Source of the DNA: Squalus acanthias
Taxonomy: Eukaryota
Reading direction: 5' to 3'
Assembly: GCA_030390025.1 (NCBI GenBank)
Contig: CM059438.1
Span: forward strand, 33,666,001-33,730,000
DNA length: 64,000 nucleotides
Part shown: in pieces, positions 1 through 64,000 of the stretch
How positions within the stretch are numbered: position 1 is the stretch's first letter
How the letters are laid out: each line of letters begins with the position of its first letter
Notes under the pieces: generated by a model
Told to the model about the DNA's origin: nothing
Databases searched by the model: none
Seen by the model: only the letters and a program-made list of their open reading frames with translations
Position numbers and translations under genes: made by a program

Positions 1-156
1 CCGACGAGGGAGGAGGCATTGCTGGATCTGGTTCTGGGGAATGAGGTAGGTCAAGTGGAGCAAGTGTCAGTAGGTGAACATTTAGGGAAGAGTGATCATA
101 GTATCATAAGGTTTAGATTAGCTATGGAAAAGGACAGGGAGCAATCTAGAGTAAAA

Positions 157-1046
157 GGGGTAAAAATTCAGTTGGTTGCGCCTCCCGTTAGCCCCTTAAG
201 AGGGCGCTAATGGGGCGCAAAGCCGCTAACGCCTGGGCGCAGCGATGTTTGCGCCGCTCGGGAACTTAACTTGACATTGTGCGGCGGCGCTAAAACTTAC
301 CGCTGCGACCACCTGCGCGCGCAGATTGTGACGTCATTCCATGGTGCAACGCCCTTGTGGCGCCCCGGCGCGGAAATTGAGTGGCGCCCCCTGCCTTACC
401 GCCTGGCGCTTCCAACGACCAGAAGACTGGAACGCTATCAATCGCTGTGGGGCTGGGGGGGGCGCTATTTAAAGGGGGCCTCTTCCTGTCTTTTATTGGT
501 GGCATTTTTGAACTACGCATTCTGAGAGAGAGAGGGAGAGACTTCTGGAGAGATTCAACGTTGTGTGAAGGAGTTTTGGGTACTGAGCAGCACTTTGCAG
601 GTTCATTTTGATTTGCCATTCCTTGTATCGATTTAGCAGAGACTGTGGGAGCTGCATTCTGAGCTCTTTGCCTGGTACTCTCCATTGTTCTTTCCAGCAC
701 ATTTGATGTGCAAGTCTCTCCAGGCCGAGATTCAAGGCTGCAATGAACAGGATGTGGATGGAAAGCAAGATTAACCATCCCCTTTAAGAACTGGCCCGTG
801 CCATTGTGTGTGTGTTCCATTGCTGACTGACATTACATGAGCTTCGCCAGCGCTCTGAGTTAGCACCTCACTGCTCGGCCTTTGCGCCTTAAGACAGGTG
901 TGCAGCGCCTGCTTTAGCGCTCCACTCACCTCCCGGGGCGGTAAAAGTGAAGTTTCCAGTCAGTGCCGATAATTAGCGCCAGGCGCTAATATTTGCGTCC
1001 AGACGATATTTGCGCCCCAAATGGGGCGCGACCTAATTTCTACCCC
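157..1046. mobile_element. Non-autonomous PIF/Harbinger deletion derivative (890 bp) related to the elements at 21636 and 29293
   Basis: TIRs GGGGTAAAAATT / AATTTCTACCCC; 3-bp TSD AAA (154-156, 1047-1049); both ends match the reverse complement of the Harbinger A/B ends. Confidence 0.93.
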
Positions 1047-2984
1047 AAAATGTTTAACTGGGGAAAAGCCAATTTCAGTGGGATGAGAACAGATCTGGTC
1101 CGGGTAAACTGGAATCAAAGATTGGCAGGCAAAACTGTAATGGAACAATGGGCTGCCTTTAAAGAGGAAATAGTTCAGGTACAGTTGAGGTACATTCCCA
1201 CTAGGGGGAAAGGCAGGGCAACTAAAGTCAGGGATCCCTGGATGATGAAAGGGATAGAGAATAAGATGAAGCAGAAAAAGGGGGCATATGACAGATGTCA
1301 GTTTGCAAATACATCTGAAAATCAGGCTATATATAGAAAGGTCAGAGGAGAAGTGAAAAAGAAAATAAGAGGGGCAAAGAGAGGGTATGAGAATAGAATG
1401 GCAGCCAACATAAAAGGTAATCTAAAAGTCTTCTATAGGCATATAAATAGTAAAAGGTTAGTAAGAGGAGGGGTGGGACCAATTAGTAACGTGGAAGCAG
1501 AGGGTATGGCTGAGGTACGAAATGAGTACTTTGCATCTGTCTTCACCAAGGAAGAAGATGCTGCCATAGACACAGTAAATGAGGAGGCAGTGGAAATACT
1601 TGATAGGATAAAAATTGATAAAGAGGAGGTATTAGAAAGGCTGGCTGTACTTAAAGTAGATAAGTCACCAAGAACGGATGGGATGCATCCTAGGATGCTG
1701 AGGGAATTGAGGGAGGAAATCGAGGAGGTACTGGCCTTAATATTCCAATCCTCCATAGATACGGGGGTGGTGCCAAAGGACTGGAGAATTGCAAATGTTG
1801 CACCATTATTCAAAAAAGGGTGTAAAGATAAATCCAGCAACTACAGGCCAATCAGTTTGACCTCGGTAGTGGGGAAGCTTTTAGATACAGTAATCAGGGA
1901 CAAAATTAACAGTCACTTGGACAAGTGTGGATTAATTAAGGAAAGCCAGCACAGATTTGTTAAAGGCAAATCATGTTTAACTAACTTGACAGAGTTCTTT
2001 GATGAGATAACAGAGAGGTTGATGAAACTAATGCAGTTGACGTAGTGTAGATGGATTTCAAAAAGGCATTCGACAAATTACCACATAGTAGGCTTGCCAG
2101 CAAAGTTGAAGCCCATGGAATAAAAGGGACAGTGGCAGCATGGATATGGAATTGGCTAAGTGATAGGAAACAGAGAGTAGTGGTGTACGGTTGTTTTTCG
2201 AACTGGAGGAAGGTGTACGTACAGTGGTGTTCCCCAGGGGTCAGTTCTAGGACCACTGCTTGATATATATTAATGATTTGGACATGGATGTACAGGGCAC
2301 AATTTCAAAATTTGCAGATGACACAAAACTTGGAAGTATAGTGAACAGTGAGGAGGAGAGTGATAGACTTCAGGAAGACATAGACAGGCTGGTGAAATGG
2401 GCGGACACGTGGCAGATGAAATTTAATGCAGAAAAGTGTGAAGTGATACATTTCGGTCGAAAGAATGAGGAGAGGACATATAAACTAAATGGTACAATCC
2501 TGAAGTGGGTGCATGAACAGAGAGGCCTGGGGGTATGTGTGCACAAATCATTGAAGTTGGCAGGGCAGGTTTAGAAAGCAGTTAAAAAGGCTTACGGGAT
2601 CCTGGGCTTCATGAAGAGAGGTATAGAGTACAAAAGTGTGGAAATTATAATGAACCTGTATAAAACACTGGTTCGGCCCCAACTGGAGTACTGTGTCCAA
2701 TTCTGGGCATCACACTTTAGGAAGGATGTGAAGGCCTTAGAGAGGATGCAAAAAAGATTTATGAGAATGATTACAGGAATGAGGGACTTCAGTTATGTTG
2801 ATAGACTGGAGAAGCTGGGGTTGTTCTCCTTGGAGCAAAGAAGATTGGGAGGAGATTTGATAGAGGTGTTCAAAATCATGAGGGCTCTGGACATTGGCAG
2901 AAGGGTCGGGAACCAGAGGACACAGATTTAAGGTGATTGGCAAAAGAACCGAAGGCGACATAAAATAAAAACTTTTTTACGCAA

Positions 2985-3376
2985 TGTGGTAACACAATAC
3001 AGCTTCCTGTGACTCGAACTTTATTGCATCACTTCCTGTGATTAGTCCAGGATAAATACTGGACTGATCAGTTGGATCCTGGAGAGGCATAGAGTAAGAC
3101 CTCTTTTGTATGTAGCACCTTTTTAGTTGATTAAAGCTTACTTTAAGTTCACCACGCGTAAGGCTCATTCTTACGACAATATTGTCGTAAGAATGAGCCT
3201 TACGCGTGGTGAACTTAAAGTAAGCTTTAATCAACTAAAAAGGTGTTACATACAAAAGAGGTCTTACTCTATGCCTCTCCAGGATCCAACTGATCAGTCC
3301 AGTATTTATCCTGGACTAATCACAGGAAGTGATGCAATAAAGTTCGAGTCACAGGAAGCTGTATTGTGTTACCACA
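2985..3376. repeat. 392-bp near-perfect palindrome made of two inverted LTR copies with an ATAT centre
   Basis: 2985-3178 is the reverse complement of 3183-3376 with one mismatch seen; mirrored identical ORFs 2977-3234(-) and 3127-3399(+). Confidence 0.97.
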
Positions 3377-3395
3377 TTCTCCCCCCCCCAAAAGA

Positions 3396-5317
3396 TTAGG
3401 AGGCCGGGATGCTCCCTCCATTTCGTAGCCGCTGGACGAGGGAGAGCCGCACCCGTTTGGGTTCTCGTAGCGGTAGAGGGCCCCTAGCCCGTTTACCCGC
3501 CGCGGGCCGTGGACCAGAGTCCAAGTGATCCAGCCCGCTCTGTGAGGGGTCAGGACGATCCTGACTGTGTACTGGTGCCCGAACGGGTGTCGGGCAGGGC
3601 TGTGGCAGATCCGTTTCCGAGCGTACGGTACGGGGTGGATCGTGGCTGCGCGTGCGAGCCCCGACGGGCTCATAGTCAGTCTGCCCCAGGTCGGCACGCT
3701 GGAGTGAGGTACCAGCCGGCGTCAGATCCAGATCGTGATGAGAGGCACCTGGCGAGCCCAAAAATGTGCCTGATACAATATCATCCCCTGGTGTCCCTCT
3801 ATGTTTCGGCGGGCAGGGAGCCAGATCCCGCAATGACACGGTAGATTGCCGACCGTCAGGATACCGAATATAGGCGTAGGTAGGGTTGACGTCAGTGAGC
3901 TCAACCTCATCTACCAGGGGGTCATTCTTAGACGCCCGGACATATCTTCGGAGTAGCACTGGTCCCGGTGCAGTCAGCCACGACGGGAGAGATACCCCAT
4001 AGGATGAGCGACGCTGAAATCGGAAGAACCGTTCATGAGGCGTCGTATTTGTGGCGGTCGAAAGGAGGGACCGTGTGGAGTGTAATGCGTCTGGAAGTAC
4101 TGCTTCCCATTGCTGGTTGAGTAGGCCCCGAGATCTCAAAGCCAGACGTACCGCATTCCAGATGATAGCGTTAAAACGCTCGACTTGCCCATTCCCGACC
4201 GGATGATAAGGCGTCGTTTTGCTGGCAGCAATACCCCGTTCCGAGAGATAGGCCTTGAGTTCTCCTGACATAAAAGAAGGGCCTCGATCCGAATGAACAT
4301 AGGATGCCATGCCACAGAAAGCAAATACCTGCTCAAGGCAGCTGATAACCGTGGTCGTCAGCATATTGGGGCAGGGAAAGGCAAACGGAAAACGGGAATA
4401 CTCATCGACCATGGTCAATAGATAAGTGTTGCGAGTTGAAGAGGGCAACGGCCCCTTAAAATCGATGCTAAGCCGTTGCATTGGCTGGGTCGCATGTATG
4501 AGTATACCACCCGAGGGCGGAAAAACTGAGGTTTCAATTCCGCACAGACTCTGCAGTCCGAGCACATCTTCTTTACATCCCCGGTAGAGAATGGGAGATT
4601 TCGGGACCGCACGAAGTGTAGCATGCGAGTAACGCCCGGATGACACAACCCATCATGGATGTCTACGAGCGTAGAGGGTGCCATGGCGGAGCAGAATGCT
4701 CGTGTGAGGGTATCCGGAGCCACATTCTCCTTGCCAGGTCGATAGTGGATGGTGTAACCAAAAGACGCCAATTCCAGCCGCCAAAGCTGGATTTTATTAT
4801 TTTTAATTTTGGTCCGTTTTCGATTATCGAGCATGAAGGCGACCGATCGCTGGTCCGTGATTAAGGTAAAGTGCTGGCGAGCTAGGAGATGACTCCACTT
4901 CCGTACTGCCTCTATGATGGCTGTAGCTTCTTTCTCGACTGGAGGATAATGTAGCTCAGCCCCTTGAAAAGTCCTGGACAAAAATGCCACCGGACGACCT
5001 TCCTGATTCAGAATTACCGAGATCGCCACCTCTGAGGCATCACACTCAACAACAAAAGGAAGACTCTCATCGATGGAGTGAAGAGCCGCTTTCTCCAACT
5101 GTTTTTTCAGGAGGTTAAAGGCTGCAACAGCCGCTGTGTCTAGTGGGAATGTGCTGGCCTTCAGTAGAGGTTGGATTCGGTCCGAGAAGTTAGGAATCCA
5201 TTTAGCATAGTATGCAAACAGGCCGAGGGCCTGGCGCAAGGAGGCCGGATTCTTAGGTGGCGGGAGTTCTTGGAGTGGGCGAAGCCTTTCAGGGTCAGGT
5301 TTAATGATGTTTTCCAT
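3396..5317 (-). pseudogene. Truncated Gypsy pol: probable gag start fused to RT C-terminus, RNase H and integrase; one frameshift near 4515
   Basis: 4415-5317: LGLFAYY, VVECDASEVA, EKEATAI, LITDQRS, and the integrase HHCC region (H-x4-H...C-x2-C). 3396-4646: SIDFKGP, VHSDRG, NGQVERFN (D,D35E). No RT YxDD, protease or gag body present. Confidence 0.9.
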
Positions 5318-5395
5318 GATGGGTGATTCCCTGGATCCTTAGTTCCGAGTTCGTCCAAAAAGTTTGAGTGCGAAGTTTTCCAAAGTTGATTAAAT

Positions 5396-5589
5396 TGTCG
5401 TAAGAATGAGCCTTACGCGTGGTGAACTTAAAGTAAGCTTTAATCAACTAAAAAGGTGCTACATACAAAAGAGGTCTTACTCTATGCCTCTCCAGGATCC
5501 AACTGATCAGTCCAGTATTTATCCTGGACTAATCACAGGAAGTGATGTAATAAAGTTCGAGTCACAGGAAGCTGTATTGTGTTACCACA
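5396..5589 (-). repeat. 5' LTR of the Gypsy-derived element
   Basis: Matches 3183-3376 with two differences seen; TG...CA termini; ATTAAA poly(A)-like signal in element sense. Confidence 0.93.
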
Positions 5590-6596
5590 CGCAACGAGTG
5601 GTTAAGATCTGGAATGCACTGCCTGAAAGGGTGGAGGAGGCAGATTCAATCACGGCTTTCAAAAGGGAGTTGGATAAGTATCTGAAGGAAAGCAATTTGC
5701 AGGGGAAACGGCGGGGGAGTGGGACTAGCTGAAGTGTTCCTGCAGAGAGGCGGCACGGGCTCGGTGGGCCGAATGGCCTCCTTCCGTGCTGTAACCATTC
5801 TATGATTCTACAATTCCAGCATGTGGAGGCTCCAATTCTTTAGCTAAGTTGTGACAGCAGGTCTGATAGCATAAGTAAATTTAAAGGACCAACCATATAC
5901 TGTCAACAACTATGGAACAACTCAGTTTCCAGGTCAGCAAAGAACCAGATGCAGAGCGGCGCCATCTGCTCAAGGACACCTGCTGCTATTATGCACCATA
6001 GGGCTGGCACAGTCAAGGACAGCAGTGGCCTCGAGTCTGCCTCCACCTGCTTCCAGGCATGCTACAAAGGGGACTTATAGAGATGGTGCCAAGGAGCGGT
6101 GCAGAGAGCAACTCTCCTCACAACCACTTCATGCAGCGCCCCCGGTACTTCAACAGCTATCAAAAGGCAGCTCAGGTGCTGGGCTGCTCCATCACTTGCC
6201 TATAGATTCATACCTGCACCTGTCCTTTCCCTTCACGTCACTTCTTAATCACCTTCTCCTTCAGCTTTGACAATGGCTGCTAATAGCTTGAGCTATCTTT
6301 TGAGCCTTTCTAAAGGCTTGCAGATATTTAGTCACCCTATTATGATACTTCCTTTTAATTGACTTCATTCCTTTAAATTTCACTTATGTGTAATTTTCTG
6401 CTTCCTCCCCTAGTTTGCTTCCTACATCAGCCCAAATCTACACTTGAATCTGTGAATAACTATACAAATGGGCTGACATAATTGAGATCTGTTAGTACAT
6501 TATCATCATGTCGCAATTAGCATCAGTTCGTAATCACTTAGAACTGACTTACTGCAGTAGATTAAAATTGGCTCGGATGCCTTTACAAACCGCTAT

Positions 6597-8373
6597 TATA
6601 GAATCATAGGATGGTTACAGCATGGAAGGAGGCTATACGGCCTGTCGAGCCCGTGCCGGCTCTCTGCAAGAAAACTTCAGCTAGTCCCATTCCCCCACCC
6701 TTTCCCTGTAGCCCTGCAAATATTTTTCCTTCAGGTATTTATCCAGTTCACTTTTGAAAGCCACCACTGAATCTGCCTCCTCCACCCTTTCAGGCAGTGC
6801 ATTCCAGATCCTAACCACTCGCTGCGTAAAAAAGTTTTTCCTCATGTCGCCTTTGGTGCTCGTGCCAATCACCTTAACTCTCTGTCCTCTGGTTCTCGAC
6901 CCTTCTGCCAATGGGAACAGTTTCCCTCTATCTACTCTGTCCAGACCCCTCATGATTTTGAACACCTCTCTCAAATCTCCTCTCAACCTTCTCTGCTCTA
7001 AGGAGAACAACCCCAGCTTCTCCAGTCTATCCACGTAGCTAAAGTCCCTCATCCCTCGAACCATTCTTGCCAATCTTTTCTGCACCCTCTCTAAAGCCTT
7101 CACATTCTTCCTAAAGTTCGGTGCCCAAAATTGGACACAATACTCCAGTTGAGGCCGAACCAGTATTTTATAAAGGTTCATCATAACTTCCTTGCTCTTG
7201 TACTCTATGCCTCTATTTATAAAGCCCAGGATCCCATATGCTTTTTTAACCGCTTTCTCAACCTGTCCTGCCACCTTCAACGATTTGTGCACATACACCC
7301 CTAGGTCTCTCTGTTCATGCACCCCCTTTAGAATTGTACCCTTTAGTTTATATTGTCTCTCCTTGTTCTTCCTACCGAAATGTATCACTTCGCACTTTTC
7401 TGCGTTAAATTTCATCTGCCACGTGTCTGCCCATTCCACCAGACTGTCTATGTCCTCTTAAAGTCTATCACTATCCTCCTCACTGTTCACTATACTTCCA
7501 AGTTTTGTGTCATCTGCAAATTTTGAAATTGTGTCCTGTACACCCAAGTCCAAGTCATTAATATATATCAAGAAAAGCAGTGGTCCTAGTACCGACCCCT
7601 GGGGAACACCACTCTATACCTTCCTCCAGTCCGAAAAACAACTGTTCACCACTACACTCTGTTTCCTGTCAATTAGCCAATTTCGTATCCATGCTGCCAC
7701 TGTCCCTTTTATTCCATGGGCTTCAACTTTGCTGGCAAGCCTATTATGTGGCACTTTGTCAAATGCCTTTTGGAAGTCCATGTACACCACATCAACCGCA
7801 TTGGCCTTATCAACCCTCTCTGTTACCTCATCAAAAAACTCAGTCAAGTTAATTAAACACGATTTGCCTTTAACAAATCCGTGCTGGCTTTCCTTAATTA
7901 ATCCACACTTGTCCAAGTGACTGTTAATTTTGTCCTGGATTATCGGTTCTAAAAGCTTCCCCACTATCGAGGTCAAACTGACTGGTCTGTAGTTACTGGG
8001 TTTATCCTTGCATCCTTTTTTGAACAAGGGTGTAACATTTTGAATTCTCGAGTCCTTTGGCACCACCCCCGTATCTAAGGAGGATTGGAAGATTATGGCT
8101 AGCACCTCTGCGATTTCCACCTTAACCTCCCTCAGCATCCTAGGATGCATCCCATCCGGTCCTGGTGACTTATCTACTTTAAGTACAGTCAGCCTTTCTA
8201 GTACCGCCTCTTTATCAATTTTTATCCTATCAAGTATCTCAACTACCTTCTCTTTCACTATGACTTTGGCAGCATCTTCTTACTTAGTAAGGACAGATGC
8301 AAAGTACTTATTTAGTACCTCAACAATGTCCTCTGCCTCCATGCGTAGGTCTCCTTATTGGTCCCTAATTGGC
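6597..8373 (-). mobile_element. CR1 LINE, 3' part (RT and tail) of a host copy split by the CR1 at 8374-12682
   Basis: ORFs 6681-7439 and 7614-8258 are CR1 RT; tail TAGAATCAT at ~6597; sequence continues at 12683. Confidence 0.93.
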
Positions 8374-8719
8374 CTGTGGACACCGGAGGAGGTGGACCTG
8401 TGTGGGAGCGGCAGCGGGACCTGAGAGAATGCGGAGCGGCCATAAAGGAGCGCTGCAGAGGAGTGCTGCGAGTTGGGAAAGAGTCCGAGAGCGGGAGCAG
8501 TCAAACAACAACAACTGCGAAACCGCTAAAGTGACGTCACAACCAGGGAAGGAGCTGATTGGTAAGTAGGACCTGGTGAGTATTTCTACAGTCCAGTCGT
8601 TGAAGTAAAAGTAAGGTCTCTACTTTAGAGTAAGTAGTGTTTAAAGTGAAGTAAGGTCCCTAGTGTATTTAATATTCTTTCATTTAAAGGAAGTAAAGGG
8701 AGTAAGTTAAGGGTAGGAC

Positions 8720-9670
8720 ATGGCAGGGCAGCTCAGCAGCATGGAGTGCTCCTCCTGTGCTATGTGGGAAGTCAGGGACACTTTCGGTGTCCAGGGCGAA
8801 CACATGCGCAGGAAGTGTCTCCAGCTGCAGCTACTCAAAATCCACGTTTCGGAGCTGGAGCTGCGGCTGGAGTCACTGTGGAGCATCCGCGAAGCTGAGA
8901 TCTTCATGGATAGCACGTTTAACGAGGTGGTCACACCGCAGGTAAAGAGTGCACAGGCAGACAGGGAATGGGTGACCGCCAGACAGAGTAAAAGAACTAG
9001 GAAGGTAGTGCAGGAGTCCCCTGGGTCCATCTCCCTCTCCAACAGATTTTCTGTTTTGGATACTGCTGGGGGAGATGGTTTCTCAGGGGAATGCAGCAAA
9101 AGCCAAGTCTGTGGCACTACGAGTGGCTCAGTTGCACAGGAGGGGCGGAAAAAGAGTGGGAGAGCAATAGTGATAGGGGATTCTATTGTAAGGGGAACAG
9201 ATAGACGTTTCTGTGGCTGCAGACGTGACTCCAGGATGGTATGTTGCCTCCCTGGTGCCTGGGTCAAGGATGTCACTGAACGGCTGCAGGACATTCTGAA
9301 GGGGGAGGGCGAACAGTCAAAGGTCGTGGTTCACATTGGTACCAATGACATAGGTAGAAAGAGGGATGAGGTCCTGCAACAAGAATTTAGGGAGCTAGGT
9401 AGCAGATTAAAAAGCAGGACCTCAAAGATTGTAATCTCTGGATTACTCCCGGTGCCACGTGCTAGTGAGTATAGGAATAGGAGGATAGAGCAGATGAATG
9501 CGTGGCTAAAGAGTTGGTGCAGGAGGGAGGGCTTTAGTTTCCGGGATCACTGGGTCTGCTTCTGGGGAAGGTGGGACGTGTACAAATTGGACGGGTTGCA
9601 TCTGAACCGGAACGGGACCAACATCCTTGCGGGGAGGTTTGCTAGTACTGTTGGGGGGGGGTTAAACTAA
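8720..9670 (+). CDS. CR1 ORF1 protein (N-terminal Cys zinc-finger/coiled coil plus SGNH/GDSL esterase domain)
   Basis: CSSC...C motif, IVIGDSIVR, HIGTND, DGLHLN; uninterrupted 316 aa. Confidence 0.92.
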   Translation: MAGQLSSMECSSCAMWEVRDTFGVQGEHMRRKCLQLQLLKIHVSELELRLESLWSIREAEIFMDSTFNEVVTPQVKSAQADREWVTARQSKRTRKVVQESPGSISLSNRFSVLDTAGGDGFSGECSKSQVCGTTSGSVAQEGRKKSGRAIVIGDSIVRGTDRRFCGCRRDSRMVCCLPGAWVKDVTERLQDILKGEGEQSKVVVHIGTNDIGRKRDEVLQQEFRELGSRLKSRTSKIVISGLLPVPRASEYRNRRIEQMNAWLKSWCRREGFSFRDHWVCFWGRWDVYKLDGLHLNRNGTNILAGRFASTVGGGLN

Positions 9671-9789
9671 CTTGGCACGGGGTTGGGATACGGAGTGGAG
9701 CTATAGTAGGGGGTGATGCACAGCCAAATATAGAGGAAAAAACAAGTCAGCCTGGAAGGCAGAGCAAATATGTAATGGCATAAGGGAGT

Positions 9790-12603
9790 ATGGCAAGGCT
9801 GGATGGCATTTATTTTAATGCAAGGAGTCTTGCGAGTAAGGCAGATGAATTGAAGGTGTTGATGAACACATGGGAGTATGATATTGTTGCTATCACAGAG
9901 ACATGGTTGAGGGAGGGGCAGGACTGGCAGCTCAATATTCCGGGGTATAGAATCTTCAGGCGAGACAGAGGGGGGTGTAAAAGAGGAGGGGGTGTCGCAA
10001 TATTAATCAAGGAGTCAATTACTGCTGTAAGGAGAGATGATATCATAGCAGGTTCCTCTAATGAGGCCACATGGGTAGAACTCAAAAACAAAAAGGGGGC
10101 AAGCACTTTGCTGGGAGTGTACTATAGGCCCCCAAACAGTCAGGGGGAGATAGAGGAACAGATATGTAGGCAAATCTCAGAGAAGCATAGAAATAATAGG
10201 GTAATAATAATAGGGGATTTCAACTTCCCCAATATTAACTGGGATAGTCAGAGTGTGAAAGGCTTAGAGGGTGCAGAATTCTTAAAGTGCATCCAGGGGA
10301 GCTTTTTGAGCCAGCATGTAGAAAGTCCAACAAGAGAGGGAGCGATACTGGACCTAATTCTAGGGAATGTAATCTGGCAAGTGGTAGAAGTGTCAGTAGG
10401 AGAGCATTTTGGTGACAGTGACCATAATTCGGTGAGATTTAAGGTAGTCATGGAAAAGGACAAAGATGGACCGGAAATAAAGGTTCTAAATTGGGGGAAG
10501 GCCGATTTTAATATGATAAGGCAGGATCTGGCCAAAGTGGATTGGGATAAGCTACTTGTAGGAAAATCCACATCAGAGCAGTGGGAGTCTTTCAGAAAGG
10601 AAATAGAGAGAGTACAACGCCAACATGTTCCCGTAAAGGTCAAGGGTGGGACCAACAAGCCCAGGAAACCTTGGATGTCAAGGGATATACAAGAATGGAT
10701 TAGGGAAAAAAGGGAGGCTTTTGGCAGATACAAAGGACTAAAAACAGTGGAAGCCCTAGAGGAGTATAGAAAGTGTGGGGGGTACTTAAAAAAGAAATTA
10801 GGAGAGCGAAGAGGGGGCATCAAAAAACACTGGCGGGCAAAATAAAGGAAAATCCCAAGGTGTTTTATAAGTATATTAAGGGCAAGAGGATAACCAGGGA
10901 AAGAGTAGGGCCCATTAGGGACCAAAGTGGCAATCTGTGTGTAGAGCCAGAAGATGTGGGTGAGGTTTTAAATGAATATTTTGCATCTGTGTTCACTATG
11001 GAGAAGGACGATGTAGGCTTAGAAATCAAGCAGGGGGATTGTGATAGACTTGAACAAATTAGTATTGAGAGGGAGGAGGTTCTAGCGGTTTTAGCAGGCT
11101 TAAAAGTGGATAAATCCCCAGGCCCAGACGAGATGTATCCCAGGCTGCTGTGTGAGGCAAGGGAGGAGATTGCAGGGGCTCTGACACAAATTTTCAGAAC
11201 CTCTCTGGCCACAGGGGAGGTGCCAGAGGACTGGAGGACAGCTAATGTAGTACCATTATTCAAGAAGGTTAGTAGGGATAAACCAGGGAATTACAGGCCA
11301 GTGAGCCTAACATCAGTGGTAGGGAAATTATTGGAAAAAATTCTGAGGGACAGAATTAGTCTCCACTTGGAGAGGCAAGGATTAATCAAGGATAGTCAGC
11401 ATGGCTTTGTCAGGGCGAGATCATGTCTGACCAATTTTATTGAATTTTTTGAGGGGGTGACTCGGTGTGTGGATGAGGGTAGTGCAGTTGATGTAGTCTA
11501 CATGGACTTCAGTAAGGCTTTTGACAAAGTCCCGCATGGGAGATTGGTCAAGAAGGTAAAAGCCCATGGGATCCAGGGCAATTTGGCACATTGGATCCAA
11601 AATTGGCTTCGTGGCAGGAGGCAGAGAGTGATGGTCGAAGGTTGTTTTTGTGACTGGAAGCCTGTGTCCAGTGGTGTACCGCAGGGATCGGTGCTGGGTC
11701 CTTTGCTGTTTGTAGTGTACATTAATGATTTAGATATGAATGTAGGAGGTATGATCAGTAAGTTTGCAGATGACACGAAAATTGGTGGAGTGGTAAATAG
11801 CAAGGAGGGAAGCCTCAGGCTACAGGACGATATAGACGGGTTGGTCAGATGGGCAGAACAGTGGCAAATGGAATTTAACCCTGAAAAGTGTGAGGTGATG
11901 CATTTTGGGAGGACTAACAAGGCAAGGGAATACACAATGAATGGTAGGATCCTAGGAAGGACAGAGGATCAGAGGGACCTTGGTGTGCATGTACATAGAT
12001 CCCTGAAGGCAGCAGGACAGGTAGATAAGGTGGTTAAAAAGGCATATGGGATACTTGCCTTCATTAGCCGAGGCATAGAATATAAGAGCAGGGAGGTTAT
12101 GATGGAGCTGTACAAAACGCTAGTTAGGCCACAGCTGGAATACTGTGTGCAGTTCTGGTCGCCACACTATAGGAAGGATGTGATTGCATTGGAGAGGGTG
12201 CAGAGGAGATTCACCAGGATGTTACCTGGGCTGGAGCGCTTCAGCTATGAAGAGAGACTGGACAGGCTGGGGTTGTTTTCCTTAGAGCAGAGAAGGCTGA
12301 GGGGGTAACCTGATTGAGGTATACAAAATTATGAGGGATATAGATAGGGTAGATAGAAAGGAACTTTTCCCCTTAGTAGAGGGGTCAATAACCAGGGGGC
12401 ATAGTTTCAAAGTAAGGGGCAGGAGGTTTAGAAGGGATTTGAGGAAAAACTTTTTCACCGAGAGGGTGGTTGGAATCTGGAACTCACTGCCTGAAAGGGT
12501 GGTAGAGGCAGGAACCCTCACAACATTCAAGAAGCATTTAGATGAGCACTTGAAACGCCATAGCATACAAGGCTACAGACCAAGTGCTGGAAAATGGGAT
12601 TAG
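9790..12603 (+). pseudogene. CR1 ORF2 (APE endonuclease plus reverse transcriptase) with two single-base frameshifts (~10780, ~12303)
   Basis: NARS, ITETWL, GDFN, SDH (9790-10845); [14 protein letters not shown] (10773-12308); C-terminus in 12331-12603. Confidence 0.92.
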
Positions 12604-12682
12604 AATAGATAGGGCTTGATGGCTGGTGTGGACACGATGGGCCGAAGGGCCTCTTTCTGTGCTGTATAAATCTATGACTCTA

Positions 12683-14520
12683 TGGCTCCACCCCTCCTCT
12701 TACTGCCCATTTACTATTTATATGCGTATAGAAGATTTTTGAATTCCCTTTTATGTTATCTGCCTGTGTATTCTTATACTCTTTGCCCCTCTTATTTCCT
12801 TTTTTACTTCTCCTCTGAACTTTCTATATTCAGCCTGGTTCTCACTTTAATTCTCAACCTAACATCTGTCATATGCCCCCTTTTTCTGTTTCATCTTACT
12901 CTCTACCTCTTTCATCATCCAGGGAGCTCTGGCTTTAGTTGCCCTACCTTTCCCCCTCGTGGGAATGTATCTCGACTGTACCTGAACCATCTCCTCTTTA
13001 AAGGCAGCCCATTGTTCCATTACAGTTTTGCCTGCCAATCTTTGATTCCAATTTACCTGGGACAGATCTGTTCTCAACCCACTGAAATTGGCCCTCTTCG
13101 AATTAAGTATTTTTACTCTAGATTGCTCTTTGTCCTTTTCCATAGCTAATCTAAACCTTATGATACTATGATCACTGTTCCCTAAATGTTCCCCTACTAA
13201 CACTTGCTCCACTTGACCCACCTCATTCTGCAGAACCAGATCCAGCAATGCCTCCTTCCTCATTGGGCTGGAAACGTACTGATCAAGAAAAATCTTCTAA
13301 ACACACTTCAGAAATTCTTCCCCCTCTCTGCCCTTTACACTATTACTATCCCAATCTACATTAGGATAATTGAAGTCCCCCATTATCACTACTCTATAGT
13401 TCTTGCACCTCTCTGTAATTTCCCTGCAAATTTTCTCCTCTATATCCTTCCCACAAGTTGGTGGCCTATAGAATACACCCAGTAGTGTAATGGCACCTCT
13501 ATTGTTTTTCAACTCTAACCAAATAGATTCTGTCCTTGACCCCTCCAGGACATCCTTTCTCTCCAGCACTGTAATATTCTGCTTAATCAATACTGCCACC
13601 CCACCCTCTTTCTGTCCTTCCTTATCTTTCCTGAACACCTTATAACCAGGAATATTTAGTACCCAACCCTGTCCTTTTTTGAGCCAGATCTCTGTTATTG
13701 CCACATCATATTCCCATGTGGCTTTTTGCGCCTGCAGCTCACCAACCTTATTTACCACGCTTCTTGCACTTACACACATGCACTATAAACCTGTCTTACA
13801 CTTTCTTACCTAATACCTTACTATTTCTTACTCTAGTGCGATCTGTCTCTCCCAATCCTTTGTGCACCTTGTTTCTCCTTTCTAATGCTACAACCTGGTG
13901 CCCATTCGCCTGCCAAATTAGTTTAAACCCTCCCCAACAGCACTAGCAAACCTCCCTGCGAGGACATTGGTTCTGGCTCTGTTGAGGTGCAATGCATCCG
14001 GCCTGTACAGGTCCCACCTCCCCCAGAACCGGTCCCAATGTCCCAGGAATCTAAAGCCCTCCCTCCTGCACCATCTCTCCAGCCACGTATTCATCTGCTC
14101 GATCCTCCTATTTCTATACTCACGTGGCACTGGAAGTAATCCGGAGATTACTACTTTTGAGGTCCTGCTTTTTAATCTTTTTCCTAGCTTTCTAAAATCC
14201 GCTTGCAGGACCTCATCCCTCTTTCTACCTATGTTGTTGATACCGATATGGACAACGACCTCTGGCTGTTCACCCTCCCCCCTCAGAGTGTCCTGCAGCC
14301 GCTCAGTGGCATCCTTGACCCTGACACCATCCTGGAGTCACGTCTGCGGCTGCAGAAACGCCTGTCTGCTCCCCTAACTATTGAATCTCCTATCACTATT
14401 GATTTCCCAACCTTCCTCCTCCCCCCCTGTAAAGCTGAGCCACCTGTGGTGCCGTGGACTTGGCTCTAACTGTACTCCCCTGAGGAACCATCGCCCTCAC
14501 CAGTATTCAGTCCTGAATAC
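12683..14520 (-). mobile_element. CR1 LINE, 5' part (ORF1 remnant and endonuclease) of the host copy that continues at 6597-8373
   Basis: ORFs 12859-13263 and 13297-13779 (endonuclease) and 13918-14130 (esterase ORF1 end). Confidence 0.9.
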
Positions 14521-16059
14521 CAGATGAGGTTTGAAGTTATCAAAGGTACATTTAAGTGACATTAACTGTATGGGTAACTTTATTTTAAAGAAGAAATCAA
14601 TGAATTGCATGCTCACTGGACTACTACGCCCTGGGGAACTACTTTCTTTGTCCCTTGTGGAATAGCTGGAACTACTTTGCCAATAATACTCAGGCTAAGT
14701 GAATTCCTGTGATGTAATACTGCTTATTGTAATCTTTTTCACTGTATATAAATACAAGTTGTTGTTGTTGTTGTTTGAAGGCCATTAATCTAATTCTAGA
14801 CAGTCCTGTGGCATTTGTGAAATTTGGAAACTGTTTATTTTATTTGTAATGTTTTAAGTATAAATTTTGGTTATATATTTTAACACAGCTTCCAATTTTA
14901 AATGCATTCCAAAGCATCCAGTTTTTCGAGCCGTCTTATGGAGAGATCCAACTGTTAGTAAAATACTCTACTGACAATCATTACAGTAGAGCCCTCTGCA
15001 GCATTTGCACAACACCTGGTTCCTCTTTGGAGTGTTTGATGAAATAGTTTGATTCTTCAGAAGCTGTATTTAACTTATTTTAATTTTTGTGTCATTTGCA
15101 TATGATTATGTGTGAGGAGGGAATACTAGTGCAGATTCCCCAATCAGCCATTCTTCGTGAGGAACAGAACTCACAAGGAAGTGCTGGTCAGGAAATCCAT
15201 TTACTGTAAATTATTGGATGGCAAATCATGGATGGAAGAGGTAGCAGGACTTCTGCAGCTGAGCTTGAGTGGATTATCTGGGCTGAACAATCTGTTTTTA
15301 CTGCCACAATTAATGCCCATCTCAGCAGCCATCAGGCATGAATATTTTCAGGTACTTGAGCCAGACAAATCTTTAAGTGTAAGCCCAGTGGAGACTGAGG
15401 AACCTCGTTCAAGTGAGCCACATGAATTCAATCAATAGGTAGCTTTGGGATTTGAGTGGGTAACCTGATTGAGGGTTAAACTCCTGGTTGCTTGAGCTGT
15501 TGAGCGATTCATTCTCCTCCCAATATGGGAAGCACACAGCATCACTTAGAAGCGCACACATTACAACAAGGCATCACAGTAGACAACTGAACACATAACA
15601 AATTCACACAGGTATGAATTAATAAGTAAAATGTGTTCACTTTTGAACCAGTGGTAATTCTGCACTTCTATGATTGTCCACTGTGAGGAGCAAAATTTGT
15701 AAAGTACACATAATTAGAAGTCTAAATGTAGTTCAGTCCAATAAAACAACAGGCAGCGGTAATGTTATTTTGCAATTTGTACATAAATGTCTTATGAATT
15801 AGTTGTGACAAATGACAAAGTTTCCTGGAAGAAATGGCAATGAAAATCACTAATTGTGAAGTTCACAAAATGAAATCAAAAATGGGAAGTCAGCAATAGT
15901 CACTAATAAAAAGGAACCAAAATATCTTTACCTGTGATATACGAAGCCTTTTGAAAGATTGTTTCTTGCCCTGAACTGAACCTCCATCCCAACTTTGGTG
16001 TCATTTGCAAACTTGACCAATCTGTGTTGTGTTTCCAAGTCTAAATCATTGATGCCAAT

Positions 16060-17455
16060 TACATAGAATTACATAGCATATACAGCACTGAAACAGGCCA
16101 TTCAGCCCAACTAGTCTGTGCTGATGTTTATACTCTACACGACTCTCCTCCCATTACTTCATCCTCATCTCAGCCTTTCAGCATATCTTTCTATTCCCTT
16201 TTCTCTCATCTACTCGTCTAATTTCCTTTTGAGAGCAGCGAAGCTATTTGCCTCAACCACTTTCTGGTGGTAGTGAGTTCCACATTCTAACCACTTTCTG
16301 AGTAAAGAGAGTTTTCCTTATTTCCCTATCTTTTATTGATGGTCCCTAGTTTTGGATTCTCTCACAAGGGGAAACATTCTCTCCACATCTACCCTGTCTA
16401 ACTCATTCATCATTTTAAAGACCGCTATCAGATCTCCTCTCAGTCTTCTCTTTTCTAAAGAAAACAACCCCAACCTGTTCAATTTTCCTGATAGCTGTAA
16501 ACTCTCAGGGGGGAATTTTCCCAGCCCTGGGGAGGCGGGTTTGGAGGCGGGACTGCTGGGAAAATGGCAGAAACTGGGAGCGGCTACCGACCCCGCTCCC
16601 AACCCGCCTCCGTGCCATCTTCCCAGGAGGCAGGTCCCCGAGTCGCGCAGGGACCCATCTCCTCGAGGTGGGAAGGGGATTAGAGCCAATTAACTGCCGG
16701 TTAACAGGTAGTTTTGAGGCTTTTCCCTATTTTACGCCTGCATTTGCGGGCTTCCCGATGGCTGCGAACCTCGCCAGGGTCAGCGAGGCGAGCAGTGGGT
16801 CTGCGGTGGTGAGAGGGGTCAAAATGTCAGCTGTAGAGGTGAGTGATGGGTGCAAGTGTGGACAGGTAAGCATGAGAGGTAAGTGTAAAGTGTTGGAAAA
16901 AGTTTCCTTACCTTTGCTTCTTTCTGCAGGCTTCAACCTTTGAGGATCCGGAAGTGCCTCATCTCAATGACAGAGATGACAGAATGGCTGCTGCATTCTC
17001 AGATGCAGCAGCCATCTGCTTTCTGCTGAGGAGAGAGGTCTTGGTGAGCCTGTGTGCAAGGGCTCATCTTAGAACAGAGATTGTCAGAGTTTGACAGCTT
17101 CTCAAAGTAAAAAAGAACAAGGCCAATCAAGGGAAAATAGCGTGGGTTGGTCAGACGTCGCTGGGGGCGGGACTGAAACCCGGAAACCAGAAGTCCCGCC
17201 TCCAGCATGTCTTCATTGAGAAAATTCAGCCCTGAGTTCTGGTACCTTCTGTGTAAATCTTTTTTGCACTTTCTCCACTGCTTCTATGTCCTTATAGTAT
17301 GGAGACCAGAACTGTGCACAATACTCGAAGTACGGCCTGACCAGGGTCCTATACAAATTTAACATAACTTCACTACTTTGGAACCCTTTAGACCTAGAAA
17401 TAAAGCCCAGTGCTTTGTTAGCATTTTTAATTGCTTTGCTGACTCGGAGGCACTC
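16060..17455 (-). mobile_element. CR1 3' fragment interrupted by MITE 16508-17232; older degenerate CR1 sequence probably continues to ~18300
   Basis: LFSLEKRRLRGDL and LVRPYFEYCAQFW motifs; tail CATAGAATTACATAG at ~16061. Confidence 0.85.
16508..17232. mobile_element. Harbinger-like MITE (725 bp)
   Basis: Imperfect TIRs GGGGGGAATTTTCCC / GAGAAAATTCAGCCC; 3-bp flanks TCA/TGA; the CR1 frame resumes on both sides. Confidence 0.75.
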
Positions 17456-18945
17456 CACTCATTTGTTTCCCCCGCAGTCCAACATCACTCCCTTAACAAG
17501 TACTTACTGCTTTTTTCCCTTTCTTGCAGCCAGTTTCATATCAATTTCCAAGTTTTGAACCTTTGCTTTGAGCTTATGAAACAATCTTTTATGAAGAACT
17601 CTGTCAAGCGCTTTATGGAAATCCTGATGCACCCATCACTGCCTACTTGGCAATTCACCTCCTCACAGATTCAGAGGTTGGTCAGGCAGACTCTTTCTCA
17701 TCTGAAGCCGTGTTGGTTGCTATTTAATAAGTTATTATCATACAGCTATTCCTTGAACTTCTTCCTGACAATTGATTTCACTATTTTATCTATTATTGAT
17801 GTGAAACTAATAGGTCATAGTTTGCCAAATTGAATATGGGTTTACAAGCTTGTTTCTAATTCAGTGGGCCCTCCTCAGTTTTCACTCAAGATGACTGCCA
17901 GCACTTTACAAAACACATTCCAAGGCTCTCTTAGCACTCTGGGATAAATACCATCCATACCTGCAGAATTTTTCCTTTTTTTCCTTTAAGGAGTCTAGAA
18001 CCTCTATCTTGTTAATGCCAAAGTCCCTAAGTATACCAGTTGAGAGTATTATACTATGGTCCTCTATAATGAATACTTCAAGGAAATAATCATTGCAAAT
18101 TTAACTACTTTCCCTTTGCCATTTTGTTCCCCTTTTGTAACCTACGTTTTCCCTAACAGTCCATTCACTATTATAGTATTGAAAGAATTTCTTGCTGTTG
18201 TGTTCAGTATTTCTAGCTATTTGCATTTCCAGATTCCTCTTTTCCCTTCGGAGTGTTGCTGTATCTTCCCCATGTAACCTTTAACCTGTCTCCTTACAGG
18301 TTTTGTACAGTTAATTGTTCTTTCTTATTGAATTTCAGATGGTCTTGTATATTTGTTTAGGAGCTTCCTTGGAAAAATTGGTCTTTACAGTCATTTGAGA
18401 ACTCACAACCTGTATTAAATTGGAGATGATGCATTGGCTGTCATCATTGACAACGATGGACAAACCATCATCATCATCATTGTTTACCCTACACTTACTG
18501 TTTGGTATATATGGCCCTAAATTTCTGCCATTTCTGAGAGTTTCCTCATTGACTTGCAACAGTTGAGTGGGTGGAGGCAAGAGTCCTGCAAATGTTTTCC
18601 TTACAGCTAGCCTAATTTATTTACATTGGATATACAGCACAGAAACAGGCCATTCGGCCCAACCAGTCCATGCCGGTGTTTATGCTCAACTTGAGCCTCC
18701 TCCAGTCTTTCCTCATCTAACCCTATCAGCATAACCCTCTATTCCCTTCTCCCTCATATGCTTGTCCAGCCTCCCCTTAAATGCATCTATACTATTCTCT
18801 TCAACCACTCCCTGTGGTAGCGAGTTCTACATTCTCACCACTCTCTGGGTAATGAGTTTCTTCTGAATTCCCTATTGGATTTTGTGGTGGCTATCTTATA
18901 TTGATGGCCTCTAGGTTTGCTCTTCCCCACAAGTGGAAACACTGT

Positions 18946-19682
18946 GGGGGAGAAATTCCCCTAGAAGGCCATTTGGGGCGCTAAATGAAAAATGTTTGGA
19001 AAGTTAGCGCCAGGCGCTAACCTTTTCAAGCATTTGTTAAATTCCCTCCTTTTGCCCCAAGAGGGAAGTGGAGCACTAAATCAAGCGTTCCACTTGCCTC
19101 TTGGAGCGCAAGAGGCAGGGATGTCCCAATCCGGGGCGATGTGCTCAGTAGCGCCACGTGTGGCCATGCGTGGTGGTGCCACGTTGCAGAGGCTCTGCCC
19201 TGCATTAAAGGGAAGGGCCCCACGCTGCGAGCTCTGCAGGTTTCATTGTAGATTTCTGGGCCACTGGGGAGCGTCCGGCACTCAAGCAGACTGCCGGGCT
19301 GAGCGATCGCGGCACGCACGCTGTGACCGGTGGGCTGAAAATTTATTTTTTGGCTGGCCACACACCGCGCATTTAAGTTGCGCCCTGTGAGCGGCCGACC
19401 TCACTGTTCTCGACCCCCTGCAGCAGTCGGTAACATCGCCCGGCGCTGCTGTGGGGTGCTAGTGCGAATTTTTCTCCCGAGGCGCTACTGGGGCGCTGCG
19501 CCCGGAGATGACATCATGATCTCTGGGCGCAGAAGATCGGGGCGAAACCCAGTAGCGCCGCCGCTAACCTCCTGCAGAATTTCACGGGAGGCGCTGTTAT
19601 CACCTCGGGGGGGTGGGGTGAAGCCATTTGCGCCCCGTTATCGCCTCCCACCGGAGGCTCAAACGAGGGGAATTTCGCCCCC
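18946..19682. mobile_element. Harbinger-like MITE (737 bp), related to 52134-52850
   Basis: TIRs GGGGGAGAAATTCCC / GGGAATTTCGCCCCC; TAGCGCC subterminal motifs; flanks TGT/TCT. Confidence 0.85.
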
Positions 19683-19864
19683 TCTCTCTGTATCTACTCT
19701 ATCAAAACCTTTCATGATTTTAAAGACCTCTATTATCTCACCCCTCAGCCTTCTCTTTTCAAGAGAAAAGAGACCCAGCCTGTTCATCCTTTCCAGATAG
19801 GTGTATCTGGTATCATCCTTGTAAATCTGCACCCTCTCCAGTGCCTCTATATCATTTTTATAAT

Positions 19865-20609
19865 GGCCCAAAAATTCGTGAGGAAGCCTTCGTGCGAGGG
19901 TAAGGCCTCCCCGCGATCTCTCACTCCGCGTTGGCTTTTTCAGTTCCAGCTCGCACGAACTTGATGTTCTGGACAGCTGCTGTGCTGGGCTTGCGTATCC
20001 CACCGGCGTAGTTAATTCGTGCGAGCTGTGGGATCACGTGACTCAGTTAGAGCCAATGGCAGCACACCATCTTCCATTCATAACTTTCACATAAGTGCTG
20101 TGAAAGTTATGAATACTATAGCCCCCCAAAAGAACCGCTAAACCTCAATTAATTTTTTTTATAAACCCATCACATTAATAAAATAAGTATAGTTAAATAA
20201 ATTAACCATTTTAAATAAAAAAATTAAATTTTTGAAAAAATTTAAAATCTTTTAAAAAGTTATAAAAATAAACTTACCTGTCTTTAAAGTCTCTAAAAAT
20301 GATATACCTGTTAAAAAAAATTCAAAATAATACTTAATTCACTACTTACCTTGTTAAAAGTGGGTCTTACTCCTCCTTTTTTTATGTGTAGAATCTTCCG
20401 TACTTACCTGCGCGTTGAAACCACTAAGTGCACAGCGTGCGCGCAGCCTGTAGCGCGCACGCGGTTCACCTAGGACCCGCCCCCTTTTCCATTCACCAAG
20501 TGCCGGTTTTCAGCGCATGCGCAGTGCATGCAGAAAACCGTCAATTGGAGACAGAATACGCGAGAGTACGCAGTGCGTACTCTCGCGTAGCGGCACTAAT
20601 TTTTGGGCC
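19865..20609. mobile_element. Non-autonomous Harbinger-like element, GGCCC family (745 bp)
   Basis: TIRs GGCCCAAAAATT / AATTTTTGGGCC; TSD AAT; further copies at 27547-27989 and 59779-61299. Confidence 0.88.
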
Positions 20610-21992
20610 AATATGGCGACCAGAATTGCACACAGTACTCCAAGTGTGGTCTAACCAAGGTTTGATACAAGTTTAGCATAACTTCCCTACTTTTCAATTC
20701 CATCCCTCTAGAAATAAACCTAGTGCTTGGTTTGCTTTTTCTATGACCTTGTTAACCTGTGTCGATACTTTTAGTGATTTGTGTATTTGTACTCCAAGAT
20801 CCCTTTGCTCCTCTACCTCATTTAGATTCTTATTTTCCCAGTAATATGTGACCTCCCTATTTTTCTTACCAAAATGTAATAGCTCACATTTATCTGTGTT
20901 GAATTTCATTTGCCAATTATATGCCCATTCTGCAAGTTTATTAATGTCTTCTTGTAATTTGTTGCAGTCCTCCTCAGTATTGACTATCACCCCTAATTTG
21001 ATGTCGTTCGCAAATTTAGAAATTGTGTTTTTGATTCCAAAGTCTAAATCGTTAATATAAATTGTGAACAACAGTGTTCCCAGCACTGATCCTTGTGGAA
21101 CACCACTACCCACCTTCTGCCACTCTGAATAGCTACCCTTTACCCCTACTCTCTGCTTTCTGTCTTGAAGCCAGCTAGTTATCCATTCTGCTACTTGTCC
21201 CCTGACTCCACATTCTCTGACCTTATTCATTAGTCTATTATGTGGTACCTTATCGAAGGCCTTTTGAAAATCTACCCTTGTCTACTCTCTCTGTTACCTC
21301 TTCAAAAAATTCAATTAGGTTGGTCAAGCAAGACTTTCCCTTTTGAAATCCATGCTGACTATTTATTATTATACTTTTCGTTTCTAGATGTTCTTCTATT
21401 TTCTCCTTTAGTAGGGGTTCCATTATTTTTCCTACCACCGATGTTAAGCTGACTGGCCTATAGTTCCCTGGGCATGTTCTATCCCCCTTCTTAAATATAG
21501 GTATTACGTTAGCTATCCACCAGTCCTCTGGCACTACACCTTTTTCTAACAAATTACTAAATATGTGCAGTAATGCCTCTGCTATTTCATCTGTAGATTC
21601 TTTTAAAATGTGCGGATGTAATCTGTGCAGACCAAGGGGTAGAAATTAGGTCGCGCCCCATTTGGGGCGCAAATATCGTCCGCGCGCAAATATTAGCGCC
21701 TGGCGCTAATTATCGGCACTGACAGGAAACTTCACTTTTACCGCCCCGGGAGGTGAGTGGAGCGCTAAATTAGGCGCTGCACACCTCTCTTAAGGTGCAA
21801 AGGCCTAGGAGTGAGGCGCTAACTCAGCGCACGAGCGCAGCGCAGCTGCTGCCAGTTAGCGAGGGAACACAGACACACTGGCGCCGGACACTTCTTAAAG
21901 CGGGGGGGGCCACTTGCTCCCCAGCCACACCCTGCTCATTGCAGCCTTGAATCTCAGCCTGGAGAGACCTGTAATCCATTTTGCTGCCAAGC

Positions 21993-23902
21993 ATGGAGAG
22001 GGTGAGAGAACGCGCTCATCGCTTCACCGAGCGGGCCTTGGATGCTCTGGTTGACGCAGTGGAGCGCAGACGATGCATGCTGTTCCCAGAGAGTGGCAGG
22101 AGGCCTTTGCCACGCGAGTTCAGAAGAGTGTGGAGGGAGGTGGCTCAGAGCGTCTCCTCCAGGAGCATGGTGCCCAGGACCCATGTCCAGTGCCGCAAAA
22201 AGTTCAACGACCTCACTCGGGTCGTCAGGGTGAGTGGCTTTTTCTCAATACCTCTCCATCCCTCCATCTCAACCTCACTCTATGGCCAGAGGGTCTTAAA
22301 ACCCCAATGCACAACACTCATCCAACACCTATGGCCCTTTCATCAAACACACACACACATTCCACACTTTGCATACAGTAAGGGCTATTCACCTATGGGA
22401 GGCACATCAGGCAAGACCATGGCTGTATATTGTAAGGGCTATTCACCTATGGGAGGCACATCAGGCAAGACCATGGCTGTATATTGACTCAGATGCTGTC
22501 CTTTTTCTTGCAGGCTAAGCTGGCTCATAATCGGAGACAGCAGCAACGGACGGGTGGAGGGCGGCTTCAGCTGCAACCCCTCAGCGATCTGGAGGAGCGC
22601 GTCCACAGGATTGTGGCAAGCCGGGTGATCGGTCCCGTCGCCACTGGAGACGCCGACCCCGTTGTGGACAGCAATGGTAAGGTCATCACCTTTTTGTCCT
22701 CTGTCCTTCCACTTGTCCCTCACAATACCAGCCTTTGACACTTTCAATCCAACTTGCTAACTCGCTGCACTTATTCCTCCCTTACTGCCACCCTGTCCTC
22801 ACGCTAAAGCCACTCTTGTACCTCCCTGCTTTCAGATGGTGATTCACCAGCTGAGGAGATGGTCCCTGAAGCTGCCACTGGGAGTGATGCTGCAGCTGAG
22901 GAGGAAGAGGAAGCTGGAGCATCAGTGCCACCCTCTCCCGAGGAAGCCCATGGCCACACTGGGAACACGCCTTCCCCGGAGGGGAGCAGGGGGGAAGGGG
23001 CTGATGATGGTGAAGTTCCAGGACCCAGCGGGCTGCAGCAACGCCATGGGGGGGGGAGGGAAGAACGGGGGAGCAGGGGGGAAGGGGCTGATGATGGTGA
23101 AGTTCCAGGACCCAGCGGGCTGCAGCAACGCCATGGGGGGGGGAGGGAAGAACGGGAGCCTTCTCCCCAGAGGGAGAGTATGCCAGACACTCCTAATGCA
23201 ATGGACGCAGAGGAGGAACGGCTGATTGCAGAAATGAACAGCCAGGCGGTGGTCATGCACACTGAGCTCATGGGTGCAGTGGGAAGGGTGCCCGAATGCA
23301 TTGAGGCACTGGCAAGGAGTGTGGAGCACTTCGCTGTAGCACAGGCGGATGCCACACTAAAGCTTACTGCTGCAATTCAGTCACTGGCTGCCAGGAACCC
23401 ATCTGAGCCTGCTCTCATGCAGACTCAGATTGAGGCCACGCGAGCACTGACTGCTGCCATCCTCGATGGTTCGTGCACATGTCCCCGGGGCTGTCACCGC
23501 GCCGCAGCAGGCCAGCAATCTGTTCTCAGGCAAATTGCTCCGGATGCTGAAGTGCTGCCCCGTGGGAGTGCCAGTGTGTCGGGCGAGCAGGGAGTTGCTG
23601 TCCTCTCTCACGATGACAGCATTCCTGCTGCCAACACTGTCACTTCTCCACTGCACTTGCCACCGCCTGTAGGACAGACTGCTGCCGCCCATGCAGAGTT
23701 GGTGCAGTCTGCAGCCGGGCCCTCCAGGCCCAGAAGTGGTCGAGGCCGTCCTTCAGGGGCATCTGCAGTGTCAGGGTCTGACAAGCAGCAGCCTTCCACC
23801 AGCCTTGCTGCAGCCACTGAGGTCCCATTACGGAGGAGCAGTAGGGTTAGAAGGGGGGAAGTGCGCAAGGGAAGGAGATCACCCTCGAAGGGCAAAAAGT
23901 AG
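21993..23902 (+). CDS. Harbinger Myb/SANT-like DNA-binding protein, 3 exons (21993-22229, 22514-22676, 22836-23902; ~488 aa)
   Basis: RFTERALDALV...W..VA...RT..QCRKKFNDL trihelix; GT-AG introns (AGG|GTGAGT, TTGCAG|, G|GTAAGG, TTTCAG|) splice in frame into ORF 22859-23902. Confidence 0.88.
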
Positions 23903-24196
23903 GAGGTGTGCCAAAATGCTGGTCATTTTTTTATTAAAGGCCGAGGTTCATGGCCCAACTTTTGTTTAGTGTTTTGGACATTATCTCCAGGTTGTGAGAA
24001 CCAGTTATGTTATTGACTGTTTTTTTGTGTTTATTTCTATGAGTTTGTCATGAGGAATTGACACACACAGAGTTTGTACAATAAATAAGTTTCTGTATTC
24101 AAAATATACATGGCTGGTGGTTGGAATTATTGGTGCCTTGGCCGGCTTAGGGGTTGCGTGCTGGGTTGAATCGTGTTTGTAGCACTGGCAGGGGCC

Positions 24197-25357
24197 CTAG
24201 AAGCGGCTTGCTATTAGTCGTTGACGGACGGCCCTTGCAGTTTGACCATTGTGGGCCGCCCTCCTGCCTTGGTGCTGCTGCTGATCATCGTCCTCGGCCA
24301 GTTCCTCCTCTTCCTCCTCCTCCTCTTGTGGTGCTGCAAGGCCTGGTGGCATTGGCTGCGTCCTGAGGATTGCCATGTTGTGCAACATGCAGCACACCAC
24401 TACGAATTTGGAAACTTGCTCAGGCGAGTACTGCAGGGCTCCTCCGGAATGGTCCAGACAGCGGAATCGTTGTTTGAGCACGCCGATTGTGCGCTCAATA
24501 ATGTTCCTCGTTGCTTGTTGGCTTTCCTGGTACCGCAGCTCAGCAGGGGTGTTTGGCGCACGGAGCGGTGTCATCAGCCAGGTGCTCAATGCGTACCCCT
24601 TGTCCCCCAGAAGCCAACCGACTGGCTGATGCGGTGCCTCGAAAATTTCTGCCACAGTACTCTGGCGCAGGATGAAAGCATCGTGGCAGCTGCCCGGATA
24701 GTGGGCATTGACAGCGAGAATCACCTGTCTGTGGTCACAGACCAACTGCACATTCAAGGAATGGAACCCTTTTCTGTTCCGGAACTCCTCTGCATTCTCT
24801 CGCGGAGCACGCAAAGCCACATGCGTGCAGTCAATGGCGCCCTGCACCATGGGGAAGCCCGCTACCCTCGCAAAGCCCATAGCACGGTCATGCTGCTTGT
24901 CTGGGGTCATAGGGAAGGAGATGAAGTCTCGTCTCCTTGTGAAGAGGGCATTGGTGACCTGCCGGATGCAGCGATGCACCGCAAACTGGGAGATATTGGC
25001 GAGGTCCCCAACAGCAGCTTGGAATGAGCCAGTGGCGTAGAAGTTCAAGGCCACTGTGACCTTCACTGCCACCGACAGAGACGTCCTGGACCTCAGCTGA
25101 GGCTGCAGATCTGGCTGCAGCAGGTGGCAGAGCTCAGTGACCACCTCCTTGCTGAATCGCAGCCTTCGCAAACACAGCTCCTCGGACATGTGGATGTAGG
25201 AGAGCTGTTCACGATATACCCTGGGAGGGTAAGCTCTCCTGTACATGCGCCTGATGGGCCTCCTCCGTCTGGCCATCATTGCCACTCTCTGTCTGCGTCT
25301 CACTCTGCTCCGATTGAGCTGGAGCAGGACGACGCCCCCAATCATTGCAGCCCCCAT
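24197..25357 (-). CDS. Harbinger DDE transposase (HARBI1-like), 386 aa
   Basis: GAIDCTHV, NRKGFHSLNVQLVCD, YPGSCHDAF, LLGDKGY, IERTIGVLKQRFRCL; no interruption. Confidence 0.96.
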   Translation of the reverse strand: MGAAMIGGVVLLQLNRSRVRRRQRVAMMARRRRPIRRMYRRAYPPRVYREQLSYIHMSEELCLRRLRFSKEVVTELCHLLQPDLQPQLRSRTSLSVAVKVTVALNFYATGSFQAAVGDLANISQFAVHRCIRQVTNALFTRRRDFISFPMTPDKQHDRAMGFARVAGFPMVQGAIDCTHVALRAPRENAEEFRNRKGFHSLNVQLVCDHRQVILAVNAHYPGSCHDAFILRQSTVAEIFEAPHQPVGWLLGDKGYALSTWLMTPLRAPNTPAELRYQESQQATRNIIERTIGVLKQRFRCLDHSGGALQYSPEQVSKFVVVCCMLHNMAILRTQPMPPGLAAPQEEEEEEEELAEDDDQQQHQGRRAAHNGQTARAVRQRLIASRF

Positions 25358-26964
25358 CTTCTCTTTGCCAGAAAAGTAATGAGGTACAGCAACGAAAGTA
25401 GCAGCAAAGTTAGGATGAACTAGGCAAAACTACCTCACAAAGCGTTGAGTCAATGTAGAAGTCTCTCTCTCTCTCTCTCCGAATCTCTCTCTCTCTCTCA
25501 GAACGAGTGGTGCATAAATGTCGACCACAGAAAAAGACAGGAAGAGGCCCCCTTTAAATAGCGCCCCCCCCAGCCCCAGACCGATTGATAACGTTCCAGT
25601 CTTCCGGTCGTTGGAAGCGCCAGGCGGTAAGGCAGGGGGCGCCACTCAATTTCCGCTCCGGGGCGCCCCAAGGCGTTGCACCACGGACTGACGTCACAAT
25701 CTGCGCGCGCAGGTGGTCGCAGCGGTAAGTTTTAGCGCCGCCGCACAATCTCAAGTTAAGTTCTCGAGCGGCGCAAACAGCGCCGCGCCCGGGCGTTAGC
25801 GCCTTAACGCCCCATTAGCGCCCATTTAAGGCGCTAACGGGAGGCGCAACCAACTGAATTTTTACCCCCAAGGGTTTTATCCTCTTTGAGTTTCATTAGT
25901 TTATTTAGTATATCTCCTCGTTTTATTTCAAATGCAGTTAACTCATTACAAATCTCATCATCCAATGTCAACTCCACCTGTTCTATCTCCCTGGTAAATA
26001 CTGAAGCAAAGTAATTATTTACTATCTCTGCCATCTCTCTATTGCTGCCTGTGGTATTATGCTGTCCATCCCTTAGTGGCCCTTTTCCCATCTCGACCTT
26101 CCTTTTTTTACTGATGTGCCTGTAAAATATTTTACTATTTTGTTTTATGTTCCTTGATAATTTAATTTCATAGTTCCTCTTTGCCTTCCTAATTGTTTTT
26201 TTGACTTCTCTCCTACTCCCTTCATATTCTCTCTTATCATGCACTCCCCTGCTGTCTATGTACTTAATGTATGCCTCTTTCCTTACCCTCAATTTTTCCA
26301 TTATGGCTTTATTCATCCACGTTGTCTCATTAGTGTTTAGCTTGTTCTTGTTTTTTAGCAGAATATATTTTTCCTGGACTCTGTTGAGACCATTTTTAAT
26401 GTTTCCAATTGCTGTTCTACATCATTGTTTGCCAATACTTTTGTCCATTTTATTTTCCCAAGTTCTATTCTCAGCCCCTCAAAATCAGTTTTTCTTCAAT
26501 CTATTAATCTGGTCTTTGTCATACCTATGTCCTTCTCAATTATTATCTTAAAGTGTATTATATTATGGTCACTATTGCCTAGATGTTCCCCTACTTTTAC
26601 TTCTCTTATCTGCTCTCGTTCATTCCCCACTACTAGATTACATTACATTATTTGAGTTTACCTTTCCAAGCATCAACAACACCAACATAGTAAAATTATT
26701 TACTGTTACTGCAATCAACGTAGGCGGACTAACACACAAAAGGATAGAGTTTCATTGTTAATTTACTGCAGAATATCCATCAGATTACTTTATTGGCATT
26801 TAAAGACTAAAAATGTATCACAGTTTGATAGATAGGTATGGCAGATATCGTGGGATATGCTATTTCATGACACTGGAATCAATCAGTTGGACCTGAAATG
26901 TCTTTACTGCTCCTGTAACCTTTCTACATTCTTATCTACTATGTTGGTGACCTGGCCACATGGT

Positions 26965-27096
26965 GGGGTAGATTTTTAACTCGCCACCCGTGTATAAATC
27001 TGATTTGTGGATCAGCCACTCGTGATATAAATCACCCAGTTTTCGATTCCATTGATTACCGTTTTACACCCGGGTGGCAAGTTGAAACTATACTTC
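26965..27096. mobile_element. Old ~130-bp palindromic MITE with a Harbinger-like end
   Basis: GGGGTAGATTTTTAACTCGCCACCCGTGTA pairs with TACACCCGGGTGGCAAGTTGAAACTATACTTC. Confidence 0.55.
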
Positions 27097-27546
27097 CGTA
27101 ATCTGTAGTTTCAGGATTACAATTTCTCACTGAATTATAGCTTCTACCAGAGATCACGAGAATATCTGGTGTCAGGAATGGAAAGTGGATATCTTTATAT
27201 GAAGTAAAAGGGTTGAGGTCTTGCAGTCAGAGTTTCTGCAGTTTGGGATGAAATTAAAGAGCAGGAACTCAAAGGTCGTAATCCTACTCCCAGTGCCACA
27301 TGCTAGTAAGTATAGGAATAGTAGGATAAGAAAGGTTAACATGTGGCTGGAGAAATGGTGCAGAAGGGAGGACTTCAGATTCCTAAGGCATTGGGACCAG
27401 TTCCGGCGACAGGAGGGACTTGTTCAAGGTGGACAGGTTGCACCTTAGCAGAGTTCAGACCAATGTCAGTGCGGAAAGGTTAACTAGTGCTGTGGGGGAG
27501 GGTTTAAACTAATTTTGCAGGAGGATGGGCACCAGGATGAAACAAT

Positions 27547-27989
27547 GGCCCAGAAATTGATCTCGCTCTGTTCCCGCGGGGGTAAGCCTTCCCCGCGATC
27601 TCTCACTCCGCTTGTGCTTTTTCAGATCCAGCTCGCACGAACTTGATGTTCCAGACATCAGCTGGGCAGTGCTTGCGTATCCCACCGGCGTAGTGAATTC
27701 GTGCGAGCTGTGGGATCACGTGACTCAGTTAGAGCCAATGGCAGCACACCATCTTCCATTCATAAGTTTCACATACGTGCTGTGAAATCTATGAATCTTA
27801 CACCCCCCCAAAATAACAGCTAAACCTCAATTAAATTTAAAAAAAAAACCATCACATTAATAAAATAAGTATAGTTAAATAAATTAACCATTTTAAATAA
27901 AAAATTAAATTTTTGAAAAAATTTAAAATCTTTTAAAAAGTTATAAAAATAAACTTACCTGTCTTTAAAGTCTCTAAAAAAGATATACC
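27547..27989. mobile_element. One-ended copy of the GGCCC Harbinger-like element
   Basis: Starts AAT|GGCCCAGAAATT, matches 19865-20305 and the reverse of 61299 inward; second TIR is missing. Confidence 0.85.
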
Positions 27990-29651
27990 CATTAGCACTA
28001 GAGAAAAGAATAGTTCAGAAATAGGAGGGATCAGACAGGGGGCAAATGCGAGGTAGTTCAAGATGAGTTTGGAGTGCATGTGCATAAATGCACATAGCGT
28101 GGTAAATAAAGTTGGTGAGCTGCAGACACACGTCGCCACATGGGAGTATGATATAATGGCAATAATAAAAACCTGGCTCAGAGAGGGGGAGGATTGGGAA
28201 CTTAATATTCCTGGCTACAAGGTATTCATGAAAGAAAGGGAAGGAAAAAAGGAAGGGGGGGGCAGTATTGATCAAAAAACTATTATAGCAGCAGAGTGGG
28301 ATGATGTAGTTGAGGGGTCAAAGACATAATCTATTTGGTTAGAATTAAGGACCAATAGAGGAGCTGTTACACTACTGGATGTATACTATAGGTCACCAAA
28401 TATGGGAAGGAGATACAGCAACAAACTTGCAGGCAAATTACAGAAAAATGCAAGAACTACAGTGTAGTGATATACACTGGGATCGTAACCGTGTAAAGGG
28501 CAAAGAGAGAGAGAAATTCCTGAAATGTGTACAAGAGAACTTTCTTGATCAGTGTATATCCAGCCCAATGAGTGCTAGATCTAGTTCTGAGGAATGAATT
28601 GGGGCAAGTGGCACATGTTTCAGTGGGGAGCATTTAGGGAACAGTGATCATAATATCATCAGGTATAGAATAGTTATGGAAAAGGACAAAGAATAATAAG
28701 AACATAAGAACATAAGAAATAGGAGCAGAAGTAGGCCATTTGGCCCTTTGAGCTTGCTCCGCCATGGCTGATCTTCTACATCATCTCCACTTTCCTGCAC
28801 TATCCCCATATCCCTTGATTCCCTTAATATTCAAAAATGTATCGATCCCCGTCTTGAATATACTCAACGACTGAGCCTCCACAGCCCTCTGGGGTAGAGA
28901 ATTCCAAAGATTCACCACAATTTGTGTGAAGAAATTTCTTCTCATCTCAGTCCTAAATGGCTGACCCCTTATTCTGAGACTGTGACCCCTGGTTCTAGAC
29001 TCCCCAGCCAGGTGAAACATCCTCCCTGCATCTACTCTGTCAAGCCCTGTAAGAATTTTGTATGTTTCAATGAGATCACCTCTCATTCTTCTAAACTCTA
29101 GAGAATATAGGCCTAATCTACTCAGCCTCTGCTCATAGGACAATCCCCCCATCCCAGGAACCAGTCTGGTGAACCTTTGTTGCACTCCCTCTATGGCAAG
29201 TATATCCTTCCTTAGGTAAGGAGACCAAAACTGTACACAATACTCCAGGTGTGGTCTCACCAGGGCCCTATATAACTGCAGTAAGACATCTTGGGGGAAA
29301 AATTAGGTCGCGCCCCATTTGGGGCGCAAATATCGTCTAGACGCAAAAATTAGAGCCTGGCGCTAATTATCGCCACTGACTGGAAACTTCACTTTTACCG
29401 CCCCGGGAGGTGAGTGGAGCGCTAAATCAGGCGCTGCACACCTGTCTTAAGGCGCAAAGGCCGAGCAGTGAGGCGCTAACTCAGCGCGCGAGCACAGCGC
29501 AGGTGCTGCCAGTTAGCGAGGGAACACAGACACACTGGCGCCGGCCAGTTCTTAAAGGGGGGGGGGCCAACTTGCTCCCCAGCCACACCCTGCTCATTGC
29601 AGCCTTGAATCTCGGCCTGGAGAGACCTGTGAATCCATTTTGCTGCCAAGG

Positions 29652-31525
29652 ATGGAGAGGGTGAGAGAACGAGCTCAGCGCTTCACCGAGCGGGCCTTGG
29701 ATGCTCTGGTTGGCGCGGTGGAGCGCAGAAGATCTATACTCTTCCCTGAGAGTGGCAGGAGGCCTTTGCCACGCGAGTACAGAAGAGTGTGGAGGGAGGT
29801 GGCTCAGAGCGTCTCCTCCAGGAGCATGGTGCCCAGGACCCATGTTCAATGCTGCAAAAAGTTCAACGACCTCACTCGGGTCGTCAGGGTGAGTGGCTTT
29901 TTCTCAATACCTCTCCATCCCTCCATCTCAACCTCACTCTATGGCCAGAGGGTCTTAAAACCCCAATGACAACACTCATCCAACACCTATGGCCCTTTCA
30001 TGAAACACACACACACATTCCACACTTTGCATACAGTAAGGGCTATTCACCTATGGGAGGCACATCAGGCAAGACCATGGCTGCATACAGTAAGGGCTAT
30101 TCACCTATGGGAGGCACATCAGGCAAGACCATGGCTGCATACAGTAAGGGCTATTCAGCTATGGGAGGCACATCAGGCAAGACCATGGCTGTATATTTAC
30201 TCAGATGCTGTCCTTTTTCTTGCAGGCCAAGCTGGCGCATAATCGGAGACAGCAGCAACGGACAGGTGGAGGGCAGCCTCAGCTGCAACCCCTCAGCGAT
30301 CTTGAGGAGCGCGTCCACAGGATTGTGGCAAGCCGGGTGATCGGTCCCGTCGCCACTGGAGACGCCGACCCCGTTCTGGACAGCAATGGTAAGGTCATCA
30401 CCTTTTTGTCCTCTGTCCTTCCACTTGTCCCTCACAACACCAGCCTTTGACACCTTTCAATCCAACTTGCTAACTCGCTGCACTTATTCCTCCCTTACTG
30501 CCACCCTGTCCTCACGCTAAAGCCACTCTTGTACCTCCCTGCTTTCAGATGGTGATTCACCAGCTGAGGAGACGGGCCCTGAAGCTGCCAGTGGGAGTGA
30601 AGCTGCAGCCGAGGAGGAAGAGGAAGCCGGAGCATCAGTGCCACCCTCTCCCGAGGAAGCCCATGCCCACACTGGGAACACGCCTTCCCTGGAGGGGAGC
30701 AGGGGGGAAGGGTCTGATGAGGGTGAAGCTCCAGGACCCAGCGGGCTGCAGCAACGCCATGGGGGTAGGGAAGAACGGGGGCCTTCTCTTCAGAGGGAGA
30801 GTATGCCAGCGACTCCTACTGCAATGGACGCAGAGGAGGAGCGGCTGATCGCAGAAATGAACACCCAGGCGGTGGGCATGCACACTGAGCTCATGGGTGC
30901 AGTGGGAAGGGTGCCCGAATGCATTGAGTCACTGGCAAGGAGTGTGGAGCACTTCGCTGTAGCACAGGCGGATGCCACACTAATGCTTAGTGCTGCAATT
31001 CAGTCACTGACTGCCGTGATCCCATCTCTGACTGCTCTCATGCAGACTCAGATTGAGGCCACGCGAGCACTGACTGCTGCCAACCTCGATGGTTCATTCA
31101 CATGTCCCCGGGGCTCTCACCGCGCCGCAGCAGGCCAGCAATCTGTGCTCCAGCAGATTGCTCCGGATGCTGAAGTGCTGCCCCGTGGGAGTGCCAGTGT
31201 GTCAGTCGAGCAAGGAGTTGCTGTCCTCTCTCACGATGACAGCATTCCTGCTGCCAACACTGTCACTTCTCCACTGCACTTGCCACCGCCTGTAGGACAG
31301 ACTGCTGCTGCCCATGCAGAGTTGGTGCAGTCTGCAGCCGGGCCCTCCAGGCCCAGAACTGGTCGAGGCCGTCCTTCAGGGGCATCTGCAGTGTCAGGGT
31401 CTGACAATCAGCAGCCTTCCACCAGCCTTGCTGCAGCCACTGAGGTCCCATTACGGAGGAGCAGTAGGGTTAGAAGTGGGGAAGTGCGCAAGGGAAGGAG
31501 ATCACCCTCGAAGGGCAAAAAGTAG
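29652..31525 (+). CDS. Harbinger Myb/SANT-like protein, 3 exons (29652-29888, 30226-30388, 30549-31525; ~458 aa)
   Basis: Same exon structure and splice sites as copy A; in frame with ORF 30638-31525. Confidence 0.86.
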
Positions 31526-31911
31526 GAGGTGTGACAAAATGCTGGTCATTTTTTTATTAAAGGCCGAGGTTCGTGGTCCAACTTTTGTCTAGTGTTTTGG
31601 ACATTATCTCCAGGTTGTGAGAACCAGTTATGTTAATGACTGTTTTTTTGTGTTTATTTCTATGAGTTTGTCATGAGGAAATGACACACACAGAGTTTGT
31701 AAAATAAATAAGTTTTTGTATTCAAAATATACATGTTTGGTGTTTGGAATCATTGGTGCCTTGGCCGGCTTAGGGGTTGCGTGCTGGGTTCATTGATGTT
31801 GTTAGCAATGGCAGAAGCCATTTCCACAGCAGGGGCCCTAGAAGCGGCTTGCTATCAGCCGTTGACGGACGGCCCTTGCAGTTTCACCATTGTGGGCCGC
31901 CCTCCCGCCTT

Positions 31912-32336
31912 GGGGCTGCTCTTTCAAAACTGAGATGAGGAGGAACTACTTCACTCAGAGGGTGGTAGGTCCATGGAATATGCTGCCACAAAAAGCTGTA
32001 GAAGCTACATCATTAAATAAATTTAAAACAGAAATAGACAGTTTCCTAGAAGTAAAGGGCATTAAGGGTTACGGGGAGCGGGCAGGAATTTGGACATGAG
32101 TCTAGGTTCGGATCGGTCATGGCCCTGTGGGTAGTGGAGCGGGCCCAGGGACCGTGTAGCCTGATTCTGCTCCTATTTCGTGTGTGCAATTCTGTTAGAT
32201 GCAGGAGATGGTTCTGTGATAGTAGATAGTAGATTGGCGGTTAGGATCAGATCAGCCATGATCTTATTGAATGGCGGAGCAGGCTCGAGGGGCCGATTGG
32301 CCTACTCCTGCTCCTATTTCTTATGTTCTTATGTTC
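31912..32336 (+). mobile_element. 5'-truncated CR1 (3' end) inserted in the Harbinger B transposase
   Basis: FKTEMRRNYFTQRVV and a TTCTTATG tail; near-identical to 34282-34704. Confidence 0.92.
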
Positions 32337-33401
32337 CTCGTCCTCTTCCTCCTCTTCCTCCTCCTCCTCTGGTGGTGCTCCAAGGCCTGGTGGCATTGGC
32401 TGGGTCCTGACGATTGCCATGTTATGCAACATGCAGCACACAACTACGAAGTTGGATACTCGCTCAGGCGAGTACTGCAGGGCTCCTCCAGAATGGTCGA
32501 GACAGCGGAACCGTTGCTTCAGCACGCCGATTGTGCGCTCAATGATGTTCCTGGTAGCTTGATGGCTCTCGTTGTACCGCAGCTCAGCAGGGGTGTTGGG
32601 CGTACGGAGCGGTGTCATCAGCCAGGTGCTCAATGGATACCCCTTGTCCCCGAGAAGCCAACCAACTGGCTGATGCGGTGCCTCGAAAAGTTCTGCCACA
32701 GTAGTCTGGCGCAGGATGAAAGCATCGTGGCAGCTGCCAGGATAGTGGGCATTGACAGCGAGTATCAGCTGTCTGTGGTCACAGACCAACTGAACATTCA
32801 ACGAATGGAACCCCTTTCTGTTCCGGAATTCCTCGGCATTCTCATGTGGAGCACGCAAAGCCACATGCGTGCAGTCAATGGCGCCCTGCACCATGGGGAA
32901 GCCCGCTATCCTCGCAAAGCCCAGAGCGCGGTCACGCTGCTTGTCTGGGGTCATGGGGAAAGAGATGAACTCTCGTCTCCTTTTAAAGAGGGCATTTGTG
33001 ACCTGCCGGATGCAGCAATGCACCGCGAACTGGGAGATATTGGCGAGGTCCCCAGCAGCAGCTTGAAATGAGCCAGTAGCATAGAAGTTGAGAGCCACTG
33101 TGACCTTCACTGCCACCGACAGAGACGTCCTGGACCTCAGTTGAGGCTGCAGATCTGGCTGCAGCAGGCGGCAGAGCTCAGTGACCACCTCCTTGCTGAA
33201 TCGCAGCCTTCGCAAACACAGCTCCTCAGACATATGAATGTAGGAGAGCTGTTCACGATATACCCTGGGAGGGTAAGCTCTCCTGTACAGACGCCTGTTG
33301 GCCCTCCTCCGTCTGGCCATCATTGCCACTCTCTCTCTGCGTCTCTGTGTCCTCCGATTCAGCTGGAGCAGGACGACGCCCCCATTCAGTGCAGCCCCCA
33401 T
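32247..33401 (-). CDS. Harbinger DDE transposase (HARBI1-like) with its native C-terminus replaced by antisense CR1 tail sequence
   Basis: All DDE motifs intact; after the acidic tract the ORF reads HKNIRNRSRSRP...SWLI* from the CR1 insert; the native C-terminus lies at ~31838-31911. Confidence 0.88.
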   Translation of the reverse strand: MGAALNGGVVLLQLNRRTQRRRERVAMMARRRRANRRLYRRAYPPRVYREQLSYIHMSEELCLRRLRFSKEVVTELCRLLQPDLQPQLRSRTSLSVAVKVTVALNFYATGSFQAAAGDLANISQFAVHCCIRQVTNALFKRRREFISFPMTPDKQRDRALGFARIAGFPMVQGAIDCTHVALRAPHENAEEFRNRKGFHSLNVQLVCDHRQLILAVNAHYPGSCHDAFILRQTTVAELFEAPHQPVGWLLGDKGYPLSTWLMTPLRTPNTPAELRYNESHQATRNIIERTIGVLKQRFRCLDHSGGALQYSPERVSNFVVVCCMLHNMAIVRTQPMPPGLGAPPEEEEEEEEEDEEHKNIRNRSRSRPIGPSSLLRHSIRSWLI

Positions 33402-33688
33402 AGTCTCTTTGCAAGCAAAGTTATGAAGGACAGCAACCAAAGTACCAGCGAAGTTAGGATCAGTAGGCAAAACTACCTCACAAAACGTTGACTCAATGCA
33501 GAAGTCTCTCTTTCTCTCTCTCCGAATCTCTCTCTCTCTCTCAGAACGAGTGGTGCAAAAATGTCAACCACAGAAAAAGACAGGAAGAGGCCCCCTTTAA
33601 ATAGCGCCCCCCCCCCAGCCCCACAGCGATTGATAGCGTTCCAGTCTTCCGGTCGTTGGATGCGCCAGGCGGTAAGGCAGGGGGCGCC

Positions 33689-34704
33689 TGCAAGGGGACA
33701 TAGACAGGCTAAGTAAGTGGGCAGAGATTTGGCAGATGGAATACAACACTGGAAAGTGTGAGGTGATGCACTTTGGCAGGAAAAATCCTAGAGCAATTTA
33801 TTATCTTAATGGCAAGAAACTGGAGAGTACTGAAGTGCAAAGGGATCTGGGGGTCCTGGTGCACGAAACTCAAAAGGTTAGTATGCAGGTGCAGCAAGTG
33901 ATTAAGAAAGCAAATGGAATGTTGGCTTTCATTGCTAGGGGGATAGAATATAAAAATAGGGAGGTATTGCTTCAGTTGTACAAGGTATTGGTGAGACCGC
34001 ACCTGGAATACTGCATACAGTTTTGGTGTCCTTACTTAAGGAAAGACATCCTTGCTCTCGAGGCAGTGCAAAAAAGGTTCACTCGGTTAATCCCGGGGAT
34101 GAGGGGGTGGTCATATGAGGAGAGGTTGGGTAGATTGGGACTCTACTCATTGGAGTTCAGAAGAATGAGAGGCGATCTTATTGAAACATATAAGATTGTG
34201 AAGGGGTTGGATCGGGTGGATGCGGGGAGGATGTTCCCGATGACGGGTGAGACGAGAACTAGGGGACATAGTCTTAGAATAAGGGGCTGCTCTTTCAAAA
34301 CTGAGATGAGGAGGAACTACTTCACTCAGAGGGTGGTAGGTCCATGGAATATGCTGCCACAAAAAGCTGTAGAAGCTACAACATTAATTAAATTTAAAAC
34401 AGAAATAGACAGTTTCCTAGAAGTAAAGGGCATTAAGGGTTACGGGGAGCGGGCAGGAATTTGGACATGAGTCTAGGTTCGGATCGGTCATGGCCCTGTG
34501 GGTAGTGGAGCGGGCCCAGGGACTGTGTAGCCTGATTCTGCTCCTATTTCGTGTGTGCAATTCTGTTAGATGCAGGAGATGGTTCTGTGATAGATACTAG
34601 ATTGGCGGTTAGGATCAGATCAGCCATGATCTTATTGAATGGCGGAGCAGGCTCGAGGGGCCGATTGGCCTACTCCTGCTCCTATTTCTTATGTTCTTAT
34701 GTTC
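33689..34704 (+). mobile_element. 5'-truncated young CR1 inserted in the Harbinger B subterminal/promoter region
   Basis: Open ORF 33736-34470 (RT C-terminal region); TTCTTATG tail. Confidence 0.93.
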
Positions 34705-35524
34705 CGCTCTGGGGCGCCACAAGGGCGTTGCACCATGGAATGACGTCACAATCTGCGCGCGCAGGTGGTCGCGGCGGTAAAGTTTAGCGCCGCCGCACAA
34801 TGTCTAGTTAAGTTCCCGAGCGGCACAAACATCGCTGCGCCCGGGCACTAGCGGCTTTGCGCCCCATTAGCGCCCTCTTAAGGCGCTAACGGGAGGCGCA
34901 ACCAACTGAATTTTTCCCCCCTTTACTCTTATACTCAAATCTTCTTGTAATAAAGGCCAACATACCATTTGCTTTCTTATTTGCTTGCTGTACCTGCATG
35001 TTAACTTGCAGTGATTCGTGTACAAGGACACCCAGGTCCCTCTGAACACCAGCATTTCCCAATCTCTCACCATTTAAAACATATTCTGCTTTTCTATTTT
35101 TCCTACCAAAGTGGATAACTTCACATTTTTCCACATTATATTCCATTTGCCATGTTCTTGCACACTCACTTAGCCTGTTTATATCCGCTTAATCAAGTGT
35201 AAAAATACTTAACTGGAGGAGGGCTAACTTCAGTGAGTTGAAAAGGGATCTGGCCCAGATGGCTTGGAATCTAAAATTTGTAGGCAAAACAGTAATTGAA
35301 CAATAGGGGACATTCAAGGAGGAGATGGTTCGGGTACAGAATAGACACATTCCCACGAGGGGGAAAGGAAGGGCATCCAAAGCTAGAGCTCCCTGGATGA
35401 AAAAAGATATAGAGATTAAAATGAGACAGAAAAAGGAAGCTTATGGCAAATGTAAGGTTCATAATACAGTAGAGAATCAAGATGAATATAAAAAGTACAG
35501 AGGCAATGTAATAAAGGGAATAAT

Positions 35525-35933
35525 TGGAATTTAGAAGAATGAGAGGTGATCTTATTGAAACATATAAGATACTGAGGGGGCTCGACAAGGTAGATGCAGA
35601 GAGGATATTTCCCCTCGTGGCGAAATCTAGAACGCGGGGGCACAGTTTTAGAATAAAGGGTCGCCGTTTTAGAACTGAGATGAGGAGGAGTTTCTTCTCT
35701 CAGAGGGTCGTAAATCTGTGGAATTCTCTGCCCCAGAGAGCTGTGGGGGCTGGGTCATTAAATACATTTAAGGTGGAGATAGACAGATTTTTGCAAGATA
35801 AGGGAGTGAAGGGTTATGGGGAACGTGCAGGGAAGTGGCTTTGAGCCCAAGATCAGCCATGATCTTATTGAATGGCGGAGCAGGCTCGAGGGGCCAAGTG
35901 GCCTATTCCTGCTCCTATTTCTTATGTTCTTAT
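35525..35933 (+). mobile_element. 5'-truncated CR1 inserted in the CR1 host
   Basis: ORF 35524-35844 (EFRRMRGDLIE...) with TTCTTATGTTCTTAT tail; the host resumes at AAGAGGGGCAAAG. Confidence 0.88.
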
Positions 35934-38900
35934 AAGAGGGGCAAAGAGAGAGTATGAGAATAGAATAGTGGCCAACATAAAAGGGAACCCAGAAGTCTTT
36001 TTATGAACATATTAATAGTAAAAGGGTAGTAAAAGGAAGGGTGGGGCTGATTACGGTCCAAAAAGGAGATCTTCTTCTGGAGGCAGAGGGCATGGCGGAG
36101 GTACTAAATGAATATTTTGCATCTGTCTTCACTAGAAGTGGATGCTGCCAATGTAGCAGTAAAGGAGGAGACAGAAAGTGATATTGGATAGGATAAAACT
36201 AGATAAAGAGGAGGTACTTAAAAGGTTGGCAGTCCTCAAAGTAGAAAAGTCACCCAGTCAGGATGGATGCATCCTAGGTTATTGAAGGAAGTAAGGCTGG
36301 AAATTGCGGAGGCTCTGGCCACAATCTTACAATCCTCCTTGGATATGGGGTAGGTGCCAGAGGGCTGGAGGATTGAAAATGTTACACACCTGTTTAAAAA
36401 AGGGGAGAGGGATAAACCTGGCAACTACTGGCACGATGGGCTAAATGGCCTCCTTCTGTGCTGTTTCTTTCTATGATTCTATGATCTATGATTCTATGGT
36501 TGAGTTTAAGTTACATTGTAGGGAGATTTCCTCTGTGCGCATGTGTAACAAAATCTCAAGTCCATTTATAAAGAATGTCTTTTTAATTTTGTTACCCACA
36601 GCACACAGAGGAAATCTTCTCCAATGTTGGGGTAAAAAAGCTACACTCAACAACTGACCCACACAATATCTAACCATGGGGCACTTGATGGTGATTTTGG
36701 GTACATCATCAAATCACTACTTCCTGATTTATCTTGTATTGTCTTTTAATCTCCAACCAGTATTACAGGTCTGCCCCTTCACCGTGGCTTCTTATTATAT
36801 AAAAAAAATAGAAAAGTGCTCTTTTCCCCACCACTGATAATGCTCCACTTGATCAACACAAAATGTCACCAAGGTGGCAGGCATAATAATTATCTACAAA
36901 AGGTCGAATCCAAATTGTTAGGTGCGTTTGTGCTATTTTACCTTTTGTAAATGTTAGCTTTTTGAATGCAAGAAAGAAAATCAAACTGAAAACTGACATT
37001 GGCAGTTAGTTAAAGCTGTAGTACGCAAGTATGCAATTTTAACTCAACACTTGCATTTCACAACCTAATTTTTTTTAATGGCATTGCAGACATGCAGTTA
37101 TATAGGGCTGGTTCATATCTTGTGAATCTAAAAACAGCTGATGCATTCAGCTGTCTGTGCATGGCTTTGACTTTCATGCGAATTGTGTAATAGCAATGTT
37201 AATGGCATGAGTACATCCTTATAGGCATTGCTACTCTCACCAGCGATTTTCTTGTTAGTTTGGTCTCAACACTGAAATCAAAAGTTAAGAATAGAATAAA
37301 TATGCGTTGCGTCTGATGGTTGGATAACTGAGGAGAAACAGCAGGGAACTGAATTAATTTTCCTACATTTGTATTAATTTGAAAAGTTGCTGTTAGTTCA
37401 CATGTGCTTTGTAATACTGGATGATAAATACAGGAAAGGACTACAGGACCACCAGGAAATATTGTTTTATTGTTATGCTTCTTCAAGTTCAGAACCATGT
37501 TCACCTGCAGGGAAAAATACCTGACCTAAGTTAAAGGGAAATGTATAACTTGTGAGGAACCCCACCTCGTAACTCAAGATATTAATACCTCCTCATGTCA
37601 GTTTAAAAGAATTGGCTCATTGTATCTGAAAGTGTTAAGCAAGTTTTGATATTATTGGTTAAACTTTCCACTTTAGTCCTCTCAGCGTGAAACCACGCTT
37701 GTTAGGATTAGATATCGGGAAATCCAATGTCAACAGCTCCTGATTTTCCATCCCTTAAAATGAATAGATGGAAGTGGAGAGGCTGCAAGCACATGATTCA
37801 TGATACGCACTCCGGTGGTTAAGACCCCATGCTGGGAGCTCAGAAGTGGAAAATGCATGCTCATTTCATCATTCTCTGGGAATATTACTTTTTGCAATTT
37901 TGAACAAAATCTCAAACAGTAATTCTGTTTACATCTTAGCCAGGAAGTGCTGCCCCTTTCCAGCTCCTGGGTTATCTTTCTCCTTGAATTTCCATTCAGT
38001 CTAGTTTGTTTCCAACTGCTTTTTAATTTTAAAAGCACTTTGACATATTTGTAACTGGAAAAAAAACTGTTTTGCATATTCTCCTTATCAAGCTAAATTC
38101 TGAATAAGTCTTTCAAATAGTGCATAATATCTCAACTAAAGAAACACAAACGTATTTGTTTTATCTTCTTTATTGTGTTAGCAATTTTAAAAAATCAGCA
38201 ATATCTTTCAGATTACAGCATTAAAAATATCTCTCCGCGCACTGCGACTAGAGCCTCTCGACAAGCATGTCCCGCACAATAATGGTCTGTTACTTGATAA
38301 GACAGATAGCAAGATGTGAGATAGGTTCAATGAGCCTGGCTCTTTCATCATTTACTTGGCTGAACACAGGAGAAGTTATGTAACATGCTCTCAAGAGAGT
38401 TCAACAATTCAGCCTAAAATTGAAAGGAATTAAATGTGGTCCTTCTATCGAATAGTTGATAAATCTATTAACTCTCACAACCAAGCTGATGCTGGGTCAA
38501 CATATGGGGACATCCAGTGGAAATCATTGAATAGCAACTCTAGCAGGCATCTTGGCAGATATTCTTTCTACCTCCCTAACTTGGAGTCAACAGAACCAAT
38601 TGTCATATTCACAACCACCAATTGTCATCATAGAATATCACACAGAAGGAGGCCATTCAGCCCATCGTGCCAGTTCCCAACTGAGAACTGCACAGATCAA
38701 GAATCAAGCCTGAAGGATTCTTGGTCTTTATTGTTCATTGCAGCACCACACAGTACTGGCTGAGCTGGTGGAAGGGGGCAGTAATTCTTTTGAAAACTGA
38801 AATCAATAAAATTATTTTGGGTTAGATACTATTACTGTAACATTGGTGTTTTCAAAGAACATTTGTCCTAAAGAGATTCACTCAACATCAACTTTTGACC

Positions 38901-38974
38901 AAAAGAGTGGAATACAAAAATGTTTGCAACATTGAATATTTTATTACCAAACATTTGTTAGAGAAATGTAACAG

Positions 38975-40020
38975 TTTGTTGCCTCTGTCTTCGCAAAAGA
39001 ACAGGATGCTGCCAATAAGGAGGATAAAAATAGAGAAAGAGGTACTTAAAAGGTTGTCAGCGCTCAAAGTAGAAAAGACACCTGGTCCTGATGGGGTGCA
39101 TCCTAGGTTACTGAGAGAAGTAAGGCTCTGGCCACAATCTTTGAATCCTCCTTGGATATGGCAATGGCACCAGAGGACTGAAGGATTGCCAATGTTACAC
39201 CCCTGTTCAAAAAAGAGGAGAGAGATAAACCCGGTAACTACAGGCCAGTCAGCATGATGTCGGTGGTGGGGAAAGTTCTATAGATCATAATCCGTGACAA
39301 AATTAACTGTCATGGAAGAACATGGGTCAATAAATTACAGCCAACATAGATTTGTTAATTGTCAGGAGCCATTCATCAAGAGTAGGCACTTGTATGAGGT
39401 ATCAGAATGTATCAGTACCTGTACAAATATGCCACAAGATTAGATGATTCTTAGCTGTGATGTTCCTGCCTATCCTTCTACAGAACATCAACATACTATG
39501 CCAGGGAGTGATGGAATGAGAATTCATAACCACAATATCTGACAAGCCTGACTGAGTTCTTCTATGAAATAGCAGAGGGGGGGGGGGGGGGTGGGTGGGG
39601 GGGGGGGGGCGGTGGGGAGATGAGGGCAGTGTAGTTGATGTTGTATATATAGACTTTCAAAAGATGTTTGATATAAAGTGCCACATAATAGACGTTAGCA
39701 AAATTGAAGCCCATGGGATTAAAGGGGCAGTGGCAGTGTGCATACAAAATTGGCTAAGAGACAGAGAGTAGTAGTGAATGGTTGGTTATCAGACTGGAGG
39801 GAAGTATACAGTGGTGTCCCACAGGGGTCGGTATTATGGCAACTGCTCTTTTTGAAATATATTAATGACCTGAACTTTTGGAGACAGGGAAAAATTGTTG
39901 CAGTATCTTTCCTCAGGAGATTAAATGAGTTGTAGAATCCATGATAGGTTGAATTGCACATAGTCTGTGGAAGGAACTGGCTTGATGGGCCGAATTGCTG
40001 TTTGCGTTTAACTGTTCTAC
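38975..40020 (+). mobile_element. Degenerate CR1 fragments
   Basis: KTPGPDGVHPRLLRE and SGVPQGSVL remnants; 3' UTR-like GATGGGCCGAATTG at ~39984. Confidence 0.75.
39576..39617 (+). repeat. Poly-G / G-rich tract
   Basis: About 40 nt almost entirely G. Confidence 0.85.
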
Positions 40021-40899
40021 TTAAAGGCTTTTCATTCACCACCCTCCTTGCTTAAAACTATTATAAGAACAGTTCATATCAATTACAGTTTGGATAATTT
40101 ATGGGAACTGGAGATTGAGGTGTCAAAAATTTCTTCTGACCAACTTTGCTCAATAGATTTATTGCCACCTTGAAACCAAGATGAGGTTTCGTAGCGCATC
40201 TTGAATTAGGACTCTAACAGTAATCCAAAGAAATGATTAATTGCCAACTGTGAATAAAGAATATTTCTCTTATAGTTTTAAAATTCTTAGATTACTTGAT
40301 GAAAATCATACATGGAGTACTGTTACAGTCACAAACATTACAACAATTGAAAAAAATCATGCAAAAGCTAAATAATATGTAGATTTTGAAAATGTGAATA
40401 ATGCTCCTTTGTGTCAGCTTGTATAGCCTTTCCACCATAAATTCATATATTCTTAACTATTTGAAAGTTATATATGACCTGCTCATTTAGATTGTTATTT
40501 CAGTTATAGTATTTGGCACAGATATACAATGTATCCATCAAGAGCTGACTTAATTTATAGAAATTGTGGATATGTATTCAAAAATAAAGTAGCTTGAAAA
40601 ATTCAGATTTTGGCCCACACCTTTACTTTCATAATCTGTTACACCATAATACTGAGAAAAATAATTCAAAACAACATATGAAACATTATTAAGAGATCGG
40701 CAGTACTCTGCATAAAAATGCATGTTGTGTAAGTTCCATAATATTTATGATATTTGGCATACAACTATGGGGAGAAAAATCAAAATTTTGAGTTACACAT
40801 ACCATTTCTAGAAGAACTGGAAGCAAATAGGAGAAGGCAATAAATTATTCTTTACCATGTCATTTGAGGCTTTCCACCAAGCCCCCCCCACCAAAAAAA

Positions 40900-41102
40900 A
40901 ATGTGGAACACACTCCCCCAAAAGGCTGTGGACGGTGGGTCAATTGAAATTTTCAAGCCTGAGATTTTTATTAGGAAAGCGTATCAAGGATATGGATCAA
41001 AGGTGGGTAAATGGAGATGATGTGCAGATCAGCCATGATCTAATTGAATGGTGGAACGGGCTCGAGAGGCTGAATGGCCTACGTCTGTTCCTATGTTCCT
41101 AA
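40900..41102 (+). mobile_element. CR1 3' end remnant
   Basis: ATGTGGAACACACTCCCC...GATCAGCCATGATCTAATTGAATGG...GTTCCTATGTTCCT. Confidence 0.8.
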
Positions 41103-41240
41103 GTTTCAATCAGTTTCACGATATATTGTTGAGGAGTTAAGTAAATTAAGACCCGTTCCTCAAAATAGTTCCATTTGCAGTTTGTGTACTGTCATTTTTC
41201 TGCCGCTGAACATCTGTATATACTTCACAATCTCAGTGTG

Positions 41241-43255
41241 ACAACAACAACAACTTGTATTTATATAGTGCTTTTAACGTCGTAAAACGTCCCAAGGTGC
41301 TGCACAGGAGTGATTTAAGACAAAAAATTTGACACCGAGCCACATAAGAAGAAATTAAGGCAGATGACCAAAAGCTTGGTCAAAGAGGTAGGTTTTAAGG
41401 AGCGTCTTAAAGGAGGAAAGAGAGGTAGAGAGGCAGAGAGGTTTAGGGTGGGAGTTCCAGAGCTTAGGGCCTAGGCAGCTGATGGCACAACCACCGATGG
41501 TTGAGCGATTCTAATCAGGGATGCTCAAGAGGGCAGAATTTGAGGAGCGCAGATATCTCGGGGGGTTGTGGGGCTGAAGGAGATTACAGAGATAGGGAGG
41601 GGCGAGGCCATGCAGGGATTTGAAAACAAGGATGAGAATTTTGAAGTTGAGGCGTTGCTTAACCGGGAGCCAATGTAGGTCAGCGAGCACAGGGGTGATG
41701 GGTGAATCGGACTTGGTGCGAGTTAGGACACAGGCAGCCGAGTTTTGGATGACCTCAACTTTACGTAGGGTAGAATGTGGGAGGCCAGCCAGGAGTGCGT
41801 TGGAATAGTCAAGTCTAGAGGTAACAAAGACATGGATGAGAGTTTCAGCAGCGGATGAGCTGAGGCAAGTGCTGAGACGGGCGATGTTAAGGAGGTGGAA
41901 GTAGGCGGTCTTTGTTATGCTGCGGATATGTGGTCGGAAGCTCATTTTCGGGTCAAATATGACACCAAGGTTGCAAACAGTGTGGTTCAGCCTCAGACAG
42001 ATGTTAGGGAGAGGGATGGAGTCGATGGCTAGGGAATGGAGTTTGTAGCAGGGACCGAAGACAATGGCTTCGGTCTTCCCAATATTTAATTGGAGAAAAT
42101 TTCTGCTCATCCAGTCTGACAATTTAGAGACCGTGGAAGGGTCAAGAGAAATGGTGGTGAGGTAGAGCTGGGTGTCGTCAGCGTACATGTGGAAACTGAT
42201 TCTGTGTTTTCGGATGATGTCGCCAAGGGGCTGCATATAGATGAGAAATAGGAAAGGGCCAAGGATAGATCCTTGGGGGACACCAGATATAATGATGCAG
42301 GGAGTGGGAAGAGAAGCCATTGCAGGTGATTTTCTGGCTACGATTAGATAGATAAGGATGGAACCAGGCGAGTGCATATAGACGACGGTGGAGAGGCGTT
42401 GGAGAAGGATGGAGTGGTCAAACGTGTCAAAGGCTGCAGACAGGTTGAGAAGGATGAGGAGGGATAGTTTACCTTTGTCACAGTCACAAAGGATGTAATT
42501 CGTGACTTTGATGAGAGCCATTTCGGTACTGTGCCAGGGGCAGAAACCGGATTGGAGGGATTCAAACATGGAATTCCAGGAAAGATGGGCACGGATTTGG
42601 GAGGCGACAACACGTTCAAAGGACTTTGGACAGGAAAGGGAGGTTGGAGATTGGGTGGTAGTTTGCAAGGACAGAGGGGTCAAAGGTTCTTTTTTTAAGG
42701 AGCGGGGTGATAATGGCAGATTTGAAGGAGAGGGGGACAGTACCTGAGGAGAGCGAACCGTTAACAATGTCAGCTAACATGGGAGCCAGAAAAGGAAGTT
42801 GGGTGGTCAGCAGTTTGGTGGGAATAGGGTCGAGGGAGCAGGAAGTGGGTCTCATGGATAAGATGAGCGTGGGGATCTGGCGGTGAATGGCTAAACCAGT
42901 TGTCTGCCATATCCGTTCAAGTCTGCGTCTCTTGGACTTGAGGGAATGAAGATGAGGGCCGTGCCAGGGTGAGAGAGAGTAATGGTTTTAGTAGGGACTA
43001 GGGCATCAAAGGTGGTGGTGGGGGTGTGGTTGAGCAGATCACTAGGTGCAGAAATGTCGTGGTGAATGGAGGGCCAAAGGCTGGACAGTTGGGATTTCGT
43101 AAGTGCAGTTGTAAGAGAGATGTGAGAGAGTTTTTTGCAGGGGCAGACACAGAAGGAAGTAGGGTTGGGTGGGGGAAGGGGGATGTGGGTGGAGAGCGAT
43201 ACAAGGAAGTGGCCAGAGATGGCCTTATCTGCGATTGACACCGTGGGAGTAGGGA
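41241..43255 (-). mobile_element. L2-clade LINE (ORF2 RT region to (TTG)n tail), decayed
   Basis: ORF 41511-42767: QSGF, LSAAFDT, YADDTQLY, SRLDYSN, LHWLPV, GLAPPYL; (ACA)n at 41241. Confidence 0.9.
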
Positions 43256-43369
43256 CAACTAATGTTGCGCTAGCTTTTTTGCAAATCAATGTGCTTTAAA
43301 AATGTCAAATTCTACATGAAAATTTTCCTCTGCCAAATTTATATTGAGTGACTTCTATTGGATATGCAC

Positions 43370-43375
43370 TTTATT
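43370..43375 (-). terminator. Candidate poly(A) signal AATAAA for DNTT
   Basis: TTTATT on the plus strand, 10 nt downstream of the stop codon. Confidence 0.45.
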
Positions 43376-43385
43376 CTTCTGTAGT

Positions 43386-43511
<126 letters not shown>

Positions 43512-44959
43512 TCAAATGCTATATGACATGCTGCATCAGCCATGCAGATTATGCTCTTTTCAATAATGGTTACCATGAAAAGCGAATAATTTCCGTTGCT
43601 AATAAATACATGGGAAGAATGTGTCTGTTAATTCATGTTAAATTTTAGGGCCTCTATTGGCCATATGATGCAGAAACAATTGTGCTCTGTTTCGGTATAA
43701 ATAACAGGAGTAATTTTGTGAATCCGTACCTCCTGTGTGGAGCCTTGTCCATGGGCAGAACATCTGGAAATTCACCTGTGCACTGCCCAAGGGTTTCTGA
43801 CCACGAAATTCATGCCTGAACTTCCGATATGTGAGGCCGGCCATGAGGCTTCTCACCACCAGTGCAGACTTGTAAAATTACCCCTACTATGTTTATATCA
43901 TTCCAACAGACTAGATTCAACATAAAAATACCACAAAATGTATCTGGCACCTATAACGCAGCAAAATGTCCAAAGGTGTTTAACAGTTTATGTAACAGAC
44001 TGAATAACCAAACATATCACTGCAAACAACAGGCAACATCCTACTACCAATCATGTAATGCGACAACACCCACTTGATTATGTTATAATACTACTGGTAT
44101 GAATTCACTGAAATGACATCTGTCAACAATCTCAAAGGGTTTTCTACAGAGGATGTGAACCAACACTGAATATCAATGAATCTAAGACTGCTCAATCGCC
44201 AGACCAAAAAAAACTATAATTATAGAAAATAATTGTGACAGCGTAGTTAAAGACAGTGACATAATCTGTAATTCTTGAAAAACAGTTCCACTGGCTTTTG
44301 ATATCATTCAACCCATCAGTTATGTCATAACCATTTCTATATTACAACTGTCACCTGACCAACAGAAGGATTGCATATAAAGTACAATATTATTATGAAA
44401 CTTAGGCTATGTAGCAAACACTTGCTGTGTTTAGAGATATTGGGGAAAATCTATTTTTGAAACGGCTTCAAAATGGAATGTTTGCAGGATAGACTCACAG
44501 AGCTTAGATAAGGTTTTAGCTCCATGTCTCAATTAGAAATATGTAAGCATACTTTGCATAATGAAATGCTGAGTTTTAATAGAATTTAAAGAACAAGTGT
44601 TTGATTGCTGTGACTTTAATGATAATTTGCTTATAAAGGCAACCTTTTACAAACATTATTTTTGTTTGTTTTCATAATCTAGTAATAAAATTAAGATCTC
44701 ATCCAAACTTCACCAATGAATGTCCAACATGTTCCATTTTAGGGCTAGTTTTGAGTTCTTATCCACGTTAAGGGAATTTTCAGGTCAGCAACTCAGGGGA
44801 ATGTTTCTTGATTTTATAAACTGACGGGTCCCCAACATTAACTTACAGTTTCTCTTTACAGATGCTGTGTATTTGGAGCCCTTTTGGTTTCATTTCAAAT
44901 TTTCAGTATTTGCGGTCTCCATCTTCTTATTTGTGAGGTGTAATCAAACAAGAACACAG

Positions 44960-45085
44960 TGTCAGCATGGCTCAGTAATAGCACTCTTACTTGTGAGTCA
45001 TAATCTAGGCTAATGCTTTGTGTAGTATTGAGGGAGTGCTGCATTGTCGGAAGTGCAGTCTTTTGGATAAGAAGTTTAATCAAGT
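44960..45085 (+). mobile_element. tRNA-derived SINE fragment (shark SacSINE1/DeuSINE-like)
   Basis: GTCAGCATGGCTCAGTAATAGCACTCT A-box head followed by AGTATTGAGGGAGTGCTGCATTGTCGGA core; recognised from memory only. Confidence 0.6.
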
Positions 45086-45304
45086 TGAATATGCCCCCAG
45101 CTCTGAATTGCCCCTGCCATCTTCTCACTTCCTCCCCCCTCCCCCCAAAGCTGCACTTTGCTGCAGCCATGAGTACAACTCCTGCTCCCAATATGATCCC
45201 CTCCACCAATACCACACACCTTCCTCCTGCCCTGCTAGCCCCAACTCCTGGTGTGATGACCCCTCCCACAGCTAATTCTTAGAAATGTAAGTGTGAAATG
45301 TGTA

Positions 45305-46446
45305 TATGTTGTTCACATACACAAACCTCTGAAGGTGGCAGGACAAGTCAATCGGGCTGTTAAAAAAGCATACGGGATCCTGGGGCATGGAGTACAAAAG
45401 CAAGGAAGTTATTCTAAACCTTTATAAATTACTGGTTAGGCCTCAGCTGGAGCACTTTAGCAAAGACGTCAAAGCCTTGGAGAGGGTGCAGAGGAGTTTT
45501 ACTAGAATCGCGCCAGGGATGTGGGATTTCAGTTATGTGGAGAGACTAGAGAAACTGGGGGTTTTCTTCTCAGAGCAGAGAAGGTTAAGGGGAGATTTAA
45601 TAGAGGTGTTCAAAATCATGAGATGTTTTGAAGAGTAAATAGGGAGAAACTGTTTCCACTGACAGGAGGATTGGTAACCAGGGGACACAGAGTTAAGGTA
45701 ATTGGCAAAAGAACTAAGGAGATGAGGAGAGTTTTTTTTAACACAGCGAGTTGTTATGATCAGGAATACACTGCCTAAAAGGGTGGTGAAGCAGATTTAA
45801 TAATAACTTTCAAAAGGGAATTGAATATACACTTGAAAATGAAAAAAAATTGCAGGCCTATGGGGAAAGAGCGGGGGAGTGGGACTAATTGGATCGCTCT
45901 ACCAAAGAGCCGGCACAGGCACGATGGGCCGAATGGCCTCCTTGTGTGCTGTAGAGTCTAAGGGGGGAAAATTCGGTGGCGCCCCCCTTGAGGCGCTAAC
46001 TTCGCCAGGGTGCTACTTTTAGCGCCCCGAAAAAGTTAGCGCCCCCGCGCCGTAAATTCAGTGGTAGCGCCCGAAGCTACTGGAAGCGCTCCCCCTCCTT
46101 CCTGGGGCGCTACCACTGAATATCACAGCGCTAATGGCCGCCCGGCACCTGCCCTTTAATTTGCACCGTCGCGGCCACAAAACCACCACCCTGACCCTGG
46201 CGGTAGGTCAGGGGGCGTGACCGAAGTTTGCGGCCGGGGCGCTGCGCACCGCAATGACGTCATCGCGGGAGTCGCAGCGCCGCGGGGTGCTACCGGCTAC
46301 CGCCGCTGCTAACCTCCCGCTGAATTTTGCAGGGAGGCATTAGCGGCGCAGCGCCCAGGCTCTAGGGGCTTTGCGCCCCATTAGCGCCCCCCGGGGTTGC
46401 TAACGGGAGGCACAAAGCAACCCAATTTTTCCCCCTATGATTCTAT
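45305..46446 (+). mobile_element. CR1 3' fragment whose microsatellite tail is split by MITE 45962-46435
   Basis: ORF 45387-45638; 3' UTR to 45960; tail resumes TATGATTCTAT at 46436. Confidence 0.88.
45962..46435. mobile_element. Harbinger-like MITE (474 bp), related to 60282-61054
   Basis: TIRs GGGGGGAAAATT / AATTTTTCCCCC; many TAGCGCC motifs; flanks TAA/TAT. Confidence 0.87.
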
Positions 46447-46722
46447 AAAAATTATATATTACACATAAAATTAAATGAAATAAATAAAATGTATATAGCT
46501 GCTGATACTTTAAATTTTGCGGGTGCCATCTTTAACTTCAGGAACCGCGCCCCAACCCTGCTCAACATTCCTCTTCCAGCCTCTTACCCTCCTCTGCCCC
46601 AGCTCCACCCTATTCTGCCTTCCCTCTCACCCCACACTGCTCTAACTTTCTCTTCGAACTTCTAGATTTCTGCATCACAGTCCTCTGTCACCCCCAGTCC
46701 AATTATTCCCCACCCTGTGTGC

Positions 46723-47466
46723 TAGGGTTATCAACCCTCCCAGATTGCCCAGGAGTCCCTCAAAATGGACGCTCAATCTCCCGAGCCACGCTGCTGGCAA
46801 CCCGGGAGAAAAGTACTTCCATGTTCCGATTCATGCCTGTGCTTCTCAGACAGCCCGAACTATCAATGGCTTCCCCAATCTGTTAATTCCCGCCCGGCAG
46901 CCCCCCCCACCCCCCCTGCCCCCCCCCCCGCCACCTGCTTCCTTGGAGGTGGAGGCGCTGCCTATCGCCAGGTTAAATGATTCCTTGCTGGAATATCCCT
47001 TGTGGCTGCTCATATGTTCACCAGAGAGGCAGCTAGCCATCACTCCACAGGAAGTGGGACCAGCCAAGAGGAAATTGGCTGTGCCTGCAGCAGCCAGACT
47101 TGCTTGGTTTATTGCCACGAGCCGGCAAGAACAGGATGTCCTGTACCTGGTGGAGGAGCCAAGTGATGAGGAGGACATGGTCTCCAGATCTGAAGACAAG
47201 TTCAGTGACGATAAATTTGCCAAGAGAAGTATTAGATTCACAGGTTACCAATATAACAGAATATACATTGCCATCCTTAAGCTTCAATTTAGCCCTATCA
47301 TACTCAGATCAGTCGTTTAAAATGATAGCCTTCAATGGTACTTATTGGCACTCTCAGCAAAGCACAGATATCAAGCCATTAAGTAAATGGAAGAACATTT
47401 GCAGACTGCAGTGCATGTCATGTGACCGTATGTCATGTGACCAAACCTCCAGAGTTGGCAACCCTA
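46723..47466. mobile_element. Possible old hAT-like non-autonomous element
   Basis: TAGGGTTATCAAC...GTTGGCAACCCTA inverted ends; no TSD recognisable. Confidence 0.35.
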
Positions 47467-49708
47467 CACTGAACCAGTTAATGTAAAAATTGTCGCCAAA
47501 TCCTTGTTGAATAAATACTGAGCCGAAGAGTTTATCTGTTCCATTGTTGAATTAACTCCAGCTAATTATAATCTGGTCATCTTAATTTCCCCTAGCAGGA
47601 AATAACCACATCTTTCTCTAAAAGCTCATTAACAAAGCTTTAACAGCAGTATCAGGTTTTAAAAAAATCACTCCTTTATTGGGGGCGGGGCGGGGCGGCG
47701 TGTGGTTTGCTGGTGAGGCAGAAAACTAAGAGTAGTGTAGAAAAGGAAAATAAATGTTCCAGTTTTAGCATAGTTCCTGATTTTCAGCCAGTTTAATGTC
47801 CATCTTTGCCTTCCTTGCCATAAAATGATGGTTAAAACAGATCCTCGGTTCTGAAGATAGATAAGAGGCATTCCACATTATCTACTCACTCAAGGAAAAA
47901 AGCACCTTCTATGGTTCCATGTTCTCGTTGTAAATACACTTTAAAATTTAAATACATTTTTGAAACTCATTTTTACCCTCTTTTGTTTCTCATACATTAC
48001 ATTCTACTCTGTGTCCAAGGACAGGTGGGCAGTTTGCCAAACCTCTGCCACTAATTAACTGGTTAACAGGAAGTGCAAGAGAGTCACCCAAGGTGATTAC
48101 CTTCTAATTTTTCCTCTATCCCTTGGGGAAGATCTTTGCCTTTGCTTGGCACATCCCAGATGGCACAGCTAACATTCGGAACTTACCAAGTGATGCATTA
48201 CAGAACAAAACTGCATTTCAATATTACGCGACACAGCACACCGATAAGCTAATCTACTTTGCTACCTGTTCCTATTTAAAAAAAAACTGTTTTGCATATA
48301 AATAGAATACTCCATGGTAAACTGTGGAATATAGACTTTATTCCAAAAGTCAACGCAACCTGAATGACTCATAAATGTTGCCACATATGAGGTCTTCCTT
48401 ACCGTGGAACAGTTTCCCAGTCAGTACCCTTTAAATTGCTGGAAATGTTAAACTCCAGAATTTTAAAAACTAATATAGTGTGCAAAAAAACTCACATTCA
48501 GTAGCTCATCCAGATCCAAAAGATACCCTGGAAGCGTGTTCTAGCCTTGAGTCTAGTTTACTAGTTTTTCCTCTATACTGACGTAAATCATAATTCATTA
48601 TGATGCCACTTGTTCAGAATAGACTAATGGGATGATACAGACTTAATGATAGCAGTCTGCAGGATTCTTTATTTCTTACTTCAAGGAAGAGTGGATAATG
48701 AACAACCTGCCTCCTTTTCCACCTTGGTAGTCTATTTATTTATTCTAGGCTGGTGCACCCAGGATAGAAACACATTATCTGTCAATCAATTTTAATAAAT
48801 GCAGCAAGGTCTGCCTTCCTGTCATTGTGCTCTAACAGTCAGTCACACCCCCATCTCAAAATCATAACCTTTTCTTGTTTTTCAGGGCTCGAAATAATTA
48901 CATTTGTGGCTTGAAACATTATCATTATCTCTGCTTAGCAAAAAGCAGCTGAAAAATGTGATTCATGGCTTTTTGTGTGCATCCTGTTTGTCAAATTGCC
49001 ATTCATGATCAATAACTGTAATAAAAGAGTAAAAGGTGCCAGTTGATGTTTTGCCAGTAAAAACATTAGCATTTTTCATTGTGGTAAATGAATCCTTATT
49101 GATGTCACCAATCTGCTATATTATAGTCTTGCAAATGCTGCAATCCCTAAGAAACGGCTTTTTAATCTCACAATTCATTGTCAACTTGCTGTAATGAATT
49201 CCACGTACTGGACTTTGTGCAATACCATTTGCATATCACTAGGTTTTCTAAAAAGTGTAATGTTGATCACCTGCAATCCCTGATTAAATATAATGGGGAC
49301 AAAATTGGATTAGGTCCGAAAGTAGTGCAGGCAGCACGCAAACCTCGTGCATGATTACAGCGCTGAGCCCAGCACTAAACGCGCTGCTGGTTGGCTCAGC
49401 GCTCAACAGGGGGCCCAATATCGGGTGCAGTCTGCTCTCCAATTAAAGTTTGCCTGCAAAGTGAAAAGCTGTCTCAACTTCTTAAAGGGGAGGTGGTTTT
49501 TTGCAGAAGTACCTCATTGTCACTGTAGCTGCAACAATGGCACAACAGGGGCGAGAAAGGGCACCTCGCTTCTCTGATGCAGCAGTGGAGGCCTTGGTCC
49601 TCTACCTGCAGGAGGGGCAGGTGGCCTTCGAGACACACCGTCAGAAGGCAGTGGGAGGAGATTGCGCAAGCCATCAGCACCACCAGTGTTGCTACCAGGA
49701 CCTGGATC

Positions 49709-52700
49709 CATAGGATTACATCGGATATACAGCACAGAAACAGGCCTTTCGGCCCAACCAATCCATGACGGCGTTTATGCTCCACTCGAGCCTCCTCCCA
49801 TCTTTCCTCATCTAACTCTATCAGCATAACCCTCTATTCCCTTCTCCCTCATATGCTTGTCTAGCCTCCCCTTAAATGCATCTATACTATTCGCCTCAAC
49901 CACTCCCTGTGGTAGCGAGTTCCACATTCTCACCACTCTCTGGGTAAAGACATTTCTTCTGAATTCCCTATTGGATTTCTTGGTGACTATCTTATATTGA
50001 TGGCCTCCAGTTATGTTCTTCCCCACAAGTGGAAACATTCTCTCTGTATCCATGATTTAATGACCTCTATTAGGTCACCCCTCAGCCTTCTTTTTTCAAG
50101 AGAAAAGAAACCCAGCCTGTTCATCCTTTCCTGATAGGTATACCCTCGCATTTCTGGTATCATCCTTGTAAATCTTCTCTGCACCCTCTCCAGTGCCTCT
50201 ATATCATTTTTATAATGTGGCGACCAGAATTGCACACAGTACTTCAAGTGTGGTCTAACCAAGGTTCGATACAAGTTTAGCATAACTTCCCTACTTGTCA
50301 ATTCTATCCCTCTAGAAATAAACCCTAGTGCTTGGTTTGCTTTGCTAACCTGTGTCGATACTTTTAGTGATTTGTGTATTTGTACTCCAAGATCCCTTTG
50401 CTCCTCTACCCCATTTAGATTCTTATTTTCCAAGTAATATGTGACCTCCCTATTTTTCTTACCAAAATGTAATACCTCACATTTATCTGTGTTGAATTTC
50501 ATTTGCTAATTATATGCCCATTCTGCAAGTTTATTAATGTCTTCTTGTAATTGGTTGCAGTCCTCCTCAGTATTGACTATCCCCCCTAATTTAGAAATTG
50601 TGTTTTTGATTCCAAAGTCTAAATCGTTATTATAAATTGTGAACAACAGTGGTCCCAGCACTGATCCTTGTGGAACACCACTTCCCACCTTCTGCCACTC
50701 TGAATAGCTACCCTTTACCCCTACTCTCTGCTTTCTGTCTTGAAGCCAGCTAGCTATCCATTCTGCTACTTGTCCCCTGACTCCACATTCATTAGTCAAT
50801 TATGTGGTATCTTATCGAAGGCATTTTGAAAATCTAGATAAATTACATCTGCAGCATTACCCTTGTCTATTCTCTCTGTTACCTCTTCAAAAAATTCAAT
50901 TAGGTTGGTCAAGCAAGACTTTCCCTTTTGAAATCCATGCTGACTATTTATTATTATATTTTTGGTTTTTAGATGTTCTTCCATTTTCTCCTTTAGTAGG
51001 GATTCCATTATTTTTCCTACCACCGATGTTAAGCTGACTGGTCTATAGTTCCCTGGACATGTTCTATCTCCCTTCTTAAATATAGGTATTACATTAGCTA
51101 TCCACCAGTCCTCTGGCACTACACCTTTTTCTAACGAATTACTAAATATGTGAAGTAATGCCTCTGCTATCTTTTCCCTAGATTCTTTTAAAATGAGCGG
51201 ATGTAATCCATCCGGACCAGGGGTTTTATCCTCTTTGAGTTTCATTAGTTTATTTAATATATCTCCTTGTTTTATTTTAAATGCAGTTATCTCATTACTA
51301 ATCTCATCATCCAATGTCAACTCCACCTGTTCTATCTCCCTGGTAAATACTGAAACAAAGTAATTATTTAATATTTCTGCCATCTCTCTATCGTTGTCTG
51401 TGGTATTATCCTCTCCATCCCTTAGTGGTCCTATTTCCATCCTGAACTTCCTTTTTTTATTTACGTGCCTGTAAAATATTTTACTATTTTGTTTTAGGTT
51501 CCTTGATAATTTAATTTCATAGTTCCTCTTTACCTTCCTAATTTTTTTTTGACTTCTTTCCTAATCTCTTCATATTCTCTCTTGTCTTGCTCTCCCTTGC
51601 TGCCCATTTACTTACTGTATGCCTCTTTCCTTACTCTCACGTTTTCCGTTATGGCTTTATTCATCCATGGTGTCTCATTAGTATTTAGCTTGTTCTTGTT
51701 TTTTAGCGGAATATATTTTTCCTGGACTCTGTTGAACACCATTTTAAATGTTTCCCATTGCTGTTCTACATCATTGTTTGCCAAAATTGTTGCCCATTTT
51801 ATTTTCCTAAGTTCTATTCTCAGCCGCTCAAAATCAGCTTTTCTCCAATCTATTACCCTGGTCTTTTGTCATACCCTGTCTTTCTCAATTATTATCTTAA
51901 AGCATATTATATTATGGTCACTATTGCCTAGATGTTCCCCTACTTTTACTTCTCTTATCTGCTCTGGTTCATTCCCCATTACTAGATCCAATAGCGGATC
52001 CTCCCTTTTACATATTGGATTAGAAAGAAGTCCTGTACAAATTGTAGGAACTTCATTCCCTTATCCCCTTTACCTACCCTTTCTATCCAATTAATATCGG
52101 GGTAGTTGAAATTCCCCATGATTATTATTCTATGGGGGAGAAATTAGGTACCTGTGCGCCTCCCATTATCATCCCCGGGGGCCGATAACAGGGTGCTAAC
52201 CACTTACCGCCCGGGCGCGGCGAGAATATAGCTTCCCGCGAAATTCGGCGTGAGGTTTGCAGCGGCGGTATGGCATTGTGCACTGATCTCCTTCACCTGG
52301 AGATCGTGACGTCATCATCGTGCGCATTGCCCCGGACCCGAACTTCGGTTTTGCCCCCTGCAGCATCGCCGGGCGACAACACCAGCGTTCATCGGGAGGC
52401 CGGGCGCTTCGGGGGAATTACTTAACGGCGAGGTGGGGGAAAAAAAATCAAATGCTGTTTTTTTTTCTTTTTTCCCCAGCGCTCGATCAGCCCGGCACTC
52501 TGCTGCAGTGCATCGAGCTGATTGGGTCGGATCGCGGCTGCCGTCGGGGACCAGGTAAGTTGCTTTCCCTTGCAGAGTCTGCAGTGATGGCCCTTCCCTT
52601 TAAGGGAGGGAAGAAGTCTTCCAACGTAGCAGTGCTGTACGGCCCATTGTACAGCGCTGCACACCTACCACCCCGCCTGTTGCCTGTTGTATTCCAGGAA

Positions 52701-53414
52701 GGAAGTGGAGCACTTGAGTTAGCATTCCACTTCCTTCCTGGAGCGCAAAACCACATTTTTTAAAAGTTGAGAAACATTACCGCCTGGCGCTAATTTTTTC
52801 AAGTTTTAAAAGTTAGTGCCCCAAACGGGGCTATAATGAATTTCTCCCCCCAAGTCTTTTACTCATATCCCTACTTTGTCTGCATATTTCTTCCTCCACC
52901 TCCCTTCCACTGTTAGGTGGTCTGTAGACTACACCTATTAGTGTGATTGATCCTTTATTATCTTTTATCTCTATCCACATGGATTCTATTTCTGTTTTGC
53001 TGACAGCTGTGTCACTTTTATCTACTGCCATTATGTTATCTGTAATAAGTACAGCTACTCCACCTCCCCTTTTTGCTCTCTATCTTTTCTAAATATGTTA
53101 TACCCTGCAATGTTTAATTCCCAGTCCTGATTTTTCTTTAGCCATGTCTCAGTAATTTTTACTATGTCTGGTTCCTCGCAACGCACGATTGCCTCCAGCT
53201 CCCCTGTTTTATTATGGACACTGTGTGCATTGCTGTACGGACAGTTTAACTCATTTTTAATAGCAGTTCTTTTCACTTTATTTTTAACCATCTTTTTACA
53301 CTCTTGTTCTATAACTCTATTTATTCCCTGCCCATCAATGTCCTCCCTTACTTTACTCTTTCCTATGCTCTCCTTTCCTGTTTGTTTATATTTAGGCTGG
53401 TTTCATTTCTTGTA
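49709..53414 (-). mobile_element. CR1 LINE (nearly complete ORF2, decayed) inserted in Myb exon 1 of Harbinger C
   Basis: ORFs 53055-53291, 52831-53031, 50796-51440, 50506-50799, 50011-50502, 49808-50053; flanks TGGATCCA/TAGATCTA. Confidence 0.92.
52134..52850. mobile_element. Harbinger-like MITE (717 bp)
   Basis: TIRs GGGGGAGAAATT / AATTTCTCCCCC; the CR1 frame resumes on both sides. Confidence 0.85.
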
Positions 53415-56400
53415 GATCTAGTGTCAGAAGAAGTTTAATGACCTCACATGAGTGGTCAAAGTGAGTGAATGCATCTTCAAATGCCATATCCCACCATCTG
53501 CACCACTAGTCTCACACACTGCTCAATGCACCACACGCCCATCACTCACCTACCAACAATCTCCAGCAATCACGACTCATACCTCACAATCATAGCTTCA
53601 CCTGAGCCTCACACATTTACCAATGCTGCAAGCCTTATACCCACATCTCACACCTTGCACACAATGTCAGCTATTCAATCATGACAGGCACATCACCCAA
53701 ACACATTGCACCACACTCACTCACACACTTCACCCAAACACATTGCACCACACTCACTGACACACTTCACCCAAACACATTGCACCACACTCACTGACAC
53801 ACTTCACCCAAACACATTGCACCACACTCACTGACACACATCACCCAAACACATTGCACCACACTCACTGACACACACATCACCCAAACACATTGCACCA
53901 CACTCACTGACACACACATCACCCAAACACATTGCACCACACTCACTGACACACTTCACCCAAACACATTGCACCACACTCACTGACACACACTTCACCC
54001 AAACACATTGCACCACACTCACTGACACACACTTCACCCAAACACATTGCACCACACTCACTGACACACACATCACCCAAACACATTGCACCACACTCAC
54101 TGACACACTTCACCCAAACACATTGCACCACACTCACTGACACACACTTCACCCAAACACATTGCACCACACTCACTGACACACACTTCACCCAAACACA
54201 TTGCACCACACTCACTGACACACATCACCCAAACTCATTGCACCACACTCACTGACACACACATCACCCAAACACATTGCACCACACTCACTGACACACA
54301 CTTCACCCAAACACATTGCACCACACTCACTGACACACATCACCCAAACACATTGCACCACACTCACTGACAAACATCACCCAAACACATTGCACCACAC
54401 TCACTGACACACTTCACCCAAACACATTGCACCACACTCACTGACACACACATCACCCAAACACATTGCATCACACTCCCTGACAAACTTCACCCAAACA
54501 CATTGCACCACAATCACTGACACACACTTCAGCCCAGACACATTGCACCACACTCACTGACACACACTTCACCCAAACACATTGCACCACACTCACTGAC
54601 ACACACTTCACCCAAACACATTGCACCACACTCACTGACACACTTCACCCAGACACATTGCACCACACTCACTGACACACTTCACCCAAACACATTGCAC
54701 CACACTCACTGACACACACTTCACCCAAACACATTGCACCACACTCACTGACACACTTCACCCAAACACATTGCACCACACTCACTGACACACATCACCC
54801 AAACACATTGCACCACACTCACTGACACACTTCACCCAAACACATTGCACCACACTCACTGACACACATCACCCAAACACATTGCAGCACACTCACTCAC
54901 ACACACATCACCCAGACACATTGCACCACACTCACTGACACACTACATCCAAGCACATTGCACCACACTCACTCACACACACTTCACCCAGACACATTGC
55001 ACCACACTCACTGACACACTTCACCCAAACACATTGCACCACACTCACTGACACACTTCACCCAAACACATTGCACCACACTCACTGACACACTTCACCC
55101 AAACACATTGCACCACACTCACTGACACACTTCACCCAAACACATTGCACCACACTCACTGACACTCATCACCCAAACACATTGCACCACACTCACTGAC
55201 ACACTTCACCCAAACACATTGCACCACACTCACTGACACACTTCACCCAAACACATTGCACCACACTCACTGACAAACATCACCCAAACACATTGCACCA
55301 CACTCACTCACACACACATCACCCAAACACATTGCACCACACTCACTGACACACATCACCCAGACACATTGCACCACACTCACTGACACACACATCACCC
55401 AGACACATTGCACCACACTCACTGACACACACATCACCCAGACACATTGCACCACACTCACTGACACACACATCACCCAGACACATTGCACCACACTCAC
55501 TGACACACACATCACCCAGACACATTGCACCACACTCACTGACACACACATCACCCAAACACATTGCACCACACTCACTGGCACACACTTCACCCAAACA
55601 CATTGCACCACACTCACTGGCACACATCACCCAAACACATTGCACCACACTCACTGACACACACATCACCCAGACACATTGCACCACACTCACTGACACA
55701 CACTTCACCCAAACACATTGCACCACACTCACTGACACACACTTCACCCAAACACATTGCACCACACTCACTGACACACACATCACCCAAACACATTGCA
55801 CCACACTCACTGACACACACTTCACCCAAACACATTGCACCACACTCACTGACACACTTCACCCAAACACATTGCACCACACTCACTGACACACATCACC
55901 CAAACACATTGCACCACACTCACTGACACACACTTCACCCAAACACATTGCACCACACTCACTGACACACACATCACCCAAACACATTGCACCACACTCA
56001 CTGACACACTTCACCCAAACACATTGCACCACACTCACTGACACACACATCACCCAAACACATTGCACCACACTCACTGACACACATCACCCAAACACAT
56101 TGCACCACACTCACTGACACACACATCACCCAAACACATTGCACCACACTCACTGACACACTTCACCCAAACACATTGCACCACACTCACTGACACACAC
56201 TTCACCCAAACACAGTGCACCACACTCACTGACACACTTCACCCAAACACATTGCACCACACTCACTGACACACTTCACCCAAACACATTGCACCACACT
56301 CACTGACACACATCACCCAAACACATTGCACCACACTCACTGACACACACATCACCCAAACACATTGCACCACACTCACTGACACACACTTCACCCAAAC

Positions 56401-59400
56401 ACATTGCACCACACTCACTGACACACTTCACCCAAACACATTGCACCACACTCACTGACACACATCACCCAAACACATTGCACCACACTCACTGACACAC
56501 TTCACCCAAACACATTGCACCACACTCACTGACACACACATCACCCAAACACATTGCACCACACTCACTGACACACACATCACCCAAACACATTGCACCA
56601 CACTCACTGACACACACTTCACCCAAACACATTGCACCACACTCACTGACACACTTCACCCAAACACATTGCTCCACACTCACTGACACACATCACCCAA
56701 ACACATTGCACCACACTCACTGACACACTTCACCCAAACAAATTGCACCACACTCACTGACACACTTCACCCAAACACAGTGCACCACACTCACTGACAC
56801 ACTTCACCCAAACACATTGCACCACACTCACTGACAAACATCACCCAAACACATTGCACCACACTCACTCACACACACATCACCCAAACACATTGCACCA
56901 CACTCACTGACACACACATCACCCAGACACATTGCACCACACTCACTGACACACACATCACCCAAACACATTGCACCTCACTCACTGGCACACACTTCAC
57001 CCAAACACATTGCACCACACTCACTGGCACACATCACCCAAACACATTGCACCACACTCACTGACACACACATCACCCAGACACATTGCACCACACTCAC
57101 TGACACACACTTCACCCAAACACATTGCACCACACTCACTGACACACACATCACCCAAACACATTGCACCACACTCACTGACACACACTTCACCCAAACA
57201 CATTGCACCACACTCACTGACACATTTCACCCAAACACATTGCACCACACTCACTGACACACATCACCCAAACACATTGCACCACACTCACTGACACACA
57301 CTTCACCCAAACACATTGCACCACACTCACTGACACACACATCACCCAAACACATTGCACCACACTCACTGACACACTTCACCCAAACACATTGCACCAC
57401 ACTCACTGACACACACATCACCCAAACACATTGCACCACACTCACTGACACACATCACCCAAACACATTGCACCACACTCACTGACACACACATCACCCA
57501 AACACATTGCACCACACTCACTGACACACTTCACCCAAACACATTGCACCACACTCACTGACACACACTTCACCCAAACACATTGCACCACACTCACTGA
57601 CACACTTCACCCAAACACATTGCACCACACTCACTGACACACTTCACCCAAACACATTGCACCACACTCACTGACACACATCACCCAAACACATTGCACC
57701 ACACTCACTGACACACACATCACCCAAACACATTGCACCACACTCACTGACACACACTTCACCCAAACACATTGCACCACACTCACTGACACACTTCACC
57801 CAAACACATTGCACCACTGACTGACACACATCACCCAAACACATTGCACCACACTCACTGACACACTTCACCCAAACACATTGCACCACACTCACTGACA
57901 CACATCACCCAAACACATTGCACCACACTCACTGACACACACATCACCCAAACACATTGCACCACACTCACTGGCACACACTTCACCCAAACACATTGCA
58001 CCACACTCACTGGCACACATCACCCAAACACATTGCACCACACTCACTGACACACACATCACCCAGACACATTGCACCACACTCACTGACACACACTTCA
58101 CCCAAACACATTGCACCACACTCACTGACACACACTTCACCCAAACACATTGCACCACACTCACTGACACACACATCACCCAAACACATTGCACCACACT
58201 CACTGACACACACTTCACCCAAACACATTGCACCACACTCACTGACACACTTCACCCAAACACATTGCACCACACTCACTGACACACATCACCCAAACAC
58301 ATTGCACCACACTCACTGACACACACTTCACCCAAACACATTGCACCACACTCACTGACACACACATCACCCAAACACATTGCACCACACTCACTGACAC
58401 ACATCACCCAAACACATTGCACCACACTCACTGACACACACATCACCCAAACACATTGCTCCACACTCACTGACACACATCACCCAAACACATTGCACCA
58501 CACTCACTGACACACACATCACCCAAACACATTGCACCACACTCACTGACACACTTCACCCAAACACATTGCACCACACTCACTGACACACACTTCACCC
58601 AAACACAGTGCACCACACTCACTGACACACTTCACCCAAACACATTGCACCACACTCACTGACACACTTCACCCAAACACATTGCACCACACTCACTGAC
58701 ACACATCACCCAAACACATTGCACCACACTCACTGACACACACATCACCCAAACACATTGCACCACACTCACTGACACACATCACCCAAACACATTGCAC
58801 CACACTCACTGACACACACATCACCCAAACACATTGCACCACACTCACTGACACACTTCACCCAAACACATTGCACCAAACTCACTGACACACATCACCC
58901 AAACACATTGCACCACACTCACTGACACACACATCACCCAAACACATTGCACCACACTCACTGGCACACACTTCACCCAAACACATTGCACCACACTCAC
59001 TGGCACACATCACCCAAACACATTGCACCACACTCACTGACACACACATCACCCAGACACATTGCACCACACTCACTGACACACACTTCACCCAAACACA
59101 TTGCACCACACTCACTGACACACACTTCACCCAAACACATTGCACCACACTCACTGACACACACATCACCCAAACACATTGCACCACACTCACTGACACA
59201 CTTCACCCAAACACATTGCACCACACTCACTGACAAACTTCACCCAAACACATTGCACCACACTCACTGACACACATCACCCAAACACATTGCACCACAC
59301 TCACTGACACACACATCACCCAAACACATTGCACCACACTCACTGACACACATCACCCAAACACATTGCACCACACTCACTGACACACTTCACCCAAACA

Positions 59401-59778
59401 CATTGCACCACTGACTGACACACATCACCCAAACACATTGCACCACACTCACTGACACACTTCACCCAAACACATTGCACCACACTCACTGACACACATC
59501 ACCCAAACACATTGCACCACACTCACTGACACACACATCACCCAAACACATTGCACCACACTCACTGACACACATCACCCAAACACATTGCACCACACTC
59601 ACTGACACACACATCACCCAAACACATTGCACCACACTCACTGACACACATCACCCAGACACATTGCACCACACTCACTGACACACTACATCCAAACACA
59701 TTGCACCACACTCACTGACACACTACATTCAAACACATTGCACCACACTCACTCACACACACTTCACCCAGACACATT

Positions 59779-61299
59779 GGGCCGAAAATTGATCCCGGGA
59801 CGCGAGAGTACGCACTGCGTACTCTCGCGTATTCCCACTCCAATTGCCGGTTTTCTGCATGCCCTCCGCATGCGCTGAAAACCGGCAATTGCTCTTCTGA
59901 AAAGGGGGCGGGTCCTCGGTGCATCGCGTGCGCGCTACAGGCTGCGCGCACGCTGTGCACTTCATGCTTTGGACGCGCAGGTAAGTACTGAAGATTTTGG
60001 AAATGTAAAAAGGAGGAGTAAGACCCGCTTTTAAGAAGGTAAGTAGTGAATTAAGTATTTTTTTGAATTATTTTTTTACAGGTATATCTTTTTTAGAGAC
60101 TTTAAAGACAGGTAAGTTTATTTTTATAACTTTTTAAAAGATTTTAAATTTTTTCAAAAATTTAATTTTTTATTTAAAATGGTTAATTTAATTAACTATA
60201 CTTATTTTATTAATGTGATGGGTTTTTTTTTAAAATTTAATTGAGGTTTAGCTGTTATTTTGGGGGGGTGTAAGATTCATAGGGGGAAAAATTCAGCTGC
60301 TTGCGCCTCCCGTTAGCGCCTTAAGAGTGCGCTAATGGGGCGTAAAGCAGCTAACGCCCGGGCGCAGCGCCGCCCACGCCTCCCGTAAAATTCAGCGGGA
60401 GGTTAGCGGCGGCACCAGCTGGTAGCGCCCTGTGGCGCTGCGCCGCCGGCGATGACGTCATCGCCGTGCGCAGCACCCCGCTCGCGCTCCAGCCGCGATC
60501 TTCAGTCGCGCCCCCTGATTTACCGCCAGACGCTATGTCCGACGGGTTCAGGGAGGCGTACGTGCGGCCGGGGCGGCGATATTTAAAGGGGAGGTGGCAG
60601 GCGGCCATTTTTGTTGCTGGCCGCCTGCCAGCACCTGCCCCCGTTGCTGTCCCCGGCCCCCGTGAAGCACCCCCACCGTGAAGTGCCGGCTGCGCTCCAA
60701 GAGCCCGGCACTTCTCTTGAGTGCCGGGCTCTTTTGCCGGCACTCCCGATCCCTGGGGGCCCAGCTGGGCCCCGGTTCGCGCTGCGCAGGGTCCCTCCCC
60801 TTTAAGAAGGGGAGGAAGGCCTGCAATACCGCGGCGCGACGTGCCACAGCGCCTGGCGCTGCGGCACGTAGCGCCAGGATATTCCCTCGCAGCGCCCCAA
60901 GAGGGATGCGGGGTGCTTCCAGTGGCGCCCCGCTTCCCTCTTGGGGCGCAACCACTGAAGTTCCGGCGCGGGGCCGCTAATTTTTTCGGGGCGCTAAAAG
61001 TAGCGCCCCGGCGAAGTTAGCGCCCCAAATGGGGCGCGACTCAATTTTTAGCCCATAGATTTCGCAGGGTGCTGTGAAACTTATGAATGGAAGATGGTGT
61101 GCTGCCATTGGCTCTAACTGAGTCACGTGATCCCACAGCTCGCACGAATTCACTACGCCGCTGGGATACGCAAGCACTGCCCAGCTGATCTCTAGAACAT
61201 GAAGTTCGTGCGAGCTGGATCTGAAAAAGCACAAGCGAGGTGAGAGATCGCGGGGAAGCCTTACCCCCGCGGGAACAGAGCGAGATCAATTTCTGGGCC
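59779..61299. mobile_element. GGCCC-family Harbinger-like element inserted in the satellite, with a nested MITE
   Basis: TIRs GGGCCGAAAATT / AATTTCTGGGCC; TSD ATT; reverse complement of 19865-20609. Confidence 0.9.
60282..61054. mobile_element. Harbinger-like MITE (773 bp) nested in the GGCCC element
   Basis: TIRs GGGGGAAAAATT / AATTTTTAGCCC; TSD ATA. Confidence 0.9.
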
Positions 61300-63925
61300 A
61301 TTGCACCACACTCACTGACACACTTCACCGAGACACATTGCACCACACTCACTGACACACACTTCACCCAAACACAGTGCACCACACTCACTGACACACT
61401 TCACCCAAACACTTTGCACCACACTCACTGACACACTTCACCCAAACACATTGCACCACACTCACTGACACACACATCACCCAAACACATTGCACCACAC
61501 TCACTGACACACATCACCCAAACACATTGCACCACGATCACTGACACACTACATCCAAACACATTGCACCACACTCACTCACACACACTTCACCCAGAAA
61601 CATTGCACCACACTCACTGACACACTTCACCCAGACACATTGCATCACACTCACTGACACACATCACCCAAACACATTGCACCACACTCACTGACACACT
61701 TCACCCAAATACATTGCACCACACTCACTGACACACTTCACCCAAACACATTGCACCACACTCACTGACACACATCACCCAAACACATTGCACCACACTC
61801 ACTCACACACTTCACCCAAACACATTGCACCACACTCACTCACACACATCACCCAAACACATTGCACCACACTCACTAACACACACATCACCCAAACACA
61901 TTGCACCACACTCACTGACACACATCACCCAAACACATTGCACCACACTCACTGACACACATCACCCAAACACATTGCACCACACTCACTGACACACATC
62001 ACCCAAACACATTGCACCACACTCACTAACACACACATCACCCAAACACATTGCACCACACTCACTGACACACATCACCCAAACACATTGCACCACACTC
62101 ACTGACACACATCACCCAAACACATTGCACCACACTCACTGACACACATCACCCAAACACATTGCACCACACTCACTAACACACACATCACCCAAACACA
62201 TTGCACCACACTCACTGACACACATCACCCAAACACATTGCACCACACTCACTGACACACACATCACCCAAACACATTGCACCACACTCACTGACACACA
62301 CATCACCCAAACATATTGCACCACACTCACTGACACACACTTCACCCAAACACATTGCACCACACTCACTGACACACATCACCTAAACACATTGCACCAC
62401 ACTCACTGACACACATCACCCAAACACATTGCACCACACTCACTGACACACACATCACCCAGACACATTGCACCACACTCACTGACACACACTTCACCCA
62501 AACACATTGCACCACACTCACTGACACACACTTCACCCAAACACATTGCACCACACTCACTGACACACACATCACCCAAACACATTGCACCACACTCACT
62601 GACACACACTTCACCCAAACACATTGCACCACACTCACTGACACACACTTCACCCAAACACATTGCACCACACTCACTGACACACACTTCACCCAAACAC
62701 ATTGCACCACACTCACTGACACACACTTCACCCAAACACATTGCACCACTGACTGACACACACATCACGCAAACACATTGCACCACACTCACTGACACAC
62801 TTCCGTTTCTCTTGCAAGCCAATGTGGCTCACAACTGGCATGAGCAGCAACAGACAGGCTGGGGCAAAGCACGGCTGCAGAACATGACCCAGATGGAGGA
62901 GACAGTGCTGCAGATAATTGGAGAGGCCGTCACCGAAGCTGTGGAGAGTGGTGAGGTTGAAAGCATTGATGATGATGGTACGCTCAAACCTAATCCTTCT
63001 TCTCACATCCCTCTTACCTCTCATGGCACAATCTCTTCTCACTTACAACCTGCTGATGGTGTAAGCATGCACATCTTGCTTTCCCCCCTCCCCTCACCAC
63101 AACCCAACCCTTGTGCCTTTCTCCTTTCAGATACCCAAGAACTGCCTGCAGCTCAGCCAGTGTGGGAAGAACTAGAGGAGAGAGTGAAGGAGAAGAAGAG
63201 GCACCATCACTCAATCTGACACTCCCAGGCACCAACTCAGAAAATGGCACTATGCGAACTTTAGAGGGTAGTATAGAGGCGGGATCTGCACGTGGTGAGT
63301 CACTGGGCACGAGTGGGCTACGGCCAAGCCGGGGGGAAAGGGTAGCCCAGGTGCCAGCTCCTCGGAGGGCGAGTTCGCACACGAGTTCTGCTGCACAGAA
63401 ATCAGATGAGGACTTCGATGGGGCGGCCTTCAGAAGAAAGGTGATGAGCATGCACACAGAACTGCTTGGTGCAATGGCAGGCCTGCCAGAGAGCCTCTTG
63501 TCACTGCTAACGAGCATGGAGGAGTCCGGCTCCAATACTGCACGGGGCTTTGTGTGGAGCTTGGAGCCCATGATTTCCAGGATGGAAGTGATGGGGCAGC
63601 TCCATTAGAGAACTTGTGGATCCAACCTTGATCCTGGGTGTGATGGGCGATGTCGCAGCTTCCATTGCAGCACAAGTGGAAGCGACCCAACGTCTGAGTG
63701 CTGCAGTGGAAGCTCAGACTTCCGCCATGTAGGTTCAGCTTGCTGCCACGCAAGCTCAGACTGCTGCCATCATGGCTGAGTTTACGAATGTGGAAAGGGG
63801 ATTGCAGGGTCTCACAGCAGTCCAGCAATCTGTCCTCCAACAGATGGGTAAGAATACTGAGGCGCCGCCCCAAGGGAGTGGCAGTTGTTCCGTGGAGCAA
63901 GAACCTGCTGTCCTCTCTCAGGATT

Positions 63926-64000
63926 GAGAGGTCGCACAACACCAGGTTATAGTCCAACAGTTTTATTTGAAATCACAAGCTTTCGGAACTATCGCTCCTT
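63926..64000 (-). mobile_element. Probable terminus of a Penelope-like element, cut by the window edge
   Basis: Abrupt switch from Myb exon 3 to CACAACACCAGGTTATAGTCCAACAG...AAGCTTTCGGA, resembling a shark Penelope-type repeat end as I recall it. Confidence 0.5.

Follow-up and report, generated by a model that had tools for sequence, protein, structure and literature searches.

We found that the unit at positions 2980 to 5594 of the window (64,000 nucleotides of the Squalus acanthias contig CM059438.1, from 33,666,001 to 33,730,000) is a single dead, broken copy of a high-copy Gypsy retrotransposon that carries an extra, inverted LTR. Rather than a novel type of mobile element, the unit most likely represents a rare accident of copying.

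Sequence comparison within the window revealed three 194-bp LTRs, each TGTGG...GACA, in agreement with the three 194-bp LTRs that a sequence-only reading had noticed (Table 1). A direct LTR pair, TG...CA (LTRs C and B), is present with its primer site and polypurine tract; LTR A is additional. LTR A has one mismatch to B and one to C, and B and C differ at two sites. As that reading had noticed, the same LTR end lies inverted at both termini, giving 194-bp terminal inverted repeats (A and C) that start with TGTGG and are 193/194 identical. Both outer ends are U3, where Ty3/Gypsy integration uses one U3 and one U5 end. The two U5 ends meet as CA-AT/AT-TG with zero overlap, and AT also adjoins LTR C internally (5395-5394), both as described in the earlier reading. 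The insertion target was a CR1 LINE. Since a neighbouring CR1 copy carries the CGCAA bases once and is collinear across the insertion site, the perfect 5-bp duplication claimed for the unit is real; its length matches that of the duplications around single direct-LTR copies of the family. Because both outer ends are exact LTR termini within a real 5-bp duplication, one integrase event likely placed the whole unit.

Table 1. Features of the three-LTR unit, in window coordinates
Feature	Position	Strand	Basis
Left target-site duplication CGCAA	2980..2984	+	Single copy at homologous site of neighbouring CR1
LTR A, extra inverted 194-bp LTR, U3 end outward	2985..3178	+	Sequence comparison
ATAT junction, two AT without overlap (family 5′ LTR then AT)	3179..3182	.	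Unique in genome
LTR B, 3′ LTR of element, 194 bp	3183..3376	-	Polypurine tract precedes on minus strand
Polypurine tract	3377..3390	-	Identical tract precedes family 3′ LTRs
Integrase core (rve) and C-terminal tail	3396..4518	-	Frameshift near 4518 severs upstream frame
gag start codon fused in frame to RT end, RNase H, H2C2 zinc finger	4519..5317	-	ORF and domain search
Junction of 2,034-bp internal deletion, between 12-bp near-identical repeats (gag start, RT end)	5298..5309	-	Comparison with family copies
A plus 11-nt primer-binding site, complementary to LTR positions 141-151 (self-priming signature)	5384..5395	-	Complementarity
LTR C, 5′ LTR of element, U3 end outward, 194 bp	5396..5589	-	Sequence comparison
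Right target-site duplication CGCAA	5590..5594	+	Sequence comparison

The family to which the LTR belongs is an ordinary Gypsy of 4.44 kb (4,441 bp) with direct LTRs. Pattern searches of the assembly returned 4,985 exact U5-end matches and at least 2,226 5′ LTRs, and AT follows the 5′ LTR across the family. A natural intact copy contains one 1,318-aa ORF with Pfam domains in the order gag-protease-RT-RNase H-integrase. Wherever sequence is retained, the three-LTR copy is ~98.6% identical to the family, with the same LTR, primer site, polypurine tract, and 5-bp duplication. The other copies examined were ordinary direct-LTR elements, solo LTRs, tandems, and one nested pair. As the LTR A haplotype is common to 26 of 62 sampled LTRs, a single template for all three LTRs is not demonstrable from sequence. 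At position 42, LTR C has a change that coincides with an older-subfamily allele but lacks the linked change at position 79 (0/62); we read this as a separate mutation or a short conversion.

A Pfam search of the three-LTR copy detected RNase H, H2C2, and rve domains and no RT domain, in agreement with the claim that RNaseH-integrase is kept and the RT core missing. The gag and protease domains are likewise missing, through a 2,034-bp deletion that runs from gag to the end of RT. This deletion is in frame, and a frameshift near 4518 splits the RNase H-H2C2 frame from the integrase-core frame. We infer that deletion and frameshift are damage separate from the inverted-LTR event. The same deletion junction occurs at one other locus, which has two normal direct LTRs. 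A common deleted master for the two copies was rejected, as they share 0 private sites and differ by 29 mismatches. Since the second copy has direct LTRs and no private site in common with the three-LTR copy, the deletion likely recurred. The three-LTR copy carries ~15 private changes in 2,115 bp, similar to other dispersed copies, which argues that it has been stationary since insertion.

The sequence-only reading had offered two origins: (a) two cDNAs joined at unprocessed U5 ends, integrated through two U3 ends, and reduced when one copy collapsed to a solo LTR, or (b) a propagating three-LTR family; it had tied a single junction locus to the former. Searches of the 3.7-Gb assembly with exact, spacer-tolerant, CpG-tolerant, and resection-tolerant patterns detected the head-to-head U5-U5 junction once; these patterns need exact motif matches and cover joins between LTRs. 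The CpG-tolerant pattern gave 13 matches, of which 2 are the three-LTR locus and 11 are lone LTR ends beside host DNA. For resected U5-U5 joins, one pattern found the three-LTR locus alone; the second, whose range leaves out that locus and which thus had no positive control, gave 0 matches. Pattern searches of the assembly also returned no U5-U3 or U3-U3 join within 30 bp and no uncollapsed dimer. For an inverted LTR joined to internal sequence, a check by position of the first 100 of the 4,985 U5 matches gave one opposite-strand cluster, a nested insertion (L170).

We favour, with confidence that is evenly balanced, a reading in which a cDNA with an unprocessed U5 end was joined there, end to end, to a plus-strand strong-stop DNA of LTR length, and the product integrated through two U3 ends. 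The added segment amounts to exactly one LTR and an AT. The account of Ty3 in PMC5371799 describes a second plus-strand strong-stop DNA of the same extent, and dead-end strong-stop strands that build up in particles. The AT would be a 2-nt extension of the cDNA U5 end, with one base templated and the other copied off the primer's final nucleotide. The join could have been made by an RT template jump or by hairpin-like closure within one particle, routes that would be indistinguishable. The resulting molecule would have two U3 ends, and integrase would take U3 twice in one normal step; concerted integration with donors bearing a single U3 end is described in vitro for RSV integrase (PMC3579926). 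RNA from LTR C would end in LTR B, rebuilding ordinary direct LTRs. The transcript likely does not include the inverted LTR, so retrotransposition would not pass it on, and the three-LTR structure would not spread.

The strong-stop route needs no later collapse, an outcome represented by solo LTRs at 5 of ~52 loci in the first 100 U5 matches, and it has no intermediate stage in which a long-armed palindrome with an intact centre must survive. The missing U5-U3 and U3-U3 joins also favour it, weakly given one event, since random whole-cDNA ligation should yield both. Of origin (a), the joining of unprocessed U5 ends and the two-U3 integration fit the sequence; a second full cDNA and its later collapse would be dispensable, since a single step with a strong-stop strand of LTR length accounts for the one inverted LTR. 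Against the strong-stop route, every step is reconstructed, and the Ty3 and RSV data, from other elements, would apply by analogy. A zero-overlap join is also the expectation for blunt ligation. In the in vitro work described in PMC3035444, HIV-1 RT showed no blunt-end extension onto an acceptor at 50 μM dNTP, and its clamp requires C or G in the paired dinucleotide.

The primer site bears on the proposed AT extension. Self-priming is recognized by at least 10 nt just 3′ of the 5′ LTR that are complementary to the LTR, according to the definition in PMC6317226, and the three-LTR copy has an 11-nt complement at offset 1 after the LTR. From this complementarity, the parent family was probably self-primed in the manner of Tf1. 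Since the complement starts at the second base after the LTR, the primer end sits where a 2-nt extension would arise. The Tf1 self-primer is reportedly not removed, so a CA-AT end cannot be taken as given in self-primed elements. Among 12 resolvable metagenome relatives, the LTR complement was at least 10 nt in 6, 8-9 nt in 4, and absent in 2, with differing sequences; AT followed the LTR in 10 of the 12, several of which are the same element from different samples. We also screened these relatives for inverted repeats. Of 80 loci, 57 were long enough and six had arms of at least 60 bp (L144, L165, L163, L100, L166, and L162). Re-examination covered the first five, L166 at less than base-by-base detail. 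L144 was rejected as an inverted-LTR case, as its arms are GC-rich repeats without TG...CA ends, as were L165, L163, and L100, whose arms are part of a dispersed repeat.

A possible, more tentative origin is that blunt joining linked the unprocessed U5 ends of two full-length cDNAs, either before integration or by repair after two-donor U3 integration, and that one arm was later reduced to a solo LTR. Blunt ligation would yield the AT/AT junction directly, two-U3 concerted integration works in the in vitro experiments of PMC3579926, and aberrant HIV proviruses, as characterized in PMC5041404, may have an end linked to additional viral DNA, in one orientation or the other. The family includes solo LTRs whose duplications are intact, and a 4.4-kb palindrome would be pressed to shrink. 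However, this origin needs a second event beyond deletion in the other arm, each found in about one-tenth of sampled loci; the palindrome centre is intact; and the uncollapsed dimers and the other joins are missing from the assembly.

A fold-back artefact, whether in a read or in the assembly, is a very improbable source of the inverted LTR. Perfect palindromes are known to arise as artefacts, and contigs from 4 of 23 public runs gave no cover at 3188-3205, with no joint listed, in a region of palindrome and high-copy repeats and with runs possibly from other individuals. Among the public runs listed, the best share of words was 0.71, and none was RNA. However, LTR A is not a mirror of B: a private change at position 131 of LTR B is missing in A and in 62/62 other LTRs. 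A fold-back would also run past the LTR, rather than end at its last base and then resume collinear CR1 with a 5-bp duplication.

We give equally little credence to an origin by double insertion into one site, or by nested insertion with a subsequent deletion or inversion. Inverted LTR-element tandems in Drosophila are attributed to double insertion (Rover, with an ATATAT junction; PMC5932611), and the nested pair at L170 is on opposite strands. However, double insertion should leave target sequence at the junction, where we found ATAT (4 bp) instead of CGCAA, and ATAT is not favoured among the family's target duplications. The AT after a 3′ LTR requires an unintegrated end, and a later rearrangement would need cuts exactly at two LTR termini. 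Finally, a propagating family (b), or a working inverted-repeat integrase transposon intermediate with Ginger, is largely refuted: although the repeats start with TGTGG, the duplication is 5 bp, RT is lost with integrase sequence retained, and the deletion is in frame and seen at a second locus, the pattern searches found the junction once, the other deleted copy has an ordinary direct-LTR pair and no shared private site, the integrase frame is broken, and the private changes point to immobility.

The locus is a clean natural record, which suggests that insertion by a Gypsy integrase can proceed through two U3 ends in an animal germ line, and it appears to keep the unprocessed U5 end (CA-AT) of a probably self-primed family, of the kind erased in normal insertions. 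The rate would be roughly 1 in 2,200 or more insertions. It is unlikely that a rare but recurrent side route of reverse transcription turns Gypsy, in one step, into an integrase-bearing unit with two identical inverted U3 ends. Such a route would supply the missing chain from Gypsy to Ginger-type elements, with this locus, its RT lost by in-frame deletion, as a precursor snapshot; hairpin and antisense RNA directed at the family might also come from such loci.

A word-matching search of the open-access literature found no naturally occurring element that has three LTRs and a U3 end at both termini. Relative to the ordinary Ty3/Gypsy family, this copy adds an inverted LTR, two U3 outer ends, the deletion, and the frameshift. 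Like the Drosophila tandems such as Rover, described by McGurk and Barbash (2018; PMC5932611) as two whole elements from double insertion with target site at the junction, it has an inverted LTR-to-LTR junction with a short AT palindrome; unlike them, it consists of one element plus one LTR, and its junction differs from the target site. It resembles aberrant retroviral proviruses and two-donor in vitro integration in that a viral end is joined to more viral DNA and two U3 ends are integrated (PMC5041404, PMC3579926), whereas in those proviruses, as described, one end is typically made by the host and the duplications are abnormal (PMC5041404), unlike the normal ends and duplication of this unit. 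DIRS elements share inverted terminal repeats on a retroelement; as outlined in PMC3950715, they use a tyrosine recombinase, whereas the three-LTR copy has a DDE integrase, a target duplication, and no recombinase match.

Ginger offers the closest comparison. As summarized by Bao, Kapitonov, and Jurka (2010; PMC2836005), Ginger1 has TGTNR termini, inverted repeats of 40-270 bp, and a Gypsy-type integrase without RT; the three-LTR copy resembles Ginger1 and Ginger2/Tdd in these respects, its 194-bp repeats falling within that range, and its 5-bp duplication is like those given there for TDD-4 and TDD-5. Unlike Ginger1, it has CGCAA rather than a 4-bp CCGG/CCGT duplication (PMC2836005). The Ginger1 transposase described in that paper is a single protein of 500-800 aa with YPYY, H2C2, DDE, GPY/F, and OTU or Ulp1; here the frame is split, RNase H is present, no OTU or Ulp1 Pfam match was found in the copy, and a scan of the integrase-core frame found no YPY string. 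Ginger2/Tdd is a multi-copy family with shared terminal repeats and separate duplications, whereas this junction is single-copy and the other copies examined are direct. Unlike Ginger, too, the three-LTR copy keeps an internal LTR, primer site, and polypurine tract. Because it is near-identical to RT-bearing Gypsy copies, it is unlikely to group with Ginger in a tree. The same source suggests that the Ginger1 repeats may come from two LTRs flanking integrase in opposite orientation; here, unlike that proposal, both repeats are U3 ends from one insertion, not from a second element inserting upstream (PMC2836005). There is no sign that such a unit moves again. The three-LTR unit is no Ginger transposon, yet its inverted-LTR layout is one that has been put forward as a precursor of Ginger, and the locus shows that such a layout can arise.

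The element at 2980-5594 was found again to carry three 194-bp LTRs with inverted outer ends, a CGCAA duplication and an AT|AT junction, as the sequence-only reading had described. LTR A differs from LTR B at one site and from LTR C at one site. On the minus strand, AT and a primer site follow LTR C, and a polypurine tract precedes LTR B. This arrangement identifies C as the normal 5′ LTR of a minus-strand element and B as its 3′ LTR, with U3 at the TGTGG end. CGCAA lies on both sides of the three-LTR unit; since a neighbouring CR1 copy that aligns to both flanks has these bases only once, CGCAA is a true duplication within a CR1 LINE. The host LINE (1492-5830) and a second CR1 copy (6579-8341) lie head to head and are ~88% identical.

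LTRs of the window element
Feature	Position	Strand	Description
LTR A	2985-3178	+	194 bp; extra, inverted
LTR B	3183-3376	-	194 bp; normal 3′ LTR, preceded by polypurine tract
LTR C	5396-5589	-	194 bp; normal 5′ LTR, followed by AT and primer site

Domain searches also bore out the description of the coding region: the internal region contains RNase H, H2C2 and rve domains, and a Pfam search of it found no RT domain. A stretch of 2,034 bp is missing; 12-bp near-repeats mark its two ends, one where gag begins and the other where RT ends. This deletion is in frame, and a frameshift near 4518 puts the zinc finger and the integrase core in different frames.

Judged from its sequence, the window element is a Gypsy copy by descent. 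It is ~98.6% identical to family copies, and its private sites (15 of 2,115, different from all seven copies compared) represent a load similar to theirs. In the 3.7-Gb genome, the U5 end has 4,985 exact matches, and the U5 end plus primer site has 2,226. Of 20 stretches, picked among the earliest matches on C1 with a deliberate choice of short ones, a script resolved 17 into two-LTR units, all with direct LTRs; the 5-bp duplications around single copies vary in sequence. Full-length copies are ~4,441 bp, and one open frame of 1,324-1,325 codons is intact in 7 of the 17. One natural ORF of the family encodes protease, RT, RNase H and integrase, in Gypsy order. Other arrangements were also seen: a tandem array, with three internal regions and four LTRs, within one 5-bp duplication (L064-L065, G000:C1:562278-575037), with a stop codon common to both units examined; a copy nested inside another in opposite orientation (L170, 406-9374); and a subfamily (L055, L059, L062, L170, L172, L176) in which a polypurine-like tract and the first 40 LTR bp are duplicated ~70 bp upstream of the 3′ LTR.

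We asked if the extra LTR could be an artefact. LTR A is not the mirror image of LTR B, since B has a change found neither in A nor in 62 other sampled LTRs. The unit starts and stops precisely at LTR ends, and the host DNA on either side is collinear. Contigs from four public runs did not cover the junction's far side.

Because the outer ends are exact TG...CA termini flanked by a duplication of family length, they point to one concerted integrase reaction through two U3 ends. RSV integrase performs concerted integration in vitro with single-U3 donors (PMC3579926). The U5 ends of LTRs A and B abut as CA-AT|AT-TG. The most plausible reading of the AT|AT between them is a pair of unprocessed U5 ends: throughout the family AT is the dinucleotide after the 5′ LTR, and 10 of the 12 relatives that could be resolved also have it. 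From the second base after the LTR onward, 11 nt (5384-5394) are complementary to the element's own LTR, pairing with LTR positions 141-151 over an ATTAAA motif, in agreement with a published self-priming criterion (PMC6317226). Such complementarity is a self-priming signature; copying of one base and of the last primer nucleotide would yield the CA-AT end. In six distant metagenome relatives (L092, L101, L106, L108, L128, L163), primer site and LTR are complementary, with sequences that differ but match within each element. A predicted transcript from LTR A over the junction (3125-3236) would form a perfect 54-bp hairpin (-94.8 kcal/mol) and continue into antisense RNA.

The sequence-only reading had raised the possibility of a propagating three-LTR family and proposed a genome check of the junction. 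Run as a pattern search, this check found exact CA-AT|AT-TG at one locus genome-wide, in the window. Searches for U5|U5 joins with intact ends ≤30 bp apart, or with CpG decay allowed, returned only the window locus, and those for trimmed ends found none beyond it; U5-U3 and U3|U3 joins numbered zero in the genome. The scope of these searches is joins of one LTR end to another, as distinct from inverted LTRs fused to internal sequence. Of the 53 clusters formed by the first 100 of the 4,985 U5 matches, 41 are direct pairs and 10 are singles; the other two are a tandem and a nested pair. Nine singles were retrieved, of which five were solo LTRs and the remainder parts of direct elements. The 2,034-bp deletion junction occurs at one further locus (L075, G000:C16, element 3105-5511), a copy with the same in-frame deletion whose two LTRs are direct and which lies in a duplication of its own. 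It shares no private sites with the window copy; from their sequences the two are apparently independent, and the 12-bp repeat appears to be a hotspot for such deletions. In the standard LTR cycle, RNA from LTR C would end in LTR B, and LTR A would thus not pass to progeny. Within the end-to-end join searches there is no sign of a three-LTR family; with one junction locus and all resolved two-LTR copies direct, that proposal was abandoned.

How, then, did LTR A arise? We give about even credence to an origin in which LTR-length plus-strand strong-stop DNA was joined to the U5 end of a cDNA. A template jump or hairpin-like closure within one particle would produce a three-LTR molecule in which both ends are U3. 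Against this route, the Tf1 self-primer is said to remain attached. Also counting against it, in vitro data give poor support for blunt jumps by HIV-1 RT (PMC3035444). In its favour, plus-strand strong-stop DNA of Ty3 begins at the polypurine tract and reaches the U5 end, and dead-end strong-stop strands build up in particles (PMC5371799). As one of two options, the sequence-only reading had instead joined two cDNAs, one later reduced to a solo LTR. Its unprocessed U5 join and two-U3 integration fit the sequence, and blunt ligation of two whole cDNAs accounts well for the zero-overlap join. However, the collapse to a solo LTR is an extra event, shown by about a tenth of loci, and the end-to-end searches found no other cDNA-to-cDNA join in the genome; we consider this route rather doubtful and rank it below a strong-stop partner. 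Double insertion, the origin suggested for a Rover tandem in inverted orientation (PMC5932611), does not agree with the locus, as a target site would remain at the junction, where AT|AT is found instead.

We conclude that the window element is a real, rare and well-preserved retrotransposition accident, not a new mobile family. We found no natural element of the same exact build in the open-access literature, although the supplementary inverted tandems of PMC5932611 may include comparable cases. The termini resemble those of Ginger transposons. However, a Ginger-like identity fails on duplication type, as that of Ginger1 is not the 5-bp CGCAA seen here, on the lack of an intact transposase and on copy number. 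In the Ginger paper, a pair of LTRs that face opposite ways on either side of an integrase is mentioned as one possible source of Ginger1 repeats, and the chain of events is described as unclear (PMC2836005). Should one-step conversions recur and ever give a mobile unit, which we think improbable, they would be directly relevant to how Ginger transposons arose.

Follow-up and report, generated by a model that had tools for sequence, protein, structure and literature searches.

How a retrotransposon with no tRNA-type binding site behind its 5′ LTR could begin reverse transcription is the question raised by a locus in the genome of Squalus acanthias. The window, by which we mean the whole stretch of 64,000 nucleotides that was analysed (assembly GCA_030390025.1, contig CM059438.1, positions 33,666,001 to 33,730,000), carries on its minus strand a copy with an internal deletion of a Ty3/gypsy LTR retrotransposon, recognised by its TG...CA LTRs, target-site duplication and polypurine tract. 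An in-frame deletion of 2,034 nt, situated at an 11-of-12-base microhomology (5298–5309), has taken most of gag, protease (PR) and reverse transcriptase (RT), and the integrase is divided between two frames. The element has three LTRs that differ from one another by 1–2 bases, and TATA is absent from the window LTR. Window positions 53682–59779 and 61299–62800 are taken up by large satellite arrays whose repeat unit is 37–39 nt long. The features of the element, in window coordinates, are as follows.

2980..2984, plus strand: left target-site duplication, CGCAA
2985..3178, plus strand: extra inverted LTR, with 1 difference from each other LTR
3179..3182: ATAT, where two LTRs meet by their CA ends (CA-AT/AT-TG); a single genomic site
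3183..3376, minus strand: 3′ LTR
3377..3389, minus strand: polypurine tract
5395-3377, minus strand: internal part of the element
3396..4652, minus strand: integrase core and C-terminal tail, in a different frame; no chromodomain match
4415..5317, minus strand: open reading frame that continues in frame from the first Gag codons into the final part of RT, followed by RNase H and the zinc finger of integrase
about 5298-5309, minus strand: deletion junction of that reading frame
5384..5394, minus strand: predicted primer-binding position TTTAATCAACT; no TGG
5395, minus strand: one-base spacer A at the boundary of LTR and primer site; the offset is 1 in every long duplex
5396..5589, minus strand: 5′ LTR, 194 bp, TG...CA, with 2 differences from the 3′ LTR
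5399..5417, minus strand: hairpin CGTAAG/CTTACG, close to the LTR end and specific to the family; absent from the consensus fold
5426..5438, minus strand: small hairpin predicted to stack on the arm; alone not significant (P 0.064)
5439..5444, minus strand: ATTAAA, 3′ end of the arm; sole hexamer of poly(A) type in the LTR, with a putative role as such
5439..5449, minus strand: LTR arm AGTTGATTAAA, predicted self-primer; exact complement of 5384-5394, covarying in relatives
5590..5594, plus strand: right target-site duplication, CGCAA; the insertion lies inside an older LINE-like repeat

Read along the minus strand, the sequence runs ...CTTACGACA, then A, then TTTAATCAACT. An earlier note on this DNA had reported that no TGG-type primer-binding site follows the 5′ LTR and that the complement of a segment inside the LTR begins one nucleotide beyond it, and both observations are exact: no TGG occurs in the first 8 bases past the LTR, and TTTAATCAACT (5394–5384), one base past the terminal CA, is exactly complementary to AGTTGATTAAA (5449–5439), an arm lying 44 bases upstream of the site. 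When the final 100 bases of the LTR were shuffled 300 times by dinucleotides, no shuffle reached a match of 11 bp (mean 4.3, maximum 9). The predicted fold forms the 11-bp helix, enclosing two small hairpins, with a folding energy no more than modestly out of the ordinary (z −2.2; 7 of 200 shuffles equally good). The last six bases of the arm, ATTAAA, are the only AATAAA or ATTAAA hexamer in the window LTR. The CGTAAG/CTTACG hairpin that the note placed inside the pair is present (5417–5412 with 5404–5399) and pairs in the predicted fold, but it is not conserved in relatives; over 14 families the stems of the inner hairpins sum to 59 versus 51 by chance, and conserved inner hairpins were rejected, loop energies averaging z −0.8 and being negative in 10 of the 14 families.

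Near-identical copies of the element are abundant in the genome (1,496 candidates), and its LTR–leader joint has 525 exact-flank matches; the Gypsy family to which it belongs is very young and still expanding. Among the first 100 listed of the 525 matches, 97 retain the primer site TTTAATCAACT unchanged. We examined 20 family copies picked by their likeness to the window stretch, most of which are about 4.4 kb long; a single uninterrupted reading frame of 1,316–1,325 codons is present in 5 of the 16 copies that were translated, and in a full-length copy the domains follow in the order protease, RT, RNase H and integrase (Gag-PR-RT-RH-IN in a single frame). Coupled changes within the family number 0 of 8, all copies with an altered primer site keeping an unaltered arm. 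As expected, this fits mutations arising after insertion, and the support that the family itself lends to the pairing is nil. Six of the 20 copies (L023, L024, L026, L027, L037 and L039) carry a duplication of the purine tract and the first 37–40 LTR bases before the 3′ LTR, an arrangement that suggests a second plus-strand start or a slip of the template.

Evidence on the pairing comes instead from related families. A protein search yielded 1,303 homologues among 8,000 scored; the named sources of the 120 listed comprise nematode, shrimp, copepod, anemone, tunicate, mussel and catshark, corals are present among the homologue cluster members, and no relatives were found in the viral contigs searched. 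Scanning metagenome contigs with a profile produced 80 loci, 55 of them without a Gag start or 45 upstream bases; the remaining 25 consisted of 4 near-copies of scored families, 4 loci without a recognisable LTR end (L052, L054, L064 and L112) and 17 that were scored. Together with two further families of this genome and the window element, these provide 20 LTR–leader junctions, across which RT–RNase H identity to the window family is 50–81%. In a tree whose outgroups, none of them a named reference, are four controls and two other Gypsy sequences, 20 homologues, including 16 with scored junctions, are set apart together by a fully supported long branch.

An unbroken Watson–Crick duplex of 11–16 bp between a family's own LTR and its own leader is present in 15 of the 20 junctions. 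These long duplexes always begin one base past CA and close loops of 30–65 nt, and none of the 20 junctions has TGG in the first 8 bases past the LTR. When LTR and leader were taken from different families, pairings of at least 11 bp arose in 21 of 380 combinations, almost all of them within five families that have a common core, and the self-pairing total was not matched by any of 200,000 permutations. Other Gypsy families in the genome served as controls, and their seven loci carry TGG sites and only 3–4 bp of self-pairing. The five shorter cases have identifiable causes: one G–U each in L062 and L099, one mismatch in L067, and an altered 5′ LTR in L091 and L117, the match being restored with the 3′ LTR in L091 and each of the two LTRs bearing a different mismatch in L117. 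The 11-nt pairing described for the window element stands for its own family but is not constant over the clade, in which most relatives pair 2–5 bases further upstream of a conserved AG; the start is therefore not one fixed base, and primer length probably varies among relatives. The arm has AATAAA or ATTAAA as its last six bases in 13 of the 20 junctions.

Two more families in this genome (L142–L159), at about 81% RT–RNase H identity and with otherwise dissimilar LTRs, retain an 11-base core in common with the window element and pair over 12–13 bp. In L069 (170–250), the LTR end and primer site stand twice in tandem.

Covariation in related families, which the earlier note had named as a check on the pairing, bears it out. 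In a MAFFT alignment of 17 junctions (A2; L049, L062 and L099 were scored for pairing and are not in A2), 90% of cells pair and 13 of the 16 aligned pairs show two-sided changes, and none of 500 shuffles equals the observed pairing, slid registers giving 24–49%, counts that are not probabilities because the families are related. From the same 17 junctions RNAalifold, unprompted, recovers 13 core pairs as a consensus fold of one helix only, with 38 two-sided changes, 0 one-sided changes to G–U and 9 broken cells of 221, although the relatedness of the families means that these covariation counts overstate independence. The families contribute about 15 distinct arm sequences. The clearest example is that of L045 and L050, which differ at 15 positions in 1,500 gag bases (1%) and at five where their 5′ LTRs and leaders align, two of the five being both partners of one pair; the arm change is found in both LTRs. 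Ordinary RNA helices usually tolerate G–U pairs, and their absence here suggests that the arm is the template from which the site is made, an outcome to be expected of an arm that acts as primer.

We consider it likely that the window element primes its own reverse transcription in the manner of Tf1, the duplex with the LTR arm taking the place of a tRNA, as the earlier note had proposed; in favour of this reading are the strict covariation in relatives and the exclusion, from the sequence, of priming by a tRNA 3′-CCA end, no TGG standing past the LTR. The transcript would begin at 5449 or a few bases before it, and its 5′ end would fold over a 44-nt loop onto the primer site. Eight of 16 listed public runs were examined, all of them contigs; they showed neither a transcript start or end nor a poly(A) joint, a result that counts neither for nor against this start. 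A nuclease cut after ...UUAAA, which in Tf1 is made by the RNase H of the element, would free a 3′-OH, from which RT would copy the spacer A and then U5 and R; even with a start upstream of 5449, one cut past the arm would free a paired 3′ end. Plus-strand synthesis would then copy the primer back into the site, and such copying in each cycle would explain perfect pairing without G–U. An RNase H domain is present in both the window element and the full-length copy, and the conserved AG at the start of the arm often stands in an initiator-like context, judged against the TCAKTY consensus given in PMC3601003.

Because the arm ends in a poly(A) hexamer, the same fold would also hide the poly(A) signal of the 5′ LTR, possibly as a second use. 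It might also be its only use, the duplex being a regulatory hairpin and priming falling to some other primer. The exact coincidence of the arm's end with AATAAA or ATTAAA in those 13 of 20 junctions, and with the sole such hexamer of the window LTR, speaks for masking, as does the presence of a pairing partner behind the 5′ LTR only, which leaves the 3′ poly(A) signal free. Yet L044, L047 and L117 keep the duplex with a canonical hexamer in the loop, outside it; a masking helix requires neither a fixed one-base register nor the avoidance of G–U; and a masking hairpin supplies no primer where the TGG site is absent. We regard this explanation as unlikely.

Very unlikely, in our judgement, is priming by a 5′ tRNA fragment that ends in the D-arm of tRNA-Ile(AAT), the LTR arm being a look-alike or a relic. 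Its origin is a search of the site against host tRNAs, 11 types, some of them degenerate, from an Rfam search and follow-up of this genome. The earlier note had named a match of the site to a host tRNA or tRNA fragment as a finding that would refute self-priming; 3′ ends give none, as no TGG is present, but an internal segment, the D-loop of tRNA-Ile(AAT), pairs with it over 11 nt (9 Watson–Crick and 2 G–U) in the same one-base register. Against the 11 types, 25 of 2,000 shuffled sites pair as well, and 7 of the 20 junctions reach 11–13 nt with tRNA-Ile(AAT), two more reaching 12 nt with a degenerate Ile-like gene. With Watson–Crick pairs only, however, the window site pairs with any of the 11 types over at most 6 bp, and 11 of the 20 junctions stay below 11 nt with every tested tRNA, even though several form 13–16 perfect pairs to the LTR of their own element. 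The window site follows the LTR arm and not the tRNA at the two wobble positions, where a site copied from a tRNA primer should have come to carry the tRNA's letters, and the match was noticed after the fact. The arm with its next two bases resembles the host tRNA-Ile(AAT) D-loop (for example, L231 1454–1527) with two G-to-A differences; the resemblance may be fortuitous, or it may be left over from a tRNA fragment that formerly served as primer.

That the complementarity is chance or a functionless ancestral inverted repeat, to which A/T-rich sequence and a fold z-score of only −2.2 lend some colour, is scarcely credible beside 0 of 300 shuffles at 11 bp, self-pairing in 15 of 20 junctions against 21 of 380 across families, and a pairing kept with about 15 arm sequences over families 50–81% identical in RT–RNase H.

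Tf1-like self-priming would place the window element beside a small set of described systems. Tf1 of S. pombe primes with its own first 11 bases after an RNase H cut (PMC7175516), and Tj1 of S. japonicus is proposed to do likewise (PMC4600332). The Tf1/sushi group consists of chromoviruses with a three-duplex ‘pretzel’, in which both sequences adjacent to the site are paired to the LTR (PMC10085805). In Tf1/Tf2, Tj1 and Tf1/sushi, as in the window element, there is no tRNA site and about 11 nt past the 5′ LTR pair with an LTR segment, and Tf1/sushi elements also have the Ty3/gypsy domain order Gag-PR-RT-RH-IN. Self-priming has further been predicted from complementarity of LTR and site for the plant Copia elements TAR, Houba and Osr-1 and for moss Tcn1 (PMC6317226); the geometry in the window is that by which PMC6317226 recognises self-primers, and it agrees with the Tf1 mechanism of PMC7175516. 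Self-priming is thus already proposed outside Tf1/sushi, for plant TAR (PMC6317226), but TAR is a Copia element and Tcn1 a chromovirus, both from plants, whereas the window element belongs to an animal Gypsy lineage. Fungal GalEa Copia elements, which have a conserved hairpin site, Dictyostelium Skipper and bivalve TRIMs likewise have no TGG (PMC5445492, PMC5006619 and PMC6934838); in the portions of these papers available, no LTR complement to the site is reported or the hairpin is wholly internal, whereas the partner in the window lies in the LTR.

The differences from Tf1/sushi are several. The earlier note saw no chromodomain, and none was found: Chromo gave no match at E 0.1 in the full reading frame or at E 0.001 in the integrase frame of the window, and PF00385, with 16 matches in this genome, is listed for 0 of the 120 homologues among those shown. 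The loop is short (30–65 nt), the arm overlaps the poly(A) hexamer and the duplex is of 11–16 bp. The leader-to-LTR duplex of the Tf1 pretzel, as PMC10085805 defines it, is absent from the window lineage, where the equivalent is 2–5 bp in 13 of 14 families and 8 in one. The RT motif is mostly YLDN; at this catalytic position YLDN replaces YLDD in most members of the clade, some branches having YLDD, and the family is expanding. Judged from its predicted RNA structure and translated domains, the window lineage bears the functional signature of Tf1 and lacks both chromodomain and pretzel, two features of Tf1/sushi membership.

RT–RNase H of the window family scores 168 bits against Ty3, compared with 181 for a TGG-primed control and 243 for another control, which gives no sign of special kinship and may reflect a long branch. 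A search of this genome with PF16297 gave no match, and the ESM Atlas returned generic Gag clusters. Cigr-1, CsRN1, Mag and MolGy1-16 are likewise Gypsy elements without a chromodomain, from invertebrates, a likeness in which the clades are set by name and not by sequence comparison. Cigr-1 may be the clade of the window element, a guess from size and hosts only; no published clade name for the lineage was found in papers, supplements or protein names.

The window copy also has a third LTR, joined inverted to the 3′ LTR through CA-AT/AT-TG (window 2985–3376), a joint with one occurrence in the genome. A single 5-bp duplication, CGCAA, surrounds the element together with its extra LTR, which means that a U3 end was integrated on either side. 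The joint retains two bases beyond CA on either side; as one event, it suggests a cDNA end two bases beyond the LTR, as expected with synthesis from the spacer, and is consistent with a cDNA end composed of the spacer and one primer base, whatever the primer's identity. The inverted LTR may have arisen by tail-to-tail joining of two cDNA ends or when the polymerase jumped between templates, or it may be an artefact of assembly, though its two arms differ by one base; the idea that it is a regular by-product of self-priming was dropped, given its one occurrence. An Rfam scan of 2900–5700 returned nothing beyond a miRNA match below threshold, which falls on the palindromic joint.

A broader reading, which we offer tentatively, is that self-priming arose independently in a widespread and expanding lineage of animal Gypsy elements that are not chromoviruses. 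One segment of 11–16 nt would act at once as primer, as poly(A) signal and as the start of the transcript, the site would be rewritten from the primer in each cycle, and the segment's ancestor may have been a tRNA D-loop fragment with a primer role. To our knowledge, self-priming has been shown experimentally for Tf1 only and is treated as a mark of Tf1/sushi chromoviruses. In full-text literature, mostly non-subscription, we found no account of an animal Gypsy clade that lacks a chromodomain and primes itself; Repbase-based genome papers may already name a self-primed animal Gypsy group, so that a prior description is quite possible. The available portions of PMC2836005, PMC12440569, PMC6238403, PMC13524379 and PMC12471100 likewise contain none.

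With a leader of about 70 nt and natural compensatory variants, the mechanism is easily testable in vitro. Annotation pipelines that demand a tRNA site would miss or mis-score such elements. If the mechanism is true, the elements would be freed from the supply of tRNA and from silencing by 3′ tRNA fragments at the primer site; and if it holds in a broad chromodomain-less animal lineage, escape from the host tRNA would have arisen repeatedly or be older than thought.

Follow-up and report, generated by a model that had tools for sequence, protein, structure and literature searches.

The tandem array in the window, by which the whole 64-kb stretch of DNA analysed is meant, is very probably a minisatellite that grew in place from a single unit in intron 1 of a Harbinger Myb/SANT gene, as also happened in more than 100 other copies of the element, most likely through many separate duplications. 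The proposal of a sequence-only reading, that a Harbinger intron seeded a satellite, is supported by the presence of the monomer in other family copies and by 27 of 29 resolved array ends consisting of Myb sequence; as a 'direct case' of such seeding the in-place origin stands, but the array is not a one-off, being one of an estimated ~300. Multi-unit copies do not go back to a single lineage and remain framed by the Myb exons, and the array described here has private variants to either side of an insertion that came later, in favour of local growth.

The array and the gene copy around it

The array consists of two blocks on the plus strand, to which Tandem Repeats Finder assigns 160.7 copies of period 37 with 94% matches (block 1, 53,682-59,779) and 39.6 copies of the same period with 93-94% matches (block 2, 61,299-62,800). 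Together they hold ~200 head-to-tail units of 37 or 39 bp, within the 10-100 bp class, and add up to the 7.6 kb reported previously, where a 1.52-kb non-repeat insertion between the blocks had gone unmentioned. This insertion (59,779-61,298) is a nested non-autonomous Harbinger-type element with imperfect TIRs and an ATT target duplication, which lies inside a unit and itself contains a second MITE-like element (60,282-61,054) with an ATA duplication; the same nested-element family sits at the identical unit base in two other arrays.

After parsing, 81 units of block 1 and 22 of block 2 measure 37 bp, while 75 and 17 respectively measure 39 bp. Four unit types make up 113 of the 159 units of block 1, in which multi-unit runs recur, a 12-unit run appearing twice, 2,393 bp apart, against a longest recurring run of 8 units in 200 shuffles. 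The common units are free of AG on the sense strand and CTGAC is counted 146 times in the first and 34 times in the second block, in agreement with the earlier description of mostly AG-free units with a branch-point-like motif. Of the four genome-wide matches of a rare multi-base variant, three belong to this array and occur to either side of the MITE.

The surrounding Myb gene, that of Harbinger copy C, is dead, since similarity to the family copies, to which it is ~90% identical, begins only at ~53,415, where the left end is lost, the exon 1 remnant (53,415-53,460, plus strand) is 5'-truncated and carries in-frame stops, and the ancestral acceptor CAG has become CAA at 62,815-62,817, with the nearest AG one base out of frame. 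Of the array's reported position between a splice donor and acceptor, the donor stands (GTGAGT at 53,461), but the acceptor does not. The unique 5' part of intron 1 (53,461-53,681), from the donor to the first unit, is colinear with the family copies; the polypyrimidine tract with the mutated acceptor (62,801-62,817) is followed by exon 2 (62,818-62,977), homologous to exon 2 of copy A, all on the plus strand. Exon 2 and intron 2 are 82-87% identical to the top genomic copies; a Pfam match of exon 2 to Phage_int_M was weak, below the cut-off, and was dismissed. The gene is identified as Myb/SANT-like by its ~90% identity to the family, in which exon 1 of one copy (L002) matches PF13873 (Myb_DNA-bind_5), and the sister copy A matches both PF13873 and PF13359 (DDE_Tnp_4 transposase), a pairing which is taken here as the mark of Harbinger elements. 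Of a transposase gene, the downstream sequence holds just 270 bp, which share 71% identity with the copy A transposase in its 5' part. The segment 52,134-52,850, considered as the left end of the element, has inverted ends of its own and is a separate MITE.

The unit in the family and in the genome

A genome search with exon 2 gave 1,795 candidates, 40 of which were scored, and 29 other loci were fetched. Of these loci, selected through exon 2, 25 carry a single intact unit, three a gapped or partly deleted one, and one (L011) has eight units that all share two private changes. The unit obtained earlier by collapsing the array is therefore genuine, and family copies do carry the monomer at the 3' end of intron 1, where it had been expected. 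With 632 single-unit copies in an exact-pattern genome search, the unit is a transposon segment that occurs singly within the element.

The same kind of search recovered 106 multi-unit copies with an intact Myb-intron 5' end and 105 with an intact 3' end. For 34 of 100 listed 5' ends a partner 3' end is listed no more than 10 kb away, with 2-142 units (median 11) between the two, and this pairing suggests ~300 multi-unit loci genome-wide. A 26-mer spanning the 37-bp-type junction has 25,834 exact matches, compared with 0 for its reversed control, from which the repeat occupies at least 0.96 Mb of the genome; extrapolation from the unit mix of the window would bring it to ~2 Mb. Array sizes range from 2 units to more than 57 kb and more than 1,500 units. 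In short-read contigs of four other organisms head-to-tail joints were present throughout, with ratios of unit depth to adjacent intron depth of ~16, 11, 3.5 and 10 and, by a second estimate, 4.2, 2.9, 1.5 and 4.3; as summed contig depth is no copy number, these values are at most a hint that relatives share the family and some of its arrays.

A sister family, represented in the window by copies A and B, carries a 54-bp repeat at the corresponding site. Copy A, the comparator with PF13873 and PF13359, has two such units at its intron-1 end (22,378-22,486, plus strand), and copy B three (30,028-30,195, plus strand), with a junction different from that of copy A. The 54-bp unit is a different, overlapping segment of the same intron end as the 37/39-bp unit, which aligns with the copy A intron end at a score of 86.5, compared with 24.2 +/- 6.6 for shuffles (best of 500, 45). 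The alignment to copy A noted from the letters thus lies above chance, but copy A belongs to the sister family and not to the source family. Genome-wide, 13,632 junctions of the 54-bp repeat stand against 7,633 intron ends, and 30 fetched loci (~20 places, all picked by the junction) carry 2-6 units, their exon 2 region showing 90-100% identity to copy A. The sister family is younger, and its repeat evidently travels with the element. With repeats in two families, the intron-1 end is a site that tolerates and repeatedly yields tandem repeats.

Where duplications start and where arrays grow

The single unit is bounded by near-repeats, TGACA at offset 39 and CACATC versus CACTTC at offset 37, and in 29 of 30 cases the first junction belongs to the four hybrids that these near-repeats predict. 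Short repeats bounding the unit and hybrid junctions being both found, the pattern fits the short-direct-repeat model of Haber and Louis in the summaries given in PMC3389668 and PMC6947457. The two ends have a matching TGACA in 21 of 30 multi-unit and 10 of 30 single-unit copies (p=0.009), an enrichment confounded with subfamily, as the make-up of the two sets differs; the remaining 9 of the 30 multi-unit copies have no TGACA match. The process itself may have been replication slippage, unequal exchange or post-excision gap repair.

Multi-unit loci are unevenly distributed. Of 145 multi-unit loci, 62 have another within 1.5 Mb, while for perfect single-unit copies the figure is 7 of 50 (8 of 2,000 permutations). 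On 13 contigs of known length the outer tenth holds 24 of 88 multi-unit and 2 of 25 single-unit copies, where contig ends may not be telomeres. Human minisatellites show a subtelomeric bias.

In a first step, slippage or misaligned gap repair at the near-repeats would yield the first dimer. Such dimers may often have formed early, some probably in copies still mobile, which could then have spread short arrays. In a second step, local unequal exchange or conversion would enlarge and turn over the arrays in dead copies, presumably more frequently in certain chromosome regions and nearer to contig ends.

One origin or many

A tree of the flanks, with the repeat left out, was built from the 68 of 108 rows that had sufficient flank. 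It requires 16 label changes for the multi-unit copies, 8 of them forced by starred branches, counts which do not separate gain from loss, and a single array-bearing clade or subfamily is rejected (AU p=2e-55). Removing the copies picked by exon 2, which leaves 47 rows, has the same outcome (11 changes, AU p=2e-42), as does taking only the 11 arrays with at least 15 units (AU p=4e-5), and the flanks of multi-unit copies diverge by 18% on average. Multi-unit copies are nevertheless partly clustered, with 16 changes versus 22.5 on shuffling (3 of 500), clustering which also exceeds the shuffles in the 47-row tree (15 of 500). Given this partial clustering, transposition has probably passed on some of the short arrays, which would then not have been born in place.

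In 31 of 38 arrays of at least 4 units the majority is the family's own unit, which among single-unit copies is present in 7 of 29 and in 3 of 25, and a perfect unit stands first in 17 and last in 20 of 30 arrays, compared with 7 of 30 single-unit copies. This exceeds what late founding by decayed monomers leads one to expect, and the greater likeness of arrays to the family unit points to early founding, biased turnover or exchange between loci. Local growth is favoured by the near-private multi-base variant and the recurring 12-unit run of the array in the window, by the changes common to all units of L011 and by 5 of 10 two-unit copies, in which both units share the same non-family base. 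Several arrays have fixed private changes, and four neighbouring multi-unit copies on one contig (C2) carry one common variant despite differing flanks.

Exchange between loci could mean that ectopic gene conversion moves units between arrays, which would evolve partly in concert, especially among neighbours. The closeness of the arrays to the family unit, the variant common to neighbours of different subfamilies at 50-58 Mb of C2 and the clustering of multi-unit loci on chromosomes are in line with it, but the multi-base variant is near-private to the array of the window (three of its four matches), the private changes fixed in several arrays speak against conversion between them, and the variant shared on C2 is among the commoner recurrent ones, present in 7 of the arrays scanned, so that conversion on this scale appears unlikely.

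Alternatively, master copies might have spread short arrays of 2-6 units by transposition, single units being collapses and only long arrays having grown in place. Such a history would resemble that of the sister family, in which 2-6 units are now the rule and a junction was counted by eye beside 48 of 55 listed intron ends in the first 27 Mb of contig C1, and the family-unit majority in 31 of 38 arrays and the tree clustering favour it as well. It is made quite improbable by a ratio of single-unit to multi-unit copies of about six to one, by single-unit copies in each large subfamily on the tree, by the non-family bases common to both units of two-unit copies, as expected if duplication came after mutation, and by the existence of four junction types. 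Separate duplications of a single intron unit, followed by growth in place, are hence preferred.

The host gene and the branch-point motif

The last coding exon of DNTT (TdT) is at 43,386-43,472 on the minus strand (PF14791; TdT E=5e-10, Pol mu 2e-4), in a frame (43,389-43,511, minus) that matches the Pol beta thumb family in a Pfam scan covering 150 of 355 candidate frames. The preceding exons, which match adjoining TdT residues, are situated in neighbouring stretches at distances of ~90 and ~102 kb; a genome search with PF14792 gave a single match elsewhere and missed the palm exons, which were found in these stretches. In all, three exons match TdT best, two of them with adjoining residues, and are closer to TdT than to Pol mu. 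Judged by these adjoining exons, the array sits antisense in the last DNTT intron, of ~90 kb, upstream of the final coding exon, by which the presumed DNTT intron of the sequence-only reading is confirmed, with the gene on the minus strand.

A function of the multiplied branch-point region, through an effect on how the Myb gene or the DNTT transcript of the host is spliced, is very improbable. The CTGAC of the unit does place an A ~23 nt before the family acceptor, and the DNTT-sense strand of the array contains 203 GTGAGT hexamers and 201 TGTGTG, but the truncated, stop-bearing exon 1 and the mutated acceptor of copy C argue against a splicing role, CTGAC is absent from the DNTT-sense strand of the array, and arrays are present at hundreds of unrelated sites on both strands. 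As the acceptor of copy C is mutated and the DNTT transcript reads the opposite strand, the branch-point-like motif is probably a passenger; most likely the array has no function, and the repeat is unlikely to be of consequence for DNTT.

Do arrays leave the element?

Arrays were sampled blind to their flanks through a rare variant unit with 135 matches, the first 100 listed of which fall in 31 places: 20 were fetched on both sides, 7 more lie within ~30 kb of a listed Myb end (judged by eye) and 4 are on small contigs. In the 20 fetched arrays, 27 of the 29 resolved ends are Myb sequence and two are not; the other 11 of 40 ends are at assembly gaps (4) or contig ends (2) or were not reached (5). 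At least one Myb flank is present in 18 of the 20, and for none of the 20 was a lack of Myb flanks at both ends demonstrated. What looked like a non-Myb end on contig C356 turned out to be a 9-kb insertion within the array. The first array on C1, 34.3 kb long, has Myb sequence at both ends, so element sequence flanks the arrays in register, and the longest sampled arrays extend over at least 57, 40, 39 and 35 kb, two of them being interrupted by an insertion or a gap. Compared with a classical satellite, arrays thus exceed 57 kb and yet remain inside the element where resolved, the array of the window lying in a gene intron.

That Harbinger copies acquired the repeat, by insertion or capture, from a free satellite, as 25,834 exact junctions, arrays above 57 kb and two ends adjoining non-Myb DNA might suggest, is hardly credible and largely refuted, as in single-unit copies the unit belongs to intron 1 itself and can be aligned to the intron end of the sister family, the arrays lie exactly at the single-unit site and in register, and a satellite devoid of Harbinger flanks, whose wide occurrence would have spoken for a free origin, was not found among the 20 sampled arrays, which keep their Myb flanks although chosen regardless of them.

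Significance

The beginnings of minisatellites are hard to study since the founders are usually lost. Here, one 37-39-bp template is present in well over a thousand genomic settings, and all stages from one unit to more than 1,500 are still framed by the parent exons. The value of the family lies mainly in this large natural experiment on minisatellite birth and growth, which permits direct tests of what starts duplication (microhomology of the ends), what sustains growth (chromosome region, recombination) and whether units pass between distant arrays. One might go further and see the 3' end of Myb intron 1 as a standing minisatellite nursery with two families, of 37/39 bp and 54 bp, the ~300 arrays of the older family, none of them shown outside the element, exchanging units with neighbours and so forming a dispersed satellite of ~2 Mb that evolves in concert and whose expansion is set by chromosome region; taken as a whole, this extension is doubtful.

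Comparison with known systems

Minisatellites and satellites derived from transposable elements form an established class, for which PMC9659126 and PMC6947457 tabulate cases from Alu, B1, MaLR, Ogre, Tetris and MITEs, and expansion inside elements is described in PMC7004042 and PMC4079207, the former terming element-borne arrays a natural experiment. Current models are stated in PMC3389668 to account for only 6% of the human tandem repeats that stem from transposable elements. The literature searched contained no Harbinger-intron or shark case and nothing combining Harbinger, Myb-like, intron and minisatellite, and the main text of three reviews does not mention 'Harbinger'; subscription papers, Repbase or Dfam entries and supplements may describe the repeat. 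Minisatellites born from transposable elements are therefore a known kind, for whose Harbinger-intron source no precedent was found in this literature.

A known repeat that originated at a single site within a dispersed transposon, and did so at several loci, has the same mode of origin as the one described here, which differs in its 37-39-bp unit from an intron of the protein gene of a DNA transposon, its ~300 estimated loci and its arrays of more than 57 kb. Human minisatellites derived from Alu and other transposable elements, as presented with the Haber-Louis model in PMC3389668 and PMC6947457, are alike in the short near-repeats that bound the unit and in a start during or after insertion followed by local growth; by comparison with these accounts the present case has one sharp hotspot in one family with very large arrays, and two registers that lead to mixed 37- and 39-bp units.

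The 3'UTR repeats of Ogre elements in Lathyrus sativus, which expand to form satellites as described in PMC7004042, share with the Harbinger case an element that spreads the template, expansion in place and a regional bias. According to that account, however, the Ogre LTR-retrotransposon carries ready-made arrays, whereas the Harbinger copies have mostly one unit, and Ogre repeats expand mainly in primary constrictions, whereas the bias here is towards clusters and contig ends. TIR-220 of the Tetris element of Drosophila virilis, as reported in PMC4079207, is similarly an internal segment of a DNA transposon that gave rise to arrays of kilobases; it is located in the terminal repeats of a foldback element, while the repeat described here comes from the intron of a Harbinger Myb gene.

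Nested insertions and unit variants

Three arrays of the 37/39-bp unit, the repeat at the 3' end of intron 1 of the Harbinger Myb/SANT gene, have been entered by one MITE family of ~745 bp, which inserted four times, always at one particular base within the unit and accompanied by an ATT duplication. One of these copies interrupts the array in the window (59,779-61,298), two are found at locus L221 (contig C12, 90.87 Mb) and one at L231 (C16, 19.55 Mb); two of the three copies outside the window are 95-99% identical to the window MITE and the remaining one ~80%. As all four insertions hit the identical base, a preference of this MITE family for the unit as insertion target is suggested.

Four multi-unit copies that neighbour one another (L068-L071, C2 50.2-57.9 Mb) have one unit variant in common, despite which their flanks are scattered over separate parts of the tree built from the flanks of family copies; local conversion or recurrent mutation is a possible origin. 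In one subfamily (L122-L124, L135, L140, L141, L145 and L146), CTCAC replaces the branch-point-like CTGAC, the identical TGACA at both unit ends is missing and the branch-point-like A is retained; the tree clade of this subfamily consists solely of single-unit copies.

Large arrays

A rare unit variant is common to several large arrays on C13 (38.21-38.23 and 38.59-38.62 Mb), C494 and C22, which stop at assembly gaps or contig ends; the true number of arrays may be smaller, with some of these being fragments or haplotypes of one another. On one strand of C2406, among the matches listed, at least five 3' ends of multi-unit copies are spaced 70-115 kb apart, possibly reflecting a large segmental repeat.

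Genomic setting of the window array

The window array resides in element C, a dead Harbinger copy antisense within the last DNTT intron, which extends over ~90 kb from window position 43,472 to ~133,480 (extended coordinates). On the minus, DNTT-sense, strand, the array (53,682-62,800) presents 203 donor-like GTGAGT hexamers and numerous TG runs. The MITE upstream of the Myb remnant (52,134-52,850) is distinct from element C and has inverted ends of its own. Only the 5' part of the transposase is retained, at 335-700 of L159, the stretch just past the window end; thus, the bulk of the transposase gene is absent from element C.

At the equivalent intron 1 end, most copies of the young sister Harbinger family, the fetched loci of which were all picked by the unit junction, carry genome-wide a 54-bp VNTR of 2-6 units, located in the window at 22,378-22,486 and 30,028-30,195.
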